Assembly (NCBI GenBank): GCA_048939995.1
Contig: JBHLOY010000003.1
Location: 352,001-416,000, forward strand
Origin: Promethearchaeota archaeon
GTDB taxonomy: Archaea; Asgardarchaeota; Lokiarchaeia; Sigyniarchaeales; SOKP01
DNA: 64,000 nt
Direction of reading: 5' to 3'
Below, piece after piece: positions 1 through 64,000 of this stretch. The stretch's first letter is position 1. Each line of letters starts with the position of its first letter. The translations under genes and the position numbers were made by a program. The notes below the pieces were generated by a model, which was not told where the DNA came from, did no database searches, and worked only from the letters and a program-made list of their open reading frames with translations.

Positions 1-2
1 TA

Positions 3-3000
3 AAAAGTTATAAGATTTATGCGAACGATAGTAGCGGTAATGTCAATTTCCTTTCAGATTTTATTACGGTTATAGATACTTCAGGACCAAGTTTATCGGG
101 ATTATTAGAAAGTGCGGATCCCTTAGAGTTGGGTATGTCTGAAACAATCCAAATTAATGTGACTGATCTTTCCTCAATAGATAATGTATGGATCGAGATT
201 GAGGATGTTAATTACACTATGAGTTATCTCAGCGGAAATACATATGAATATGCTGGTTGGATTCCAACTATAACAGGAATAAAGAGTTATACGATTTATG
301 CGAACGATACTAGCGGAAATGTCAACTTTCTCTCAGATTTTATTACGGTTATAGATACAACAGGTCCACTACTATCAGGATTATTTGAGAGCGCTGATCC
401 ATTAGAGCTGGGTAGTGAAGAAACTATTCGAATAGATGTTTATGATGAAGATGATGTTAAAAGTGTTTGGATCGAGATTGAGGATGCAAATTATACTATG
501 AGCTATATCAGTGGAAATACTTATGAATATACTGGTTGGATTCCAACTATAACCGGAATAAAGAGTTATACGATTTATGCGAACGATAGTAGCGGAAATG
601 TAAATTTTCTATCAGATACCATTACAGTTATAGATACAACTCCTCCTCTATTATCAGGGTTATTAGAAAGTGCGGATCCCATAGAGTTGGGCATGTCTGA
701 AATAATTCAAGTTAATGTGACTGATCTCTCCTCAATAGATGATGTATGGATTCAAATTGATGGTATTAATTACCTAATGAGTTATGTCAGTGGAAATACT
801 TATGAATATACTGGCTGGACTCCAACTATAACTGGAATAAGAAGTTATACGATTTATGCGAACGATAGTAGCGGAAATGTAAATTTTCTATCAGATACCA
901 TTACAGTTATAGATACAACTCCTCCTCTATTATCAGGGTTATTAGAAAGTGCGGATCCCATAGAGTTGGGCATGTCTGAAATAATTCAAGTTAATGTGAC
1001 TGATCTCTCCTCAATAGATGATGTATGGATTCAAATTGATGGTATTAATTACCTAATGAGTTATGTCAGTGGAAATACTTATGAATATACTGGCTGGACT
1101 CCAACTATAACTGGAATAAGAAGTTATACGATTTATGCGAACGATAGTAGCGGAAATGTAAATTTTCTATCAGATACCATTACAGTTATAGATACAACTC
1201 CTCCTCTATTATCAGGGTTATTAGAAAGTGCGGATCCCTTAGAGTTGGGTATGGATGATATAATTAGAATAAACGTAACTGATTTGTCTCCAATTAATAC
1301 TGTGTGGATCGAGATTGAGGATATTAATTACACTATGAGCTATATTAGCGGAAATACCTATGAGTATGCGGGATGGCTTCCAACTACTATTGGAGTAAAG
1401 ATTTATACGATTTATGCAAATGATAGCAGTGGAAATGCGAATTTCCTTTCAGATACTATTACGGTTATTGACACTACAAGCCCAAGTTTATCGGGATTAT
1501 TTGAAAGTGGGGATCCTTTAGAATTGGGCATGTCTGAAACGATTAGAATAAATGTAACTGATATATCTTCGATTAATACTGTCTGGATCAAGATTGAGGC
1601 TGCTAATTACACTATGAGCCACGTCAACGAAAATACTTATGAATATGCTGGTTGGCTTCCTGATACTATTGGAATAAAAAGTTACACTATTTATGCGAAT
1701 GATTCTAGTGGAAATGTACAATTTCTTTCAGATGCTATCACAGTTGTAGATACTACGGGCCCAACTTTATCAGATTTATTTGAAAGTGCAGATCCTTTAG
1801 AATTGGGCATGTCTGAAGTGATTATAATAAATGTAACTGACTTATCTCCAATTCATACTGTATGGATCGAGATTGAGGATATTAATTACACTATGAGCTA
1901 TGTTAGCGAAAATACCTATGAATATATTGGATGGACTCCAATCACCATTGGAGTAAAGAGTTATACCATGTATGCGAATGATTCTAGCAGAAATATAAAT
2001 TTCCTTTCAGATGCTATTACGGTTATAGATACCACAGGTCCAAGTTTATCGGGATTATTCGAAAGTGCTGATCCTTTAGAATTAGGTATGCCTGAAACGA
2101 TTCGAATTGAAGCGACGGATTTAGGAGGAATCTATAATGTTTGGATTCAAATTGAGGGTATTAATTATCCAATGAGTTATATCAGTGGCAACACCTATGA
2201 ATACGCTGGATGGACTCCAAATGCAATCGGAATAAATAATTATACAATATATGCGAATGATTCTAGCGGAAATGCAAATTTCCTTTCAGATTATATTACG
2301 GTCATAGATACTACAGGACCAAATTTATCGGGATTATTCGAAAGTGCGGATCCTTTAGAGTTGGGAACGTCTGAAACGATTCAGATTGAAGCTTATGATG
2401 AAGACGGAGTTGATACTATCTGGATCGAAATTGAGGGTGTTGATTATCTAATGAGTTATGTTAGCGGAAATACCTATGAATTTGTTGGATGGCTTCCGCC
2501 TACTATTGGAGTAAAGGTTTATACAATATATACGAATGATACTAATGGAAATATGAATTTTCTTTCAGATACTATCACTGTTGTAGATACCACTCCACCA
2601 AGTTTGTTGGGATTATTCGAAAGTGCAGATCCTCTAGAATTGGGTTTATCCGAAACAATTCAAATAAATGTGACTGATTTATCTCCTATTAATACTGTGT
2701 GGATCGAGATTGAAGATATTAACTATTCAATGAGTTATACTAGTGGCAACACTTATGAATATACTGGTTGGACTCCAACCACCATCGGAGTAAAGAGTTA
2801 TGCGATTTATGCGAATGATACCAGTGGAAATATCAATTTTCTTGTAGACTTTATTACAATTATAGATACAACTCCTCCTCAATTATCAGGATTATTTGAA
2901 AGTGCAGATCCCTTAGAATTGGGCATGTCTGAAACGATTAGAATAAATATAACCGATTTATCTCCTATTAATACTGTGTGGATCGAGATTGAGGATATCA

Positions 3001-6000
3001 ATTACACTCTGAACTATATCAACGGAAATACCTATGAATATACTGGGTGGCTTCCTGATACCATTGGAATAAAAAGTTATATGATTTACGCGAACGATAC
3101 TAGTGGAAATGTAAATTTTCTTTCAGATACCATTACAATTATAGATACTATAGGACCAATTTTATCAGAATTATTTGAAAGCGCAGATCCCTTAGAATTG
3201 GGCATGTCTGAAACGATTCAAATAAATGTGACTGATTACTCTCCAATTGATTCAGTATGGATTCAGATTGACGGTATCAATTATCTAATGAGTTACTTCA
3301 GTGGCAACACCTATGAATATATTGGATGGACTCCAATCACCATTGGAGTAAAGAGTTATACACTTTATGCAAATGATAGTAGTGGGAATATGAATTTTCT
3401 TTCAGATTCTATTACGGTTATAGATACCATAGGACCAAGTTTATCGGGATTATTAGAAAGTGCGGATCCCTTAGAGTTGGGTATGTCTGAAACAATCCAA
3501 ATTAATGTGACTGATCTTTCCTCAATAGATAATGTATGGATCGAGATTGAGGATGTTAATTACACTATGAGTTATCTCAGCGGAAATACATATGAATATG
3601 CTGGTTGGATTCCAACTATAACAGGAATAAAGAGTTATACGATTTATGCGAACGATACTAGCGGAAATGTCAACTTTCTCTCAGATTTTATTACGGTTAT
3701 AGATACAACAGGTCCACTACTATCAGGATTATTTGAGAGCGCTGATCCTTTAGAATTGGGCATGTCTGAAACGATTCAAATAAATGTGACAGATTTCTCT
3801 CCAATTGATTCAGTATGGATTCAGATTGACGGTATCGATTATCTAATGAATTACTTCATTGGCAACACCTATGGATATATTGGATGGACTCCAACCACCA
3901 TTGGAGTAAAGACTTATATAATATATACGAATGATACTAATGGAAATATTAATTTCCTTTCAGATTCTATTACGGTTATAGATACCACAGGCCCAAGTTT
4001 ATCGGGATTATTCGAAAGTGCGGATCCTTTAGAATTAGGCATGCCTGAAACGATTCGAATTGAAGCGACGGATTTAGGAGGAATCTATAATGTTTGGATT
4101 CAAATTGAGGGTATTGATTATCCAATGAGTTTAATCAGTGGCAACACTTATGAATATGTTGGGTGGACTCCTACTACTATCGGAATAAATAATTATACAA
4201 TATATGCGAACGATACTAGCGGAAATGCAAATTTCCTCTCAGATTATATTACGGTCATAGATACTACAGGACCAAATTTATCGGGATTATTCGAGAGTGC
4301 GGATCCTTTAGAATTGGGCATGTCCGAAACGATTCAGATTGAAGCTTATGATGAAGACGGAGTTGATACTATCTGGATCGAAATTGAGGGCATTGATTAT
4401 CTAATGAGTTATATCAGCGGAAATACCTATGAATTTGCTGGATGGCTTCCGACTACTATTGGAGTAAAGGTTTATACAATATATACGAATGATACTAATG
4501 GAAATATGAATTTTCTTTCAGATACTATCACTGTTGTAGATACCACATCACCAAGTTTGTTGGGATTAGTCGAAAGTGCAGATCCATTAGAGTTAGGTAT
4601 GCCTGAAACGATTAAAATAAACGTAACCGATTTATCTCCTATTAATGCTGTGTGGATTCAGATTGAAGACATTAACTATTCTATGAGTTATGTCAGTGGT
4701 AACACCTATGAATATACTGGTTGGACTCCAACCATCATTGGAGTCAAGATTTATGCGATTTATGCGAATGATAGCAGCGGAAATATAAATTTTCTTTCAG
4801 ATGTTATCACTGTTGTAGATACTACAAGTCCTTCATTATTCGGATTGTCAGAAAGTGCAGATCCATTAGAATTAGGCATATCTGAAACGATTAGAATAAA
4901 TATAACTGATTTATCTCCTATTAATACTGTATGGATTCAGATTGAGAGTATTAATTATGCAATGAGTCATATCAGTGGAAATGCTTATGAATATGCTGGC
5001 TGGCTTCCCGATACCGTTGGAATAAAAAGTTATACGATTTATGTGAACGATACTAGCGGAAATGTAAATTTCCTTTCAGATACTATTACGGTCATAGATA
5101 CTACAGAACCAAGTTTATTGGGATTATTAGAAAGTGCGGATCCTTTAGAATTAGGCATGTCTGAGACAATTCAAATAAACGTAACCGATTTATCTCCTAT
5201 TAATACTGTGTGGATTCAGATTGAAGATATTAACTATTCAATGAGTTATATTAGTGGCAACACTTATGAATATGCTGGCTGGCTTCCTGATACCATTGGA
5301 ATAAAAAGTTATACGATTTATGTGAATGACACTAGCGGAAATGTAAATTTCCTTTCAGATACTATTACGGTTATAGATACTTCAGGACCAAGTTTATCGG
5401 GATTATTAGAAAGTGCAGATCCTTTAGAATTGGGCATGTCTGAAACGATTAGAGTAAATATAACCGATTTATCTCCTATTAATACTGTCTGGATCGAAAT
5501 TGAGGGTATTGATTATCTAATGAGTTACTTTAGTGGCAATACCTATGAATATACTGGTTGGACTCCAACCACCATTGGAATAAAGAATTATGCGATTTAT
5601 GCGAATGACAGCAGCGGAAATGTAAATTTCCTTTCAGAGTCTATTACGGTTATAGATACCACAGGACCAAATCTATCGGGATTATTCGAAAGTGCAGATC
5701 CTTTAGAGTTGGGCATAACTGAAACAATTCGAATAAATGTGACAGATTTCTCTTCAATTGATTCAGTATGGATCGAGATTGAAGATGCTAATTACATTAT
5801 GAGCTATCTCAGCAGAAATGCTTATGAATATGCTGGGGGGCTTCCAAACACTATTGGAGTAAAGAATTATATAATTTATGCGAATGATACGAGTGGTAAT
5901 ATTAATTTCCTTTCAGATTCTATTACAGTTATTGATACCACAGGACCAAGTTTATCAGGATTATTCGAAAGTGCGGATCCTTTAGAACTGGGCATGTCTG

Positions 6001-9000
6001 AAACAATTCAAATAGAAGCATCGGATTTAGGGGGAATCTATAATGTTTGGATTCAAATTGACGGTATTAATTATTCAATGAGTTATGTCAGTGGAAATAC
6101 TTATGAATACACTGAATGGACTCCAATTACTGTCGGAATAAATAATTATACAATTTATGCGAATGATACAAGCGGAAATACGGATTTTCTTTCAGATTCT
6201 ATTACGGTCATAGATACCACAGGACCAAGTCTATCGGGATTATTCGAAAGTGCAGATCCTTTAGAGTTGGGCATCTCTGAAACGATTCAGATTGAAGCTT
6301 ATGATGAAGATGGAGTTGATACTGTCTGGATCGAAATTGAGAGTATCGATTATTTAATGAGTTATATTAGTGGAAATACCTATGAATATGCTGGATGGAC
6401 TCCAAATACTATTGGAGTAAAGAGTTATATAATATATACGAATGATACTAATGGAAATATAAATTTTCTTTCAGATACTATTACTGTTGTAGATACCACA
6501 CCGCCAAGTTTATCAGGATTATTCGAGAGTACGGATCCTTTAGAGTTAGGCATGTCTGAAACAATTCAAATAAATGTGACCGATCTCTCTTCAATTGATG
6601 CTGTTTGGATTGAGATTGAGGCTCTTAACTACATGATGAGTTATATAGGCGGAAATACTTATGAATATACTGTTTGGACTCCAACCACCATTGGAATAAA
6701 AAGTTATACGATTTATGCCAATGATACTAATGGAAATATGAATTTTCTTTCAGATACAATCACTGTTGTAGATACCACACCACCAAGTTTGTTGGGATTA
6801 GTCGAAAGTGCAGATCCTTTAGAATTGGGCATGTCTGAAACGATTCTGATTGATGTAACTGATTTATCTCCAATTGATTCAGTATGGATTGATATTAATG
6901 GAAATGATTATCCAATGATTTTTGTCAGTGGAAACAGTTATGAATATGCTGGATGGACTCCAACTGTGAGTGGAATAAATAATTATACAATATATGCGAA
7001 TGATACTAGTGGAAATATAAATTTTCTATCAGACTTTATTACGGTTATAGATACCACGGGTCCAAGTTTATCGGGATTATTAGAAAGTGCAGATCCTTTA
7101 GAGCTAGGCATGTCTGAAACGATTCAGATAGACGCTTACGATGAAGATGGTGTTGATACTGTCTGGATCGAAATCGAGAGTATTTATTATCCTATGAGTT
7201 ATATCAGTGGAAATGCTTATGAATACGCTGGATGGACTCCAATTGCTATTGGTGTAAAGACTTATACAATATATGCGAATGATACTAGTGGAAATATAAA
7301 TTTTCTTTCAGATTCTATTATTGTTGTAGATACTACAGAACCAAGTTTATCAGGATTATTCGAAAGTGCAGATCCTTTAGAATTGGGCATGTCTGAAACG
7401 ATTCAAGTAGAAGCTACAGATTTAGGGGGAATCTATAATGTTTGGATTCAAATTGACGGCATTAATTATACAATGAGTTATGTCAGTGGAAATGCCTATG
7501 AGTATGTCGGATGGACTCCAACCACCATTGGAGTAAAGACTTATGCTATTTATGCGAATGATACTAGTGGAAATATAGATTTTCTTTCAGATTCTATTAT
7601 TGTTGTAGATACTACAAGTCCTTCATTATTTGGATTATTTGAAAGTGCGGATCCCTTAGAGTTAGGAATGTCTGAAACGATTAGAGTAAACGTAACCGAT
7701 TTATCTCCTATTAATACTGTGTGGATTCAGATTGAAGATATTAATTATTCAATGAGCTATGTTAGTAGCAACGTCTATGAATATACTGGGTGGACGCCAA
7801 GCGCCATTGGAATAGCGAGTTATACCATTTATGCGAATGATACTAATGGAAATAAAAGATTCCTTTCAGAAGCTATCATTGTTGTAGATACTACAAGTCC
7901 TTCATTATTTGGATTATTTGAAAGTGCAGATCCATTAGAATTAGGCATATCTGAAACGATTAAAATAAACGTAACTGATTTATCTCCTATTAATACTGTG
8001 TGGATTCAGATTGAGAATATTAACTATTCAATGAGCTACATAAGTGCTAACACCTATGAGTATGCCGGATGGACGCCAAGCGCCATTGGAATAGCGAGTT
8101 ATACCATTTATGCAAATGATACTAGTGGAAATATAAATTCTTTATCAGATACCATTACAGTCATAGATACATCTCCTCCGCTATTATCAGGATTATCTGA
8201 AAGTGCGGATCCATTAGAGCTGGGTATTCCTGAAACAATTCAAATAAATGCTTATGATGCGAATGGCATTAATACTATTTGGATTGAAATTGAAGGTGTT
8301 AACTATCTTATGAGCTATATCAGTGGGAATACTTATGAATTTGCAGAGTGGATTCCTACCATGGTGGGAATTAAGAGTTACACCATCTATGCAAATGATA
8401 GCAGCGGAAATGTCAATTTTCTATCAGATGCTATTACAGTGATAGATACCACACCTCCTCTATTATCAGGCTTATTAGAAAGTGCGGATCCTTTAGAGTT
8501 GGGCATGTCTGAAACAATTAAAGTAAATGTAGCTGATTTAACTCCAATTAATACTGTGTGGATTGAGATTGAGGGTGTTAATTATACAATGAGCTATATC
8601 AGTGGAAATACCTATGAGTATGCCGGATGGACGCCAAGCGCTATTGAAATAGCGAGTTATACCATTTATGCGAATGATAGTAGCGGAAATATAAATTTTC
8701 TGTCAGATACCATTACAGTCATAGATACAACACCTCCTCTATTATCAGGTTTATTAGAAAGTGCGGATCCTTTAGAGTTGGGCATGTCTGAAACGATTAA
8801 AATAAATGTAACTGATTTAGCTCTAATTAATACTGTGTGGATTGAGATTGAGGGTGTCAATTTTACTATGAGTTATATTAGTGGAAATACCTATGAATAT
8901 GTTGGTTGGCTTCCTAACACTATTGGGATAAAAATTTATACCATTTATGCGAATGATAGTAGCGGAAATGTGAATTTTCTTTTAGATTTTATTACGGTTA

Positions 9001-12000
9001 TAGATACTACGGGACCAAATTTATCAGGATTATTCGAAAGTGCAGATCCTTTAGAGTTGGGAATATATGAAATGATTCAGATTGAAGCTTATGATGAAGA
9101 TGGCGTTGATACTGTTTGGATCGAAATTGAGGGCATTGATTATCTAATGAGTTATGTTGGTGGAAATATCTATGAATATACTGGATGGATTCCAACCACC
9201 ATTGGAGTAAAGATCTATACTATTTATGCGAATGATACTAACGGAAATATAGATTTTCTTTCAGATTTTATTACGGTTATAGATACTACGGGACCAAGTT
9301 TATCGGGATTATTCGAAAGTGCCGATCCATTGGAATTGGGAAATTCTGAGACTATAATGATTAATATATCTGATCATTCCCCAATTGATAATGTCTGGAT
9401 TGAGATTGAAGGCATCGAAATTCTTATGAATTATGTTAGTGGGTTTACTTATGAATATTCCGGATGGAATCCAACTGCTATTGGAGTAAAGAGTTATACG
9501 ATTTACGCGAATGATACTAACGGAAATATAAATTTTCTTCCAGATTCTATTATGGTTATAGATACCACAGGCCCAATTTTATCGGGATTATTAGAAAGTG
9601 CAGATCCCTTAGAGTTAGGCATGTCTGAAACAATTCAAATTGATCTGGTTGATCTCTCTCCAATTGACACCGTGTGGATCGAGATTGAGAGTATCGAAAT
9701 TCTTATGAGTTTTATCAGTGGCAACACTTATGAGTATGCTGGATGGACTCCAATCACCATTGGTGTTAAGAATTATATGATCTATGCTAATGATACTAGC
9801 GGAAATGTCAATTTCCTATCAGATGCTATCACTGTTGTAGACACCACAGGACCCTCATTATTCGGATTATCAGAAAGTGCAGATCCCTTAGAGTTGGGCA
9901 TGTCTGAGACAATTCAGATTAATGTGACTGATCTCACTTCTATTGATTCAGTATGGATTGAGATTGAGAGTATCGAAATTCTTATGAGTTTTATCAGTGG
10001 CAACACTTATGAGTATGCTGGATGGACTCCAATCACCATTGGTGTTAAGAATTATATGATCTATGCTAATGATACTAGTGGAAATGTAAATTTTCTATTA
10101 GAAGCTATTATAGTCATAGATACCACTCCTCCTCTGTTATCGGGGTTATTTGAAAGTGTGGATCCCTTAGAGTTAGGGTTTTCAGAGACAATCCAGATTG
10201 ATGTGTTTGATCTTTCTCCAATCGACACCGTATGGATCGAGATTGAGGGTGTCAATTTTATTATGAACTTTTTCAGTGGGAATACTTATGGACATTCAAA
10301 CTGGATTCCTAACATGATTGGGTTAAATAATTATACCATTTATACGAATGATACAAGTGGAAATATAAACTTTCTATCAGAGGCTATTACAGTCATAGAT
10401 ACAACTGAACCGTTATTATCTGGATTATTTGAGAGTTCAGATCCCTTAGAGTTAGGGAATTCAGAGAAAATCCAAATTGATGCGTTTGATCTTTCTCCAA
10501 TCGACACCGTATGGATCGAGATTGAGGGTGTCAATTTTACTATGAACCATATCAGTGGGAATACTTATGAACATTCAGACTGGACTCCTAACATGGTTGG
10601 AGTAAAGAACTACATAATTTATGCCAATGATACCAGTGGGAACTTAAATCTTTTTTCCGATACAATTACAGTAATAGACACTACTCCACCACAAATTATA
10701 ATACGTGAACCCAATCCATATGACCAATATGGTATAATAGCTCCCGAAGTAGATATTGAATTTCTTGATTATGATCTAGATAATACATGGTATCAGATTA
10801 TCGGTACAATTACAACAGCTAACTATACATGGACTGGGGCAATTGCCCAAAGTCTATGGGATCAAATGGGAAATGGGCTTGTTGTTATTCAATTTTATGC
10901 AAATGATTCATCAGGTAATTTTAACTCCAATTATGTAATAGTTAAAAAGGATAGTAGTGCTCCAGATGTTACTATTAATAGTCCAGAAAATGATCAACTC
11001 TATGGATATCTCCCACCAGTAATTGATGTAGATTTTGGATCAGATGCAATTTATGAGTGGTTCCAATTAATTGGTACAGTAACAACTTCAAATTACACTT
11101 GGACAGGAACAATATCACAAGAAATATGGGATGAGGTTGGTAATGGTACAGTAATTATCTATATTTATGCAAATGATTCATTAGGTAATTTAGGATATGA
11201 TTCAGTTAGAATTAATAAGGATATTATTGAACCTAATATAATAATAAATGAACCAGCTCCTTATAGTTTATTTGGAAAAATTGCCCCAGTATTTGATTTA
11301 GATATAGATGAAGGAAATCTCAATCAAACTTGGTATCAGATAATTGGAACAACTACTACAAATAACTATACTTGGACTGGAATAATAGCACAAAATCTAT
11401 GGAATCAGATGGATAACGGAACAGTAACTATAGTCTTCTATGCTAATGATACAATTGGTAATTTCGGTTCTGAATTAATAGTAATTAGGAAAGATATTAT
11501 CGCTCCACAAATAATAATCAGCCAGCCTGATTCGAATGACCTTTTTGGAAAGTCAACCCCAGAAGTTAATGTAGAATTTTTAGATCCCAACTTAGGTTCT
11601 ACTTGGTATCAGTTAAGTAATGGTTCTATTTCGACTAACAATTACACTTGGTTAGGGTCCATAAATCAGATTGTTTGGGATCAAATAGGTAATGGCTCAG
11701 TTAATATAATATTCTATGCTATTGATACTATTGACAATCTGAATTCTACTATGGTCATTGTTCGAAAAGACATTAAAAAACCATCTATTTCTATAATTCA
11801 GCCACATATATATGAATTATTTGGGGAAACTTCACCTATTGTAAATATTAATATTAATGATCGCCATTTAAAAGCAGTATGGTATCAATTAAGCAATGAA
11901 TTAATAAGAACTGCTAATTACTCATGGATGGGATTAATTGATCAAACTGTATGGGATCAAATTGGAAACGGTACAGTTAATATAATATTCTATGCGAACG

Positions 12001-15000
12001 ATTCTGTTCGTAATTTCGCATCTGAAAATGTTATTGTAAGAAAAGATGTTATTTCACCACAAATTACGATAATAGAGCCCTCTAATTATGATTTGTTTGG
12101 AAATACACCTCCTAATGTTAATCTTGAAGTAATAGAACCAAACTTAAATGAAATATGGTGTCAATTAACAGACGGAACTATTTCTACTAATTATACTTGG
12201 AACGGAAATATTACTCAAAGTGCTTGGAATATGTTTGGAACTGGCCTGGTTACAATCAAAATATATGCTAATGATTCAGTGGGTAATTTAGGATCTAAAT
12301 CAGTAGTAATTAGGAAAGATGTAACCGCGCCAGATATTGTAATTTATGAACCTAATCCGTTTGATTTGTTTGGACTAAGTGCTCCTATTGTTGATGTAGA
12401 TGTATCTGATCCAAATTTGGATACAATCTCTTATAAATTATATAATAACACTAAATCAAGTTTAATATATTTATGGTTAGGTTCTATTGAACAGCTTGTA
12501 TGGGATGAATTTAGGTCAAGCGTTATCACCATTAGAATTTATGCTAATGATACAATGGGAAACACAAGATTCTCTGATGTAACAATAATAAAAGATATTA
12601 CCAAGCCAACAATTGACATTAATTTTCCTAATCCTTATGATTTATTTGGCATAGACCCTCCAAATCTAATTATTAATATATATGATCAAAATTTGGATAG
12701 AGTTTGGTATCAATTGACAAATGGTATTGAAACAACATTAAATTATACCTGGAGTGGAAATATTCCCCTAAATATATGGAATGAAATGGGAAATGGAACT
12801 GTTACTATTATAATCTATGCAAATGATACCGTTTCTAATTTTAGATCCCAATTTATAACTATTAGAAAAGATATAATTGCTCCAATAATAAATATCGATT
12901 CTCCCGGAAATTTCTCTCTATACGGAAGAACACCACCTGAAGTGTTTATAACTGTTTATGAACCCAATTTAGATAATATAAGGTATCAATTGAAAATTGG
13001 AGAAATTTCAACTCAAAACTATTCTTGGACGGGAATCCTGGAACAAAATGTATGGGATGAGGTTGGAAATGGCACTATCTCCATTATTTTTTATATAAAG
13101 GATGCTGTTGGAAACTTTGCTTCTGTTGTTTTAATAGTAAGGAAAGATATTATTGCACCCCAAATATTAATACAAGAGCCAATACCTTCTGATTTATTTG
13201 GAACGTTACCTCCAAATGTTAGTGTGGATATCGAAGATCCAAATTTATCCAGTGTGTGGTATCAATTAAGGAATGGGACTATAAATACTATGAATTATAC
13301 TTGGACAGGATTAATAGAACAAACTACATGGAATCAGGTTGGAAATGGATCTGTATACCTCACTTTTTATGCTAATGATTCATTGGGGAATCTTGGTTCT
13401 AAATCTGTTCTAATCCAAAAAGATATAATTGGTCCAAAATTAATTATTAATTATCCAAATCCTTATGACGTTTTTGGCATAACGGCTCCAAATATAAATA
13501 TTGAAATTGAGGATAAGAACCTATTTACTTCTTGGTATTGCCTAAAAAATGAAACAACCACAACTTTGAATTACACTTGGATAGGAATATTGGAGCAAAG
13601 TATATGGGATCAGTTTGTTAATGGATTAGTGACCATATTCTTTTATGCAAATGATTCGATGAGCAACTTTAACTATATAAACCTTTCTTTAGTGAAAGAT
13701 CTTAATGCTCCAATAATTAATATTATAGAACCTGAAAATTTTGCTGTTATTGGGCAAATAGCTCCTGATTTTGAAGTATATATTAGCGGTATTGATATTC
13801 ATCAATCTTGGTATGTGTTTGCAGGTGAATTAGTTAAATATTTCTTTATAAATACTGATGGAACAACCATTGTTACACTAAATCAAACTAAATGGGATGA
13901 ATTTGGAAATGGAACAGTTACGATTGAATTCTACGTAAATGATTCAGTAGGTAATATTGGTTTTGATATTGTTGAATTGAGAAAAGATGTTTATGCTCCA
14001 GAAATATTAATAAATCTTCCAATATATGAAGGTTATTGGAGTAAACCACCTATACTAAACATTTCTTATTTTGATCCAAATTTTGATACTCTATGGTATA
14101 AAATTGGAATCTTCTCTGGTATATTGATAAATAATACTGAAGACTGTATAGATCCTTTAATATGGGATAGCTTAGAGCAAGGTAAGCATCAACTCTTTAT
14201 CTATGCTAATGATACTGCTGGTAATGTTAACGATAGTTATGTATTTACTATTTATAAAGATACATTGGCTCCAATAATAACTATTCATTCTCCTGTAAAT
14301 GAGTCTTATTCAGATTCTCCCCCTATTTTTAATATTAGTTTCTACGATCCAAATTATGACTCATTATGGTATGGAAATGGTTTTATTAACATAACTTTAG
14401 TAAATAATACCAATCAATTTCTTGATTGGAATATTTGGAATGATCAACCAGAAGGCATCTATCAGATTGTCATTTACGCAAACGATACTTTCGGTCATCT
14501 TAATGATAAATATATAATAACCTTGTATAAAGATACCAAAGCGCCTATAATAACAATTAATTCACCTAATAATAATACATATTACAATAGTCCACCTACT
14601 TTGAATATAGTAGCATCAGATCCAAATTTTGATAGCTTATGGTATAAAGTTAGAAATGAAATTATAAAAATAACACAACCCTTTCAAGATTTTGATGCAT
14701 TTATTTGGGATATCTTGGATCAAGGTGAGTTTCAAGTTGAAATTTTTGCAAATGATACCTTTGGGCATATTAATTCAGATTATTACCTAATATTGTTTAA
14801 AGATACATTAGCACCAAAAATTATAATCAACTCTCCTTTGAATCAGACTTATTGGAATACTAGACCCATCTTAAATATAACAGCATTAGATCCTAACTTG
14901 ATAAGCCTTTATTATAAAGTCAATACCTACTTGGTCTGGTTAACCAATAATACTGCAATCCTTCTCTCAAGTCCCATATGGCAAGGCTTAGCAGAAGGAG

Positions 15001-16121
15001 AATTTAAAGTCCAAATTTTTGCTATCGATGATTTTGGCTATATTAATGACTCTTATACCTTAACATTATTCAAAGATACCATTAAACCAAACATTACCGT
15101 CGACTATCCGAATACAAATTCTCTTTATGGTGCAAATCCTCCTGAGTTTAGTATTTCTGCTAGTAAATTTAATTTAGATTCTGTTTGGTATGAATTATTA
15201 GGTTATCCTAAAAATTTTATTCTCTTCGAATTTACAGGAATGATCAATCAAGAAGCCTGGGATAGTTTTGGAAATGGAACAGTTACCATTAGATTCTATG
15301 CAAATGATACTACCGGAAATTTTGGAATTAAAGACATTATTGTTAGGAAAGATGTAAGTGTACCAATTATTAAAGTCTACAAACCATTTGAATATACAAT
15401 TTGGGATGTACCACCTATAATTAATGTTTCGGTTTCTGATAATAACTTAGATAGTATATGGTATAGAATAGGAACGATGAGTTCAATTCTATATAGCGAC
15501 ATAGAACAACAATTAGATAATTTAATCTGGCAAAGTATACCTGAAGGAGAATTTCATATCTATATTTATGCGAATGATACTTTTGGAAATATAAATGATT
15601 CGTTTTATATAATTTTATATAAAGATACCTTAGCACCTGATATTACAATAAATTTGCCTACTCTATACCAAGAAATTGGAAATATCGCTCCTAATTTTAA
15701 TATTAGTATAGTTGAAGACAATTTGCAGAATTGTTGGTATACGATAGATGAAGGTTTAATAAATTTCACGTTTAACACTAATATTGGACAGATTGATCAA
15801 CAGATTTGGGATGAAAAATGGGAAGCTAGTTATCACGGTGATCTAGTAACAATTACTTTTTATGCTAATGATACCTTAGGTCACCTTGGATATCAAGATA
15901 TCATAGTTAAAATAAGAAAACCAGGATTATTTGATTTAAAAAATCCTAATTTATTTCTAACTACTGGAATAGCTGAAAGTGTTCTCTTTGTAAGTCTAAT
16001 TAGTCTTAAAAAGAATAAGAGATATAAAAGAATGGATAAACGCCAAAAAAAGAGACTAAATAGTATATTATATCTTTCTTTGTTATTAACAGGATTATTC
16101 TTATTAACTTCTTTTATTTAA
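3..16121 (+). CDS. Giant repetitive cell-surface protein (Ig-like/beta-sandwich repeats, C-terminal membrane anchor); 5' end lies outside the window
   Basis: The frame of ORF 129..16121 is open back to position 3 (KSYKIYANDSSGNVNF...), so the gene starts upstream. About 38 copies of a 93-aa repeat, then about 18-19 copies of a second ~94-aa repeat, then two hydrophobic segments separated by a basic loop (KKNKRYKRMDKRQKKR). Confidence 0.9.
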   Translation, partial: KSYKIYANDSSGNVNFLSDFITVIDTSGPSLSGLLESADPLELGMSETIQINVTDLSSIDNVWIEIEDVNYTMSYLSGNTYEYAGWIPTITGIKSYTIYANDTSGNVNFLSDFITVIDTTGPLLSGLFESADPLELGSEETIRIDVYDEDDVKSVWIEIEDANYTMSYISGNTYEYTGWIPTITGIKSYTIYANDSSGNVNFLSDTITVIDTTPPLLSGLLESADPIELGMSEIIQVNVTDLSSIDDVWIQIDGINYLMSYVSGNTYEYTGWTPTITGIRSYTIYANDSSGNVNFLSDTITVIDTTPPLLSGLLESADPIELGMSEIIQVNVTDLSSIDDVWIQIDGINYLMSYVSGNTYEYTGWTPTITGIRSYTIYANDSSGNVNFLSDTITVIDTTPPLLSGLLESADPLELGMDDIIRINVTDLSPINTVWIEIEDINYTMSYISGNTYEYAGWLPTTIGVKIYTIYANDSSGNANFLSDTITVIDTTSPSLSGLFESGDPLELGMSETIRINVTDISSINTVWIKIEAANYTMSHVNENTYEYAGWLPDTIGIKSYTIYANDSSGNVQFLSDAITVVDTTGPTLSDLFESADPLELGMSEVIIINVTDLSPIHTVWIEIEDINYTMSYVSENTYEYIGWTPITIGVKSYTMYANDSSRNINFLSDAITVIDTTGPSLSGLFESADPLELGMPETIRIEATDLGGIYNVWIQIEGINYPMSYISGNTYEYAGWTPNAIGINNYTIYANDSSGNANFLSDYITVIDTTGPNLSGLFESADPLELGTSETIQIEAYDEDGVDTIWIEIEGVDYLMSYVSGNTYEFVGWLPPTIGVKVYTIYTNDTNGNMNFLSDTITVVDTTPPSLLGLFESADPLELGLSETIQINVTDLSPINTVWIEIEDINYSMSYTSGNTYEYTGWTPTTIGVKSYAIYANDTSGNINFLVDFITIIDTTPPQLSGLFESADPLELGMSETIRINITDLSPINTVWIEIEDINYTLNYINGNTYEYTGWLPDTIGIKSYMIYANDTSGNVNFLSDTITIIDTIGPILSELFESADPLELGMSETIQINVTDYSPIDSVWIQIDGINYLMSYFSGNTYEYIGWTPITIGVKSYTLYANDSSGNMNFLSDSITVIDTIGPSLSGLLESADPLELGMSETIQINVTDLSSIDNVWIEIEDVNYTMSYLSGNTYEYAGWIPTITGIKSYTIYANDTSGNVNFLSDFITVIDTTGPLLSGLFESADPLELGMSETIQINVTDFSPIDSVWIQIDGIDYLMNYFIGNTYGYIGWTPTTIGVKTYIIYTNDTNGNINFLSDSITVIDTTGPSLSGLFESADPLELGMPETIRIEATDLGGIYNVWIQIEGIDYPMSLISGNTYEYVGWTPTTIGINNYTIYANDTSGNANFLSDYITVIDTTGPNLSGLFESADPLELGMSETIQIEAYDEDGVDTIWIEIEGIDYLMSYISGNTYEFAGWLPTTIGVKVYTIYTNDTNGNMNFLSDTITVVDTTSPSLLGLVESADPLELGMPETIKINVTDLSPINAVWIQIEDINYSMSYVSGNTYEYTGWTPTIIGVKIYAIYANDSSGNINFLSDVITVVDTTSPSLFGLSESADPLELGISETIRINITDLSPINTVWIQIESINYAMSHISGNAYEYAGWLPDTVGIKSYTIYVNDTSGNVNFLSDTITVIDTTEPSLLGLLESADPLELGMSETIQINVTDLSPINTVWIQIEDINYSMSYISGNTYEYAGWLPDTIGIKSYTIYVNDTSGNVNFLSDTITVIDTSGPSLSGLLESADPLELGMSETIRVNITDLSPINTVWIEIEGIDYLMSYFSGNTYEYTGWTPTTIGIKNYAIYANDSSGNVNFLSESITVIDTTGPNLSGLFESADPLELGITETIRINVTDFSSIDSVWIEIEDANYIMSYLSRNAYEYAGGLPNTIGVKNYIIYANDTSGNINFLSDSITVIDTTGPSLSGLFESADPLELGMSETIQIEASDLGGIYNVWIQIDGINYSMSYVSGNTYEYTEWTPITVGINNYTIYANDTSGNTDFLSDSITVIDTTGPSLSGLFESADPLELGISETIQIEAYDEDGVDTVWIEIESIDYLMSYISGNTYEYAGWTPNTIGVKSYIIYTNDTNGNINFLSDTITVVDTTPPSLSGLFESTDPLELGMSETIQINVTDLSSIDAVWIEIEALNYMMSYIGGNTYEYTVWTPTTIGIKSYTIYANDTNGNMNFLSDTITVVDTTPPSLLGLVESADPLELGMSETILIDVTDLSPIDSVWIDINGNDYPMIFVSGNSYEYAGWTPTVSGINNYTIYANDTSGNINFLSDFITVIDTTGPSLSGLLESADPLELGMSETIQIDAYDEDGVDTVWIEIESIYYPMSYISGNAYEYAGWTPIAIGVKTYTIYANDTSGNINFLSDSIIVVDTTEPSLSGLFESADPLELGMSETIQVEATDLGGIYNVWIQIDGINYTMSYVSGNAYEYVGWTPTTIGVKTYAIYANDTSGNIDFLSDSIIVVDTTSPSLFGLFESADPLELGMSETIRVNVTDLSPINTVWIQIEDINYSMSYVSSNVYEYTGWTPSAIGIASYTIYANDTNGNKRFLSEAIIVVDTTSPSLFGLFESADPLELGISETIKINVTDLSPINTVWIQIENINYSMSYISANTYEYAGWTPSAIGIASYTIYANDTSGNINSLSDTITVIDTSPPLLSGLSESADPLELGIPETIQINAYDANGINTIWIEIEGVNYLMSYISGNTYEFAEWIPTMVGIKSYTIYANDSSGNVNFLSDAITVIDTTPPLLSGLLESADPLELGMSETIKVNVADLTPINTVWIEIEGVNYTMSYISGNTYEYAGWTPSAIEIASYTIYANDSSGNINFLSDTITVIDTTPPLLSGLLESADPLELGMSETIKINVTDLALINTVWIEIEGVNFTMSYISGNTYEYVGWLPNTIGIKIYTIYANDSSGNVNFLLDFITVIDTTGPNLSGLFESADPLELGIYEMIQIEAYDEDGVDTVWIEIEGIDYLMSYVGGNIYEYTGWIPTTIGVKIYTIYANDTNGNIDFLSDFITVIDTTGPSLSGLFESADPLELGNSETIMINISDHSPIDNVWIEIEGIEILMNYVSGFTYEYSGWNPTAIGVKSYTIYANDTNGNINFLPDSIMVIDTTGPILSGLLESADPLELGMSETIQIDLVDLSPIDTVWIEIESIEILMSFISGNTYEYAGWTPITIGVKNYMIYANDTSGNVNFLSDAITVVDTTGPSLFGLSESADPLELGMSETIQINVTDLTSIDSVWIEIESIEILMSFISGNTYEYAGWTPITIGVKNYMIYANDTSGNVNFLLEAIIVIDTTPPLLSGLFESVDPLELGFSETIQIDVFDLSPIDTVWIEIEGVNFIMNFFSGNTYGHSNWIPNMIGLNNYTIYTNDTSGNINFLSEAITVIDTTEPLLSGLFESSDPLELGNSEKIQIDAFDLSPIDTVWIEIEGVNFTMNHISGNTYEHSDWTPNMVGVKNYIIYANDTSGNLNLFSDTITVIDTTPPQIIIREPNPYDQYGIIAPEVDIEFLDYDLDNTWYQIIGTITTANYTWTGAIAQSLWDQMGNGLVVIQFYANDSSGNFNSNYVIVKKDSSAPDVTINSPENDQLYGYLPPVIDVDFGSDAIYEWFQLIGTVTTSNYTWTGTISQEIWDEVGNGTVIIYIYANDSLGNLGYDSVRINKDIIEPNIIINEPAPYSLFGKIAPVFDLDIDEGNLNQTWYQIIGTTTTNNYTWTGIIAQNLWNQMDNGTVTIVFYANDTIGNFGSELIVIRKDIIAPQIIISQPDSNDLFGKSTPEVNVEFLDPNLGSTWYQLSNGSISTNNYTWLGSINQIVWDQIGNGSVNIIFYAIDTIDNLNSTMVIVRKDIKKPSISIIQPHIYELFGETSPIVNININDRHLKAVWYQLSNELIRTANYSWMGLIDQTVWDQIGNGTVNIIFYANDSVRNFASENVIVRKDVISPQITIIEPSNYDLFGNTPPNVNLEVIEPNLNEIWCQLTDGTISTNYTWNGNITQSAWNMFGTGLVTIKIYANDSVGNLGSKSVVIRKDVTAPDIVIYEPNPFDLFGLSAPIVDVDVSDPNLDTISYKLYNNTKSSLIYLWLGSIEQLVWDEFRSSVITIRIYANDTMGNTRFSDVTIIKDITKPTIDINFPNPYDLFGIDPPNLIINIYDQNLDRVWYQLTNGIETTLNYTWSGNIPLNIWNEMGNGTVTIIIYANDTVSNFRSQFITIRKDIIAPIINIDSPGNFSLYGRTPPEVFITVYEPNLDNIRYQLKIGEISTQNYSWTGILEQNVWDEVGNGTISIIFYIKDAVGNFASVVLIVRKDIIAPQILIQEPIPSDLFGTLPPNVSVDIEDPNLSSVWYQLRNGTINTMNYTWTGLIEQTTWNQVGNGSVYLTFYANDSLGNLGSKSVLIQKDIIGPKLIINYPNPYDVFGITAPNINIEIEDKNLFTSWYCLKNETTTTLNYTWIGILEQSIWDQFVNGLVTIFFYANDSMSNFNYINLSLVKDLNAPIINIIEPENFAVIGQIAPDFEVYISGIDIHQSWYVFAGELVKYFFINTDGTTIVTLNQTKWDEFGNGTVTIEFYVNDSVGNIGFDIVELRKDVYAPEILINLPIYEGYWSKPPILNISYFDPNFDTLWYKIGIFSGILINNTEDCIDPLIWDSLEQGKHQLFIYANDTAGNVNDSYVFTIYKDTLAPIITIHSPVNESYSDSPPIFNISFYDPNYDSLWYGNGFINITLVNNTNQFLDWNIWNDQPEGIYQIVIYANDTFGHLNDKYIITLYKDTKAPIITINSPNNNTYYNSPPTLNIVASDPNFDSLWYKVRNEIIKITQPFQDFDAFIWDILDQGEFQVEIFANDTFGHINSDYYLILFKDTLAPKIIINSPLNQTYWNTRPILNITALDPNLISLYYKVNTYLVWLTNNTAILLSSPIWQGLAEGEFKVQIFAIDDFGYINDSYTLTLFKDTIKPNITVDYPNTNSLYGANPPEFSISASKFNLDSVWYELLGYPKNFILFEFTGMINQEAWDSFGNGTVTIRFYANDTTGNFGIKDIIVRKDVSVPIIKVYKPFEYTIWDVPPIINVSVSDNNLDSIWYRIGTMSSILYSDIEQQLDNLIWQSIPEGEFHIYIYANDTFGNINDSFYIILYKDTLAPDITINLPTLYQEIGNIAPNFNISIVEDNLQNCWYTIDEGLINFTFNTNIGQIDQQIWDEKWEASYHGDLVTITFYANDTLGHLGYQDIIVKIRKPGLFDLKNPNLFLTTGIAESVLFVSLISLKKNKRYKRMDKRQKKRLNSILYLSLLLTGLFLLTSFI
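84..10690 (+). repeat. Intragenic tandem array, 279-bp (93-aa) unit, about 38 copies
   Basis: Motif GPxLSGLFESADPLELG...YANDTSGNxNFLSDxITVIDTT recurs every 279 nt; all offsets I checked are exact multiples of 279 (837, 1395, 1953, 3348). Confidence 0.95.
10691..15915 (+). repeat. Second, more diverged intragenic repeat family (~94 aa)
   Basis: Recurring KDxxxPxIxIxxP...D.NL..VWYQL...NYTW.G.I.Q..WD..GNGTV.I.FYAND..GN motif; boundaries approximate. Confidence 0.85.
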
Positions 16122-16310
16122 ACCTTTTTAATGTTCTAAATATTTAAAGATAATCGTTTCAATTACTTATCTTTATAAACTAAATAAAAAAAAAAAAGGA
16201 GGTGATATCTAGACCGTTGATCGAGGTTAATCATCTGAAGATCAAGGTCGATCAAGCAGCAATCTTAAGAGAATATTCAAAGATTATTGCCAACAACTGG
16301 CGATGTTTTT

Positions 16311-17066
16311 TTAATCGGGAATTGGGGATTTTGGGACATGATTTTCATGAGCCAATATATAATCGAATTCACACGCTTTCCAGTGGGTGTCGTAGTGAAT
16401 TTTGACATATTTACATGGTTGTAGTTGAGGTGGATCGGTTAATTTATAACTACTTTCTAGTATAATCCAATTATCACAAGCATAAGGATCAAACGTGAAA
16501 TTATAATATGTCCAGGTGTTACATGGTTCACATACAGTCCAAGAATCTTCAAAGACTAAGAACCATCCAACAGACATTCCAGGAACACAATCATTATAGA
16601 TAGTATTGCCATATTTATCTGTTATGGTCATCAAACCAGGGAATTCACCATATTGCCACCAAGTTTTATTGTATGGCAAGTAGCCGCCTTTTACTCTGAA
16701 AACTACCCATTTGTCTTCACCCCATTCAGGCGTGATGCAAATTGGTAGATCAGATTCAATATTATCTTCAACAAACTCTATGGCACCCGGTTCGACTGTA
16801 TAGTCTTCTGGATCGTCAATTCTGTGATCTATTGGCACATTATCATTTCCCGCTTTAATCCTTCTTATTGGGAATCCTTTCGGATCGTTATTTTCCAATA
16901 TATTTGCAGATGGCATTTCCATATTAGCAGGAATAAAACCATCACGTTTTAAAATATCGAAAAATCCAATTCCGCTTATGAACACCATGAAAATCGTTAT
17001 TATGATAAAGATCAAAATCCCAGCAGTAATAAATGAAGATCTCCTATTGCTGTGATCTAGTTTCAT
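16311..17066 (-). CDS. Hypothetical protein with N-terminal TM/signal anchor and Cys/Trp-rich extracellular domain
   Basis: 251-aa ORF with one hydrophobic helix near the N-terminus; no family recognised. Confidence 0.7.
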   Translation of the reverse strand: MKLDHSNRRSSFITAGILIFIIITIFMVFISGIGFFDILKRDGFIPANMEMPSANILENNDPKGFPIRRIKAGNDNVPIDHRIDDPEDYTVEPGAIEFVEDNIESDLPICITPEWGEDKWVVFRVKGGYLPYNKTWWQYGEFPGLMTITDKYGNTIYNDCVPGMSVGWFLVFEDSWTVCEPCNTWTYYNFTFDPYACDNWIILESSYKLTDPPQLQPCKYVKIHYDTHWKACEFDYILAHENHVPKSPIPD

Positions 17067-17507
17067 TGGTCTTCAATTTCTATTTTTTCAACATCACCTT
17101 TGAATTTCATATTATTTGACCTTATGGTCAAAAATAATATATGTTAAAAGATAATATAAATGTTTTGTTCTTTAAGAAGTCCTCCTAGAAAACTTTTTAG
17201 AAATACTTTTGACCTTAATTAACCATCAAATTATGCAGAAAAATGAATTTAATTTAACACAGATTTAAAAAGAACCTTGAATTGAAGTGAAAGATCAACT
17301 GATTTGAGGTAAAAAATTCTTTAAAATAAAAAATTTGTTTTAATAAATAAAATATTTTGTAGAAATTACAATTTTAACGTGCTTACAAATTTTGAAAATT
17401 AAATTTTTATTAATATATGCAAAATTATATTTTGATGGCTTAATATTTAAGGTATATACCAATAATTTAATCATATTTTAAGAGCATTTGTAATAAACCA
17501 ATTAACA

Positions 17508-18884
17508 ATGGAGCATCTTAGTAATACTAAATCTAATAAGAAGAAGTCTTCAAAAAAGAGTCTTAAAAAGCAAAAACAAAAAGAGGGATTAGAAATTGGT
17601 TATATTACCGATATTTTTCCCGAAGAACTTATACAAAGAATAAGATTTCTTCATTTTAAGATTAAAAATTTGGAGGATGATCTTAAAAAACAAGAAGAAA
17701 TAACATCCCATTTCGATTTAGACCTGATAACAGAATATATTAACATTTTAAATATTAATTATAAATCAAAAAATCAAAATTTGATTATAAAAGAATTAGC
17801 TATAACTGCTTCATATTATGATCCAAGTGATAATAAGGAGATCGATATCTATGATATCATGTTTGAATGTGCTCGTGTGTCCTGGATATTAGCAAGATTA
17901 TATAATCAACTCTCCAAAAATTTTGAAAAGGTGGAAGATTGGGAAAACGCTATAATAGCGATGATTAAGTGCAGTAAGATGTACAAGACAGCAACGTACT
18001 TTAGCGCAGCTGCGGTTAATCAAAATAATATAAGTACAAGTCTAGAACCAAAAAATTTAGAATTTGAATCTGAACAAAGTAGAATTTTTGCACAGAGTCT
18101 TGCTGCTCTTAAGGAAGAAAGACAGAATAATTTGATTTTTGCCTCAAAACTTTATTCTGGGCTAAGTTTATTATCAAGGAGATTACTTTATTTAGGCCTC
18201 GATGATGAAATAATAAAAAGCAAATTAAATGCTCAAGCGGACTTTGATATGGGTAAATCATGCTATTTGAAAGCCCAAGCTCTTCAAAAAGGGGTGAGTG
18301 CTGAAACATCCGATAAGCAGAGTAGAACTAGATTGATTGAAGATCTATTAAAGAAATCGGTTTTTTATTTTTCCAAAGCAGAGAAAGCCTGGGAGGAAAT
18401 ATTAAAAAACTATAAAGATTTAACAGATCAAGAGAAAGGAATTATTCTATATAATTTATCAGTGGTTAATGACAATATTATGGAAATTGATGCTGAAATA
18501 TTTCCCTCTGAAATGCTTGAGGATATAAAAAATCCAGAACCTGTTATTATTATACCAGAAAATTTAGCAGAAATATTACCTAAAACAACCTTATATTTAT
18601 CAGATATAAAACCTATGGACGTGAATGTTGATCTGCATAGAAAATATAAAAAGGAGAAATTAGATATACCAAATCCTATAAAAAGAAAAGAAGAGCTATT
18701 AAGTAAAAAGACAGCTTTAGGAAGAACAATCAAACAACTGAAAAGTTTATATGATGATAATGATATCGATATCACTAAATATGCAGAATTATTTGAAAAA
18801 TACACACACAAATTAAATTTAATTGAGTTTGAAATTAGTAAATTAGAAGGAGTAACAAATCAAAAAAGTAAAAATCAACAATGA
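17508..18884 (+). CDS. Hypothetical alpha-helical (TPR-like) protein
   Basis: 458-aa ORF with helical-repeat character and a C-terminal coiled coil; ATGA overlap with the next gene. Confidence 0.7.
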   Translation: MEHLSNTKSNKKKSSKKSLKKQKQKEGLEIGYITDIFPEELIQRIRFLHFKIKNLEDDLKKQEEITSHFDLDLITEYINILNINYKSKNQNLIIKELAITASYYDPSDNKEIDIYDIMFECARVSWILARLYNQLSKNFEKVEDWENAIIAMIKCSKMYKTATYFSAAAVNQNNISTSLEPKNLEFESEQSRIFAQSLAALKEERQNNLIFASKLYSGLSLLSRRLLYLGLDDEIIKSKLNAQADFDMGKSCYLKAQALQKGVSAETSDKQSRTRLIEDLLKKSVFYFSKAEKAWEEILKNYKDLTDQEKGIILYNLSVVNDNIMEIDAEIFPSEMLEDIKNPEPVIIIPENLAEILPKTTLYLSDIKPMDVNVDLHRKYKKEKLDIPNPIKRKEELLSKKTALGRTIKQLKSLYDDNDIDITKYAELFEKYTHKLNLIEFEISKLEGVTNQKSKNQQ

Positions 18885-19357
18885 AAAGAAATTCTGTTTT
18901 ATGGATAATTTTAATAATATCTATAGTGGTAATTTTTTTTATTAGCAATATCTTAGCAATCTGGCTTACTATCATATTTTTAATTATTGCAATATTTTCT
19001 TATATTATTTCTCTTACATTTAAAAGAAAACTTATAAGAACTATGCAAAAATATAAGAGAATAAATGACACAGATGTTGCTAAAGAGTTAAATTCCCCTA
19101 TTGAAAAAGTCCGTGAGAAATTGTCTAGTCTTTACAAGCATCAAAAAAAAAAGATTGGATTGACTGTTTTCTTAAATAACAGATATATCTTTTATAATCA
19201 AGAATCTCTAAATGAATTTAAGCGAGTTTATGCCAATTATGCTAAAGAAAAAGAAATCTTAGAGAAACTACAGCCAACTATTGGCCTTAAAACAAGAGCA
19301 GAAGTGAAGGTTATCAAGGATACACTAATAAATCATAAAATCGTCGAAAAAGTTTAG
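18881..19357 (+). CDS. Membrane-anchored protein with a winged-helix-like cytoplasmic domain
   Basis: Two N-terminal TM helices, then an HTH-like segment (INDTDVAKELNSPIEKVREKL). Confidence 0.65.
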   Translation: MKRNSVLWIILIISIVVIFFISNILAIWLTIIFLIIAIFSYIISLTFKRKLIRTMQKYKRINDTDVAKELNSPIEKVREKLSSLYKHQKKKIGLTVFLNNRYIFYNQESLNEFKRVYANYAKEKEILEKLQPTIGLKTRAEVKVIKDTLINHKIVEKV

Positions 19358-19412
19358 TCTCATCGATATTAAGGATCAAATAGATTAGGGTATAATTTAT
19401 TAAGTATAAAAA

Positions 19413-20594
19413 TTATAACAAATTTTTCATAATAATTTCAGAGCTTCGATGATTTTCCCATAAAGAAAGAAATTTTTTTAGGGTTTCATCATTTTGATAG
19501 ATTTTATTCCTCGCAATTCTCTTAGCTTTCAAAACTCTAAGAAATTTTTTATCCAAACTTCTTTCATATTGATTACCAAGTTTTTCTAGTTTACCCTTAT
19601 TTTCACATGATTTAATTGATTGAATAGCAATTTGTCCAGACATCATCGCATAAGGAATTCCTTTTCCACTAATTGGATCCACGATCCCTCCAGAATCTCC
19701 AACAGCAAATACATTTTCATCATATAGTTTTTCTCTTATTCCTACTGGAATAAGATGTGGTTTAAAGATTTCTAAATGTGCACTTTCAAGAGTTGATTTC
19801 ACGAATGAAAGGTTTTCAAATTTTTTAAATTCCTCTCTTGAGTTTTTAATTAAATTAATTTGATTACCCCAGCCAACTGTTATTGTTTCAAATTTTGGAA
19901 ATAGCCAAGCATAACCTACTGGGATTAGATCTTTAATCCCAAAAAATAAATGAACAGCATCGGAACCTAAACTTTTATTTATCTTTGTTTTATTTGATTT
20001 CATTTCCTTAGTAATCGTTAAAATAACATCTTCATCTTTGAAGAATGGCCATCCTAAGAGCGATAATGTTTTTGAAGTAACACCATCAGCAGCAATAATA
20101 TATTTTGAGGTATATTTAGCTTTACTTGTGCCAATAATATACTTGCCATCTTCTTTTTGAATACTTGTTAAGAGTTCTTTTTCCCTTAATACAGCACCAT
20201 TATTTACTGCCATATCAGTTAAAAACTTATCGAAGGTACTACGCCAAATTACAGCTCCCTTTCCTTTTTTTGAATAAATATTTCCATCTGTATGATGTAA
20301 TTCTAATGTCTCTATAACACGCTCTATTTTTTCCTCGGGATAATCGATCTCTTCAATAAGCTCCCATGCCATGGCGCCCCCACATGCTTTATAACGTCCT
20401 TCCTCCCCAAGATGCTCTTTCTCTATAATACATGATGAGTAACCATTTTCACTGGCTTCTTTAGCGGCAACTGAACCACTCGGACCAGCACCTATTACCA
20501 AAATATCAAAATTATTAGAATTTGGGCTCATTTTACTCTGATTCTCGTAATTTTTATTATTCTTTTGAACAGTAATCATGATTAATACTCCCAA
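19413..20594 (-). CDS. Geranylgeranyl reductase family FAD-dependent oxidoreductase
   Basis: DILVIGAGPSGS, KACGG, IIAADG, GYAWLFPK and VGDSGGIVDPISGKGI motifs; sits in the isoprenoid cluster. The true start is probably a downstream Met. Confidence 0.88.
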   Translation of the reverse strand: MGVLIMITVQKNNKNYENQSKMSPNSNNFDILVIGAGPSGSVAAKEASENGYSSCIIEKEHLGEEGRYKACGGAMAWELIEEIDYPEEKIERVIETLELHHTDGNIYSKKGKGAVIWRSTFDKFLTDMAVNNGAVLREKELLTSIQKEDGKYIIGTSKAKYTSKYIIAADGVTSKTLSLLGWPFFKDEDVILTITKEMKSNKTKINKSLGSDAVHLFFGIKDLIPVGYAWLFPKFETITVGWGNQINLIKNSREEFKKFENLSFVKSTLESAHLEIFKPHLIPVGIREKLYDENVFAVGDSGGIVDPISGKGIPYAMMSGQIAIQSIKSCENKGKLEKLGNQYERSLDKKFLRVLKAKRIARNKIYQNDETLKKFLSLWENHRSSEIIMKNLL

Positions 20595-20847
20595 TTATAA
20601 AAATAAATTTATTGAAGTTGAAACTTTTGTATAAAAACAGATAAAAAATAATTTTTGTGAAAAGTAATATTTCTACGATTATGAATCGTTGATATTCTTA
20701 ACGATATTAGTAAAAACAATGAGAATAAGCCATAAAGTTTTAAATCTTGTATGTATATTCATTAATAAAATAAACATTTGAATAAATAATTATTCTGTTT
20801 AAAGAATGTATTAGTGAATTACACCAAAGATAAACGAGGAATTCAAA

Positions 20848-22479
20848 ATGATTAATAATTCTCATATGTTCGGGGATATTGGTATTGATAGTGTTGGTTT
20901 CTATGCCCCAAAGTATTACTTAAAATTAAAAGATTTGGCATTCGAGAGAAATGTTGATCCAGATAAATATAAAAAAGGTTTAATGTCAATTGAGATGCGA
21001 TTACCTGCAATAGATGAAGATATTATCTCAATTGGGTTAAAAGCTGGATATAATGCTCTTGTGAAAGGCAATATTTCACCCAAATCTATTGATGCGGTAT
21101 TTTGTGGTACTGAAACAATAACGTACGCAGTGAAATCCGTGTCAAACATCTATGCGGAATTACTTGGCGCCCCAAGGAACGTTTTGACTCAAGACATTTA
21201 TAATGCCTGCGCTGGGGGCACTCTTGCGATATTAAATGCGATAGCTTTGGTTGAAAAAGAAGTAATTGAAAGGGCTCTGGTGATCTCCGCTGACATTTCA
21301 TCCTATCAAATGCATTCTCCGAGCGAACCTACTCAAGGGTCTGGGGCGATTGCCCTTGTTATATCCAAAAATCCAAGAATTGCTACTTTCAGTAAAAAAT
21401 TCGGAAAGGTTTCGGGTAATGTAAATGATTTTTGGAGACCCGCAAATGATGTAAATGCTAATGCATTTGGACAATATTCTGTAGACGCTTATTTGAATTT
21501 TCAGTTAACTGCTTATGATGATCTCATTAACCATCTTGGAGATTTTCATGCAGATTATTACACTTTTCATGCTCCCTTCGCTAAATTACCAATTAAAATT
21601 ATGCAACAAATTATCCAAAAAAGGTGGGTAAATCATATCAATACTCTACCAAAAATTAGGCCTCAACCTACGATAAAAAAATCAATTAAACAGAAATTAA
21701 ATTCCTTTTTGCATGACATTACAGTCCTTCCCGAATATATTTATTTAAAACTGCGAGAACGAGGGTATTCTTCACAAACTTTAGAAAAAATATCGCATCA
21801 GATATTAGAGAATGTAAAATACAAAGTTCTTCCACAATTAAGAGTCCCATCGCACTTTGGGAATATGTACAACGCAGCAGTATGGGCTCAGATCCTCTAT
21901 ATTCTTGAGAATTATGGACATGTTCATGATACTATTTACTTTGGTTCTTATGGTTCAGGAGCTACCTGTATCTCAGGTTTACTAAGAGTAAAACCAGGTT
22001 TCAAGGAAATTGTTGGAAAACCCCCACTAATTAACGATTTCATTACAATTAAGGAAAGAAGAAGTGTATCCGAATATGAATTAATGAAGGAAGGAAAATT
22101 TATGGAGAACATTGTTTTAGGAAAAATAGTAGAGCATGAAGAGAATAACCATAGAGGATTTAAACTTCATTTCTGTGATGAGGGGTGTATTATTCCTAAT
22201 ATTGAGGGATTAAATCATTGTCCAAAAGGGCATTCTGGATTTCATGAAAGATTCTTTCCATTATTTGCTATTTTAGATTCAGAACCTATGGTTTTAGATG
22301 ATAATAACGATCTTAGTTATTTAAGCAAAGGATTAGTTAGAATCACTGGAAAAGTAACACAAGGAAACGCATTAGAATATGAGATAAGACGCATTGATAA
22401 CAATTCAGTTAAAAATGGTGAAGCTCTAGGATTATTAAATTGGGCACCTATTTATCTACCTGTAGAAAAAATCTACTAA
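20848..22479 (+). CDS. mvaS: Hydroxymethylglutaryl-CoA synthase with a C-terminal DUF35-like extension
   Basis: Catalytic GTET, YNACAGGT, EPTQGSGAIA, FHAPF, GNMYNAA and SYGSG motifs; about 120 extra C-terminal residues. Confidence 0.9.
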   Translation: MINNSHMFGDIGIDSVGFYAPKYYLKLKDLAFERNVDPDKYKKGLMSIEMRLPAIDEDIISIGLKAGYNALVKGNISPKSIDAVFCGTETITYAVKSVSNIYAELLGAPRNVLTQDIYNACAGGTLAILNAIALVEKEVIERALVISADISSYQMHSPSEPTQGSGAIALVISKNPRIATFSKKFGKVSGNVNDFWRPANDVNANAFGQYSVDAYLNFQLTAYDDLINHLGDFHADYYTFHAPFAKLPIKIMQQIIQKRWVNHINTLPKIRPQPTIKKSIKQKLNSFLHDITVLPEYIYLKLRERGYSSQTLEKISHQILENVKYKVLPQLRVPSHFGNMYNAAVWAQILYILENYGHVHDTIYFGSYGSGATCISGLLRVKPGFKEIVGKPPLINDFITIKERRSVSEYELMKEGKFMENIVLGKIVEHEENNHRGFKLHFCDEGCIIPNIEGLNHCPKGHSGFHERFFPLFAILDSEPMVLDDNNDLSYLSKGLVRITGKVTQGNALEYEIRRIDNNSVKNGEALGLLNWAPIYLPVEKIY

Positions 22480-22486
22480 TTTTATC

Positions 22487-22819
22487 CTAAATTTGGGCAT
22501 ACTTATTTAAAAATTTATCAATCAACCCATAAGAGTCATCTATAAAATTTTGAATATCATCTTGATTAGCATTATCCAAATGAATTCCTACAATAACTAC
22601 AACAGTTTTGTTTAATTTTTTAGACACTTTTTCTGCTATAGGTTTCGCAATCTCACCATCTTTGTGCCCATATACAGTAAGTAAACTTGCGCTTGAAGTT
22701 TGTTTATATGGAACAGCTAAAGCTACAGCACCAATATGTGGTTTATTTCCTCCCGTTAATGTAAGAACTAGGCCATCTCCCATTTCAAAGGAATCTAAAT
22801 TAACTTTCCATTTAGTCAT
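22487..22819 (-). CDS. LpdD-like prenylated-flavin chaperone
   Basis: GGNKPHIGAVA...GHKD...VVVIVGIHLDNA pattern; overlaps the 3' end of ubiX. Confidence 0.65.
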   Translation of the reverse strand: MTKWKVNLDSFEMGDGLVLTLTGGNKPHIGAVALAVPYKQTSSASLLTVYGHKDGEIAKPIAEKVSKKLNKTVVVIVGIHLDNANQDDIQNFIDDSYGLIDKFLNKYAQI

Positions 22820-23363
22820 CCTTCCACCTTTTTATCCCACTTTCAATACCTAATTGATCGAGAATCCTTCCTACCGTGTGTTGAATTAAATCACTGACAT
22901 TTTCGGGTTTAATATAATAAGAAGGGACTGGGGGGGCAATTACTACTCCTAATTTAGCAAGTTTAAGCATATTTTCCAGATGTATAGCACTGAGCGGACT
23001 TTCTCTTACCACTAAAACCAATTTTCGACCTTCTTTTATAGTTACATCAGCAGCCCTAGTAATTAAGTTATCTGCATATCCATGGGCTATAGATGCCAAT
23101 GTTTTCATTGTACATGGTACTATAATCATCCCATCGAGTTTATGAGATCCACTTGCAGGAGGTGCTTCAAGATCATCAACATCATACATGTAAGTAGCAA
23201 GATGATTCAAATTTGACAGGTTAAATTCACTTTCGCTATTTAGTACTACTTTTGCTGCTTTTGATACGATTAATTCGGTAGAAACATTCTTTTCTTTTAG
23301 GATCTTTAACAACTCAATAGCAATTGAGATTCCAGTTGCACCAGTAACTGCTATCAGAATCAA
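22812..23363 (-). CDS. ubiX: Flavin prenyltransferase UbiX
   Basis: AVTGATG, ASGS, PCTMKTLASIAHGYADNLITRAADVTIKEGRKLVLVVRESP and HLENM motifs. Confidence 0.95.
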   Translation of the reverse strand: MILIAVTGATGISIAIELLKILKEKNVSTELIVSKAAKVVLNSESEFNLSNLNHLATYMYDVDDLEAPPASGSHKLDGMIIVPCTMKTLASIAHGYADNLITRAADVTIKEGRKLVLVVRESPLSAIHLENMLKLAKLGVVIAPPVPSYYIKPENVSDLIQHTVGRILDQLGIESGIKRWKDD

Positions 23364-23492
23364 AATTAATCACGAGATTTAGATTTTATTTTAAGAAATA
23401 CTTCATATTAATATTGATAAGCATTTAATTATTATTTTTTGCAAATATTTCTGTTAGTATTACTAATCAAAAAATAAATCGGTTGTAAAAAA

Positions 23493-24773
23493 ATGAGTGA
23501 ATTTCATTCTGATCTTTCAGGATTTTATAAATTATCATTAAAAGAACGACAAAAAGTACTTTCTGAACTTATTCCATTAGATGATGAAGATTTAAAGCTG
23601 CTTGAAAATTTAGGGTATTTTACAGATACCCAAATCGATACTTTGATTGAAAATGTTGTTGGATCTTATCAACTACCGCTTGGAATTGCTTGTAATTTTA
23701 AAGTAAATAATAAGGACTACTTGATTCCTATGGTGATAGAAGAGCCTTCTGTAGTCGCAGCTGCTTCAAACGCAGCAAGAATTGCTAGAAAACATGGTGG
23801 TTTTTTCTCTGAAAAAGTGAATTCAATAATGATCTCACAAATTCAAATAACTAATCTAAAAGACCTTAAACAAGCTAAAAGGTTATTATTAGAACATAAA
23901 AAAGATTTACTCAAAATTGCAAATGATCAGGACCCTCTTTTAAAAAAACTTGGAGGAGGAGCCTATGACTTTGAAATTAGAGAAATAAAGACAAGGAAAG
24001 GCCAGATGCTAATTCTGCATTTATTAGTTAATGTTCTAGATGCGATGGGTGCAAATGTTGTTAATACTATGGCGGAAGCTCTTTCGCCCTATATCGAAGA
24101 AATAAGCGGAGGAGTGATTTACTTACGGATTGTATCTAATTTAGCAACTCATAGGATTACAAAATGTAAAGCTAAGTTTGATAAGGATTTATTAGGGGGT
24201 AAAAGTGTTGTAGAAGGGATAATAAATGCATATGAATTTGCGCTTGCTGATCCTTATCGAGCTACCACACATAATAAAGGAATAATGAATGGAATTGTTG
24301 CTCTCACCTTAGCAACAGGGAATGATACCAGAGCTATTGAATCTGGAGCTCATGCTTATGCATCAATAAAGGGAAAATATGAGCCTTTAACAAATTTCAA
24401 GCTAGATGAAAATGGACATTTAATTGGAGAGATAGAAATACCCTTAGCCCTAGGGATCATTGGTGGAATGACAAAGATACATCCAATGGCACGGTTAAAC
24501 CTAAAAATATTAGGAACAAAAAGTGCGGAAGAATTATGTCAAGTGGCTGCCGCATTAGGGTTAGCTCAAAATGTTGCGGCCCTACGAGCTCTAGCAGCAG
24601 AAGGAATTCAAAAGGGCCATATGACACTCCACTCTCGCAACATTGCTAAATTAGCAGGAGTACCAGATCACCTCATAGAACATGTAGCAAAGAAATTAGT
24701 TGAAGATAAAAAAATAAGAGTTGATTATGCAAAAAAAATATTGAAGGAAGTACTTACCAAAAAAAACCTTTAG
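23493..24773 (+). CDS. mvaA: HMG-CoA reductase, class II
   Basis: IENVVG, EEPSVVAAAS, DAMGANVVNT, RATTHNKGIMNG, GNDTRAIE and GIQKGHMTLH are class II signatures. Confidence 0.95.
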   Translation: MSEFHSDLSGFYKLSLKERQKVLSELIPLDDEDLKLLENLGYFTDTQIDTLIENVVGSYQLPLGIACNFKVNNKDYLIPMVIEEPSVVAAASNAARIARKHGGFFSEKVNSIMISQIQITNLKDLKQAKRLLLEHKKDLLKIANDQDPLLKKLGGGAYDFEIREIKTRKGQMLILHLLVNVLDAMGANVVNTMAEALSPYIEEISGGVIYLRIVSNLATHRITKCKAKFDKDLLGGKSVVEGIINAYEFALADPYRATTHNKGIMNGIVALTLATGNDTRAIESGAHAYASIKGKYEPLTNFKLDENGHLIGEIEIPLALGIIGGMTKIHPMARLNLKILGTKSAEELCQVAAALGLAQNVAALRALAAEGIQKGHMTLHSRNIAKLAGVPDHLIEHVAKKLVEDKKIRVDYAKKILKEVLTKKNL

Positions 24774-24853
24774 TTTTTTAACAAGTGATTCATAAACTCC
24801 TTTAATTATAATCTCTATTTGAATAATAGTAATTTTTTTAATAAGAAATAAAT

Positions 24854-26167
24854 GTGTTGAATATGGGATTTAGAGAATATTTAAATAAGATTGATGAGAA
24901 TCGACTCCTTAAGAAAGTAGATGTTGAAGTTTCAAGGAATTTAGAAATATCAGGTATCTTAAAAGAATTAGAACCAACTCCTGTACTTTTTAATAATATT
25001 AAAGAATCCAAATTTCGCCTAATTGGAAACATGTTCTGTACAAAAAGTGCAATTGCCTCTTACTTTGGAATTACACCTGTAGATCTCATACCTATGCTTT
25101 CAACAGCAATACTAAATAGATCAGAGCCTCAAGTTATCTCTACAGCACCCTGTCAAGAAGTGGTGGAACCAAATGTAGATTTAGATAGTATTCCAATCTT
25201 ATTTCACTGTGAAAAGGATGGAGGTAATTATATAAGTTCTGCGGTAGTTGTTGCCAGAGATCCTGAGTACGGTCAGAACTTAGATTTTCACAGAGCCATG
25301 CAGATTTCTAAGGATAAATTTTCTATAAGAATAGTAAAAGGGCGCAATTTTGATAAATTTCTAGCGAGAAGTGGAGAACTAGATGTAGCTTTCTGCATAG
25401 GAAATGCTCCAAATGCCCTTATTGCTGGAGCTACTTCAGTTGATATAGGAATAAATGAACTAACAATTGCAAATGCAATGGAACCAATTAATGTTGTTAA
25501 AGCAATATCTGTTGATTTAATTATTCCAGCTGAATCCGAATTTGTTTTAGAAGGAAGAGTCTTTTTAGAGGAGAAACATTCTGAAGGACCTTTTGTAGAC
25601 CTAACAGAAACTTATGATATCATAAGAGAAGAACCTGTATTTGAAGTTAAAAAAATCACTCATAGAAAAGATGCAATTTGGCAAGCTTTATTACCAGGTG
25701 CACTAGAACATAAAATCTTGATGGGTATGCCTCGAGAGCCAACGATTTACAATAAAGTAAATGAAATGGGAGTAAAGTGTTTGGATGTAAACATTAATCC
25801 AGGAGGATGCTCATGGTTACATGCAATTGTGAAAATTGATAAAAAGTCTGAAGAAGATGGCAAAAAAGCAATTCAAGGTGCTTTTGCGGGGCATGGTAGT
25901 TGTAAGCATGTTTTTATAGTTGATAACGACATTGATATCTACGATCCATTATCTGTAGAATGGGCAATGGCAACACGGTTTCAAGGAGATAAAAGAATGG
26001 TAATAAAAGATAAAGAACCGGGAAGTAGTTTAGACCCAAGTGCTGAACCAGGAACAAAATTAACCACAAAGATAGGATTTGACTTTACAAAGCCTATGCA
26101 AACAAAAGGAAAAGATTTTAATAAGGCAAAGTTCCCGAATATAGATTTAAAAAAATATAATCTTTAA
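24854..26167 (+). CDS. UbiD-family decarboxylase, probably anhydromevalonate phosphate decarboxylase
   Basis: EGPFVD, VDNDIDIYD...VEWAMATR and SSLDPS UbiD motifs; immediately upstream of the AcnX subunits and mevalonate kinase. Confidence 0.88.
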   Translation: MLNMGFREYLNKIDENRLLKKVDVEVSRNLEISGILKELEPTPVLFNNIKESKFRLIGNMFCTKSAIASYFGITPVDLIPMLSTAILNRSEPQVISTAPCQEVVEPNVDLDSIPILFHCEKDGGNYISSAVVVARDPEYGQNLDFHRAMQISKDKFSIRIVKGRNFDKFLARSGELDVAFCIGNAPNALIAGATSVDIGINELTIANAMEPINVVKAISVDLIIPAESEFVLEGRVFLEEKHSEGPFVDLTETYDIIREEPVFEVKKITHRKDAIWQALLPGALEHKILMGMPREPTIYNKVNEMGVKCLDVNINPGGCSWLHAIVKIDKKSEEDGKKAIQGAFAGHGSCKHVFIVDNDIDIYDPLSVEWAMATRFQGDKRMVIKDKEPGSSLDPSAEPGTKLTTKIGFDFTKPMQTKGKDFNKAKFPNIDLKKYNL

Positions 26168-27370
26168 GTGATAATTATGCAGTTAAAACCTGAAGAGCAA
26201 AATATGTTGGATGGGAAATACGGGAAAGCAGTTCAAAAATCAATGGAAATACTAACAACTTTGGGAGAGATTTTTAATGCAGAAAATATGATTGATGTGC
26301 ACAGTGTTCAGATTGCTGGAGTTTCCTATGATAATCTAGGAGAAGCGGGATTAGAATTTCTTAATGAGATGGCTGAGGACGGAAAAGTTAGAGTCTTAAC
26401 CACTTTGAATCCTGCTGGAATGGATCGTGAAAATTGGGAAACGCTGGCGATAAGCAAAGAATTTGCGAAGAATCAAAATCGTGCCATAGACGCTTTTGCG
26501 AAAATGGGAGTTATTACAACATGTTCATGTACACCATATCTAATTGGAAATACTCCTCATTATGGACAACATATCGCTTGGGCCGAAAGTAGTGCCGTTT
26601 GTTATGCTAATTCTGTAATAGGAGCAAAAACTAATCGAGAGGGTGGACCAAGTGCTCTAGCAGCAGCTCTGACTGGAAAAACACCAAATTATGGCTACCA
26701 TTTAGATGAAAATCGACATGGACAAGTATTATTTGATGTTAATGCCTTAATTAACGGTACTGACAAATTTGGGCTGTTAGGTAAAATTATTGGAGATAAA
26801 TTAGTAGAAGTAGGTCATAAAATTCCTTATATTTCTGGAATTCCTTCAGCAACTATTGAAGAACTCAAATCATTTTGTGCATCAATTGCTACTTATGGTG
26901 GGACAGCATTGTTTCATATGGAAGAAATTACACCAGAATATAATAAATATCCTAAACCAGAAGATACTTCTTTTGAGATAAACGAAGCGGATTTGAATAA
27001 AACTCGTCGTGATCTTATTGATGATGATATCGAAATTGACTTTGTAAGCATAGGATGTCCTCATGCTTCACTCAATGAACTTGCATTAATAGCGAAATTA
27101 CTTGACGGAAAGAAAGTAAAGAAGGAATTTTGGATAACTACTGCACGTCCCACTAAAAATGTAGCGGATAAGGCCGGCTTTACAAAAATAATTGAAGATA
27201 CAGGAGCTAAATTTGCAGCAGATACTTGTTGTGTTGTAGCGCCCATCAAGGGACGATTTAACGGAATTATGGTTGATTCAGCTAAGGCTTGTTATTATGG
27301 CCGGGCTAAAAATAAATTTAAAGTAAAAATCGGTACTATTGAAGAATGTGTTATGGAGGCTTTAAAATGA
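26168..27370 (+). CDS. Phosphomevalonate dehydratase large subunit (aconitase X, DUF521)
   Basis: GVSYDNLG, TTLNP, CSCTPY, AWAESSA, NSVIGAKTNREGGPS, GCPHAS, DTC and DSAK motifs. Confidence 0.9.
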   Translation: MIIMQLKPEEQNMLDGKYGKAVQKSMEILTTLGEIFNAENMIDVHSVQIAGVSYDNLGEAGLEFLNEMAEDGKVRVLTTLNPAGMDRENWETLAISKEFAKNQNRAIDAFAKMGVITTCSCTPYLIGNTPHYGQHIAWAESSAVCYANSVIGAKTNREGGPSALAAALTGKTPNYGYHLDENRHGQVLFDVNALINGTDKFGLLGKIIGDKLVEVGHKIPYISGIPSATIEELKSFCASIATYGGTALFHMEEITPEYNKYPKPEDTSFEINEADLNKTRRDLIDDDIEIDFVSIGCPHASLNELALIAKLLDGKKVKKEFWITTARPTKNVADKAGFTKIIEDTGAKFAADTCCVVAPIKGRFNGIMVDSAKACYYGRAKNKFKVKIGTIEECVMEALK

Positions 27371-27759
27371 AATTAAAAGGGAGAAAGATATATAAAGGAA
27401 TTGCTTCAGGTAGAGCCATTGTAACCAAAGAAGGTATTTCATTTTATGGAGGAATAGATCCCGAAACTGGGAAAGTGGTTGAAGTCGGTCATGAATTAGA
27501 AGGTCAAATTATAACCGATAAAATTTTAGTATTCCCTACGGGAAAAGGCTCTACAGTAGGATCATATACTATGTATCGAATGAAAAAGAATAATACTGCT
27601 CCTTTAGCAATAATTAATAAAAATATTGATACCATTGTTGCTGTGGGCTGTATTATAAGTGAAATACCTTGTGTTGACATGATTGAAATTAGTAAGATTA
27701 AAAATCAAGACCAATTAAATGTTAATGCTACTGAAGGAACGGTTGAAATTTTAGATTGA
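27367..27759 (+). CDS. Phosphomevalonate dehydratase small subunit (AcnX swivel domain, DUF126)
   Basis: ISFYGGIDPETG and GKGSTVGSY motifs; the ATG at 27367 overlaps the upstream stop (ATGA) and is a better start than 27346. Confidence 0.9.
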   Translation: MKLKGRKIYKGIASGRAIVTKEGISFYGGIDPETGKVVEVGHELEGQIITDKILVFPTGKGSTVGSYTMYRMKKNNTAPLAIINKNIDTIVAVGCIISEIPCVDMIEISKIKNQDQLNVNATEGTVEILD

Positions 27760-27810
27760 AGGTCTTGTAAATTAATAATTTTGATAAAAAATATAAAAAT
27801 ATAACAAAGA

Positions 27811-27816
27811 AGGTGA
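27811..27816 (+). promoter_or_regulatory. Shine-Dalgarno site (AGGTGA) for mevalonate kinase
   Basis: AGGTGA lies 5 nt before the ATG at 27822; AT-rich TATA-like stretch just upstream. Confidence 0.7.
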
Positions 27817-27821
27817 AAATT

Positions 27822-28788
27822 ATGGGAACTGGAAAAGGATACGGAAAGACCATTCTTTTTGGCGAATCTTATCTCCCAATTCGAGAGTAAACGCTAGCAT
27901 TTTGTGGTTTATGGTCTTCCCGCCATTGCGTCCGCTCTAGGCTCTATGACAATTGCTAATGTTAACGTCCTTGATGGTCAGGGTTGGGTAGTTGATGATC
28001 AAAGAATTGCAACACCGGGATATAAAGAAGCAAAGTATAATGAAGCACAAAAAGCAATAAAAAATGTAATAGAATTTTTAAATATCAATACAAACGATCA
28101 AAAACTTGAAATTATCTTTACTGGTGATTTAATCGCTGCAAGCGGAGTGGGTGCTTCTGCAGCACAATGTACATCTCTTGCACGTGCACTCAATGAGGAG
28201 TTTAACCTTAATCTAGATGATGGTAAAATAAATGAAGCTGCTTATGCGGGAGAAATGGCTTATCATGGCACTCCATCTGGTATCGATAATACTGCATCCA
28301 CATATGGAGGATTAATTTGGTTTATAAAGAATTTAATTGGAGGGAAAAATACAATCGACCGTCTAAAGGCAAGAGCCAAAATGTTTTTAGTAATCGCTGA
28401 TACTGGTATAACCGCCTCCACAGCTGAAGTTGTTGCAGATGTTCGTAATTTGAAAGAACAAAATCCAGACAAATATAAAGCAATATTTGCTGAATATAAG
28501 GACCTTGCCAAAAATGCTAAAAAGGCATTAATCAGAGGGAAAACGAGTCTTGTGGGAAAATTAATGATTCAAAATCAGAAATTATTGCAATTAATGACTG
28601 TATCAGGGGAATTTAACGATAATATTGTAGAAATTGCTTTAAATAATGGAGCATTAGGAGCGAAAGTTACTGGAACAGGACGAGGGGGGTTAGTAATAGC
28701 ACTAGTCTCGGATGAAAACTCACAAAAAAAAGTCTCTCAAGCAATTGAAAAAGAAGGTTTTACAATTTGGAACACAACAATTGGATAG
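27822..28788 (+). CDS. mvk: Mevalonate kinase, split: join(27822..27866,27898..28788), 311 aa after removal of a 31-nt insert
   Basis: Exon 1 reads MGTGKGYGKTILFGE and exon 2 reads HFVVYGLPAIA, rebuilding the GKxILFGEHxVVYG motif. Downstream GHMP motifs SGVGASAA, HGTPSGID and GAKVTGTGRGG are intact. Confidence 0.9.
27867..27897 (+). other. Candidate 31-nt bulge-helix-bulge (BHB) intron in the mvk mRNA
   Basis: TCTTATCTCCCAATTCGAGAGTAAACGCTAG. Central helix GGCG/CGCT, 3-nt bulges AA^T and AG^C, internal hairpin TTA-TCTC/GAGA-(G)-TAA; contains an in-frame TAA at 27888. Confidence 0.75.
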
Positions 28789-28822
28789 AATTGATATTTT
28801 AGAATGAAAATTTATATGATGA

Positions 28823-30724
28823 TTGAGTTTGACTGAAAGTAACAAGCTTTATTTGTTAAAACTGGGAGGAAGTTTACTAACTGATAAAAATTATCCATTT
28901 TCACTAAGGGAAGATGTAATTGATAGTACAATTGAACAAATTATAAAAAGCCATCAAAATCTAATTCTTATTCATGGTGGAGGATCATTTGGTCATCCAT
29001 TAGCGAAAGAGTTTCAAATTTCTAAAGGTTTCAACCCATTAATTAAGGATCAATTAATTGGTTTGTCAAAAACCCATGAAGCTATGAATAGACTTAATTC
29101 TCTCATTATCAATAAATTTATTGCAAAAAATTATCCCGCAATTTCAATTCAACCATCAACCATATTTATTCAAGATGAGAATACCATCTCTTTCGAATCT
29201 TTTAACTCTATCGACATCATGTTGAATCTAGGCATTCTACCCGTACTATATGGTGATATTTTATTTACTAAAGATGGATCTTTTTCCATACTTTCAGGTG
29301 ATCAAATTATTTTTGAGCTGTGTAAGAAGTATCAGAAATCAATTAAGAAGGTAATCTTTGCTATTGAGGAGGATGGTATATTTATAAAAGATACCGATCA
29401 TAAACAATTAGTCCTAGAAATTGCCTCTAGTGAATTAAATGATATTAAATTAGCAAAATTTGATGAAAAGATAGATGTTACCGGGGGGATTAAAGGAAAG
29501 CTAAAAATAATAAAAAGAATTGCTGAATTGAATATTCCGGTTCAATTGATCAATGGATTGAAAGATGACTATATTTTAAAGGCATTAGGAGATCAAAAAT
29601 TAACTTGTACATATATTAGACCAGATCTAAAGACTCATTTCCATAAAGAAATTCATTCTCGAAAATTGGAGCATCTAAAAATACCTCTAAAACATAATGT
29701 TCAACATTCAAGAAATTATTTTGAAGATATACGATTAATCCATCATCCTCTCCCTGAAATGGATTTTAATGATATAGATCTTTCGACTGACTTCTTTAAT
29801 AAACATATTTCTGCACCTATCTGTATCGCTGCTATAACTGGAGGCCATCCTATTTCTAAAGCAATAAATAGAATTCTAGCCTTAGCTGCTGAATCAGAAA
29901 ATATTATTATGAGCGTTGGGAGTCAAAGAATAGCATTAGAGGATCAATCTACTATAGATTCATTCAAGGTTGTCCGAGATGTAGCTCCTAATATTCCAAT
30001 TATTGGAAATATTGGTATTGGTCAAATAAGTAATCAAGATTTTGATCAAAATCAATTTGAAGAATGTGTAAAAATCATTAATGCTGACGCAATGGCAATT
30101 CATTTTAATGCGTTGCATGAACTAGTACAACGAAATGGAGATCGTTCATACCAAAATTTTCAAGACAATTTTATAAAATTAAAAAAAGGTGCAAAAATTC
30201 CATTAATCGCAAAGGAAGTTGGAACTGGCTTTGATAAAGATTTAGCAATAAAGCTAGATCATTTAGGATTTAATGGATTCGATGTGGGAGGGGCAGGTGG
30301 TACCAGTTTTGCAGCAATTGAGGCAATCCGAGATGACTCCGATTATGAAGTATTTTCAAGAAAAATTGCTAATACATTTAGAGAATGGGGCATTCCAACA
30401 CCAATAAGCATTTTAAATGTGAGAGAGGTTTCAAATAAGTTATTGATAGCTACTGGGGGTTTGAAGACAGGGTTAGATATAGCAAAAAGCATTATATTAG
30501 GAGCAGATATTGGAGGTTTTGCCTATAAATTCCTTCTCTCTGCATGGAAAGATTACAATAGCAATACTACAATCAATACGATTAAAGAAATAAGAACATT
30601 AAAACATGAATTAAAATCTACAATGTGGCTGTTAAATATAAATAATATAGAAAGCCTAAAACAAAGTAAGGATAAATTAATTCTATTAGGGGAATTATAC
30701 CAATGGGTACATCAAAAACCTTGA
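28823..30724 (+). CDS. fni: Fusion of isopentenyl phosphate kinase and type 2 (FMN) isopentenyl-diphosphate isomerase
   Basis: N-half: LKLGGSLLTDK, HGGGSFGH, PVLYGD, SGDQ, DVTGGIKGK. C-half: RKLEHL, AITGG, GSQR, HFNALHE, KEVGTG, GAGGTSFA, EWGIPT, ATGGLKTG. Confidence 0.92.
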   Translation: MSLTESNKLYLLKLGGSLLTDKNYPFSLREDVIDSTIEQIIKSHQNLILIHGGGSFGHPLAKEFQISKGFNPLIKDQLIGLSKTHEAMNRLNSLIINKFIAKNYPAISIQPSTIFIQDENTISFESFNSIDIMLNLGILPVLYGDILFTKDGSFSILSGDQIIFELCKKYQKSIKKVIFAIEEDGIFIKDTDHKQLVLEIASSELNDIKLAKFDEKIDVTGGIKGKLKIIKRIAELNIPVQLINGLKDDYILKALGDQKLTCTYIRPDLKTHFHKEIHSRKLEHLKIPLKHNVQHSRNYFEDIRLIHHPLPEMDFNDIDLSTDFFNKHISAPICIAAITGGHPISKAINRILALAAESENIIMSVGSQRIALEDQSTIDSFKVVRDVAPNIPIIGNIGIGQISNQDFDQNQFEECVKIINADAMAIHFNALHELVQRNGDRSYQNFQDNFIKLKKGAKIPLIAKEVGTGFDKDLAIKLDHLGFNGFDVGGAGGTSFAAIEAIRDDSDYEVFSRKIANTFREWGIPTPISILNVREVSNKLLIATGGLKTGLDIAKSIILGADIGGFAYKFLLSAWKDYNSNTTINTIKEIRTLKHELKSTMWLLNINNIESLKQSKDKLILLGELYQWVHQKP

Positions 30725-30740
30725 ACCATCTGATAAGATA

Positions 30741-31811
30741 TTAGTATACTCTATTCATAACAAAACTTAACAGATCATCAAATAATTCAAATTCTTGTGG
30801 ATTTATATGATCTTTTAAATTATTCAAAGCTGATTTAGCCTTTTGATAATAATTATCAGCCAATTTTTTGCTTGAGTTGATTACATCAGCTTCAATAAAT
30901 AAATTCTTTACCTTTTCAATGTCAAGATTATTAATTTCATCTTTATTTAGAATTCTTCTTAATTTTTTCTGTTTATTCGAATCTAAATTATTTAAGGCTG
31001 TAATTAATAAGCAAGTTTTCTTTCCTTCTCTAATGTCTCCATCAGTAGGTTTTCCCGTAATCTTTTCATCTCCAAACGTCCCCAAAATATCATCAATAAT
31101 TTGGAATACAATGCCAAGATTTATACCGTAAATTGACAAATTTTTTTCATGAATTTTATCAACCTGGGAATAATTTGCTCCAATTAGTAATGCTTTTTCA
31201 ATTAAAGCACTAGTTTTCAAGGAAATCATTTCTATATAATCTTTGATTTCAATCTTTTCTTTATTAACCATATCGATTTCAATTAAGACACCATTAGCTA
31301 TATCGATAAAGGCTTGCTCATAAAGGCTAATAGCTCTGTTATTAAGCTCTTTTCCGAAATCATTAAATAAATAAGCTTCTAGACCCAGAAAGAAAGCTGT
31401 ATCACCACCTATAATTCCTATAGAATTACCAAAATCTATATCATTAGTTTTCTTGAAATTATACCCTTTATGATAATTTTTAAATCTAAAATGAAATGCT
31501 GGATTACCTCTCCGATAATCATCTTTATCAATAATATCATCATGAATTAGTGATGCGTTGTGAAGAAATTCGATACCAACACTTACAGGAACTATTTTAT
31601 CATCTTGCTGTTCTTTGAAGGCATTATATGATGTAATACAGAGTAATGGACGAATTCGTTTGCCTCCAACCAAAAAGTAATCCTTTAATTCATTATAATA
31701 ATCTTTAAGAAATGAATTTTTTAATCTCTGTATTTTATTTTCAAAGATTTGCTTTATAGCTGTATTGATATTCTGTTTATAAATTTTTAAGTATTCTGCG
31801 AACTTCATCAA
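30741..31811 (-). CDS. Polyprenyl synthetase (probable GGPP synthase)
   Basis: GGKRIRP, LIHDDIID..RRG, KTSAL, FQIIDDILG and GDIREGKKT motifs. Confidence 0.93.
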   Translation of the reverse strand: MMKFAEYLKIYKQNINTAIKQIFENKIQRLKNSFLKDYYNELKDYFLVGGKRIRPLLCITSYNAFKEQQDDKIVPVSVGIEFLHNASLIHDDIIDKDDYRRGNPAFHFRFKNYHKGYNFKKTNDIDFGNSIGIIGGDTAFFLGLEAYLFNDFGKELNNRAISLYEQAFIDIANGVLIEIDMVNKEKIEIKDYIEMISLKTSALIEKALLIGANYSQVDKIHEKNLSIYGINLGIVFQIIDDILGTFGDEKITGKPTDGDIREGKKTCLLITALNNLDSNKQKKLRRILNKDEINNLDIEKVKNLFIEADVINSSKKLADNYYQKAKSALNNLKDHINPQEFELFDDLLSFVMNRVY

Positions 31812-31930
31812 AATTACCTTGATAAAAATTATACCTTAATATGGATAACTAAGAAATGAATTTAAGCTTCGCCAAATTTACAATATTCTTATTCATTTCA
31901 AACTTTCAAGAATATTAATAATTAGTTTGC

Positions 31931-34720
31931 TTATTTTTCACTATTTAAGTTTAATATTCTAATGGTTGCAATAACATGTGCCTGTAATTCTATCAAGAGC
32001 GTTTTTTTATCTAATACCTGAACTGTAGCTTTTATTTCATTAATGGGAGGTACCTCTAATAAGTTAACAATTTCTGCACTTTTAAAATTCACTTGCTCAC
32101 AAAATCTGAGGGTAGCTTTCTCATAGTTTGGAGATATGTTATAAAGTCTAATAATTAAATAATTACCTTCTTCAGATCTTTTCAAAATACTTAATACTAT
32201 CTTATTATTATCAATTTTTAAAAAGCTTAGTTCAAGAGGTAAAACAGGCTCTACAGGTTTATCTTCTGCCAAACCAAAACCAACAATTCGATGAGTAGGA
32301 AAAAGTACTGTTTTATTAAGCATTCTAAAGGGTAATTTAAGCATATTTAAAAATAATACTTTAAAGGGATTATTGAACTCCTTTCCTTTAACATGAATTT
32401 CTGATTCTAGCCAACCACTCTTATTCTCTTCAATAATTAATGATAAATCAAATGAATGCTTTCCAAGACATTGTGCTTCTGGAGTATTGAATGCGGGACC
32501 AGCCATATCTCTTCGAGTAACAAAATCATCCCTAGAAAGCCATTCAATACAACGTAAAATAGTTATCGCTAGACTTATTGTCCCATCTGGGTTTTTAATG
32601 GTTTCATATTCAGGTAATCCTTTATTCAATATAGCAAATGTTCGTAATCTATCATTTACTGATATAAAATCTTTTTGATGATTAGTAGGGCGAGGATTTT
32701 GATACCAATTATCGACTTTCGGTATCTCCACATTTCTAGATATAATATAGAAATGTCCATCACAGTCTACTTTTTCAGATTCAATTCCTGTAGGGAATAA
32801 CACTCTAATCCGATGATCTTTACTTTTATTCTCTAATTCGAGTTTAAAGTCTATACGCTTAATTTCCTTATATAGCGTAATGTAAATAGTGATTAAATTT
32901 GAAACTAAAACAGGTTCTCTATTAAACCTATCTTCCGAAAGGGATTCTGGTAAATTTAAATTGAGATCTAACTTTATAGTTTTTTGTGTAGATCCATCAA
33001 TATATGGCTTAATCCCTAAAAAATTCAAATCCTCAGAAGTATATATAAGATCTGTTTGATTTTCATTTGGACCTGAAAAATCATACTCATCGCCCCAATC
33101 TCCAACATCCTCAAACAAGAAAATTTTTTCATACCATTTCTTAGCTTTTTTATCATAAACATCTATCATTCCATTTAAATTTACTTTCACAAGGAAAAAT
33201 TGATTTTCTAAAGTGTTTTGGGTCATTTTAAAATCTTTATCTTCCTTTGGAAAGGTTTTAGCTTTCTTTCCAGGAACTAAATAATAAATTTTATACCCTA
33301 ATGCTGGCATCTCAGCTAAAAAACAACATAAATAACTTGTACTTGACATGCTCTTAAATCTTGGTTCTTCTTCCACTCTAATATATTGATATTCTATTTC
33401 TTCTCCATTTGTATCAATTACTTTAAAATTAGTAGAGGTTTTGTACCCAAAGAATTCAGTTATAAAATTAAATTCAACTAAATCTTTTCGCTCCCACGGC
33501 AAGGGATTAAATACAAAAAGAGGAATTTTTGTCCAACTTTTCTTAAATCCTATTAGCCTTATTAAATATAGAAAAGAGTTCTTAATGATCTCATTTCCTA
33601 TTTGTTCTGCCCAATCAAAACGAGTACTCATCTCATTATGAACCTGATCAATTGAACAACCACAAATACTATCATGAGGATGATTCTTAATTAACCATTT
33701 AAATCCAACTTGAATATATGAAGCAGGATAAGGGAACTCATGGTATTTATCAAGAATCCATGTGATTGTAGAAAATGGTTCCGTATACTTCTCAAATAAG
33801 TATTCTATTTTAGTATTTCTTTGTTTTATCCACATCCTTGTTGAAAGTATGCTAGCAATAATATTTGAGTATTTACCTCCTCTTAATTCTCCTTGATAGG
33901 ATTTTAATTGAGGTTTGCATTCTAGCACTTTACTGATATAATATTCAAAATCATTTTGTTCCATAATTTTATCGGGGTATTTTTTATTCCAACGGCTTAT
34001 AATTTCTGGAAGTTCTGGATGTGCTTCATGATGATCTGAACCACTATTTAGTAGAACTATGGGAGTAGCAGTGTAATTTTCTAATTTGGAGACAACTTCC
34101 TTTAATTTATTTAATACTCTAATATAATCTCCACTTTTATCTGAAAAGTTTAAATCTGCAACTGAACCATAGCCCAAGATTAAATGAATAGCTAAAATAG
34201 AAGCAGCACTTCCTGGTGATTTCCAAATAAATTCCATATTTAATTTCTGAGTTTCAAACTCATCACCAAAACCACGTTGAAAAATAATTGATGGTAGTTC
34301 AAATCCTTTCAGAATCTGAGGTAATTGAGCAATGTGTCCAAAAGGATCGGGAATGTAGCCTGCTTTCATAACTCTCCCATAACTTCTAGAGATTTGATGT
34401 CCTATCATTAAATTTCTTATCAAAGATTCTCCGCTGATTAAAAATTCATCTGGTAAGACATAACTGGGACCAATTGAAAGTCTCTTTTCCTTTACATATT
34501 TTACTATTTCTTCTTTTTTTTCAGGTCGAACCTCGAGATAATCTTCAAGGGGGATAACTTGTCCATCAAGTGTAAAATTAGTGTAATTTGGATCTTGTTT
34601 CAAAACATCTAAGAGCTTATCCATCATAATAACTAACCGTGCTCTATATTCTTGAAACGGAAGATACCATTCACGATCCCAATGAGTTTCTGGAACAATT
34701 ATTATATTTTTTGAATCCAT
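31931..34720 (-). CDS. Glycoside hydrolase family 38 alpha-mannosidase
   Basis: THWDREWY, LDGQ, GYIPDPFGH and HPHDSICGCSID motifs. Confidence 0.93.
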   Translation of the reverse strand: MDSKNIIIVPETHWDREWYLPFQEYRARLVIMMDKLLDVLKQDPNYTNFTLDGQVIPLEDYLEVRPEKKEEIVKYVKEKRLSIGPSYVLPDEFLISGESLIRNLMIGHQISRSYGRVMKAGYIPDPFGHIAQLPQILKGFELPSIIFQRGFGDEFETQKLNMEFIWKSPGSAASILAIHLILGYGSVADLNFSDKSGDYIRVLNKLKEVVSKLENYTATPIVLLNSGSDHHEAHPELPEIISRWNKKYPDKIMEQNDFEYYISKVLECKPQLKSYQGELRGGKYSNIIASILSTRMWIKQRNTKIEYLFEKYTEPFSTITWILDKYHEFPYPASYIQVGFKWLIKNHPHDSICGCSIDQVHNEMSTRFDWAEQIGNEIIKNSFLYLIRLIGFKKSWTKIPLFVFNPLPWERKDLVEFNFITEFFGYKTSTNFKVIDTNGEEIEYQYIRVEEEPRFKSMSSTSYLCCFLAEMPALGYKIYYLVPGKKAKTFPKEDKDFKMTQNTLENQFFLVKVNLNGMIDVYDKKAKKWYEKIFLFEDVGDWGDEYDFSGPNENQTDLIYTSEDLNFLGIKPYIDGSTQKTIKLDLNLNLPESLSEDRFNREPVLVSNLITIYITLYKEIKRIDFKLELENKSKDHRIRVLFPTGIESEKVDCDGHFYIISRNVEIPKVDNWYQNPRPTNHQKDFISVNDRLRTFAILNKGLPEYETIKNPDGTISLAITILRCIEWLSRDDFVTRRDMAGPAFNTPEAQCLGKHSFDLSLIIEENKSGWLESEIHVKGKEFNNPFKVLFLNMLKLPFRMLNKTVLFPTHRIVGFGLAEDKPVEPVLPLELSFLKIDNNKIVLSILKRSEEGNYLIIRLYNISPNYEKATLRFCEQVNFKSAEIVNLLEVPPINEIKATVQVLDKKTLLIELQAHVIATIRILNLNSEK

Positions 34721-34786
34721 AAAAATACTCCATTATGCTTCAATTATAATCTAATATATTTTGAATAATTTTAAAAGATGAATGAA

Positions 34787-36292
34787 TCATCTTAATACAG
34801 ATTCACCTACGACAGATTTGTCTGGGTTTAATCCCAATAAATCTAACAAAGTAGGGACCATATCTGTTGTCTTACAATACTGCAAGTTAATTGAAGGTAT
34901 ATTCTCTGCTCCTCCTATTATAAAAGGCACAATCATAGAACTTCTTAGCCCAATATCATGAGAGAATGGAGAATTACTTCTGGTCTTACCATGTTCATAA
35001 TTAAATCCATGAGTACCAAGGGTAGAAACAATTATATCACAAGATCTTGGATTTTTAAAATAGCGAGGGATTTGATCAACCACTAGTGGAAAATCTATCT
35101 CGTTTGTTAATAGCAACCACTCATCAATTGAATAATATTTGCTTTGATTTACTTTGTTTTCATAATTGAAAATATCATCCCCGTTATAACTATACATAGT
35201 TTTTTGATTTTTTCCATAACCTCGATATTCTATAGTTGCTCTAGAAATAACCTTACTTTTTTCATTCTTTTTGAGTATATGAATTTTCCCATTATCCGAT
35301 TCAGCATCATCATCTCTGTAATACATCATTTTAACTCCTTGTATCTTCCAGAGTGTCTCAAATAAATTTACTTTTCTTTTCCCTTTTCCACTTATTTTAT
35401 AGTTCTTAAGTAATTTAGTAGTGGGATGATGATACCAATCTTCACCTCGAAAATTGAAGAAACCCATCGATCCAAAATTTGCGTCAAAGTCTCCTGTACC
35501 ATTTTGAGGATTATATGGAATAAGACCATTATAATCGAAAAAGGGCTCAAGATCTATGACATTTTCAGCTTTAAAATTGCCATGATCTGTAATTATACCA
35601 ATTGCTGTAGTATCATCGTAACCTGTTTCTTTTAATGTCTGTATGAGAGAACCAATATATTCATCACATTCAATTAATAAATTAATATAATCAGGATGAC
35701 TAAATCCCTTTTCATGCATAATATCATCAATATGAGGGATATAACCCACACTTATTATTGGAACATCTTTATCTTCAAAATAATGACTTGGATTTCTATA
35801 TGCTCTCTCAATATGCTGAATTATAGGATGTACTTTATGATAATCTTCGGAAACCGCAAAATATGACCCTCTGTGTAGAAAGCTCATAGCACTGAGAAAA
35901 TTTGCTTCCCCTGCTTGTTCAAAGATAGTTTTAACGTTCTTTCCTATATCCTTATTTATTCTTAATAAATCACTTCCATTCCCGTAATTACGATAAAATG
36001 GCCACTTCTTATCTTTAGAAGGAGGATCCTTTCTGTTTAACCAATGATAAAGGGGAACAGCGCTACCTTCTTTAGGGAAATAATCTGAATAAGCCCCCGT
36101 AATAATATTACTATAACAAGGAAAAGTTATACTTGGATAGGATGTGATGCAATTTTTACATACAATCCCACTTTCAGCAAGTTTTGATAAATTAGGAAGT
36201 CTATTTTTTCCCATTAAATCAAAAAAGTGAGAAGAACGAATATCATCAAGAATTATAAGAATTATTTGATTAACTTTTGATTTTTTGCTCAT
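34787..36292 (-). CDS. Alkaline phosphatase superfamily (nucleotide pyrophosphatase/phosphodiesterase-like) protein
   Basis: IILDD, YPSITFP..ITG, DDIMH, ITDHG, SHD and DMVPTLLDLLG motifs. Confidence 0.85.
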   Translation of the reverse strand: MSKKSKVNQIILIILDDIRSSHFFDLMGKNRLPNLSKLAESGIVCKNCITSYPSITFPCYSNIITGAYSDYFPKEGSAVPLYHWLNRKDPPSKDKKWPFYRNYGNGSDLLRINKDIGKNVKTIFEQAGEANFLSAMSFLHRGSYFAVSEDYHKVHPIIQHIERAYRNPSHYFEDKDVPIISVGYIPHIDDIMHEKGFSHPDYINLLIECDEYIGSLIQTLKETGYDDTTAIGIITDHGNFKAENVIDLEPFFDYNGLIPYNPQNGTGDFDANFGSMGFFNFRGEDWYHHPTTKLLKNYKISGKGKRKVNLFETLWKIQGVKMMYYRDDDAESDNGKIHILKKNEKSKVISRATIEYRGYGKNQKTMYSYNGDDIFNYENKVNQSKYYSIDEWLLLTNEIDFPLVVDQIPRYFKNPRSCDIIVSTLGTHGFNYEHGKTRSNSPFSHDIGLRSSMIVPFIIGGAENIPSINLQYCKTTDMVPTLLDLLGLNPDKSVVGESVLR

Positions 36293-36437
36293 AATTTATT
36301 TTAATTTTTTAAACATCTAAAATTTGCAACCAGTTAATAAGTTTGTTAAAATAATATAAAACAAATAAAATAAGTTAGGAAATAAATAAAATGTAATTAA
36401 AAATGATTAAAAAGCATCAAAATCCTGAATAATAGAT

Positions 36438-37649
36438 ATGTTTGATATTAAAGAGCCCAAAATTTATTTTAAAAGTTCAGAATCAATGGAAGAAGTTAAA
36501 GATAATTCAATTCAGTTAATTCTAACTTCTCCTCCTTATGGTAAAATAAAGGATTATGGTGCTAAAATTCAGATTGGGTTCACTGACTCCTTTAAAGAAT
36601 ATTTTCAAAGACTAAGAAATGTATGGACAGAATGTTATCGGATTTTAGAACCGCAATGTAGAATGGTAATTAATGTGGGAGACCAGTATCTAAGAGCCGC
36701 AGAATATGGGAGATACCGAATTTTATCGATTGCTAGTAAAATAATTGAGGATTGCCAAAAAATTGGTTTTGATTATCTTGGGGATATCATATGGCAAAAA
36801 GTCAGTACAACTAATACAACAGGGGGATGTTCTCTAATGGGCTCAATATATTACCCTCGTAATGGATTATTAACATATGACTATGAACATATACTTATCT
36901 TTAAAAAACCTCACGGAAGAGGAAGAAAAGTAGATACTATGATAAAAGAAATGTCCAAAATATCGCTTAGTGAATGGAAAAGATGGTTTGTCGGGCACTG
37001 GAACTTTCCAGGAATTTTACAAAAAGAACATATTGCTATGTTCCCTGAAGAATTACCCCAAAGATTGATACGGATGTTTACATTTATTGGAGATACGGTA
37101 TTAGATCCCTTTGTAGGCTCGGGAACAACATTAAAAATCGCAAAATCTTTATTTCGAAAGAGTGTTGGATATGAAATCAATACTGAGTTCCGCCCTATTA
37201 TCCTGAATAAGGTAAAGGAAGCACATATTGGTTACTTCAAAGATTATCAATATCTTCTATATATATTATTTACTAAATCTCAAGGATCTAGTGATTTTAA
37301 AATTCTCTACCAAGAACAAAAAAAGAAAGGGATTATTGCCCTTCAAAATGAAAGTGATAAAAAAATTGTATTGGATTATCTGTCCTTGGAGAGTTTTAAT
37401 CCAAATAAAGAAGAAATCAAGAGGGAGGTTGGTGCTAAACTGGAAGAAAACACCGTAAGAAATTTTTTAAATAAAAAACCTGACTGGGATAAATTCTCTG
37501 ATTATATAATCATTATTAATTCGACTCAAACAATTTTTCAAAAAATTCAAGATTATTTTAATAAGCATGAGTCTAAAAAATTAATACACCTACTGCAATT
37601 TCGAGAGATACTATCTAAAGAATATGATTTTACTAATCTATTTATTTAG
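36438..37649 (+). CDS. Site-specific DNA methyltransferase, beta class (SPPY; probably N4-cytosine) with a C-terminal extension
   Basis: TSPPY precedes HIAMFPEELPQRLI and VLDPFVGSGTT. Confidence 0.9.
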   Translation: MFDIKEPKIYFKSSESMEEVKDNSIQLILTSPPYGKIKDYGAKIQIGFTDSFKEYFQRLRNVWTECYRILEPQCRMVINVGDQYLRAAEYGRYRILSIASKIIEDCQKIGFDYLGDIIWQKVSTTNTTGGCSLMGSIYYPRNGLLTYDYEHILIFKKPHGRGRKVDTMIKEMSKISLSEWKRWFVGHWNFPGILQKEHIAMFPEELPQRLIRMFTFIGDTVLDPFVGSGTTLKIAKSLFRKSVGYEINTEFRPIILNKVKEAHIGYFKDYQYLLYILFTKSQGSSDFKILYQEQKKKGIIALQNESDKKIVLDYLSLESFNPNKEEIKREVGAKLEENTVRNFLNKKPDWDKFSDYIIIINSTQTIFQKIQDYFNKHESKKLIHLLQFREILSKEYDFTNLFI

Positions 37650-37663
37650 AATAGACGATTAAT

Positions 37664-38146
37664 TTGCTTATGAGAACATTAGATATTCCCAACTATGGTA
37701 AAATCACAATTAAAAATATAGTTTTTGATGTTAATGGTACTATTCAATTTAAAGGACGTATTTCTAAAAAATTCATTAAATACATCAAAGATTTAAAAAG
37801 ATTTTATGAAATCTACTTGATATCTGCTGATACACGAGGAAATTTAAGGCATCTTGCTGAAAAATTGCATGTAAATTACCTTAGAATTTTCTCAGTCGAA
37901 ACATCAGAAGCAGAAGCCAAGAATAATGAATTATTAAAATTAGGTAAAGATATAACCGTTGCAATAGGAAATGGAAATAATGATTATCTAATGTTAAAAA
38001 ATGCAATTATTGGAATTGCAATCTTAGGCGAAGAGGGCTCAACAAAGAATGCTATACTAAATAGTGATGTAATTTTGACAAATGTTATTGATGCAATTAA
38101 TTTCTTATTAGATGAAAAAACTATGATTGCAACACTTAGAGCCTAG
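37664..38146 (+). CDS. HAD-family hydrolase (soluble P-type-ATPase-like)
   Basis: FDVNGT, SADTRG and AIGNGNND motifs. Confidence 0.85.
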   Translation: MLMRTLDIPNYGKITIKNIVFDVNGTIQFKGRISKKFIKYIKDLKRFYEIYLISADTRGNLRHLAEKLHVNYLRIFSVETSEAEAKNNELLKLGKDITVAIGNGNNDYLMLKNAIIGIAILGEEGSTKNAILNSDVILTNVIDAINFLLDEKTMIATLRA

Positions 38147-38230
38147 AAAATAGTAAAATCCTCACTCGCACAGAGTATTCATCAAATAACTTTCAAATCT
38201 GACTTTTTTATTTGAATCATTATTTCGGAT

Positions 38231-39100
38231 TTACTTTTGAGTACAATCAACTCCTTCTTGCAGATTTATTTTTAAAAATGCTTCCTCTTGTTGATTTCTT
38301 TGCGCTGATTTAATTGACCTATTAACTTGGGCAAGATATTTTATCGCATTAACTTTTCCTTCTTTAATATTCTGAATTAACTCTTCTTTACTTGATCCCC
38401 CAGATATAGTCAATGCTGTTTGAAATGAATGATCAGGAGTTAATGTTTGAAATTTAATTTGTAATGCAGATAAAACTTCTCCCTCTCTTTCATAAATTCT
38501 GTTTGATAAATCAAGTTTTGTATTGTCAATCTTGAAATCCTTAGTTAAACAAGTTTCAAAGTTTGTTGATCGTGAGATCGGTGAGAAACCTGCGTATAAT
38601 CCTGTATTATCATATTGGTATATGATATCATTTTCATCATCATACCCTGAAAAGTCGTTATCAAATCCCTCTAGACCATTAATATCAAAGTCAAATACAA
38701 AATACATCGAAAAGTCAATTAAATCGTAATCTGATATATTTTTTAGTGTAAAAAATGTGTTAATATACGGAACTTTTGGACGATTAAATACGTCGATGTA
38801 CAAACGGATTAGAGAATGTTGTTTCTTAACTTTTAATGTTTCCATTTTTCCCTCTTTCATTAGCTTCATCAAATATTCCTTGATATCAAAATCAAGAGTA
38901 ATTCTATCAATTAGAGTCCCAGTTCGCGTGTTAACCATCTTATATATAGGAGTAGGTTCTATGTTTTTCAAAATAATAGGAATAACACCTACTTTTTTCC
39001 CTGTTAATTTGAAGCTAAACCATGGACCAGCCATTTCCTGCTGTGTCAAGAATAACAAATGCTTCCCTTTATACGTCAATTCTTTGATTGAAAATCCCAT
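38231..39100 (-). CDS. Hypothetical protein (beta-rich); possibly N-terminally truncated by an in-frame TGA
   Basis: 289-aa ORF; the same frame continues upstream past a TGA at 39121-39119. Confidence 0.7.
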   Translation of the reverse strand: MGFSIKELTYKGKHLLFLTQQEMAGPWFSFKLTGKKVGVIPIILKNIEPTPIYKMVNTRTGTLIDRITLDFDIKEYLMKLMKEGKMETLKVKKQHSLIRLYIDVFNRPKVPYINTFFTLKNISDYDLIDFSMYFVFDFDINGLEGFDNDFSGYDDENDIIYQYDNTGLYAGFSPISRSTNFETCLTKDFKIDNTKLDLSNRIYEREGEVLSALQIKFQTLTPDHSFQTALTISGGSSKEELIQNIKEGKVNAIKYLAQVNRSIKSAQRNQQEEAFLKINLQEGVDCTQK

Positions 39101-39261
39101 AAGATACCCTGCTGTATTTCAAGTTGCAAAAATCTCGTTGAAGGCTACCTTTAGAACTATTTTTCTATGACCTCCTTGACATTTTAATTTTTTTTTTTCA
39201 TAAATTATTTGCTCTAATTTTAATTAATTAAGCCGTTTAAAAAATTTTATAGATTATCTAA

Positions 39262-40236
39262 TTAAATCTTCTCTATAAATCTATAAGCAATATATAAGAA
39301 TGCCTCGTTTACATTCTCACCTGTCTTAGCAGAAGTAAGAATATAATGAAGATCTAACTCTTTTGATACAATTTTAAACTGTTCCTCTGTAATAGCAATT
39401 TGATTCTGTAAATCTGACTTGTTTCCTACTATTACAATTGGGATGTGATCTGGAACTGACTCTTTTATATCATTATGCCAGAATTTTATGCTTTCTAAAT
39501 GACTTCGAGTTCTATCAACTACTATAAATGCCGCATTTGCCCCATCATAGAATCGTTGTCTATAAGGTCGAATTTGACCAACCTGTCCACCGATGTCCCA
39601 GAGTACGAAATTTAATTGGGTATCTTCATCCATAATTATTGACTTTTTCGAGATTTCTACTCCGATTGTGCTTATATAGCTTTCTTTAAAACTATTCTCG
39701 ACAAATCTTTTTATTAGGGAAGTTTTACCAACTTTAAAATCTCCAGTTAGAATAACTTTAGATGTAAATTTTCCTTTCGGTAATTTTCCTTCTCTTCTTT
39801 TAGATAAAACCCTTATAATTTCGGGAATTTCTATTGAAACATTATCATTTCCTTCTAATAACATTTCAATTTTGCTAGCGATGTGTTCAGAGTAAACTTT
39901 TAACTCAACATCAGAAGTGGAAGGATCAGCAATAGTAGTTAGGATTGAATGATGCCCCATTGAACAGTATGCAAATTTTCTGTTTTGCAGTGAGGTAATA
40001 TTAAAAAAATTACTTTGGGTCTTGTATTCACTTTTTATTCGATCAATATATATATCTAAAAATGCTGAAATTGCTCCGATAATGGAGTCAGAATCTTCAT
40101 TTTCCTTCTCCTTGCTTTCAGAAGCTATTATGAAGCCATCTCTGTCACATAATGCAACAGCTGCAGCACCATCCACTTCATCCATATAATTTTTCAATAA
40201 TGAAGTAATACGGCTAATGTTGGGAAGGTGTTCCAT
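39262..40236 (-). CDS. Roadblock/LC7 domain fused to a Rab-like small GTPase
   Basis: N-terminal AVALCDRDGFIIAS roadblock pattern; G-boxes GDFKVGKTS, YISTIG, WDIGGQ, NKSD and TSAK. Confidence 0.9.
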   Translation of the reverse strand: MEHLPNISRITSLLKNYMDEVDGAAAVALCDRDGFIIASESKEKENEDSDSIIGAISAFLDIYIDRIKSEYKTQSNFFNITSLQNRKFAYCSMGHHSILTTIADPSTSDVELKVYSEHIASKIEMLLEGNDNVSIEIPEIIRVLSKRREGKLPKGKFTSKVILTGDFKVGKTSLIKRFVENSFKESYISTIGVEISKKSIIMDEDTQLNFVLWDIGGQVGQIRPYRQRFYDGANAAFIVVDRTRSHLESIKFWHNDIKESVPDHIPIVIVGNKSDLQNQIAITEEQFKIVSKELDLHYILTSAKTGENVNEAFLYIAYRFIEKI

Positions 40237-40391
40237 TGAGGCTTCACTCTTTAAATTATGTACTTACAAATAATATATGTTTACTTAATATAAATATAGG
40301 TACTAGAAAAATATTAAATTCATTATCTTAATCTATCTGAATATCCTCGTAATATAGCGTTTTTTATTTTTTAATTAGGGTTAATACCTCC

Positions 40392-40541
40392 ATGGTCAAG
40401 AATAAGATACAGGAACATGAAGAAAATATCGCTAAAATATTAGATCGCGTAATTTCCTTCTGTAAGCAGTCGGGATTTATAGATTTAGCACAAAAAGGGG
40501 AATATACTTTAAGAAAGTATTCCAACTCAAAAAAACAATAA
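40392..40541 (+). CDS. Small helical protein (49 aa), below the ORF-track cutoff
   Basis: MVKNKIQEHEENIAKILDRVISFCKQSGFIDLAQKGEYTLRKYSNSKKQ; similar to the next small ORF. Confidence 0.6.
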   Translation: MVKNKIQEHEENIAKILDRVISFCKQSGFIDLAQKGEYTLRKYSNSKKQ

Positions 40542-40633
40542 GATAATGTGTTCTCATTACCACTATTGTATATTCTAGTAGTTATATCACCATATTATAA
40601 TCCTTTTTAATTAAATTACTTTTTTCTTAATTT

Positions 40634-40807
40634 ATGACGGAAAATGTTAAGCTAAACTATGATATAGCAGATGAAGCAGAAATTATCCAAGTATTTGATC
40701 GCGCAGTGAAATTATTTGAAAAAACAGGTTTATATGATTTAGCTGAAAAATGGAGCAGAATTTTAAAAACTTACACGAATCGAGAACATATAAGTGATCT
40801 AATTTAA
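40634..40807 (+). CDS. Small helical protein (57 aa), paralog of the preceding ORF
   Basis: MTENVKLNYDIADEAEIIQVFDRAVKLFEKTGLYDLAEKWSRILKTYTNREHISDLI. Confidence 0.62.
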   Translation: MTENVKLNYDIADEAEIIQVFDRAVKLFEKTGLYDLAEKWSRILKTYTNREHISDLI

Positions 40808-40830
40808 GATTTTTTTTCCATAAGGTCAAT

Positions 40831-42714
40831 CTAACGATTTTCTTTCAAGAAATCTAAAATATGTAATTTTTTTTCATTGGATATCTTGTAGATCTCGAAG
40901 ACTAAGTGATTAATTTCTGCTTGTAAATCCTTCATTTGTTTATTATTTCCACCTTTAAGGTCTAGTATTTTTTTTACACTTCTTTGAATATTTCTAGCAA
41001 TTAGGACTTCTTTTGGATTTCTAGGCAACAAAATTGGTAAATTTTTAATTTTTTCAATAAGGATTCTTGGGAATAATTCTTTATAAGAACTAAACATTTT
41101 GATAAAATAATAGGATAATAATTGTGAATTTAGTAATCCCAATAAGTAATAGTGATTAAATTCAGGTAAAGAAGATTTAATAATCTTTAAATTATAGAAG
41201 GATTGAGAAGTTAGTGAATATTTATCATATGTAGCACAAATCATATTATTTTGGCTTAATTGCCTTATAACAATCCGATTTTTATAAATTCCTAAGTCTT
41301 TATAGTTTATTCCCTTCTTTTTAATGTTGATGTATTTATAGGCTTTAATAAAGTATCTACTCATTGAAAATAAGAAAGGCTCATAATCATTCTCCGATTC
41401 TTGAGGAATATTATCAACAACAATTTTCTCTATGTTATCCAAATTTAAGTATGAATCGCAATATTTACAGGTTTTGTTTTTTGCTGGTAAGGGGATATAA
41501 TTTTGGCATTTTTTACAATATAAAATTTTTCCATGCTTTCCTATTTCTACACCTCTAGAGATTTTTATTTTGAAGCTGGGACTTTTGTTTATTTCTTTAA
41601 TATTTAGAAATTTAGAAATAAGGTAATCTAAGATATTAACGTCATTGTCATTTAGGTTAAGTAAGAAATTGTAATTCCATTTTTTTAGGACTATTTGTAT
41701 AATTGCTCGATTGAAGTGATTTTTAAGTATGATCTGATTTTCAAGTCTTTTTTTCTTATCCTCCTCTTTTTCAAGAATAATTATAACATTCGATACAACA
41801 GGATCGTTAAAACATTTACCAATATAAAATAATTCTCTAATCTTAGTTTTTGTATATATAAATTTCCTTATCACTCTCCTGTTAGAAAGCACCAAAAGGG
41901 AATCTGGTACAATAAAACCAAGATAACCAGAATTTTTTAACACCCTAATTCCTAATTCAATAAAAACTTGATAATAATCATATTGACCCTTGATTGTTTC
42001 AAAATTTCCTATTTTTATTAAATGTTTATCATTTGAATCAATATTTCTTAGAAATATATAAGGAGGATTTCCTACCACAAAATTAAATCTATTAAATTCA
42101 TTAAATTCTAAAGCATTTATATTATAAATTTTAAATTTAGGAATTTTAAAATCAGGATTATTTTGAATGGCGATCTTGATTAAATTATAGATGGAAAAAT
42201 AAAGATTAATACAGCATAAAATACAAGCTAAAGGATTTATGTCTAAACCATAAACATTCTCTTGAATATCGTTTATAATTAATAGTACCTGATCATAAGA
42301 TAAATCAGATAAGTTTACTAAGCTATAATCTTTAAGATGGAATTCAACTAACCTTTTTATAATCTCAACAAGAAAACTTCCACATCCACAACTTAAATCG
42401 ATTATTTTCATACTTTCCAATTCATTATTGGAAGTATAACCAATACTATTTAAAATGTATTCTACAATATTTATTGGGGTATAAAATTCACCATATTTCT
42501 TCTTTTGACTATTTGGAATCTTCTTTTCGTATAGTTTACCAACTATATCATTTGCATTTAAATTAATATTTTCTTGTACTTCTAAATTATACAAATCGTC
42601 AAGAAGTATATTTATAGTATCTGTATCCTTTGACTCATCTTCTTTTAGATTGTAAATGTTTCTTAATTGTTGGACAATATTGTTCTCTCTAAGATAGTCT
42701 ACAAAATCTTTCAT
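40831..42714 (-). CDS. N6-adenine DNA methyltransferase, gamma class (TaqI/Eco57I-like) with a C-terminal target-recognition domain
   Basis: GEFYTP, IDLSCGCGSFL, GLDIN, VVGNPPY and LLGLLNS motifs; CxxC...CxxC insertion in the TRD. Confidence 0.9.
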   Translation of the reverse strand: MKDFVDYLRENNIVQQLRNIYNLKEDESKDTDTINILLDDLYNLEVQENINLNANDIVGKLYEKKIPNSQKKKYGEFYTPINIVEYILNSIGYTSNNELESMKIIDLSCGCGSFLVEIIKRLVEFHLKDYSLVNLSDLSYDQVLLIINDIQENVYGLDINPLACILCCINLYFSIYNLIKIAIQNNPDFKIPKFKIYNINALEFNEFNRFNFVVGNPPYIFLRNIDSNDKHLIKIGNFETIKGQYDYYQVFIELGIRVLKNSGYLGFIVPDSLLVLSNRRVIRKFIYTKTKIRELFYIGKCFNDPVVSNVIIILEKEEDKKKRLENQIILKNHFNRAIIQIVLKKWNYNFLLNLNDNDVNILDYLISKFLNIKEINKSPSFKIKISRGVEIGKHGKILYCKKCQNYIPLPAKNKTCKYCDSYLNLDNIEKIVVDNIPQESENDYEPFLFSMSRYFIKAYKYINIKKKGINYKDLGIYKNRIVIRQLSQNNMICATYDKYSLTSQSFYNLKIIKSSLPEFNHYYLLGLLNSQLLSYYFIKMFSSYKELFPRILIEKIKNLPILLPRNPKEVLIARNIQRSVKKILDLKGGNNKQMKDLQAEINHLVFEIYKISNEKKLHILDFLKENR

Positions 42715-42794
42715 AATCTTATTTTTATGTTATAATATACTAGATTCAAAATTAGGAATAAATTTTTTTATTAAAGAGTGAGTAATTAATAACT

Positions 42795-43301
42795 ATGGAA
42801 ATAATTAATGGAAGTCTTAAGAGTTTCAAAGAAAGGAAATTTCCAAGAAAAATTTGTTTCAAACCAATAGGAATCGTCCAATCACCCTTTAAGAGTCTAA
42901 AAGGGATACCAATTCAATCGACTATGTCAAATACTAAAGGAGAAATAAAAATATTTCCTCAATTCATTGAAGGTTTAAAAGGTTTGGAAGAATTTTCACA
43001 CATAGTTTGTCTCTATATTTTTGACTTGGTAAAATTACCGGTGCCATTGCAATCTAAACCATTTTTACAAAATGATATTAAGGGTATTTTTGCAATTCGA
43101 ACACCTTTCCGAATTAATCCAATTGGGTTATCAATATTAGAACTACTAAAAATTGAAGAAAATCTGGTTTATGTAAATAATCTGGATATACTAGATCAAA
43201 CTCCTGTTCTCGATATAAAACCGTATGTTCCTCAATTTGATTTTAGAGCTACTAATAAGATTGGATGGTTAAAGGGTAATATACGTGATAAGACAAGTTA
43301 A
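42795..43301 (+). CDS. tsaA: TsaA/TrmO family tRNA m6t6A37 methyltransferase
   Basis: KPIGIVQSPF, GIFAIRTPFRINPIGLS and LDQTPVLDIKPY motifs. Confidence 0.88.
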   Translation: MEIINGSLKSFKERKFPRKICFKPIGIVQSPFKSLKGIPIQSTMSNTKGEIKIFPQFIEGLKGLEEFSHIVCLYIFDLVKLPVPLQSKPFLQNDIKGIFAIRTPFRINPIGLSILELLKIEENLVYVNNLDILDQTPVLDIKPYVPQFDFRATNKIGWLKGNIRDKTS

Positions 43302-43400
43302 GGAACTTATTTTTCATTTAACCAATATTTATATAAGTATAGTTATATAATTTGATGATTAAAAATCAATTAATTAGTATTTACGGATCCAAGAATCTAA

Positions 43401-44504
43401 ATGATAGGAATTCTTTATATATCTATTTTCGTAGGGATAGTACTAATCGGATTCATTTATAGTATCTATTACCGAGAGAACTACGAAGCTGAAATCGAAT
43501 TTGCCATCGTGATACTAGTTTATTTCATAAATCAAGCATTATACTTTATCCTATTTAATCTAGCAATAGAAAATTATTTTGACAGTCAGATTTCAATAAT
43601 CATATGGAAAATATCAATCTTTATTGGAGCTTTTTCTATAGGATTATGGTCTTCAATTCATATTGCAGAATTACATAAATATAATCTCCTTAGTTTTTTT
43701 GTAATAATCATTTACTTCTTATTGGAAGGAATTATAATTAGTTTACTCTTTTTTCCAGCTTCTTTTCACGTAATTCTTGATAATAATGATTATTTTTATA
43801 TTTTTCAAGATTTCTTTTTATTAGGCTTTATTTTATTATTCTATTTTTTAGTTATTATCGTTTCTATAATCTCTCAAATAATGGGTTTGAGGAACTTTAA
43901 TGACAAAGATTTGGCTAATTTTTTTACTGGTTATATTTTTCTAATATCACTAAACACAATTATATATTCCATATTTCTTATCACTCAAAATATCCTATTT
44001 AGAACTACACATATAATTCTATACATATTAAATACGGCATTCATGCTCTATGTAATTATAAGAAAGCCAGCTCTATTTTTGGTATTCACCAATAAAATTT
44101 ATGACTTTATCATCTTTCATAAATCTGGAATTCTACTTTATGCCTATAATTTTCAAACAAGTAAAGAAGTCGATGATTCCCTGTTAAAGGGGAGTATTTT
44201 AATAGGTATAAATCATATTTTGGCTAATTTTTCTGGTATTGAAAATCAACTAAATCATATAAAGATGAGTAATAAAGGAATAATGTTTAATTTTCAAAAT
44301 GAATTAGGTTATGCGGTTTTATTAATTGCGAGACATAAAAATAAAACTCTTGAGAAGGCTTTGCAAAATTTTATAGACAAATTTTCTGCCTACAATAAAG
44401 AAAAATTATTAAATTTAAATGGATTAATTGATGTTTCTATGTTTAAGGACACAAGAAAATTAATTATAGAATGTTTTGGTAAATATAACGTTAGATTTTT
44501 ATGA
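43401..44504 (+). CDS. 7-TM membrane protein with a C-terminal longin-like domain
   Basis: Seven hydrophobic segments, then IIFHKSGILLYAYNF...GINHIL...GYAVLLI...F..KF pattern. Confidence 0.7.
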   Translation: MIGILYISIFVGIVLIGFIYSIYYRENYEAEIEFAIVILVYFINQALYFILFNLAIENYFDSQISIIIWKISIFIGAFSIGLWSSIHIAELHKYNLLSFFVIIIYFLLEGIIISLLFFPASFHVILDNNDYFYIFQDFFLLGFILLFYFLVIIVSIISQIMGLRNFNDKDLANFFTGYIFLISLNTIIYSIFLITQNILFRTTHIILYILNTAFMLYVIIRKPALFLVFTNKIYDFIIFHKSGILLYAYNFQTSKEVDDSLLKGSILIGINHILANFSGIENQLNHIKMSNKGIMFNFQNELGYAVLLIARHKNKTLEKALQNFIDKFSAYNKEKLLNLNGLIDVSMFKDTRKLIIECFGKYNVRFL

Positions 44505-44534
44505 AAAACTACAAAGCAAAATTATAGAATAATC

Positions 44535-45683
44535 ATGAATTATTTCCCAAGCATTTCGATTATTATTGGATATTTTATAACCTTATGTCTTACATTTATT
44601 ACAATGCTTAATATAATAAAAAAGCATAAGTTATTTGGCACAAAAACTATTGCTTATCTAAGCCTTGTGACAGTTCTTAACTCTGGGTTCATCTTTTCTA
44701 CGTGTTATTTATTCTCTGTAGTTTTATATATTTCAAATACCATCAATTTAATATTATGGAAAATCTCATTGATTTCTGAATCCATATCCTTAATTTTAAG
44801 TTCCATTATTTATTCGTTTTTTAAGGAATATAGGAAATTCCAAATATTACCTGCTTTAATGATCACAGTTCTTTTTGGGTTACAGATTGGCGCGTTATTA
44901 TTGCCTGCATCTATTATAATAAATGTTTCTTCTCCTCCTTCATATCTTTTTTCAATAATAGATGTGTCTGCGATTAACTATTATTTCGATTTTTTAACTT
45001 CTGCTATTATTATTATAATGCAAATTTGTTTTGCTGTTTATTTTTTATATATCTCTATTTATGTTGGTTTAAAAACAGATAAACCAATGGAAAGTATACC
45101 AGTTTTTTTGAGTACAATTTTCCTAACCATTCCTTTAGCTTTTTTTGCCCTTTACATTATTCTAAGATATTCATTTCTTAGAGAACTCTTTCTTATATTA
45201 ATATGGATAACCAACTTCGGAGTTGATATTATGTTGATATTCAAACCCAATACTTTTCTTATTTTGCCTAATAAAATATATTCAATTAATATTTATCATA
45301 AATCTGGTATTTTACTCTATTCGTATAATCTTAGAAAAGAGAGCGCATATATAGATAATTCAAAGATTTGGGGAAATGTTATAATTGGATTAAACCATAT
45401 TCTATATGAATTCGTTGATAAGACTGATAAAATTGATGTTATTCAAACTAAACAAGCAGATATCGTTATGAATTATGATAATGAATATGGTTTTGCCATT
45501 ATAGTAATAACCTCAAAAAAGAATGTGATTGTTGAGAGATTAATTCAAAACTTTTCCCAAGAATTCAAATCTTTCTATAAAAATGAACTGAATGAAATCC
45601 AAGATTTAAATCGGTTAATCAATGTTTCAGAATTCAAAGATACAGGAAAAATAATTGAGAAACATTTTCAAATATATTTCTAA
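44535..45683 (+). CDS. 7-TM membrane protein with a C-terminal longin-like domain (paralog)
   Basis: Same architecture; NIYHKSGILLYSYNL...GLNHIL...GFAIIVI...LINVSEFKDT. Confidence 0.7.
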   Translation: MNYFPSISIIIGYFITLCLTFITMLNIIKKHKLFGTKTIAYLSLVTVLNSGFIFSTCYLFSVVLYISNTINLILWKISLISESISLILSSIIYSFFKEYRKFQILPALMITVLFGLQIGALLLPASIIINVSSPPSYLFSIIDVSAINYYFDFLTSAIIIIMQICFAVYFLYISIYVGLKTDKPMESIPVFLSTIFLTIPLAFFALYIILRYSFLRELFLILIWITNFGVDIMLIFKPNTFLILPNKIYSINIYHKSGILLYSYNLRKESAYIDNSKIWGNVIIGLNHILYEFVDKTDKIDVIQTKQADIVMNYDNEYGFAIIVITSKKNVIVERLIQNFSQEFKSFYKNELNEIQDLNRLINVSEFKDTGKIIEKHFQIYF

Positions 45684-45776
45684 ATTTTAAAATTACTAAA
45701 TCATAAATATCTAAACATTTTTTAATGTTTATTTCTATAAAACCCATAAAAAAATAACATTTATAACTATACACAA

Positions 45777-45989
45777 ATGAACCAAATAGAGATCCAGGAT
45801 AAAGAATGGGCTCATGATTGGAAAATTATTGTCAGTATTTATGATACCATTGATCAATTAAAAGCATCATTTGCGAAATTAGATGTTCCTTATTTACGGG
45901 AGATTCAACAAAAAGTTCTCATTTTAAATCTTGAAAAATATGCATGGTCTCTGCAGAACTACATCATCGAAAAATATTCTCGAGAATAA
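45777..45989 (+). CDS. Small hypothetical protein
   Basis: 70-aa ATG ORF with plausible composition. Confidence 0.6.
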   Translation: MNQIEIQDKEWAHDWKIIVSIYDTIDQLKASFAKLDVPYLREIQQKVLILNLEKYAWSLQNYIIEKYSRE

Positions 45990-46086
45990 AATGGTAATTC
46001 TCTTTTGATGATTATAAAAAGGCTGAAGGCTTAACTGCCTCAAAAATAGTCTTACCAGATGGTATTGAGATTAAAGAAAATGATAC

Positions 46087-46821
46087 TTAATCACTTTCTA
46101 TATCGGAATTTTTAATACTATCATCAATTTCCACTTTTTGCAAAAGTTCAGTAAGAACAACTTTATTATAAGATAAAAGCATTCTTGGGACATAATTTTC
46201 GGCTAAATAAGCGCCATCCTCAACCTCTTCTTTTAAAGGAAATAGATCTTTTTCCTTGATAACTGAACCTAGATAATTACGGTCATATTCTTTATAACCA
46301 AATAGTTCATTTCTTACAATAACCATTTTTCGCTCATATCCTTCTGGTAAACCAGCCTTTTCAAGTAATAATAATATCTTCTCTCGAGATAGCGATTCTA
46401 ACAATTCAAGATCTTCTCGAGTCCCTTCATAAGTTGGTCCAGTTTGGCTCACCTCATAATCAATTTCTTCTTCTATTCCAATCATGACTTTGAAAGCTTG
46501 AGTCTCATTTTCTTGATCTACAGCAGTTATTTTAAAAGCAATTCCGTGTTTATCTCTAATCGGGGCAGCCATTTTAGCTGCTAGAAACTTCATCCTAGTT
46601 GTGGTATTAGAACCATGCCATAACCAGACCCGATAATGTTGAGGGTCTACGAAGAGGAGAACGAAATCATCATCCAATAAATCCTTCAAATTTACGTCTG
46701 TATCGATAACTAGCTCCTCAAAATCTCCTATAGTGTCATTAAATTGATAGACTATTATTGGTTGTTCTTGTCTTCCTACTTTAGTCAATTCTTCTTTGCC
46801 TTCAGATTGCTTGTTTGACAT
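46087..46821 (-). CDS. Gelsolin-like domain protein
   Basis: LLDDDFVLLFVD...VWLWHGSNTT..MKFLAAKMA...VDQENETQAF matches the gelsolin repeat pattern; C-terminal half unrecognised. Confidence 0.7.
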   Translation of the reverse strand: MSNKQSEGKEELTKVGRQEQPIIVYQFNDTIGDFEELVIDTDVNLKDLLDDDFVLLFVDPQHYRVWLWHGSNTTTRMKFLAAKMAAPIRDKHGIAFKITAVDQENETQAFKVMIGIEEEIDYEVSQTGPTYEGTREDLELLESLSREKILLLLEKAGLPEGYERKMVIVRNELFGYKEYDRNYLGSVIKEKDLFPLKEEVEDGAYLAENYVPRMLLSYNKVVLTELLQKVEIDDSIKNSDIESD

Positions 46822-47008
46822 TTTAAATTAAGAAAGTAGTTGAATATATTACTTATAAGTTCTAATAATATATTATTATTTTCCGTATTAAAATAGATAT
46901 GTTGAATTGTTTACCATCTAAAAAATAAAAATTAGAGTTTTAAACAATTTTATAGATTATATAATAATGACATAAATATGTAATTTTCACGTACTTTTTT
47001 AGAAATAA

Positions 47009-47093
47009 GCGGGAATCGCCAAGTTTGGTCAAAGGCGCTGGACTCAGAATCCAGTCCCGTAGGGGTTCGGGAGTTCGAATCTCCCTTCCCGCA
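47009..47093 (+). tRNA. tRNA-Leu(CAG), intronless, CCA not encoded
   Basis: Acceptor stem GCGGGAA/TTCCCGC, anticodon arm CTGGA-CTCAGAA-TCCAG, long variable arm, T-arm GGGAG-TTCGAAT-CTCCC. Confidence 0.96.
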
Positions 47094-47109
47094 TAAATAA
47101 CCCTTCTTC

Positions 47110-47316
47110 TTATCTTAATTCTAATCTAATTTTACAATAAGGACAATGTAATGGTAATTCTTCATTGCATGTCTCTAATTCTTCACTACTTAATATATTT
47201 TTCCAGCAAATCAATTTATCTCCTCTTTTAATCATATCCCTTCCATGATGTTGGGGTATAATATCTTTTGTTTGACAGTTATCGCAGATTACCAATTTTG
47301 CTTCGTTTTCCAGCTC
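47110..47316 (-). pseudogene. Orphan copy of the last 68 codons of the P1B ATPase (Cys/His domain)
   Basis: 51 of 68 aa identical to 48712..48918, colinear and ending at the same stop position; homology stops abruptly at 47316. Confidence 0.75.
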
Positions 47317-47680
47317 CCACTGAATAAAATATATCTGAAACTCTGCGACAAACTTCGGTTTCAAAGCTTTTATCAACGCACTTCAAAATGAGATGTACAA
47401 CTTGCATATATTGTTTTCGACTAATTTTTTGGTGAATAAAATCTTGTGAGGTTACATCCAAAATATCTAAATAGGTGGTAATAGGTGTTTCAGTAACCTC
47501 ATTGAAACAGTCTAACTTTTTCTTAAAATCCTCAGCAGAGATAATCGGGAAGTTTTCGCCAATAGCTTTTCGTAAAATCATGTTTTTAAACATACGTGCT
47601 ACCCGATATGAAAAATGATACTGAGAATTCCATGTTTCAAAAAACTTAAATATCATCTTATTTTCATTATTGATTGACAA
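47279..47680 (-). CDS. Hypothetical protein whose 3' end runs out of frame into the ATPase remnant
   Basis: 133-aa TTG ORF; no family recognised. Confidence 0.5.
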   Translation of the reverse strand: MSINNENKMIFKFFETWNSQYHFSYRVARMFKNMILRKAIGENFPIISAEDFKKKLDCFNEVTETPITTYLDILDVTSQDFIHQKISRKQYMQVVHLILKCVDKSFETEVCRRVSDIFYSVGAGKRSKIGNLR

Positions 47681-47819
47681 TCTAATGTAAAGTGATTGAT
47701 TTCTATAAGTAATTCAAAAATTTTTTTTAAATATGATCATAGATTCAGTTTTAGATGATCATTTCTGAAAATATGATAAATAAGAATTAAAAGAAAAAAT
47801 ATTAAGAGAGAGAGTTTGA

Positions 47820-48371
47820 ATGAAAAAACAAACAGTTTCATGGATATTAATAGGAATGTTATTTCTTATAGGTATATCAGGAATTATGATCCCTGTTTCA
47901 GCGCAGAAACCTACTCAAATATATATTACCTTTGAGGTAGAATTTACTGTATATACACCTCAGGGGAATATTTTAGCCTATATCCCAAGCATGGTCGTCG
48001 AACAGCCGTTTTTGAAAACTGGGAGTGGATATCATACAGACAAAATGTGGCATTTAATACCTTGGTTATACCCCGAAGACATAACTGGTTCACCAGTAAT
48101 TATATCTCAAGGACAATTCCACTGCTGGTTGAGTTTTATGTCACACTGGCCTGAACCACCCCTTCCGTTAGTTCAAGAATTTTGGGGGGATTTGACTATC
48201 ATTTATGATCAAACGATGATGGGTAATTATTTCGACCGTGGATATGTAATTAGTGAAGAATTTCCATGGGATTTTTATATTCCGGATTTGATGATTCCTG
48301 TGCAAATTGGTAACACAGATATTTGGTACCTAGGGTATACTTTATACACTGTTAGTCCAGTATACTCATAA
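47820..48371 (+). CDS. Hypothetical secreted protein
   Basis: Signal peptide MKKQ...IPVSA; aromatic/Pro-rich mature part. Confidence 0.7.
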   Translation: MKKQTVSWILIGMLFLIGISGIMIPVSAQKPTQIYITFEVEFTVYTPQGNILAYIPSMVVEQPFLKTGSGYHTDKMWHLIPWLYPEDITGSPVIISQGQFHCWLSFMSHWPEPPLPLVQEFWGDLTIIYDQTMMGNYFDRGYVISEEFPWDFYIPDLMIPVQIGNTDIWYLGYTLYTVSPVYS

Positions 48372-48376
48372 CTATT

Positions 48377-48452
48377 AATTAATCATTAAAATGATTAATT
48401 GATTATTAAAAAGAACTCTGGAACTGAGTGTTTCAGAGTTAAAGTTTTTTTT
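48377..48452 (+). terminator. Two hairpins followed by a T-run
   Basis: AATTAATCAT/ATGATTAATT (48377-48400) and AACTCTGGAAC/GTTTCAGAGTT (48414-48440), then a T tract. Confidence 0.55.
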
Positions 48453-48711
48453 ATATCTTTAATCGATTCTCAATTAATTAGTTGAAGAATTTGGTTATAA
48501 ATACATATTTATTATCCTACACTTATTTAAGATTCGTAAGAGCTATGTGGTATGAATTTTGTAATGACAAAATTTTCTAAATATACTTTTAAATGATTTG
48601 TATATTTATAAAAACCCTTTACCCCACTCCGGGGAGTGGCATTCTTTCAGGTGAAGAAATTAAAGTTCAAAAAGATAAAATAGAAAAATAATAGCCTTGA
48701 ATATAGTAGAG

Positions 48712-50862
48712 TTATTTCAATTCTAATCTGTTATTACAGTAAGGACAATGGAGAGGAAGTTCCTCATCACATGCTTCCATTTCATCATTACTTAATATAT
48801 TTTTCCAACATACAAGTTTATCTTTTCTTTGGACCATATCACGTCCATGATGTTGTGGGATAATATCTTTTGTCTTACAATTATCACATATAATCAGAGT
48901 TGCCTCACTTTCCAAATCCTCTGTTGAGGCTTCCTTATATTTAAATTTATATCTGAAAATAGTTAGACTGTTAAGTAAAACTAGGAGAGATACCCCCATG
49001 TCCCCTGCTCCTACAGCGAGCCAGAGTGTCATAAAGCCAATAACAGTTAAAATCGCAAATGAAACTTTAACAATTATGGATGTCCAAATATTTTGCTTTA
49101 TTTTTCTATTTGTTTTCTTAGAGATGTCAATATAAGTAAGAATTTTTTTCAAATCATCACCAATAACTATAATGTCAGCAGTTTCTAATGTAATGTCTGT
49201 AGCTGAAGCTCCTATAGCTATTCCTAGATCTGCTAACGCTAAAGCAGGAGCATCATTTATTCCGTCCCCTACCATAGCTATTCCTTTATTTTCCCTTTTT
49301 AGGGCTTTAATTTCTTCTAGTTTTTGATCTGGTAAATGTTCACCATAAGTTTTATCAATATTTAAACAAGATCCAATTGAATTGCACACATTTTGATTAT
49401 CACCGGAAATTAATACAGTTTCATAACCTCTTTTTTTCAAACCATTAATTAGAATTGGAGCAGATATTCTTAATACATCTCTGATAGTAATAATTCCTAA
49501 TAGATGTTGTTGATTTCCTAAAAGTATTGGGATAGTTCCAGAAGTTTCAATATCAGTAATATCCTTGAGAGGAAGATTATATTTTAGTTCTTCCATAAAG
49601 CTTTTACTACCAACGTAAAAAATCTCTCCATTTATCTTTCCCCTTATACCCTTTCCTTTTATTACTTCAAAATCATCAACTGAGTGGAATTCTAAATTCA
49701 TCTCTTTTGCTTGGTTCACTATTGCTTTACCAATTGGGTGTTCTGAAAGAGATTCCAAGCTAGCTGCAATGCTTATTACATCTTGCTTTTTAACATTATT
49801 ATAAGAAAGGATATCAAATATCTTTAATTTACCCTCAGTAAGAGTTCCTGTCTTATCAAATGCGAATATTTTGATATCTTCTAATTTTTCAATAAATTTA
49901 TTCCCCTTGATTAATATACCTTCTCTTGCTTGTTTTGTTAACGAAGCTATATTCGCTAAAGGTGTGGATAGAGTTAGAGCACAAGGGCATGAAACCACAA
50001 GTAATACTAACCCTCGATAGAACCAATCATAAAAATTAAATCCTAATAAAGAGGGAATAATCATAACCAAAATGGATGATAAAAGAACAATAGGTGTATA
50101 ATATTTTGCAAATTTTTCAATAAATTTTTCTTGTTTACTTTTATTTTGTTGAGCAAGCTTCACACTTTCTGCAATTTGTGCTACTATTGTATTAGCACTT
50201 TCTCTTGTTACCTCAATATCGACGAAACTATCTGAATTTAAACTTGCAGCAAACACCTCATTGCCTTCTTTTTTAAAAACCGGTACAGATTCACCAGTAA
50301 TAGCACTTTCATCAAAATATGAACCTCCTTTAATGATGATACCATCTAAAGGGACTTTCATTCCAGGTTTTATCCCAACAATACTTCCAAGTTTTATTTC
50401 TCTTGAAGGAACATTCTTATAGCCATTCTCAGTTTTTAGAAGAGCATCATCAGGGGCAAGTTCAAGTAGTTCTTTAATTGCATTCCTTGATTTTTCAGTA
50501 GTTATTTCTTCTAATCTTTCCGCTATGGCATATAAAAGCAATGCAGTAGCCCCTTCTTGACCGTGAAATATGAAAAAGGAAGCAACACCAGCGATTAACA
50601 TCAATAAATTAGCGGTGATTTTTTTCTCTCTCACATCCTCAATAGCTTCCTTCACAATACCAAAACTCGAAAGAAAAATTGAAGAAACAGCAAGAATTTG
50701 AGCAATTAACACAATTTCAAATGCAAATTCTAAAAAGATTGAAATAGCAAGTAAAATTGCTGAAGGAATAATAAAATACCAAAAATTCCTTTCAAAAAAT
50801 GATTCTCCTTCTTCCTCTTCTTCGATTTCGCAAAGGGATGATGAACATTCTATAGTTGTAAT
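48712..50862 (-). CDS. Heavy-metal P1B-type ATPase (Zn/Cd class) with a C-terminal Cys/His domain; probable start upstream of the called GTG
   Basis: TGES, SCPCAL, DKTGTLT, SEHP, SGDN and GDGINDAP motifs. The frame is open for 50 more codons upstream of 50712, including a TM helix. Confidence 0.9.
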   Translation of the reverse strand: MTTIECSSSLCEIEEEEEGESFFERNFWYFIIPSAILLAISIFLEFAFEIVLIAQILAVSSIFLSSFGIVKEAIEDVREKKITANLLMLIAGVASFFIFHGQEGATALLLYAIAERLEEITTEKSRNAIKELLELAPDDALLKTENGYKNVPSREIKLGSIVGIKPGMKVPLDGIIIKGGSYFDESAITGESVPVFKKEGNEVFAASLNSDSFVDIEVTRESANTIVAQIAESVKLAQQNKSKQEKFIEKFAKYYTPIVLLSSILVMIIPSLLGFNFYDWFYRGLVLLVVSCPCALTLSTPLANIASLTKQAREGILIKGNKFIEKLEDIKIFAFDKTGTLTEGKLKIFDILSYNNVKKQDVISIAASLESLSEHPIGKAIVNQAKEMNLEFHSVDDFEVIKGKGIRGKINGEIFYVGSKSFMEELKYNLPLKDITDIETSGTIPILLGNQQHLLGIITIRDVLRISAPILINGLKKRGYETVLISGDNQNVCNSIGSCLNIDKTYGEHLPDQKLEEIKALKRENKGIAMVGDGINDAPALALADLGIAIGASATDITLETADIIVIGDDLKKILTYIDISKKTNRKIKQNIWTSIIVKVSFAILTVIGFMTLWLAVGAGDMGVSLLVLLNSLTIFRYKFKYKEASTEDLESEATLIICDNCKTKDIIPQHHGRDMVQRKDKLVCWKNILSNDEMEACDEELPLHCPYCNNRLELK

Positions 50863-51037
50863 ACTTCCTCACCTAAGTAGTGATTGGATATCGTTCAATT
50901 AGAACTTAACATTTATTGAGTATAAAAGAATGCATCCAAGTATGAACTTTATTTATGATTTTTTATTTTTATTATTATTTTTAATAAATATGAGGATATA
51001 AAAGAAATTTATAATCTGAGATAATATAAAAATAATG

Positions 51038-52468
51038 CTATCCTTGATTGAGATTCATTGCTAATTTTTTTAAATAATTTCGTTTCTGGAGCAAAATTTC
51101 AATTTGGTCGTTAATTTGCGCTAAATTCATACGTTCTAACATCTTAGCTTCTGAAGCTTTAATTTTTTCCCATTTCGCAAGATTATTAGATAATTCGTAT
51201 TGCTCATTTATTAAGCGTTTAGCTAATCGACTTAAACCATATTTTTCAGCAATATTATGAGCTTTAATTAACAAATTCTGAGCCTCTTCAAACTCAAAAA
51301 TTATTAATTTTAACTTAGCTTGAAATAATAATGCTTCAGCTAGTAGCCAAAATGACTCTTGTTTTTTGGCAATATTTTCTATTTGAATAACATAAGGATG
51401 AATTCTCTCTAATACTTTTAAATCATCAGTTTTACTTAATTCTTCTAAAAATAACTCACATAAGTTTATTAAAGCAAGATATTCAAACTCAACAAAAGTA
51501 CCCTCTTCCTCAATAATTTGCTTGAAAATCTCTTTTGCTTTTAAACGATTGGTGTCTTGAGGTTTCTTCTTTAATAAAATTGCCTTCTTAAGACGATAAT
51601 TATCATCTAGACCTCGAATATTTTCTTGATCTCTAAATACTCTAATCCTGTTTAGGCAGTACTGAGCCTTTTCAATTAAATTTATATTTATGTATAAATC
51701 AAAAAGAGAATCAAGAATATAAGGTGTTTTATAACTGCTAATCTCATCGCATAATAGTAAACTTTGCTCTAAATAACCTAAAGCCTGAGTAAATTCACCT
51801 TTTTGAGACAGAATCAATCCAATGATGTTAAAAGCACCAATAATTTCTTGCTTATTATTTATTTCCTCTGCAGCTGCTAAATAATATTTACTATATTCGA
51901 GAGCAAGGTCAATTTTACCCAAAAGATTATAAGTAGCGGCAAATAGTTTTGTTGCTTGCATTATAAGCTCTTTACTTTTAATTTCTTTAGCGATTGTTGA
52001 GACTTCTTCAGCGTATTTTAAAGAACAATTTAAATCACCCAAACTAAAATAACAGAAACCTTTATTAAGGGCCAAAAATGCGCTTTTCACTTCACATTCT
52101 ATCGAAGATTCTTGAATGATCGTGTGAAGTATTTGTTCGGCTTTTTCAATGATCTTAAACGCTATATTTACATCTTCCCCTCTTAGAAACGAACTCTTGA
52201 GAAGGAGAACATCAATAATTTGAAGTTTATTTTTTAATTTTTGACTCTCTCTATAAGCTAGTTCAATATATTTTAGAATTTCATTGGATTTTGAAGGTCC
52301 AAGTTCTAAAAGGAGACAAGCCTTTAAATAATAACAATCAAATTTTTCTTGGTCAGTTAGATCTTGGTCTTTTTCAAGCTCATCTACAATTCGAAGAGCT
52401 TCATTAAATTTAAATTCTTCAATCAACTTTTTTGTATTGAAAAAGTCTTTTCTATATAAATATAACAT
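51038..52468 (-). CDS. Tetratricopeptide repeat protein
   Basis: TPR-like repeats, e.g. AFNIIGLILSQKGEFTQALGYLEQSL. Confidence 0.85.
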   Translation of the reverse strand: MLYLYRKDFFNTKKLIEEFKFNEALRIVDELEKDQDLTDQEKFDCYYLKACLLLELGPSKSNEILKYIELAYRESQKLKNKLQIIDVLLLKSSFLRGEDVNIAFKIIEKAEQILHTIIQESSIECEVKSAFLALNKGFCYFSLGDLNCSLKYAEEVSTIAKEIKSKELIMQATKLFAATYNLLGKIDLALEYSKYYLAAAEEINNKQEIIGAFNIIGLILSQKGEFTQALGYLEQSLLLCDEISSYKTPYILDSLFDLYININLIEKAQYCLNRIRVFRDQENIRGLDDNYRLKKAILLKKKPQDTNRLKAKEIFKQIIEEEGTFVEFEYLALINLCELFLEELSKTDDLKVLERIHPYVIQIENIAKKQESFWLLAEALLFQAKLKLIIFEFEEAQNLLIKAHNIAEKYGLSRLAKRLINEQYELSNNLAKWEKIKASEAKMLERMNLAQINDQIEILLQKRNYLKKLAMNLNQG

Positions 52469-52657
52469 TTATTTTGACCTTAATGATCTTTCATCCAATT
52501 CTTATTTTTTTAATTCTCTTGATTTCGTTTTTTTATTACAAATACAATAGTTAGGGGTAAAAATATGTCAAAATATACAAAAGGCTCTTCAGTATTTAAA
52601 TCTTGTTCTATATATAATTTATTTAAAACGAGAAAAAAATTGAATTGAATAAAAATA

Positions 52658-53404
52658 TTAACCTGGAGTGTTTTTGATTAATGGTTCTAATTTAAATACT
52701 ATTTGTTCATCTAATCGAGCTCGTTTAATTTTTCTTCTTAATTCAAATAGAGCAGCTAAGGGTAAAGACATATCAAAATATACAAAAGCCTCTTTAGTAT
52801 TTAATTCTTCTTCCATAGCTAATCTATGTAGTTTTAAAACATATTCAGAACGTAAATCCATGAATTTTTGAGCCCTCTTTTTGTCAAAGTATAAAAAGAC
52901 TGGCTCGTCTATATATGATAAATACTCATCATAGGTATTTTTAGCTTTCTTAAGATCTCCTAATTGGTTTTGAAGTAGATCTAACAATGGATCTAAATAA
53001 TCAAGTAACTGGGTAATATTATAACCTATATATCTGTAATTTTTGATCTCTCTTTTAAAAAATTGTTTAAGTTTCTGAGGATCGCCCGAAAGATCTATCT
53101 CATCAAATTCTAAATCCTGCTCTTTAAACTTTGGATTAATTTGAAAAATCTTTGGGGGGATCCTCCCTTTAATATCTGTTTCTCCAGCCCTCGATACAAG
53201 AAGTCCATCTTTTTCCATTAACTTAAGATGTCTCGCAACAGTTGATTTACTGTGCTCTATATAGTGAGTAATTTGAGTTACATTTAACTCTTTATGAAGC
53301 TCAAGGATAGCCCATATCTCGAATCGTAATTTATGTTTAGCTATTAATTGATCCCATTTCTCTCCAAAAGTATCATGTTTTTCATCATTCAATTGATCTT
53401 TCAT
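52658..53404 (-). CDS. ArsR-like winged-helix transcriptional regulator
   Basis: RFEIWAIL...LNVTQI...SKSTVARHLKLMEKDGLL. Confidence 0.82.
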   Translation of the reverse strand: MKDQLNDEKHDTFGEKWDQLIAKHKLRFEIWAILELHKELNVTQITHYIEHSKSTVARHLKLMEKDGLLVSRAGETDIKGRIPPKIFQINPKFKEQDLEFDEIDLSGDPQKLKQFFKREIKNYRYIGYNITQLLDYLDPLLDLLQNQLGDLKKAKNTYDEYLSYIDEPVFLYFDKKRAQKFMDLRSEYVLKLHRLAMEEELNTKEAFVYFDMSLPLAALFELRRKIKRARLDEQIVFKLEPLIKNTPG

Positions 53405-53706
53405 ACCCCTTTTCTAATTAAGTGTTAAAGTTTTCCTTAAGTCTTAATTATTTCCTTTAGTATTACTTTCTTTTAATAATATTCTTAAAAATTCAAATTA
53501 AAGTTCAAAAAACGTTCTTAAATTTTATCTCTTTAATATATATATTTCTTATATATATAAATATTTGATCATAACATTTAAATATAAAACGTTCTATTCA
53601 TATGATATTATGGCACGTCAATATTTTTAAACTATAAAAAAATGAAAGAAGATGTCATAATTTTAGAGAAAAAAATTTGAAAACAAAATTTAGAGTTGAA
53701 AAATAA

Positions 53707-54444
53707 ATGAATAGTTCTAAAATAATACCCAAATTAATAGTACTTACGACAGTAGGAATTCTTATTTGTAGCTTCATACCTATAGTTATTGCAAGTGAAG
53801 GAAAAGGAAGGATAACCACTAGACCAATAGAAGATTGGCTGATCCCTAATAATAGTGATATTGATCTTGCTGTAGGGGGATGGTTGGATTTTGAGACTTG
53901 GTTAGTTATTTGGCCTCATCTTGTTGATCCAGCGGCATTCCTGAACCCACCTACTCCAAGTTGTATGCCAATATTAAGTTGTTCTTATACTGGCTTCATA
54001 CTTCAACGAGAACTCAACGATAATAAACTCTCGATCACTATAAACTTACATGTTGAGGATGTTCCTTTTTATGTCTGCCTAAACCCACTTACACCGATAT
54101 TTAATGGAGATATGGATTATACATATCATTTCAAATTCTTAATTGACTTAAACTTGTATCCTGAGTTTCTATTTGATGAGTTTGGAAATGTAATGTTTGC
54201 TCCATGGTATATGTATGTTTATTTTCCAGATATGATGGGGACTGAATTAGTTTCAATCCATTTAAATGGTGAGGGAGAAGGTTCCTTTTTGGAATCATGG
54301 AACTCATGGGAAGCGGGAGACATAGGGAAAATGAAAGTGAATAACATCTTGCTTATAAAGGATGATTTTAAACAAGATCACCCTAATTATAATCTATATG
54401 GTTTGAACGAGCTATTACCAGTAGCTTTCATTTTCTTACATTAA
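53707..54444 (+). CDS. Hypothetical secreted protein
   Basis: N-terminal signal peptide; divergent from the ArsR-like gene. Confidence 0.7.
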   Translation: MNSSKIIPKLIVLTTVGILICSFIPIVIASEGKGRITTRPIEDWLIPNNSDIDLAVGGWLDFETWLVIWPHLVDPAAFLNPPTPSCMPILSCSYTGFILQRELNDNKLSITINLHVEDVPFYVCLNPLTPIFNGDMDYTYHFKFLIDLNLYPEFLFDEFGNVMFAPWYMYVYFPDMMGTELVSIHLNGEGEGSFLESWNSWEAGDIGKMKVNNILLIKDDFKQDHPNYNLYGLNELLPVAFIFLH

Positions 54445-54491
54445 AAGTCTGAAAAGAATAATAGGAGAGGGTTGGAATCTCTAAATAAAAG

Positions 54492-54569
54492 TATAGAATA
54501 AGGAGGATATTGTTTAGATAATTGGCTTCTCGAAAACCACACCTAAACTCATATTCCTCCAATTCTATA
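54492..54569. terminator. Long imperfect inverted repeat between convergent genes
   Basis: TATAGAAT/ATTCTATA, GGAGGA/TCCTCC, GTTTAG/CTAAAC and TGG/CCA nested arms, followed by T-runs. Confidence 0.55.
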
Positions 54570-54620
54570 TATCTTTTTTTTCCTTTTTATTATTTGCTAA
54601 AAAAAAAAAATTAATTAGCA

Positions 54621-55514
54621 TTATTTTATAATATACACTAGTTTTTGACCTTCTTGTTCCTCAAGATTTAGTTTACGTCTTATTGCATTTCTTACCAAGT
54701 ATCCCCCAACATGCAAAATCGAATCTTTTAATATAGGATCTTGTTCCATTGAGGCATTACAAGGATAGGCATGGTGAGCCTTACTTATCCTTTCGTTTAA
54801 TGAAAGGTCTCCACTCTCTCCATTTTTAAAATACTTTGCTTTTAATTGCTGGCAAACGTAATATGTACTTCCACATGGAGCGCTTTGAATAACACACGTA
54901 TCATCTATCGATTCTTCGTCTTTACTTAATAGAAATGAGACAATAGGTTCACCAATTTTAAAATAATCTATGAACTCATAAATAAGATTGTGAGTTTCAG
55001 TTAAATGAAAGCCAAATTTATTATATTGATTTACTTCTTTACTTAATGAGCAAAAAGGCTTGGGAAAGGCGGCTTGAATCCCACATTTCTCAAACTCTTC
55101 CAGAACTTGAACCTGTAGTCCAGCAGGCACCCATTTTGGATCTTCTATTGGAACAATTACTGCTTTTATTCCCTTATTTTTAAGATAAGGGGGAAGACCA
55201 GAGAGTAAGTCTTGATGGATTCCTACAACCATTAAAAAATCGACAGGAGGTAAATTTTCTGGTAAGTAATTTTCTGGTTCTTCAATGAATTCAGGTACAT
55301 TTTGGCCGATTTTTTCATAAAAATAGATTGAACTTGAATAATTCGTTAAATGCTCACGGCATTTATCGCATTTTACGTTTTGTTCCAACACTTCACAAGC
55401 TTTACAAAAATCCTCATGGTTAATAAGATTTCCAACAAACTTTTGAGTTAGCATTTCTGTGTCTGGATTGGTTCCGTAAAATATTCCAAGAGTATAATGT
55501 TTGTCAGCCATCAC
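54621..55514 (-). CDS. DUF166-family protein
   Basis: FIEEP...LP, PKPFCSL, SAPCGST, HHAYPCNASM and LHVGG motifs. Confidence 0.75.
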   Translation of the reverse strand: MMADKHYTLGIFYGTNPDTEMLTQKFVGNLINHEDFCKACEVLEQNVKCDKCREHLTNYSSSIYFYEKIGQNVPEFIEEPENYLPENLPPVDFLMVVGIHQDLLSGLPPYLKNKGIKAVIVPIEDPKWVPAGLQVQVLEEFEKCGIQAAFPKPFCSLSKEVNQYNKFGFHLTETHNLIYEFIDYFKIGEPIVSFLLSKDEESIDDTCVIQSAPCGSTYYVCQQLKAKYFKNGESGDLSLNERISKAHHAYPCNASMEQDPILKDSILHVGGYLVRNAIRRKLNLEEQEGQKLVYIIK

Positions 55515-55732
55515 GTACTATATTAATCCTTAATTTTTATCTGTGATTCTAATAATCTAAAACTTTTATAATTTTTAACCCGAACATCTTCATATCATAA
55601 TGTTAAAAAAACTTTCTAGAAAAAAAAAGAAGAAGAGGGAATTCATTTAAGAATATAATTTAAATATCATATAAGTTATGCTTCACATATAAGACCATAT
55701 TTTAATAAGCAGCTAATTAGCGATAATAAGAA

Positions 55733-56569
55733 ATGGAAATATTAGAAATAAGGAAGCGATTAATCATTGATTTAAGGGAAGATATTCCAGAATTAGTGGA
55801 CAAATTCAATCATTTTATCTTAAAAAAACTACCCAGTAGAAGAAATTCTGTTTTAAATATAGTGTTTAACCGTAATACTGACCGTTTTCCTAAAGAGTTC
55901 ATCATTAAACTGTTTAAAACTGAAAATTTCAAAAATGAATACAATACCCTAAATAGTTTAGCAGAACAGAAATTACTGATTCCTAAAATTATTTTTTATA
56001 AAGCACCATATTTATTTTTAGAGAAAATCCCTGGTATAAATTTATGTGATTTCATTAATGATAGTTTGCGTAATGTAGTAAGTTTAGATGATTTAGAGAG
56101 AGAATCTAAAAAGGAAATTTTTAGGAGTTTAGAAAGATTAGCTTCCTGGTTAGCTCAATTACATAAAACTAATAAATCTGATGATTCTAGCAATTCTGAA
56201 ATTATCGTTTTAAATAAAGGGGATACGCGATTGAGAGATTTTATTTACAATATTGAAGAGGATAAAATAACTGGATTAGATTTTGAAGATTCTTATTATG
56301 GAAATCATTTAAATGATATTGCGTGGATTTGCTGTGCATTACTTGACACAAATCCGGGTATTTTCGAATTAGATGATCCCAAATTAAAAATTGACCTTTT
56401 TAATTTCTTTTTAAAAAGTTACTACAAAATAAATAAAAATTTCCAATTTAATTATAACTATTTTGCCGGCCAATTAATTGAAGATCTTAATCTTGTAATG
56501 AGAAGGAGAAATATTAATTTGACTCTTGATAAGACATACTTTATTAAGGAGATTTCGAAAGAAATCTAA
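55733..56569 (+). CDS. Protein-kinase-like (APH/RIO-type) phosphotransferase
   Basis: IIKLF...E, LEKIPG, WLAQLH, KGDTRLRDF and GLDFED motifs. Confidence 0.75.
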   Translation: MEILEIRKRLIIDLREDIPELVDKFNHFILKKLPSRRNSVLNIVFNRNTDRFPKEFIIKLFKTENFKNEYNTLNSLAEQKLLIPKIIFYKAPYLFLEKIPGINLCDFINDSLRNVVSLDDLERESKKEIFRSLERLASWLAQLHKTNKSDDSSNSEIIVLNKGDTRLRDFIYNIEEDKITGLDFEDSYYGNHLNDIAWICCALLDTNPGIFELDDPKLKIDLFNFFLKSYYKINKNFQFNYNYFAGQLIEDLNLVMRRRNINLTLDKTYFIKEISKEI

Positions 56570-56694
56570 TAGCTCTTCTTATAATCGTCTATATAAATAA
56601 GATTTGGTAAGTAGATTAGTATAAATATATAAAATTTTATCTATAATACATCAAATTTAATTAACTATATTCCAAAATTATAGGAGATTTAATA

Positions 56695-57447
56695 ATGAGC
56701 AACCCATTATTGGACACAAAAACCTCGTTAAAGAAAATGATATCTAACGTCGATTATTTAGAGAGTCTAAATAAAGATTATATCCCCAAATTAAAAGAAT
56801 TACCAACCAATTTACTAGAGGCAATTCAAAAACTTGAAGATGAAAAATCCAAAATATTAAAGATGATTGATAATAATTTAGTTGAAATTGATTCATATAA
56901 AAATAAAATATCTGAAAGTCAGAGAGATGTATCAAAACTCGAGGATTTTAACTCAGAATTGTCTCAACAGCGTCAAAACCTTATTGATAAAATACAAATC
57001 AAGCAAACTGAATTAAAGCAAACAAAAGATAAAATTAGAGAAAAAAATGAAGAATTTTCAAATCGTACGAAAAGATTGAGTGACTTAGAGGATAAAATTA
57101 ATGATTTATCTAGAGATCTAAGTCAGTTGGATGATAACCTAAAGGAGATTGAAAGAGATCTGGAAAATACTTTTCTTAAGAAAGAAAGACAAGTCCAGAA
57201 TTTTGGCTATCGCGTACAGGGAATGAAAATTCTAATTAATAAGAAGTATATTAACTCATCATTATATCAGTTCATAAGAGCATTACAGGTAGGAAGCACA
57301 TTAGATTTGAAGAACATCTTATTAGCAATCGATATGAGGGAAGATCAAGCAATAAAGATTCTTAATAAAATGTTAGACGAAAATGGTCCGATTGAATTCG
57401 ATTCTACAACTGGGACAGTGAAATTAAAACAGGAGGTGGACTTCTGA
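56695..57447 (+). CDS. Coiled-coil protein with a C-terminal winged-helix-like domain
   Basis: Heptad-rich central region; tail LDLKNILLAIDMREDQAIKILNKM...IEFDSTTGTVKL. Confidence 0.75.
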   Translation: MSNPLLDTKTSLKKMISNVDYLESLNKDYIPKLKELPTNLLEAIQKLEDEKSKILKMIDNNLVEIDSYKNKISESQRDVSKLEDFNSELSQQRQNLIDKIQIKQTELKQTKDKIREKNEEFSNRTKRLSDLEDKINDLSRDLSQLDDNLKEIERDLENTFLKKERQVQNFGYRVQGMKILINKKYINSSLYQFIRALQVGSTLDLKNILLAIDMREDQAIKILNKMLDENGPIEFDSTTGTVKLKQEVDF

Positions 57448-58184
57448 TGAGTTCGTATTTAAAAAATGTATTTGGTTTGATTGAAACTCTCGAAAAATCC
57501 TTGGATGGATACCGCCAGTATTTTCAAGAAACTCACGAAACATTAACCCAAGATTTGGGTACTAGCTGGAAAAGAATGAAAGATGAGCAAAAAGAAATTG
57601 AAGATCTCGAAGCTGTTGTCCGTTCTCAAAATTCCGAAATTACGGAATTAAAGCTTAAATCTGATGAATTATCCAAAAAAATTGAGGAACTACAAAACAC
57701 TAAAACTGAATTAACATCAAAAATTTCTGAATTAAATAGTTCTTTAGAAAAGGTAACTGATGACCTTAAAACACCTCAACTAGAATTAGACAATTTAAGG
57801 TCAAAGCTTAATTCTTTAAATCAAAAAATTACGACGAAAGAAGATGAAAAATCAGCAATGGAACAGGAAAAGCTAGATTATCAGAACCGCGAGAATTACC
57901 TTAAAACCATATATTCTGAAGAAAAGATGGCAGATCTGAACAGAAAATTATCTCAATTAAAAAGAAATAATTTCTTTACTTCCTTTTTAATTGAAAATTC
58001 AGAAGAAGAGATTTCAGAAGTTGATATAATCGCTACTATTATGACTCAAGGGAGTGTAAATCTTGATGAACTTAAAAAGTTACTTGACGTTCCTCCAATT
58101 ATGGCAGTGAGGACTATCAAACAACTGGCAGTTGCTGGTATTATAAATCTAGATGAAAATACTAATATAATCACTATGCCATAA
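57447..58184 (+). CDS. Coiled-coil protein with a C-terminal winged-helix-like domain
   Basis: Same architecture; tail VNLDELKKLLDVPPIMAVRTIKQLAVAGIINLD; TGATG stop/start overlap with an internal GGAGGTGG RBS. Confidence 0.75.
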   Translation: MSSYLKNVFGLIETLEKSLDGYRQYFQETHETLTQDLGTSWKRMKDEQKEIEDLEAVVRSQNSEITELKLKSDELSKKIEELQNTKTELTSKISELNSSLEKVTDDLKTPQLELDNLRSKLNSLNQKITTKEDEKSAMEQEKLDYQNRENYLKTIYSEEKMADLNRKLSQLKRNNFFTSFLIENSEEEISEVDIIATIMTQGSVNLDELKKLLDVPPIMAVRTIKQLAVAGIINLDENTNIITMP

Positions 58185-58347
58185 TCAAATTTTTCAATCT
58201 TATTTATTCTTTTTACGTTTTAATTCTTTTTTAATAGGTTTTTAAAATTACAAATATAAAAAATGGCGTTATGTTTTACCGGTAATAACGTTTAAATTTG
58301 AGGCAAATTTTGCATTAATATAAATTAATCAAAATTTTTGAAAAAAA

Positions 58348-59385
58348 ATGCCCTCAATAAGAAATTTATTTAAAAAGTCATTAACTGAACATAAAACAGC
58401 CTTTTTAATATTAGTTTTAATAATTGTGGGAGGAGTAATTGGAGTATATTTCGTAGTGGATTACTTAAATGCACAAAATCCAGAAAAAATAACATTAGCT
58501 ACTACAACATCAACTTACGATTCTGGATTATTAGATTATTTATTACCAAAATTTACTGAATTAACTGGAATTCAAGTTAGTATATTATCAGTAGGTACAG
58601 GAACCGCAATACAATATGGTAAAGATGGAAATGTGGATGTGATTCTCGTTCATTCGAGATCAAGAGAGGATGATTTTGTAAATGCAAGTCTTGGTGTCAA
58701 TGGAATTTCGTTTGGTATTCATCGTGCATGTGTCATGTTTAATGATTTTATTATTGTTGGACACGAATCAAATCCTGCCAATTTACAAATCGGTGATAAT
58801 ATAACAACAGTTATGATAAAATTAAGAGACGCTATTGATATAGGTAACATGACATTTTATTCAAGAGGAGATAATTCTGGAACTCATTCGAAAGAAAAAG
58901 AATTATGGGGATTAATTGGTGTTATTGCAGAGACAAGATGGGCTTTAGCACCTGATAAATATACAGAAACAGGACAAGGTATGGCAGAAACACTATTAAT
59001 GACTTATGAAGATATCGATCCTGCCCATGAAGGATACACCTTAGTTGATAGAGGTACATGGCTTTCCTTCAACGATACATACACCTCACTAAACATTTTA
59101 GCTGAATCTGTTATTGGTGAGAATTTCCTACTTAATCCATACGGTGTTATTCCTATTAATCCAATATTATATCAAAATATAAAATATATTTCTGCTTGCC
59201 GATTTGTAGGGTTCCTTACCTCAAATTACGGACAGTCATTAATTAATTCATTCAAAAAAAATAATGCTACTTTATTTCACGCTGATTTTGGAACATGTAA
59301 TTATGAAACAAGCTGCATGACAACTGAGGATGAAATAGCTATCTGGACTCCTTTTCAAGCTGAATTCGCAGGATTAACAATATAG
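58348..59385 (+). CDS. tupA: Tungstate ABC transporter substrate-binding protein
   Basis: LATTTSTYDSGLL, GTGTA, SRGDNSGTH and DRGTW motifs. Confidence 0.93.
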   Translation: MPSIRNLFKKSLTEHKTAFLILVLIIVGGVIGVYFVVDYLNAQNPEKITLATTTSTYDSGLLDYLLPKFTELTGIQVSILSVGTGTAIQYGKDGNVDVILVHSRSREDDFVNASLGVNGISFGIHRACVMFNDFIIVGHESNPANLQIGDNITTVMIKLRDAIDIGNMTFYSRGDNSGTHSKEKELWGLIGVIAETRWALAPDKYTETGQGMAETLLMTYEDIDPAHEGYTLVDRGTWLSFNDTYTSLNILAESVIGENFLLNPYGVIPINPILYQNIKYISACRFVGFLTSNYGQSLINSFKKNNATLFHADFGTCNYETSCMTTEDEIAIWTPFQAEFAGLTI

Positions 59386-59438
59386 AATTACATTTTTCAA
59401 TTTCAATTTAAATAGAAAAATAACTTTAAAACAAGATA

Positions 59439-60134
59439 ATGGTAAATGAAATTATTGAAGGAATATTAGAAGCAATACGTTTAATATTTACATTTGATCC
59501 CGAGGTTTGGGGTATTATTGGTGTTTCTTTTCGAGTTTCTTTAACCTCAACTTTTCTTGCTGCTTTAGTAGCACTACCAATTGGGTCATTTATAGGTTTA
59601 AGAGAATTTAAAGGAAAAAGAAGTCTAACTAATCTGATTAATACTTTTATGGGATTTCCTCCTGTAGTTATGGGATTAATAGTTTATTTACTACTTTCTC
59701 GAACTGGTCCTCTTGGTGCTTTAGGGTTATTGTATTCGACAACTGCCATGATTTTTGTTCAATTTCTTTTGGCAGTTCCAATAATTATGGGAACAGCAAA
59801 GGCTGCCATTGAAAGCGTGGATCCTACTTTAAAGGAAACTGTGCTCTCATTGGGGGCAAATGAACGTCAGTTATGGTGGGAATTAATAAAAAGTTCAAGG
59901 AGATCAATAATAGCAGGATTTCTTGTTGCTTTTGGTCAAGCTATTTCAGAAGTAGGTGCCGTTATAATAGTGGGAGGTAATATCAGGTGGGAAACAAGAA
60001 CATTTACAACCGCGATTGTACTTCAAACTCGTATGGGAGAATTTGGAATGGCAATAGCGTTAGGGATTATTCTTCTTCTAATCGCTTTTATTATAAATTA
60101 TGGAATGACTCGTTTACAATCTAGGGCTAATTAA
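59439..60134 (+). CDS. tupB: Tungstate ABC transporter permease
   Basis: PPVVMGL..YLLLSRTGPLG and ISEVGAV.IVGGNI motifs. Confidence 0.93.
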   Translation: MVNEIIEGILEAIRLIFTFDPEVWGIIGVSFRVSLTSTFLAALVALPIGSFIGLREFKGKRSLTNLINTFMGFPPVVMGLIVYLLLSRTGPLGALGLLYSTTAMIFVQFLLAVPIIMGTAKAAIESVDPTLKETVLSLGANERQLWWELIKSSRRSIIAGFLVAFGQAISEVGAVIIVGGNIRWETRTFTTAIVLQTRMGEFGMAIALGIILLLIAFIINYGMTRLQSRAN

Positions 60135-60135
60135 T

Positions 60136-61227
60136 ATGAAAATAATTGAAATTAGTAATCTTTGCAAAGAATACTATAAAGAAAAGGAATCTTCAATAAG
60201 GGTTCTCTCTAATATTAGTTTTTCAGTTAATAAAGCAGAATTTTTTGTTATTATCGGTCCAAATGGAAGCGGTAAAACTACTCTACTTAGGTTAATAGGC
60301 TTGCTTGATTCACCAACAAGTGGAAAAATATATTATAATAATAAAGATTTAACAAATATTTCACGAAAAGAGAGAGTAAGAATACGAAGGCAATTCTCTT
60401 TTGTTAGACAAAAACCGGTAGTAAGGAATACAACTGTATTCAATAATATTGCTTATGGTCTTAAGATACGTGGCGTTAAGTTTAATGAATATAAAAAATC
60501 TGTAGAGGAAATAATTGAATTTATAGGATTGAAGGGTATGGAAAACAAAAATGCACGGTCATTATCTGGTGGAGAAATGCAGCGTGTAGCAATTGCAATG
60601 AATTTTATTATTAATCCCGAAATTTACCTATTAGATGAAGTCTCAGCAAATCTTGATTCAATGAATCTCAAATTATTAGAAGATTTTATAATGAAAATAA
60701 AGCAAGAGAGAGGAAAGACTATCATTATGAGCACTCATGATCCAATTGAAGCTATAAAATATGCAGATCGTATTGCCGTACTAAATAGTGGACAAATAAC
60801 TCAAATTGGAACTCCAAATGAGATATTCACCGCACCAAAAGATGAATTTACAGCTCTTTTTATGGGATATGAAAATATTTTTCATGGATTTGCAAAATTA
60901 GATGAATCTTCAGGATTATTACTGGTTAAAGTAAATGATTTAGTTATAACAGCATCCAGTCAGCAGGAGGGTGAGGTAAAAGTATGCATTCGCCCAGAAA
61001 GTATAGGGATAGTTAAAGAGTCTGTGGAGGATACGAGCTATAGAAATACATTTAAAGGAATCATTGAGAATGTCCGTGAACTCGGTAATATTTGTCATTT
61101 AATTGTTAAATGCCAATCTGAAAAATTCTTGATTACAGTAACAGATTTATCAAGAAGGAATTTAGCACTAGAAATCAATTCTGAAGTGTTTATCAATTTT
61201 AAAGCGACAGACGTTAAAATATTATGA
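60136..61227 (+). CDS. tupC: Tungstate ABC transporter ATPase with a TOBE domain
   Basis: GPNGSGKT, LSGGE, LLDE and STHD motifs; C-terminal TOBE-like region. Confidence 0.9.
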   Translation: MKIIEISNLCKEYYKEKESSIRVLSNISFSVNKAEFFVIIGPNGSGKTTLLRLIGLLDSPTSGKIYYNNKDLTNISRKERVRIRRQFSFVRQKPVVRNTTVFNNIAYGLKIRGVKFNEYKKSVEEIIEFIGLKGMENKNARSLSGGEMQRVAIAMNFIINPEIYLLDEVSANLDSMNLKLLEDFIMKIKQERGKTIIMSTHDPIEAIKYADRIAVLNSGQITQIGTPNEIFTAPKDEFTALFMGYENIFHGFAKLDESSGLLLVKVNDLVITASSQQEGEVKVCIRPESIGIVKESVEDTSYRNTFKGIIENVRELGNICHLIVKCQSEKFLITVTDLSRRNLALEINSEVFINFKATDVKIL

Positions 61228-61293
61228 ATAAATTTTTAAGAAATATCAATTTAAATTATTTAACCGTTATGTATCGCGAGTGATATCGTTAAA

Positions 61294-61728
61294 ATGATTG
61301 ATATATCTAACAAAGAAACAATTCTTAGGATAGCCACAGCCTCGGGCGGGATTAAACTAAAAAAAGAAACAATTGATAAGATTAGGAATAACCAAGTTGA
61401 AAAGGGAGATGCATTAACTATAGCTAAAATTACTGCTATTAGTGCAGTAAAAAAAGTTCCTGAATTAGTTCCTTTTTGTCATCCCATTGACATAACAAAT
61501 GTTGATGTAGATTTTGAGATCGAGGATGAAAAAATAAATGTAATATGTAAAGTTAAGAGTATCGCTAAAACAGGAGTTGAAATAGAAGCTCTAACTGGAG
61601 TTAGTATCGCCCTTTTGAACTTATGGGATGTAGTTAAGAAATATGAAAAGGATGATAAGGGACAATATCCCACAACAGAAATTTTTGACATAAGTGTTGT
61701 AGAAAAAATCAAAAAATGGAACTCTTAG
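61294..61728 (+). CDS. moaC: Cyclic pyranopterin monophosphate synthase MoaC
   Basis: [22 protein letters not shown] and WDVVK motifs. Confidence 0.95.
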
Positions 61729-61731
61729 GAT

Positions 61732-62652
61732 ATGAAAGATAAATGTAACAGAGAAATTAAGCACATTAGATTTTCTATTACCTCTAAATGTAATTATGAT
61801 TGCATTTATTGTGATCAAGAAGGTTTTATCCCTAAAACTTCAGATTTAACTGTTAAAGAAATCACTAATTTATGTAAAATATTAGCTGAAATACTTAAAG
61901 TAACAAGAATTAAGTTTACTGGAGGAGAACCTTTATGTCGAGAAGAAGTCGTTCAAATAATAAAAAATGTGGCTGATCTGCACTTATACAAAGATATTTC
62001 CATAACTACTAATGGATTGCTTTTATATGAAAAAGCAGATGAATTATATAAATCAGGCTTAAATAGGATAAATGTTTCATTGGGATCACTCAACCGAGAA
62101 GTATATAAATTTATATATGGTTCAGATACTCTAAATAGGGTTTTGATGGGTTTAAAACTAGCGAAAGAAGTAGGGTTAAATCCAATAAAATTAAATTTTG
62201 TTTTAATGAAGGGACTTAATGATAATGAATTAGAGTCTATGTTCGACTTTTGCGGAAAAAATGGATACATTCTACAATTAATTGAATTACACGAAGTATC
62301 AAGTTCAGTAGTAAAGAATGGTGAATTTTATAGTAAATATCACATGGATATTAAACCTATCATAGATAAACTTGAATCAAGAGCAAAAAAAACAATAATA
62401 AGAGGTTCTATGCAAAATCGAAAAGTCTTCATATTACCTAATTCAGTAACAATTGAAACAATCACACCTAGTCATGAATCTTGTATGGGCTGCACTAAAT
62501 TGCGTGTAGGATGTGATGGAAATCTTTTTGGATGTTTATATCGATCTGAACTTGGAAAGAATATTAAGGAAGCTCTGAAGAATCATTATTCATTATCCAA
62601 ATATGAAGAAATTGTCAAACAAGTGGTAGATTCACGAGAGCCTTACTATTAA
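61732..62652 (+). CDS. moaA: GTP 3',8-cyclase MoaA (radical SAM)
   Basis: CNYDCIYC, TGGEP, TTNG and C-terminal CxxC...C motifs. Confidence 0.95.
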   Translation: MKDKCNREIKHIRFSITSKCNYDCIYCDQEGFIPKTSDLTVKEITNLCKILAEILKVTRIKFTGGEPLCREEVVQIIKNVADLHLYKDISITTNGLLLYEKADELYKSGLNRINVSLGSLNREVYKFIYGSDTLNRVLMGLKLAKEVGLNPIKLNFVLMKGLNDNELESMFDFCGKNGYILQLIELHEVSSSVVKNGEFYSKYHMDIKPIIDKLESRAKKTIIRGSMQNRKVFILPNSVTIETITPSHESCMGCTKLRVGCDGNLFGCLYRSELGKNIKEALKNHYSLSKYEEIVKQVVDSREPYY

Positions 62653-62678
62653 CAAATATTAAAATATGAATTGAAATT

Positions 62679-62957
62679 ATGAAAGTAGAAGTTCTATATT
62701 TTGCGGAATTTAAGGAGATAACAAGAAAAGAGAAAGAGGAATTTAATTTATCTAGTGAAAATTTACTGGACCTATTAAATTTATTATTTGATAAATATAA
62801 GCTAAAAGATTTAATTTGGGATGAAAGATGTCAAAAAATACATGATATGATTTCAATTATAATAAATAACCAATCTATTCAAGAGAAAAATCCTTTATTA
62901 ATTAGTTTAAAGAATGGGGATAAAGTTGCTTTTTTATTACCAGTATCAGGAGGGTAA
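62679..62957 (+). CDS. moaD: MoaD/ThiS-family sulfur carrier
   Basis: Ubiquitin-like fold ending in PVSGG. Confidence 0.92.
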   Translation: MKVEVLYFAEFKEITRKEKEEFNLSSENLLDLLNLLFDKYKLKDLIWDERCQKIHDMISIIINNQSIQEKNPLLISLKNGDKVAFLLPVSGG

Positions 62958-62963
62958 AATCTA

Positions 62964-63407
62964 ATGAAAGGTGGGATAAAAATTAAATCTGGGATATATA
63001 ATAAAGGAGAAATTGAATTAGAAAGCATAATTAATTCTGTTAAGGCAAATCCCAAAATAAAGGAAGCTGGATCTATCCATACTTTTACTGGAATTGTAAG
63101 GAATAGTTCTAATAATGGCAAACCAGTAATTGGAATGAAAATTGATGCATATGATGAATTAGCCAGTAAAAGTATAACTGATATTTGTGAAAGATTGAAG
63201 AGAATAAACGGAATTATAGATATTAAAATTATTCATTTAAAGGGAGATTTTAATCTTTCTGAAGATTTAGTTTATGTTGTTGTAGCATCTGCACACAGAA
63301 AAGAAGGGTTTGAGGTTATTAAAAAAGCGATTGAAATGTACAAAAAAGAAGTAGCAGTTTGGAAGAGAGAAGATTTTAATGATGGAACATCAGAATGGAT
63401 TCATTAA
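62964..63407 (+). CDS. moaE: Molybdopterin synthase catalytic subunit
   Basis: FTGIVR, SAHRKE and VWKRE motifs. Confidence 0.93.
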   Translation: MKGGIKIKSGIYNKGEIELESIINSVKANPKIKEAGSIHTFTGIVRNSSNNGKPVIGMKIDAYDELASKSITDICERLKRINGIIDIKIIHLKGDFNLSEDLVYVVVASAHRKEGFEVIKKAIEMYKKEVAVWKREDFNDGTSEWIH

Positions 63408-63449
63408 ATTGATTTAGAAAATACTAAATTATGAGTTTTATATACAAAA

Positions 63450-64000
63450 ATGAAATTTCTAAAGACTATTAGCGTGGAAGAGTTTAGAACTATACTTAAT
63501 TCAATAGAAAAGATTACTCCCTCCGATGAACTAGTCTCTTTAGAAGATAGCTTTAAGAGAATAATTTCTAAAGACATAGTTAGTCGAATAAATGTTCCAC
63601 ATTTTAGAAAGTCACGGATGGATGGGTATGCTGTAATTGCTGAGGACACATTCGAAGCAGAAGAAGACAATTTAGTCGAGCTTGAATTAATTGACACAAT
63701 AAAAGCGGGAGAAATCCCTCAAAGGAAGCTAAAAACCGGTCAATGTTCTTATGTAGCAACAGGAGCTGCAATCCCAGATAATTCTAATGGAGTAGTAATG
63801 GTCGAGTTCACAGAAAAATTAATAAATAATAAAATTTTAATTTCTAAGGCTATAACCCCTGGAACTCATATTATAGAAATCGGACATGATATAAAAAAGG
63901 GGGATATCATTGTGAAAAAAGACAAATTGATTGATTTAGCTACTTTAGGGATTTTTGCTTCATGTGGTATCAGAGATGTACCTGTTTATGAGAAACCAAT
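63450..64000 (+). CDS. moeA: Molybdopterin molybdo/tungsto-transferase MoeA (partial, runs off the window)
   Basis: Manual translation MKFLKTISVEEF...VPHFRKSRMDGYAV...VATGAAIP...VVMVE; absent from the ORF track because there is no stop in the window. Confidence 0.92.
   Translation, partial: MKFLKTISVEEFRTILNSIEKITPSDELVSLEDSFKRIISKDIVSRINVPHFRKSRMDGYAVIAEDTFEAEEDNLVELELIDTIKAGEIPQRKLKTGQCSYVATGAAIPDNSNGVVMVEFTEKLINNKILISKAITPGTHIIEIGHDIKKGDIIVKKDKLIDLATLGIFASCGIRDVPVYEKP

What the first reader, a model, noticed from the sequence alone, without database searches (positions are those of the whole stretch)
27822..27910. Frame-shifting 31-nt bulge-helix-bulge micro-intron inside the mevalonate kinase gene
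Seen in sequence: an RBS-preceded ATG (27822) encodes MGTGKGYGKTILFGE, then 31 foreign nt (27867-27897, with an in-frame TAA), then HFVVYGLPAIA in a different frame. Removing exactly these 31 nt rebuilds the conserved GKxILFGEHxVVYG motif and a 311-aa enzyme; unspliced mRNA gives a 22-aa peptide. The junctions fold as a relaxed BHB: exon GGCG (27861-64) pairs with intron CGCT (27892-95), each followed by a 3-nt bulge (AAT, AGC). The intron forms a hairpin (TTA-TCTC/GAGA-G-TAA), and the exons can pair further out (ACCAT/GTGGT). Established knowledge: the archaeal splicing endonuclease EndA cuts after the second nucleotide of each bulge and RtcB ligates. Applying that rule (AA^T, AG^C) gives GGC GAA CAT TTT, the frame-restoring product, without using any protein information. 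BHB introns are typical of tRNA/rRNA; the well-known mRNA case is crenarchaeal cbf5. Inference: this is an endonuclease-spliced mRNA intron in a core lipid gene of an Asgard-like archaeon. Caveat: the two flanking helices are imperfect (a C-A mismatch on the intron side, one adjacent pair on the exon side).
Basis: partly seen in the sequence, partly recalled or inferred. Interest (0 to 1): 0.95.

Follow-up and report, generated by a model that had tools for sequence, protein, structure and literature searches.

The report
Mini-intron splitting Asgard mevalonate kinase gene
The only mevalonate kinase gene of this Asgard archaeon is broken by a 31-base insert that has the shape of a tRNA-type intron and is kept in 56 related genomes, so it is very probably cut out of the mRNA; in the papers I could search, this is confirmed inside only one archaeal protein gene (cbf5).

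Summary
Observation confirmed. A 31-nt insert (27867-27897) splits the FGE|H motif of the only mevalonate kinase gene of a Promethearchaeota (Loki-type Asgard) genome; removing it gives a 311-aa enzyme. The same site carries a 28-31-nt insert in 56 of 135 genomes of the family; 36 others lack it. Homologues fix the junction exactly where the splicing endonuclease EndA would cut. One exon-intron pair covaries perfectly (44 C-G, 4 U-A, no mismatch; at least 3 independent changes), and intron-bearing genes are under purifying selection (dN/dS about 0.12). The host encodes an (alpha-beta)2-type EndA and RtcB. Five more genes of this genome, including its only EF-1alpha, carry similar inserts. Three near-identical allele pairs differ by the intron plus a diverged 5' tract, which points to exchange by recombination. 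The motif is relaxed (HBh'), and I found no spliced transcript, so splicing is inferred, not shown. This scan has noted the same mvk intron before in other genomes (AI notes); my scores rest on my own tests.

The parts
27812..27816 (+). Ribosome-binding site GGTGA
   Evidence: Sequence; the same motif precedes the start in most homologues
27822..27866 (+). mvk exon 1 (15 codons, GKxILFGE half of the N-terminal motif)
   Evidence: matches the N-terminus of intronless homologues
27861..27864 (+). Central helix H, exon strand (GGCG)
27865..27867 (+). 5' splice-site bulge AA^U; predicted cut between 27866 and 27867
   Evidence: 3-nt bulge in the unconstrained alignment fold; junction fixed by homologues
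27867..27897 (+). 31-nt intron; shifts the frame and holds an in-frame TAA at 27888-27890
27868..27891 (+). Intron hairpin h' (up to 9 pairs, 6-nt loop; C.A at the first position in this copy, U-A in 45 of 48)
27892..27895 (+). Central helix H, intron strand (CGCU)
27896..27898 (+). 3' splice-site bulge/loop AG^C; predicted cut between 27897 and 27898
   Evidence: closed only by the single pair U27860-A27899 (48 of 48)
27898..28788 (+). mvk exon 2 (296 codons plus stop)
   Evidence: TIGR00549 mevalonate kinase 201 bits, cut-off 163; PF00288 + PF08544
24854..27759 (+). Upstream genes of the same cluster: UbiD-type decarboxylase, AcnX large and small subunits (modified archaeal mevalonate pathway)
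   Evidence: Pfam; pathway assignment from established knowledge
28823..30724 (+). Downstream fusion of an amino-acid-kinase-family domain and an FMN-dependent domain (probable isopentenyl phosphate kinase + type 2 IPP isomerase)
   Evidence: Pfam; names inferred from context

Best explanation
[quoted passage not shown] The pre-mRNA folds into a relaxed bulge-helix-bulge (HBh'): a 4-pair exon-intron helix, a 3-nt bulge at the 5' site and an intron hairpin, with a loosely closed 3' site. The host's (alpha-beta)2 EndA cuts after the second base of each bulge (AA^U, AG^C), RtcB joins the exons, and the full 311-aa mevalonate kinase is translated. Shown: the insert, its exact boundaries, conserved and covarying pairing, selection on the enzyme, presence of the enzyme genes. 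Inferred: cleavage by EndA, ligation by RtcB, the spliced mRNA. Also inferred: intron status moves between close lineages by homologous recombination of the gene's 5' part (direction unknown).
For: Boundaries set by homologues coincide with the EndA cut rule. 56 of 135 family genomes carry a 28-31-nt insert at this one site, 36 lack it, none matched both. All 48 examined hit a stop if unspliced, including 30-nt in-frame versions. The three helix pairs next to the 5' bulge are formed in 48/48; one of them is C-G in 44 and U-A in 4, with 4 changes on the tree, at least 3 forced by well-supported branches. G-U alternatives occur at three positions. The silent third base of Gly14, which lies in that helix, is C or T in 56/56 intron-bearing genes but A or G in 21/36 intronless ones (counted). 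Unconstrained alignment folding of 46 copies recovers helix, 3-nt bulge and hairpin. Intron identity 0.73 against 0.46 at fourfold sites; median dN/dS 0.12 against 0.10 in intronless genes. Only mvk found in the genome. EndA alpha subunit with the Tyr/His/Lys triad and the loop segment shared with crenarchaeal alpha subunits, a second paralogue lacking the His, and RtcB are present. Five more genes of this genome have 30-33-nt frame-breaking inserts with 4/4 central helices, including the only EF-1alpha.
Against: No spliced transcript found: two junction scans of metagenome contigs gave nothing, without a positive control, and three intronless near-twins proved to be different genomic alleles. 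The motif is imperfect: the outermost central pair is G.A in 32 of 48, and the exon-exon helix is one pair. The fold lies a median 1.9 kcal/mol above the minimum-energy fold, and the predicted probability of the central helix is 0.44 here, median 0.17. Whole-structure shuffle tests on 17 sequences were only modest (11-36 of 500 for three measures). One intron-bearing copy (G007) looks broken further downstream.
Confidence: 0.88

Rival explanations
1. Translational recoding: the ribosome hops over the 31 nt (as in T4 gene 60) or shifts frame on the unspliced mRNA, and the hairpin is the recoding signal.
For: A stop codon and a hairpin follow the take-off point; no spliced RNA has been seen.
Against: No codon matching the take-off codon GAA precedes the landing site: the last three insert bases vary (TAG, TAA, TAT, AAT, AAA). 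Insert lengths of 28, 30 and 31 nt need different shifts, and a simple shift would put 9-10 residues inside the conserved GE|H motif. The covarying pair joins exon to intron in EndA geometry.
Confidence: 0.04
2. The insert is removed from RNA by something other than EndA/RtcB, or is excised at DNA level in part of the population.
For: The motif is relaxed; intronless alleles 95-96% identical to intron-bearing ones exist.
Against: Those intronless alleles differ by many silent changes in exon 1, so they are not precise excision products. G-U substitutions fit an RNA structure. Both ends match the EndA rule, and the host enzyme type is reported to cut HBh' motifs (PMC5829648).
Confidence: 0.04
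3. The gene is inactive (pseudogene) or makes an N-terminally truncated 294-aa protein from GTG 27904, as annotation pipelines call it.
For: An in-frame GTG exists; databases hold 293-319-aa calls for these genes.
Against: dN/dS 0.12 across 17 intron-bearing genes; exon 1 keeps GKxILFGE in all copies; it is the only mvk found in a mevalonate cluster. By established knowledge of GHMP kinases the missing Lys and Glu-His residues belong to the mevalonate-binding site.
Confidence: 0.03
4. Assembly or sequencing artefact.
For: The genome is probably metagenome-assembled (38 contigs, contamination 5.3%).
Against: Three further assemblies of the same species (99% identical gene) and 55 other genomes carry the insert.
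Confidence: 0.01

Closest known systems
cbf5 pre-mRNA intron of Crenarchaeota (Desulfurococcales, Sulfolobales; PMC2738675)
   Same: Short (16-44 nt there, 28-31 here), relaxed BHB, cuts after the second bulge base, sits in a conserved active-site motif, hetero-oligomeric EndA host, patchy presence among relatives.
   Different: Different gene (lipid-pathway enzyme) and lineage (Asgard); at least six interrupted protein genes in one genome instead of one; presence differs between alleles 95-96% identical; splicing is shown by cDNA and in vitro for cbf5 but only inferred here.
46-nt BHB intron in the 5' UTR of Haloferax HVO_1309 (PMC7714728)
   Same: EndA-processed intron in an mRNA.
   Different: Non-coding position; does not break a reading frame.
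Non-canonical tRNA introns of Asgard archaea (bioRxiv 10.64898/2026.10.13.758758)
   Same: Same motif, size range and enzyme; repeated gains; same superphylum.
   Different: That study covers tRNA genes only (the word mRNA does not occur in its text). No sequence similarity of the mvk intron to another site in this genome was found.
IRE1/RtcB splicing of XBP1/HAC1 mRNA in eukaryotes (own knowledge)
   Same: Short frame-changing, non-spliceosomal mRNA intron removed by a protein nuclease and a tRNA ligase.
   Different: Different nuclease and RNA motif; regulated by stress. No evidence of regulation here.

Membership tests
EndA-spliced BHB mRNA intron (cbf5 type) | 4-bp exon-intron central helix | tested here: met
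   4/4 in this copy (one G-U); three pairs in 48/48, the fourth G.A in 32/48; covariation at one pair
EndA-spliced BHB mRNA intron (cbf5 type) | Intron ends fall after the second base of each 3-nt bulge | tested here: met
   Junction fixed by homologues equals the rule's prediction
EndA-spliced BHB mRNA intron (cbf5 type) | Intron-side helix h' | tested here: met
   First three pairs formed in 45-47 of 48
EndA-spliced BHB mRNA intron (cbf5 type) | Exon-side helix h (needed for the strict motif, not for relaxed HBh') | tested here: inconclusive
   One invariant U-A pair, then mismatches; no conserved outer helix in the consensus fold
EndA-spliced BHB mRNA intron (cbf5 type) | Host encodes a broad-specificity (alpha-beta)2 EndA and RtcB | tested here: met
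   Two EndA paralogues, one with the triad and closest to crenarchaeal alpha subunits including their loop segment; RtcB E 7e-168. That the two assemble is inferred.
EndA-spliced BHB mRNA intron (cbf5 type) | Removal restores a gene under purifying selection | tested here: met
   311 aa; dN/dS 0.12
EndA-spliced BHB mRNA intron (cbf5 type) | Spliced mRNA observed; cleavage by EndA shown | not testable with these tools
   No RNA reads at hand; indirect searches negative and uninformative
Mevalonate kinase (TIGR00549) | Score above the curated cut-off; GKxILFGEH motif; mevalonate cluster | tested here: met
   201 bits against 163 for exon 2 alone; the three other GHMP proteins score 97 or less; context
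Translational bypass (T4 gene 60 type) | Matched take-off and landing codons | tested here: not met
   GAA against TAG/TAA/TAT/AAT/AAA
Group I or II self-splicing intron; homing-endonuclease-coding intron | Ribozyme core or internal ORF, hundreds of bases | tested here: not met
   28-31 nt; no Rfam match

The most novel reading that the evidence does not exclude
Loki-type Asgard archaea routinely splice protein-coding mRNAs with the tRNA machinery: several core genes per genome (mvk, EF-1alpha, metG, purA, fwdA, a CoA-transferase here) carry tiny introns at their most conserved motifs, and these introns behave as a still-spreading class of elements that move between close lineages together with flanking exon DNA.
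Probability: 0.55. Interest if true: 0.9.

Novelty: new variant of a known kind. Interest (0 to 1): 0.78.

Why it matters
In the papers I could search, cbf5 is the only archaeal coding region with confirmed splicing (PMC2738675, PMC7714728). Here a lipid-pathway enzyme and the only EF-1alpha of an Asgard archaeon appear to depend on it. If confirmed, genes in pieces and a need to process mRNA before translation exist in the closest prokaryotic relatives of eukaryotes without a spliceosome, which bears on how mRNA introns could first be tolerated and on non-spliceosomal mRNA splicing by RtcB. It is directly testable with metatranscriptome reads and a short in vitro EndA assay. Practically, many Asgard proteins are mis-annotated: databases hold 293-319-aa versions of this enzyme with wrong or missing N-termini.

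Tried and rejected
De novo genome scan for BHB motif plus frame repair: 187 hits against 196 for a mirror-geometry control, so it cannot count introns; only fwdA stood out (a first version timed out). Spliced-junction scans of metagenome contigs: 0 hits twice, with no positive control. Intronless proteins 96-98% identical to intron-bearing ones (P0109, P0085, P0158, P0160) were checked as possible cDNA contigs: all differ in exon 1 and are other alleles. A pattern written with N{36} returned no match even in known positives and was discarded and repeated. No look-alike of the intron was found elsewhere in the genome at up to 8 mismatches, so a copy from a tRNA intron is not supported. No Rfam family. 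The sigma-70 promoter scan is not suited to archaea and showed nothing useful. An in-frame 24-nt insert a few codons downstream in L070 has no convincing BHB register. Six literature searches found no paper on Asgard coding-region BHB introns; subscription journals are mostly not covered.

Full report
Observation. The sequence is as described. After GGTGA, the ATG at 27822 opens 15 codons ending in GGC GAA; 31 nt follow (27867-27897), with TAA at 27888; the rest of the gene continues as CAT TTT GTG in another frame. Unspliced reading stops after 22 residues; removal gives 311 residues. Exon 2 alone passes the mevalonate kinase model TIGR00549 (201 bits, cut-off 163). The gene lies in a mevalonate cluster with HMG-CoA synthase, UbiD, AcnX subunits and a kinase-isomerase fusion. 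The closest named relatives (74-78% identical) come from records labelled Promethearchaeota or other Asgard groups; I read the organism as a Loki-type Asgard archaeon.

Not an artefact, not a spare copy. Three other assemblies of the same species (gene 99% identical) carry the insert, one with a single base change inside it. The genome (98% complete) has four GHMP-family matches; the other three are a heptose-phosphate-kinase-like protein, an unassigned protein and a beta-RFAP synthase, all far below the mvk cut-off, and tblastn with the joined protein finds only this locus.

Distribution. Among 154 genomes of the order, 56 carry a 28-31-nt insert at exactly this site, all in the window's family and in five genera. 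In that family (135 genomes) 36 have the joined sequence and none matched both patterns; the remainder matched neither, which may reflect incompleteness or divergence. Of 48 copies examined, 44 are 31 nt, three are 30 nt and one is 28 nt, and all run into a stop if left in.

Boundaries and structure. In this genome alone three registers give the same protein. In homologues the last two insert bases vary, and only the cut after GAA gives Glu-His in all of them. That homology-defined junction equals the EndA rule (cut after the second base of each bulge; PMC2738675). The three central pairs next to the 5' bulge are formed in 48 of 48 copies. One is C-G in 44 and U-A in 4 with no mismatch, and the U-A copies need 4 changes on a tree of the gene body, at least 3 forced by well-supported branches. 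The exon base of that pair is the silent third position of Gly14: it is C or T in all 56 intron-bearing genes but a purine in 21 of 36 intronless ones (counted; kin are not independent, so no P value is claimed). Unconstrained alignment folding of 46 copies returns the central helix, the 3-nt 5' bulge and a 9-pair intron stem. Weak points: the outermost central pair is G.A in 32 of 48, the exon-exon helix is a single U-A pair, and the motif is usually not the lowest-energy fold (median 1.9 kcal/mol above). Shuffle controls on 17 sequences were modest, while slid partners dropped pairing from 85% to 37-45%. The motif is therefore a relaxed HBh', a class that (alpha-beta)2 enzymes are reported to cut (PMC5829648).

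Selection. Pairwise dN/dS has a median of 0.12 among 17 intron-bearing genes and 0.10 among 10 intronless ones; the insert is more conserved (73% identity) than fourfold-degenerate sites (46%). One intron-bearing copy (G007) appears broken further downstream.

Machinery. The genome has two EndA paralogues and one RtcB. One paralogue keeps the Tyr, His and Lys of the triad and aligns best with crenarchaeal-type alpha subunits, including their N-terminal loop segment (E 5e-37); the other lacks the His, as expected of a beta subunit. ARAGORN finds only 24 tRNAs, 15 flagged with introns, which suggests many interrupted tRNAs.

Not a single case. Following leads from earlier scan notes, I checked other genes in this genome. 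EF-1alpha (C11:167313-167345, minus, 33 nt), metG (C6:82172-82203, 32 nt), fwdA (C17:377423-377452, minus, 30 nt) and a CoA-transferase (C38:64707-64737, 31 nt) each have a frame-breaking insert with a 4/4 central helix and an intron stem; purA on C7 shows a 30-nt stop-containing insert with GGGG/CCCT (read). EF-1alpha is single-copy, and its insert recurs in 9 other genomes. A motif-free spliced alignment against 1.5 Mb of relative G008 (717 shared genes) recovered fwdA and metG as the only clean frame-breaking inserts in this genome, and one 30-nt stop-containing insert in ribosomal protein uS3 of G008; ordinary in-frame indels scored at the level of the mirror control. A scan without homology could not separate signal from background, so the true number per genome is open.

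History. Presence and absence need 9 changes on the tree, at least 7 forced. Three pairs of alleles that are 95-96% identical differ by the intron and by a diverged 5' tract: 14 differences in the first 45 nt against 0-4 per 45 nt elsewhere (L066/L067), 17 in the first 90 nt (L068/L069), and 31 in the first 180 nt against 4 in the remaining 753 (L165/L166). Exon flanks are also more alike among intron-bearing genes than among intronless ones at matched distance. I infer exchange of the 5' segment by homologous recombination; precise loss through a cDNA of the gene's own mRNA would leave exon 1 unchanged. Whether this is spread or loss cannot be told.

What is missing. No spliced transcript was found; the collections are mostly DNA and the scans had no positive control, so this is weak evidence either way.

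Comparison with what is known. It works like the crenarchaeal cbf5 intron and meets every defining feature that can be tested from DNA, except that the exon-side helix is weak; the experimental feature is untested. As of 2020 cbf5 and a Haloferax 5' UTR were the only reported mRNA cases (PMC7714728); a 2026 preprint on Asgard introns treats tRNA only. Putative introns in other archaeal protein genes were predicted earlier without confirmation (PMC2738675). This scan has recorded the same mvk intron in other genomes, and similar inserts in many Asgard genes; those are unchecked AI notes and were used as leads only.

Verdict. Real, conserved, most likely an EndA/RtcB-spliced mRNA intron (0.88). 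New variant of a known kind; interest 0.78.

Noticed in passing
G000 C11:167313-167345 (minus); relatives L161-L164: The only EF-1alpha gene is split in its GK|ST P-loop by a 33-nt insert with a near-perfect BHB; 9 other genomes of the family carry a 31-33-nt insert there.
   Followed up: yes
G000 C6:82172-82203, C17:377423-377452 (minus), C38:64707-64737, C7 (purA, minus): metG, fwdA, a CoA-transferase and purA carry 30-32-nt frame-breaking BHB-shaped inserts at conserved motifs.
   Followed up: partly
G000 C38:64707-64737 against window 27867-27897: The CoA-transferase insert resembles the mvk insert at both ends (GAA^T.TTATCTC ... TAAAC) and has the same length; common origin or A/T-rich convergence not tested.
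   Followed up: no
L146 (G008 C11): Ribosomal protein uS3 of relative G008 carries a 30-nt stop-containing insert with BHB features that this genome lacks.
   Followed up: partly
L011, L012, L014, L016, L021, L017 (mvk start): Five intron-bearing mvk genes have ACG and one has CTG where all others have ATG/TTG/GTG, after a normal GGTGA site: possible non-standard start codons.
   Followed up: no
L066/L067, L068/L069, L165/L166: Near-identical mvk alleles with and without the intron differ by a diverged 5' tract of 45-180 nt, a sign of recombination.
   Followed up: yes
L070:1061-1084: An intronless mvk allele (P0055 cluster, 4 members) has an in-frame 24-nt insert five codons downstream of the intron site, without a clear BHB.
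   Followed up: partly
window 27822-28788: This mvk clade is far closer to PDB 2hfs (E 3e-73; a Leishmania enzyme by my recollection) than to the other solved mevalonate kinases (E 1e-30 or weaker), and only about 30% identical to GHMP kinases of the neighbouring family f2.
   Followed up: no
window 20848-22479 and 28823-30724: HMG-CoA synthase has a C-terminal extension of about 170 residues without a Pfam match; the probable isopentenyl phosphate kinase and type 2 IPP isomerase are fused.
   Followed up: no
whole genome G000: ARAGORN finds only 24 tRNA genes in a 98% complete genome, 15 with introns and several with doubtful anticodons; many multi-intron tRNAs are probably missed.
   Followed up: no
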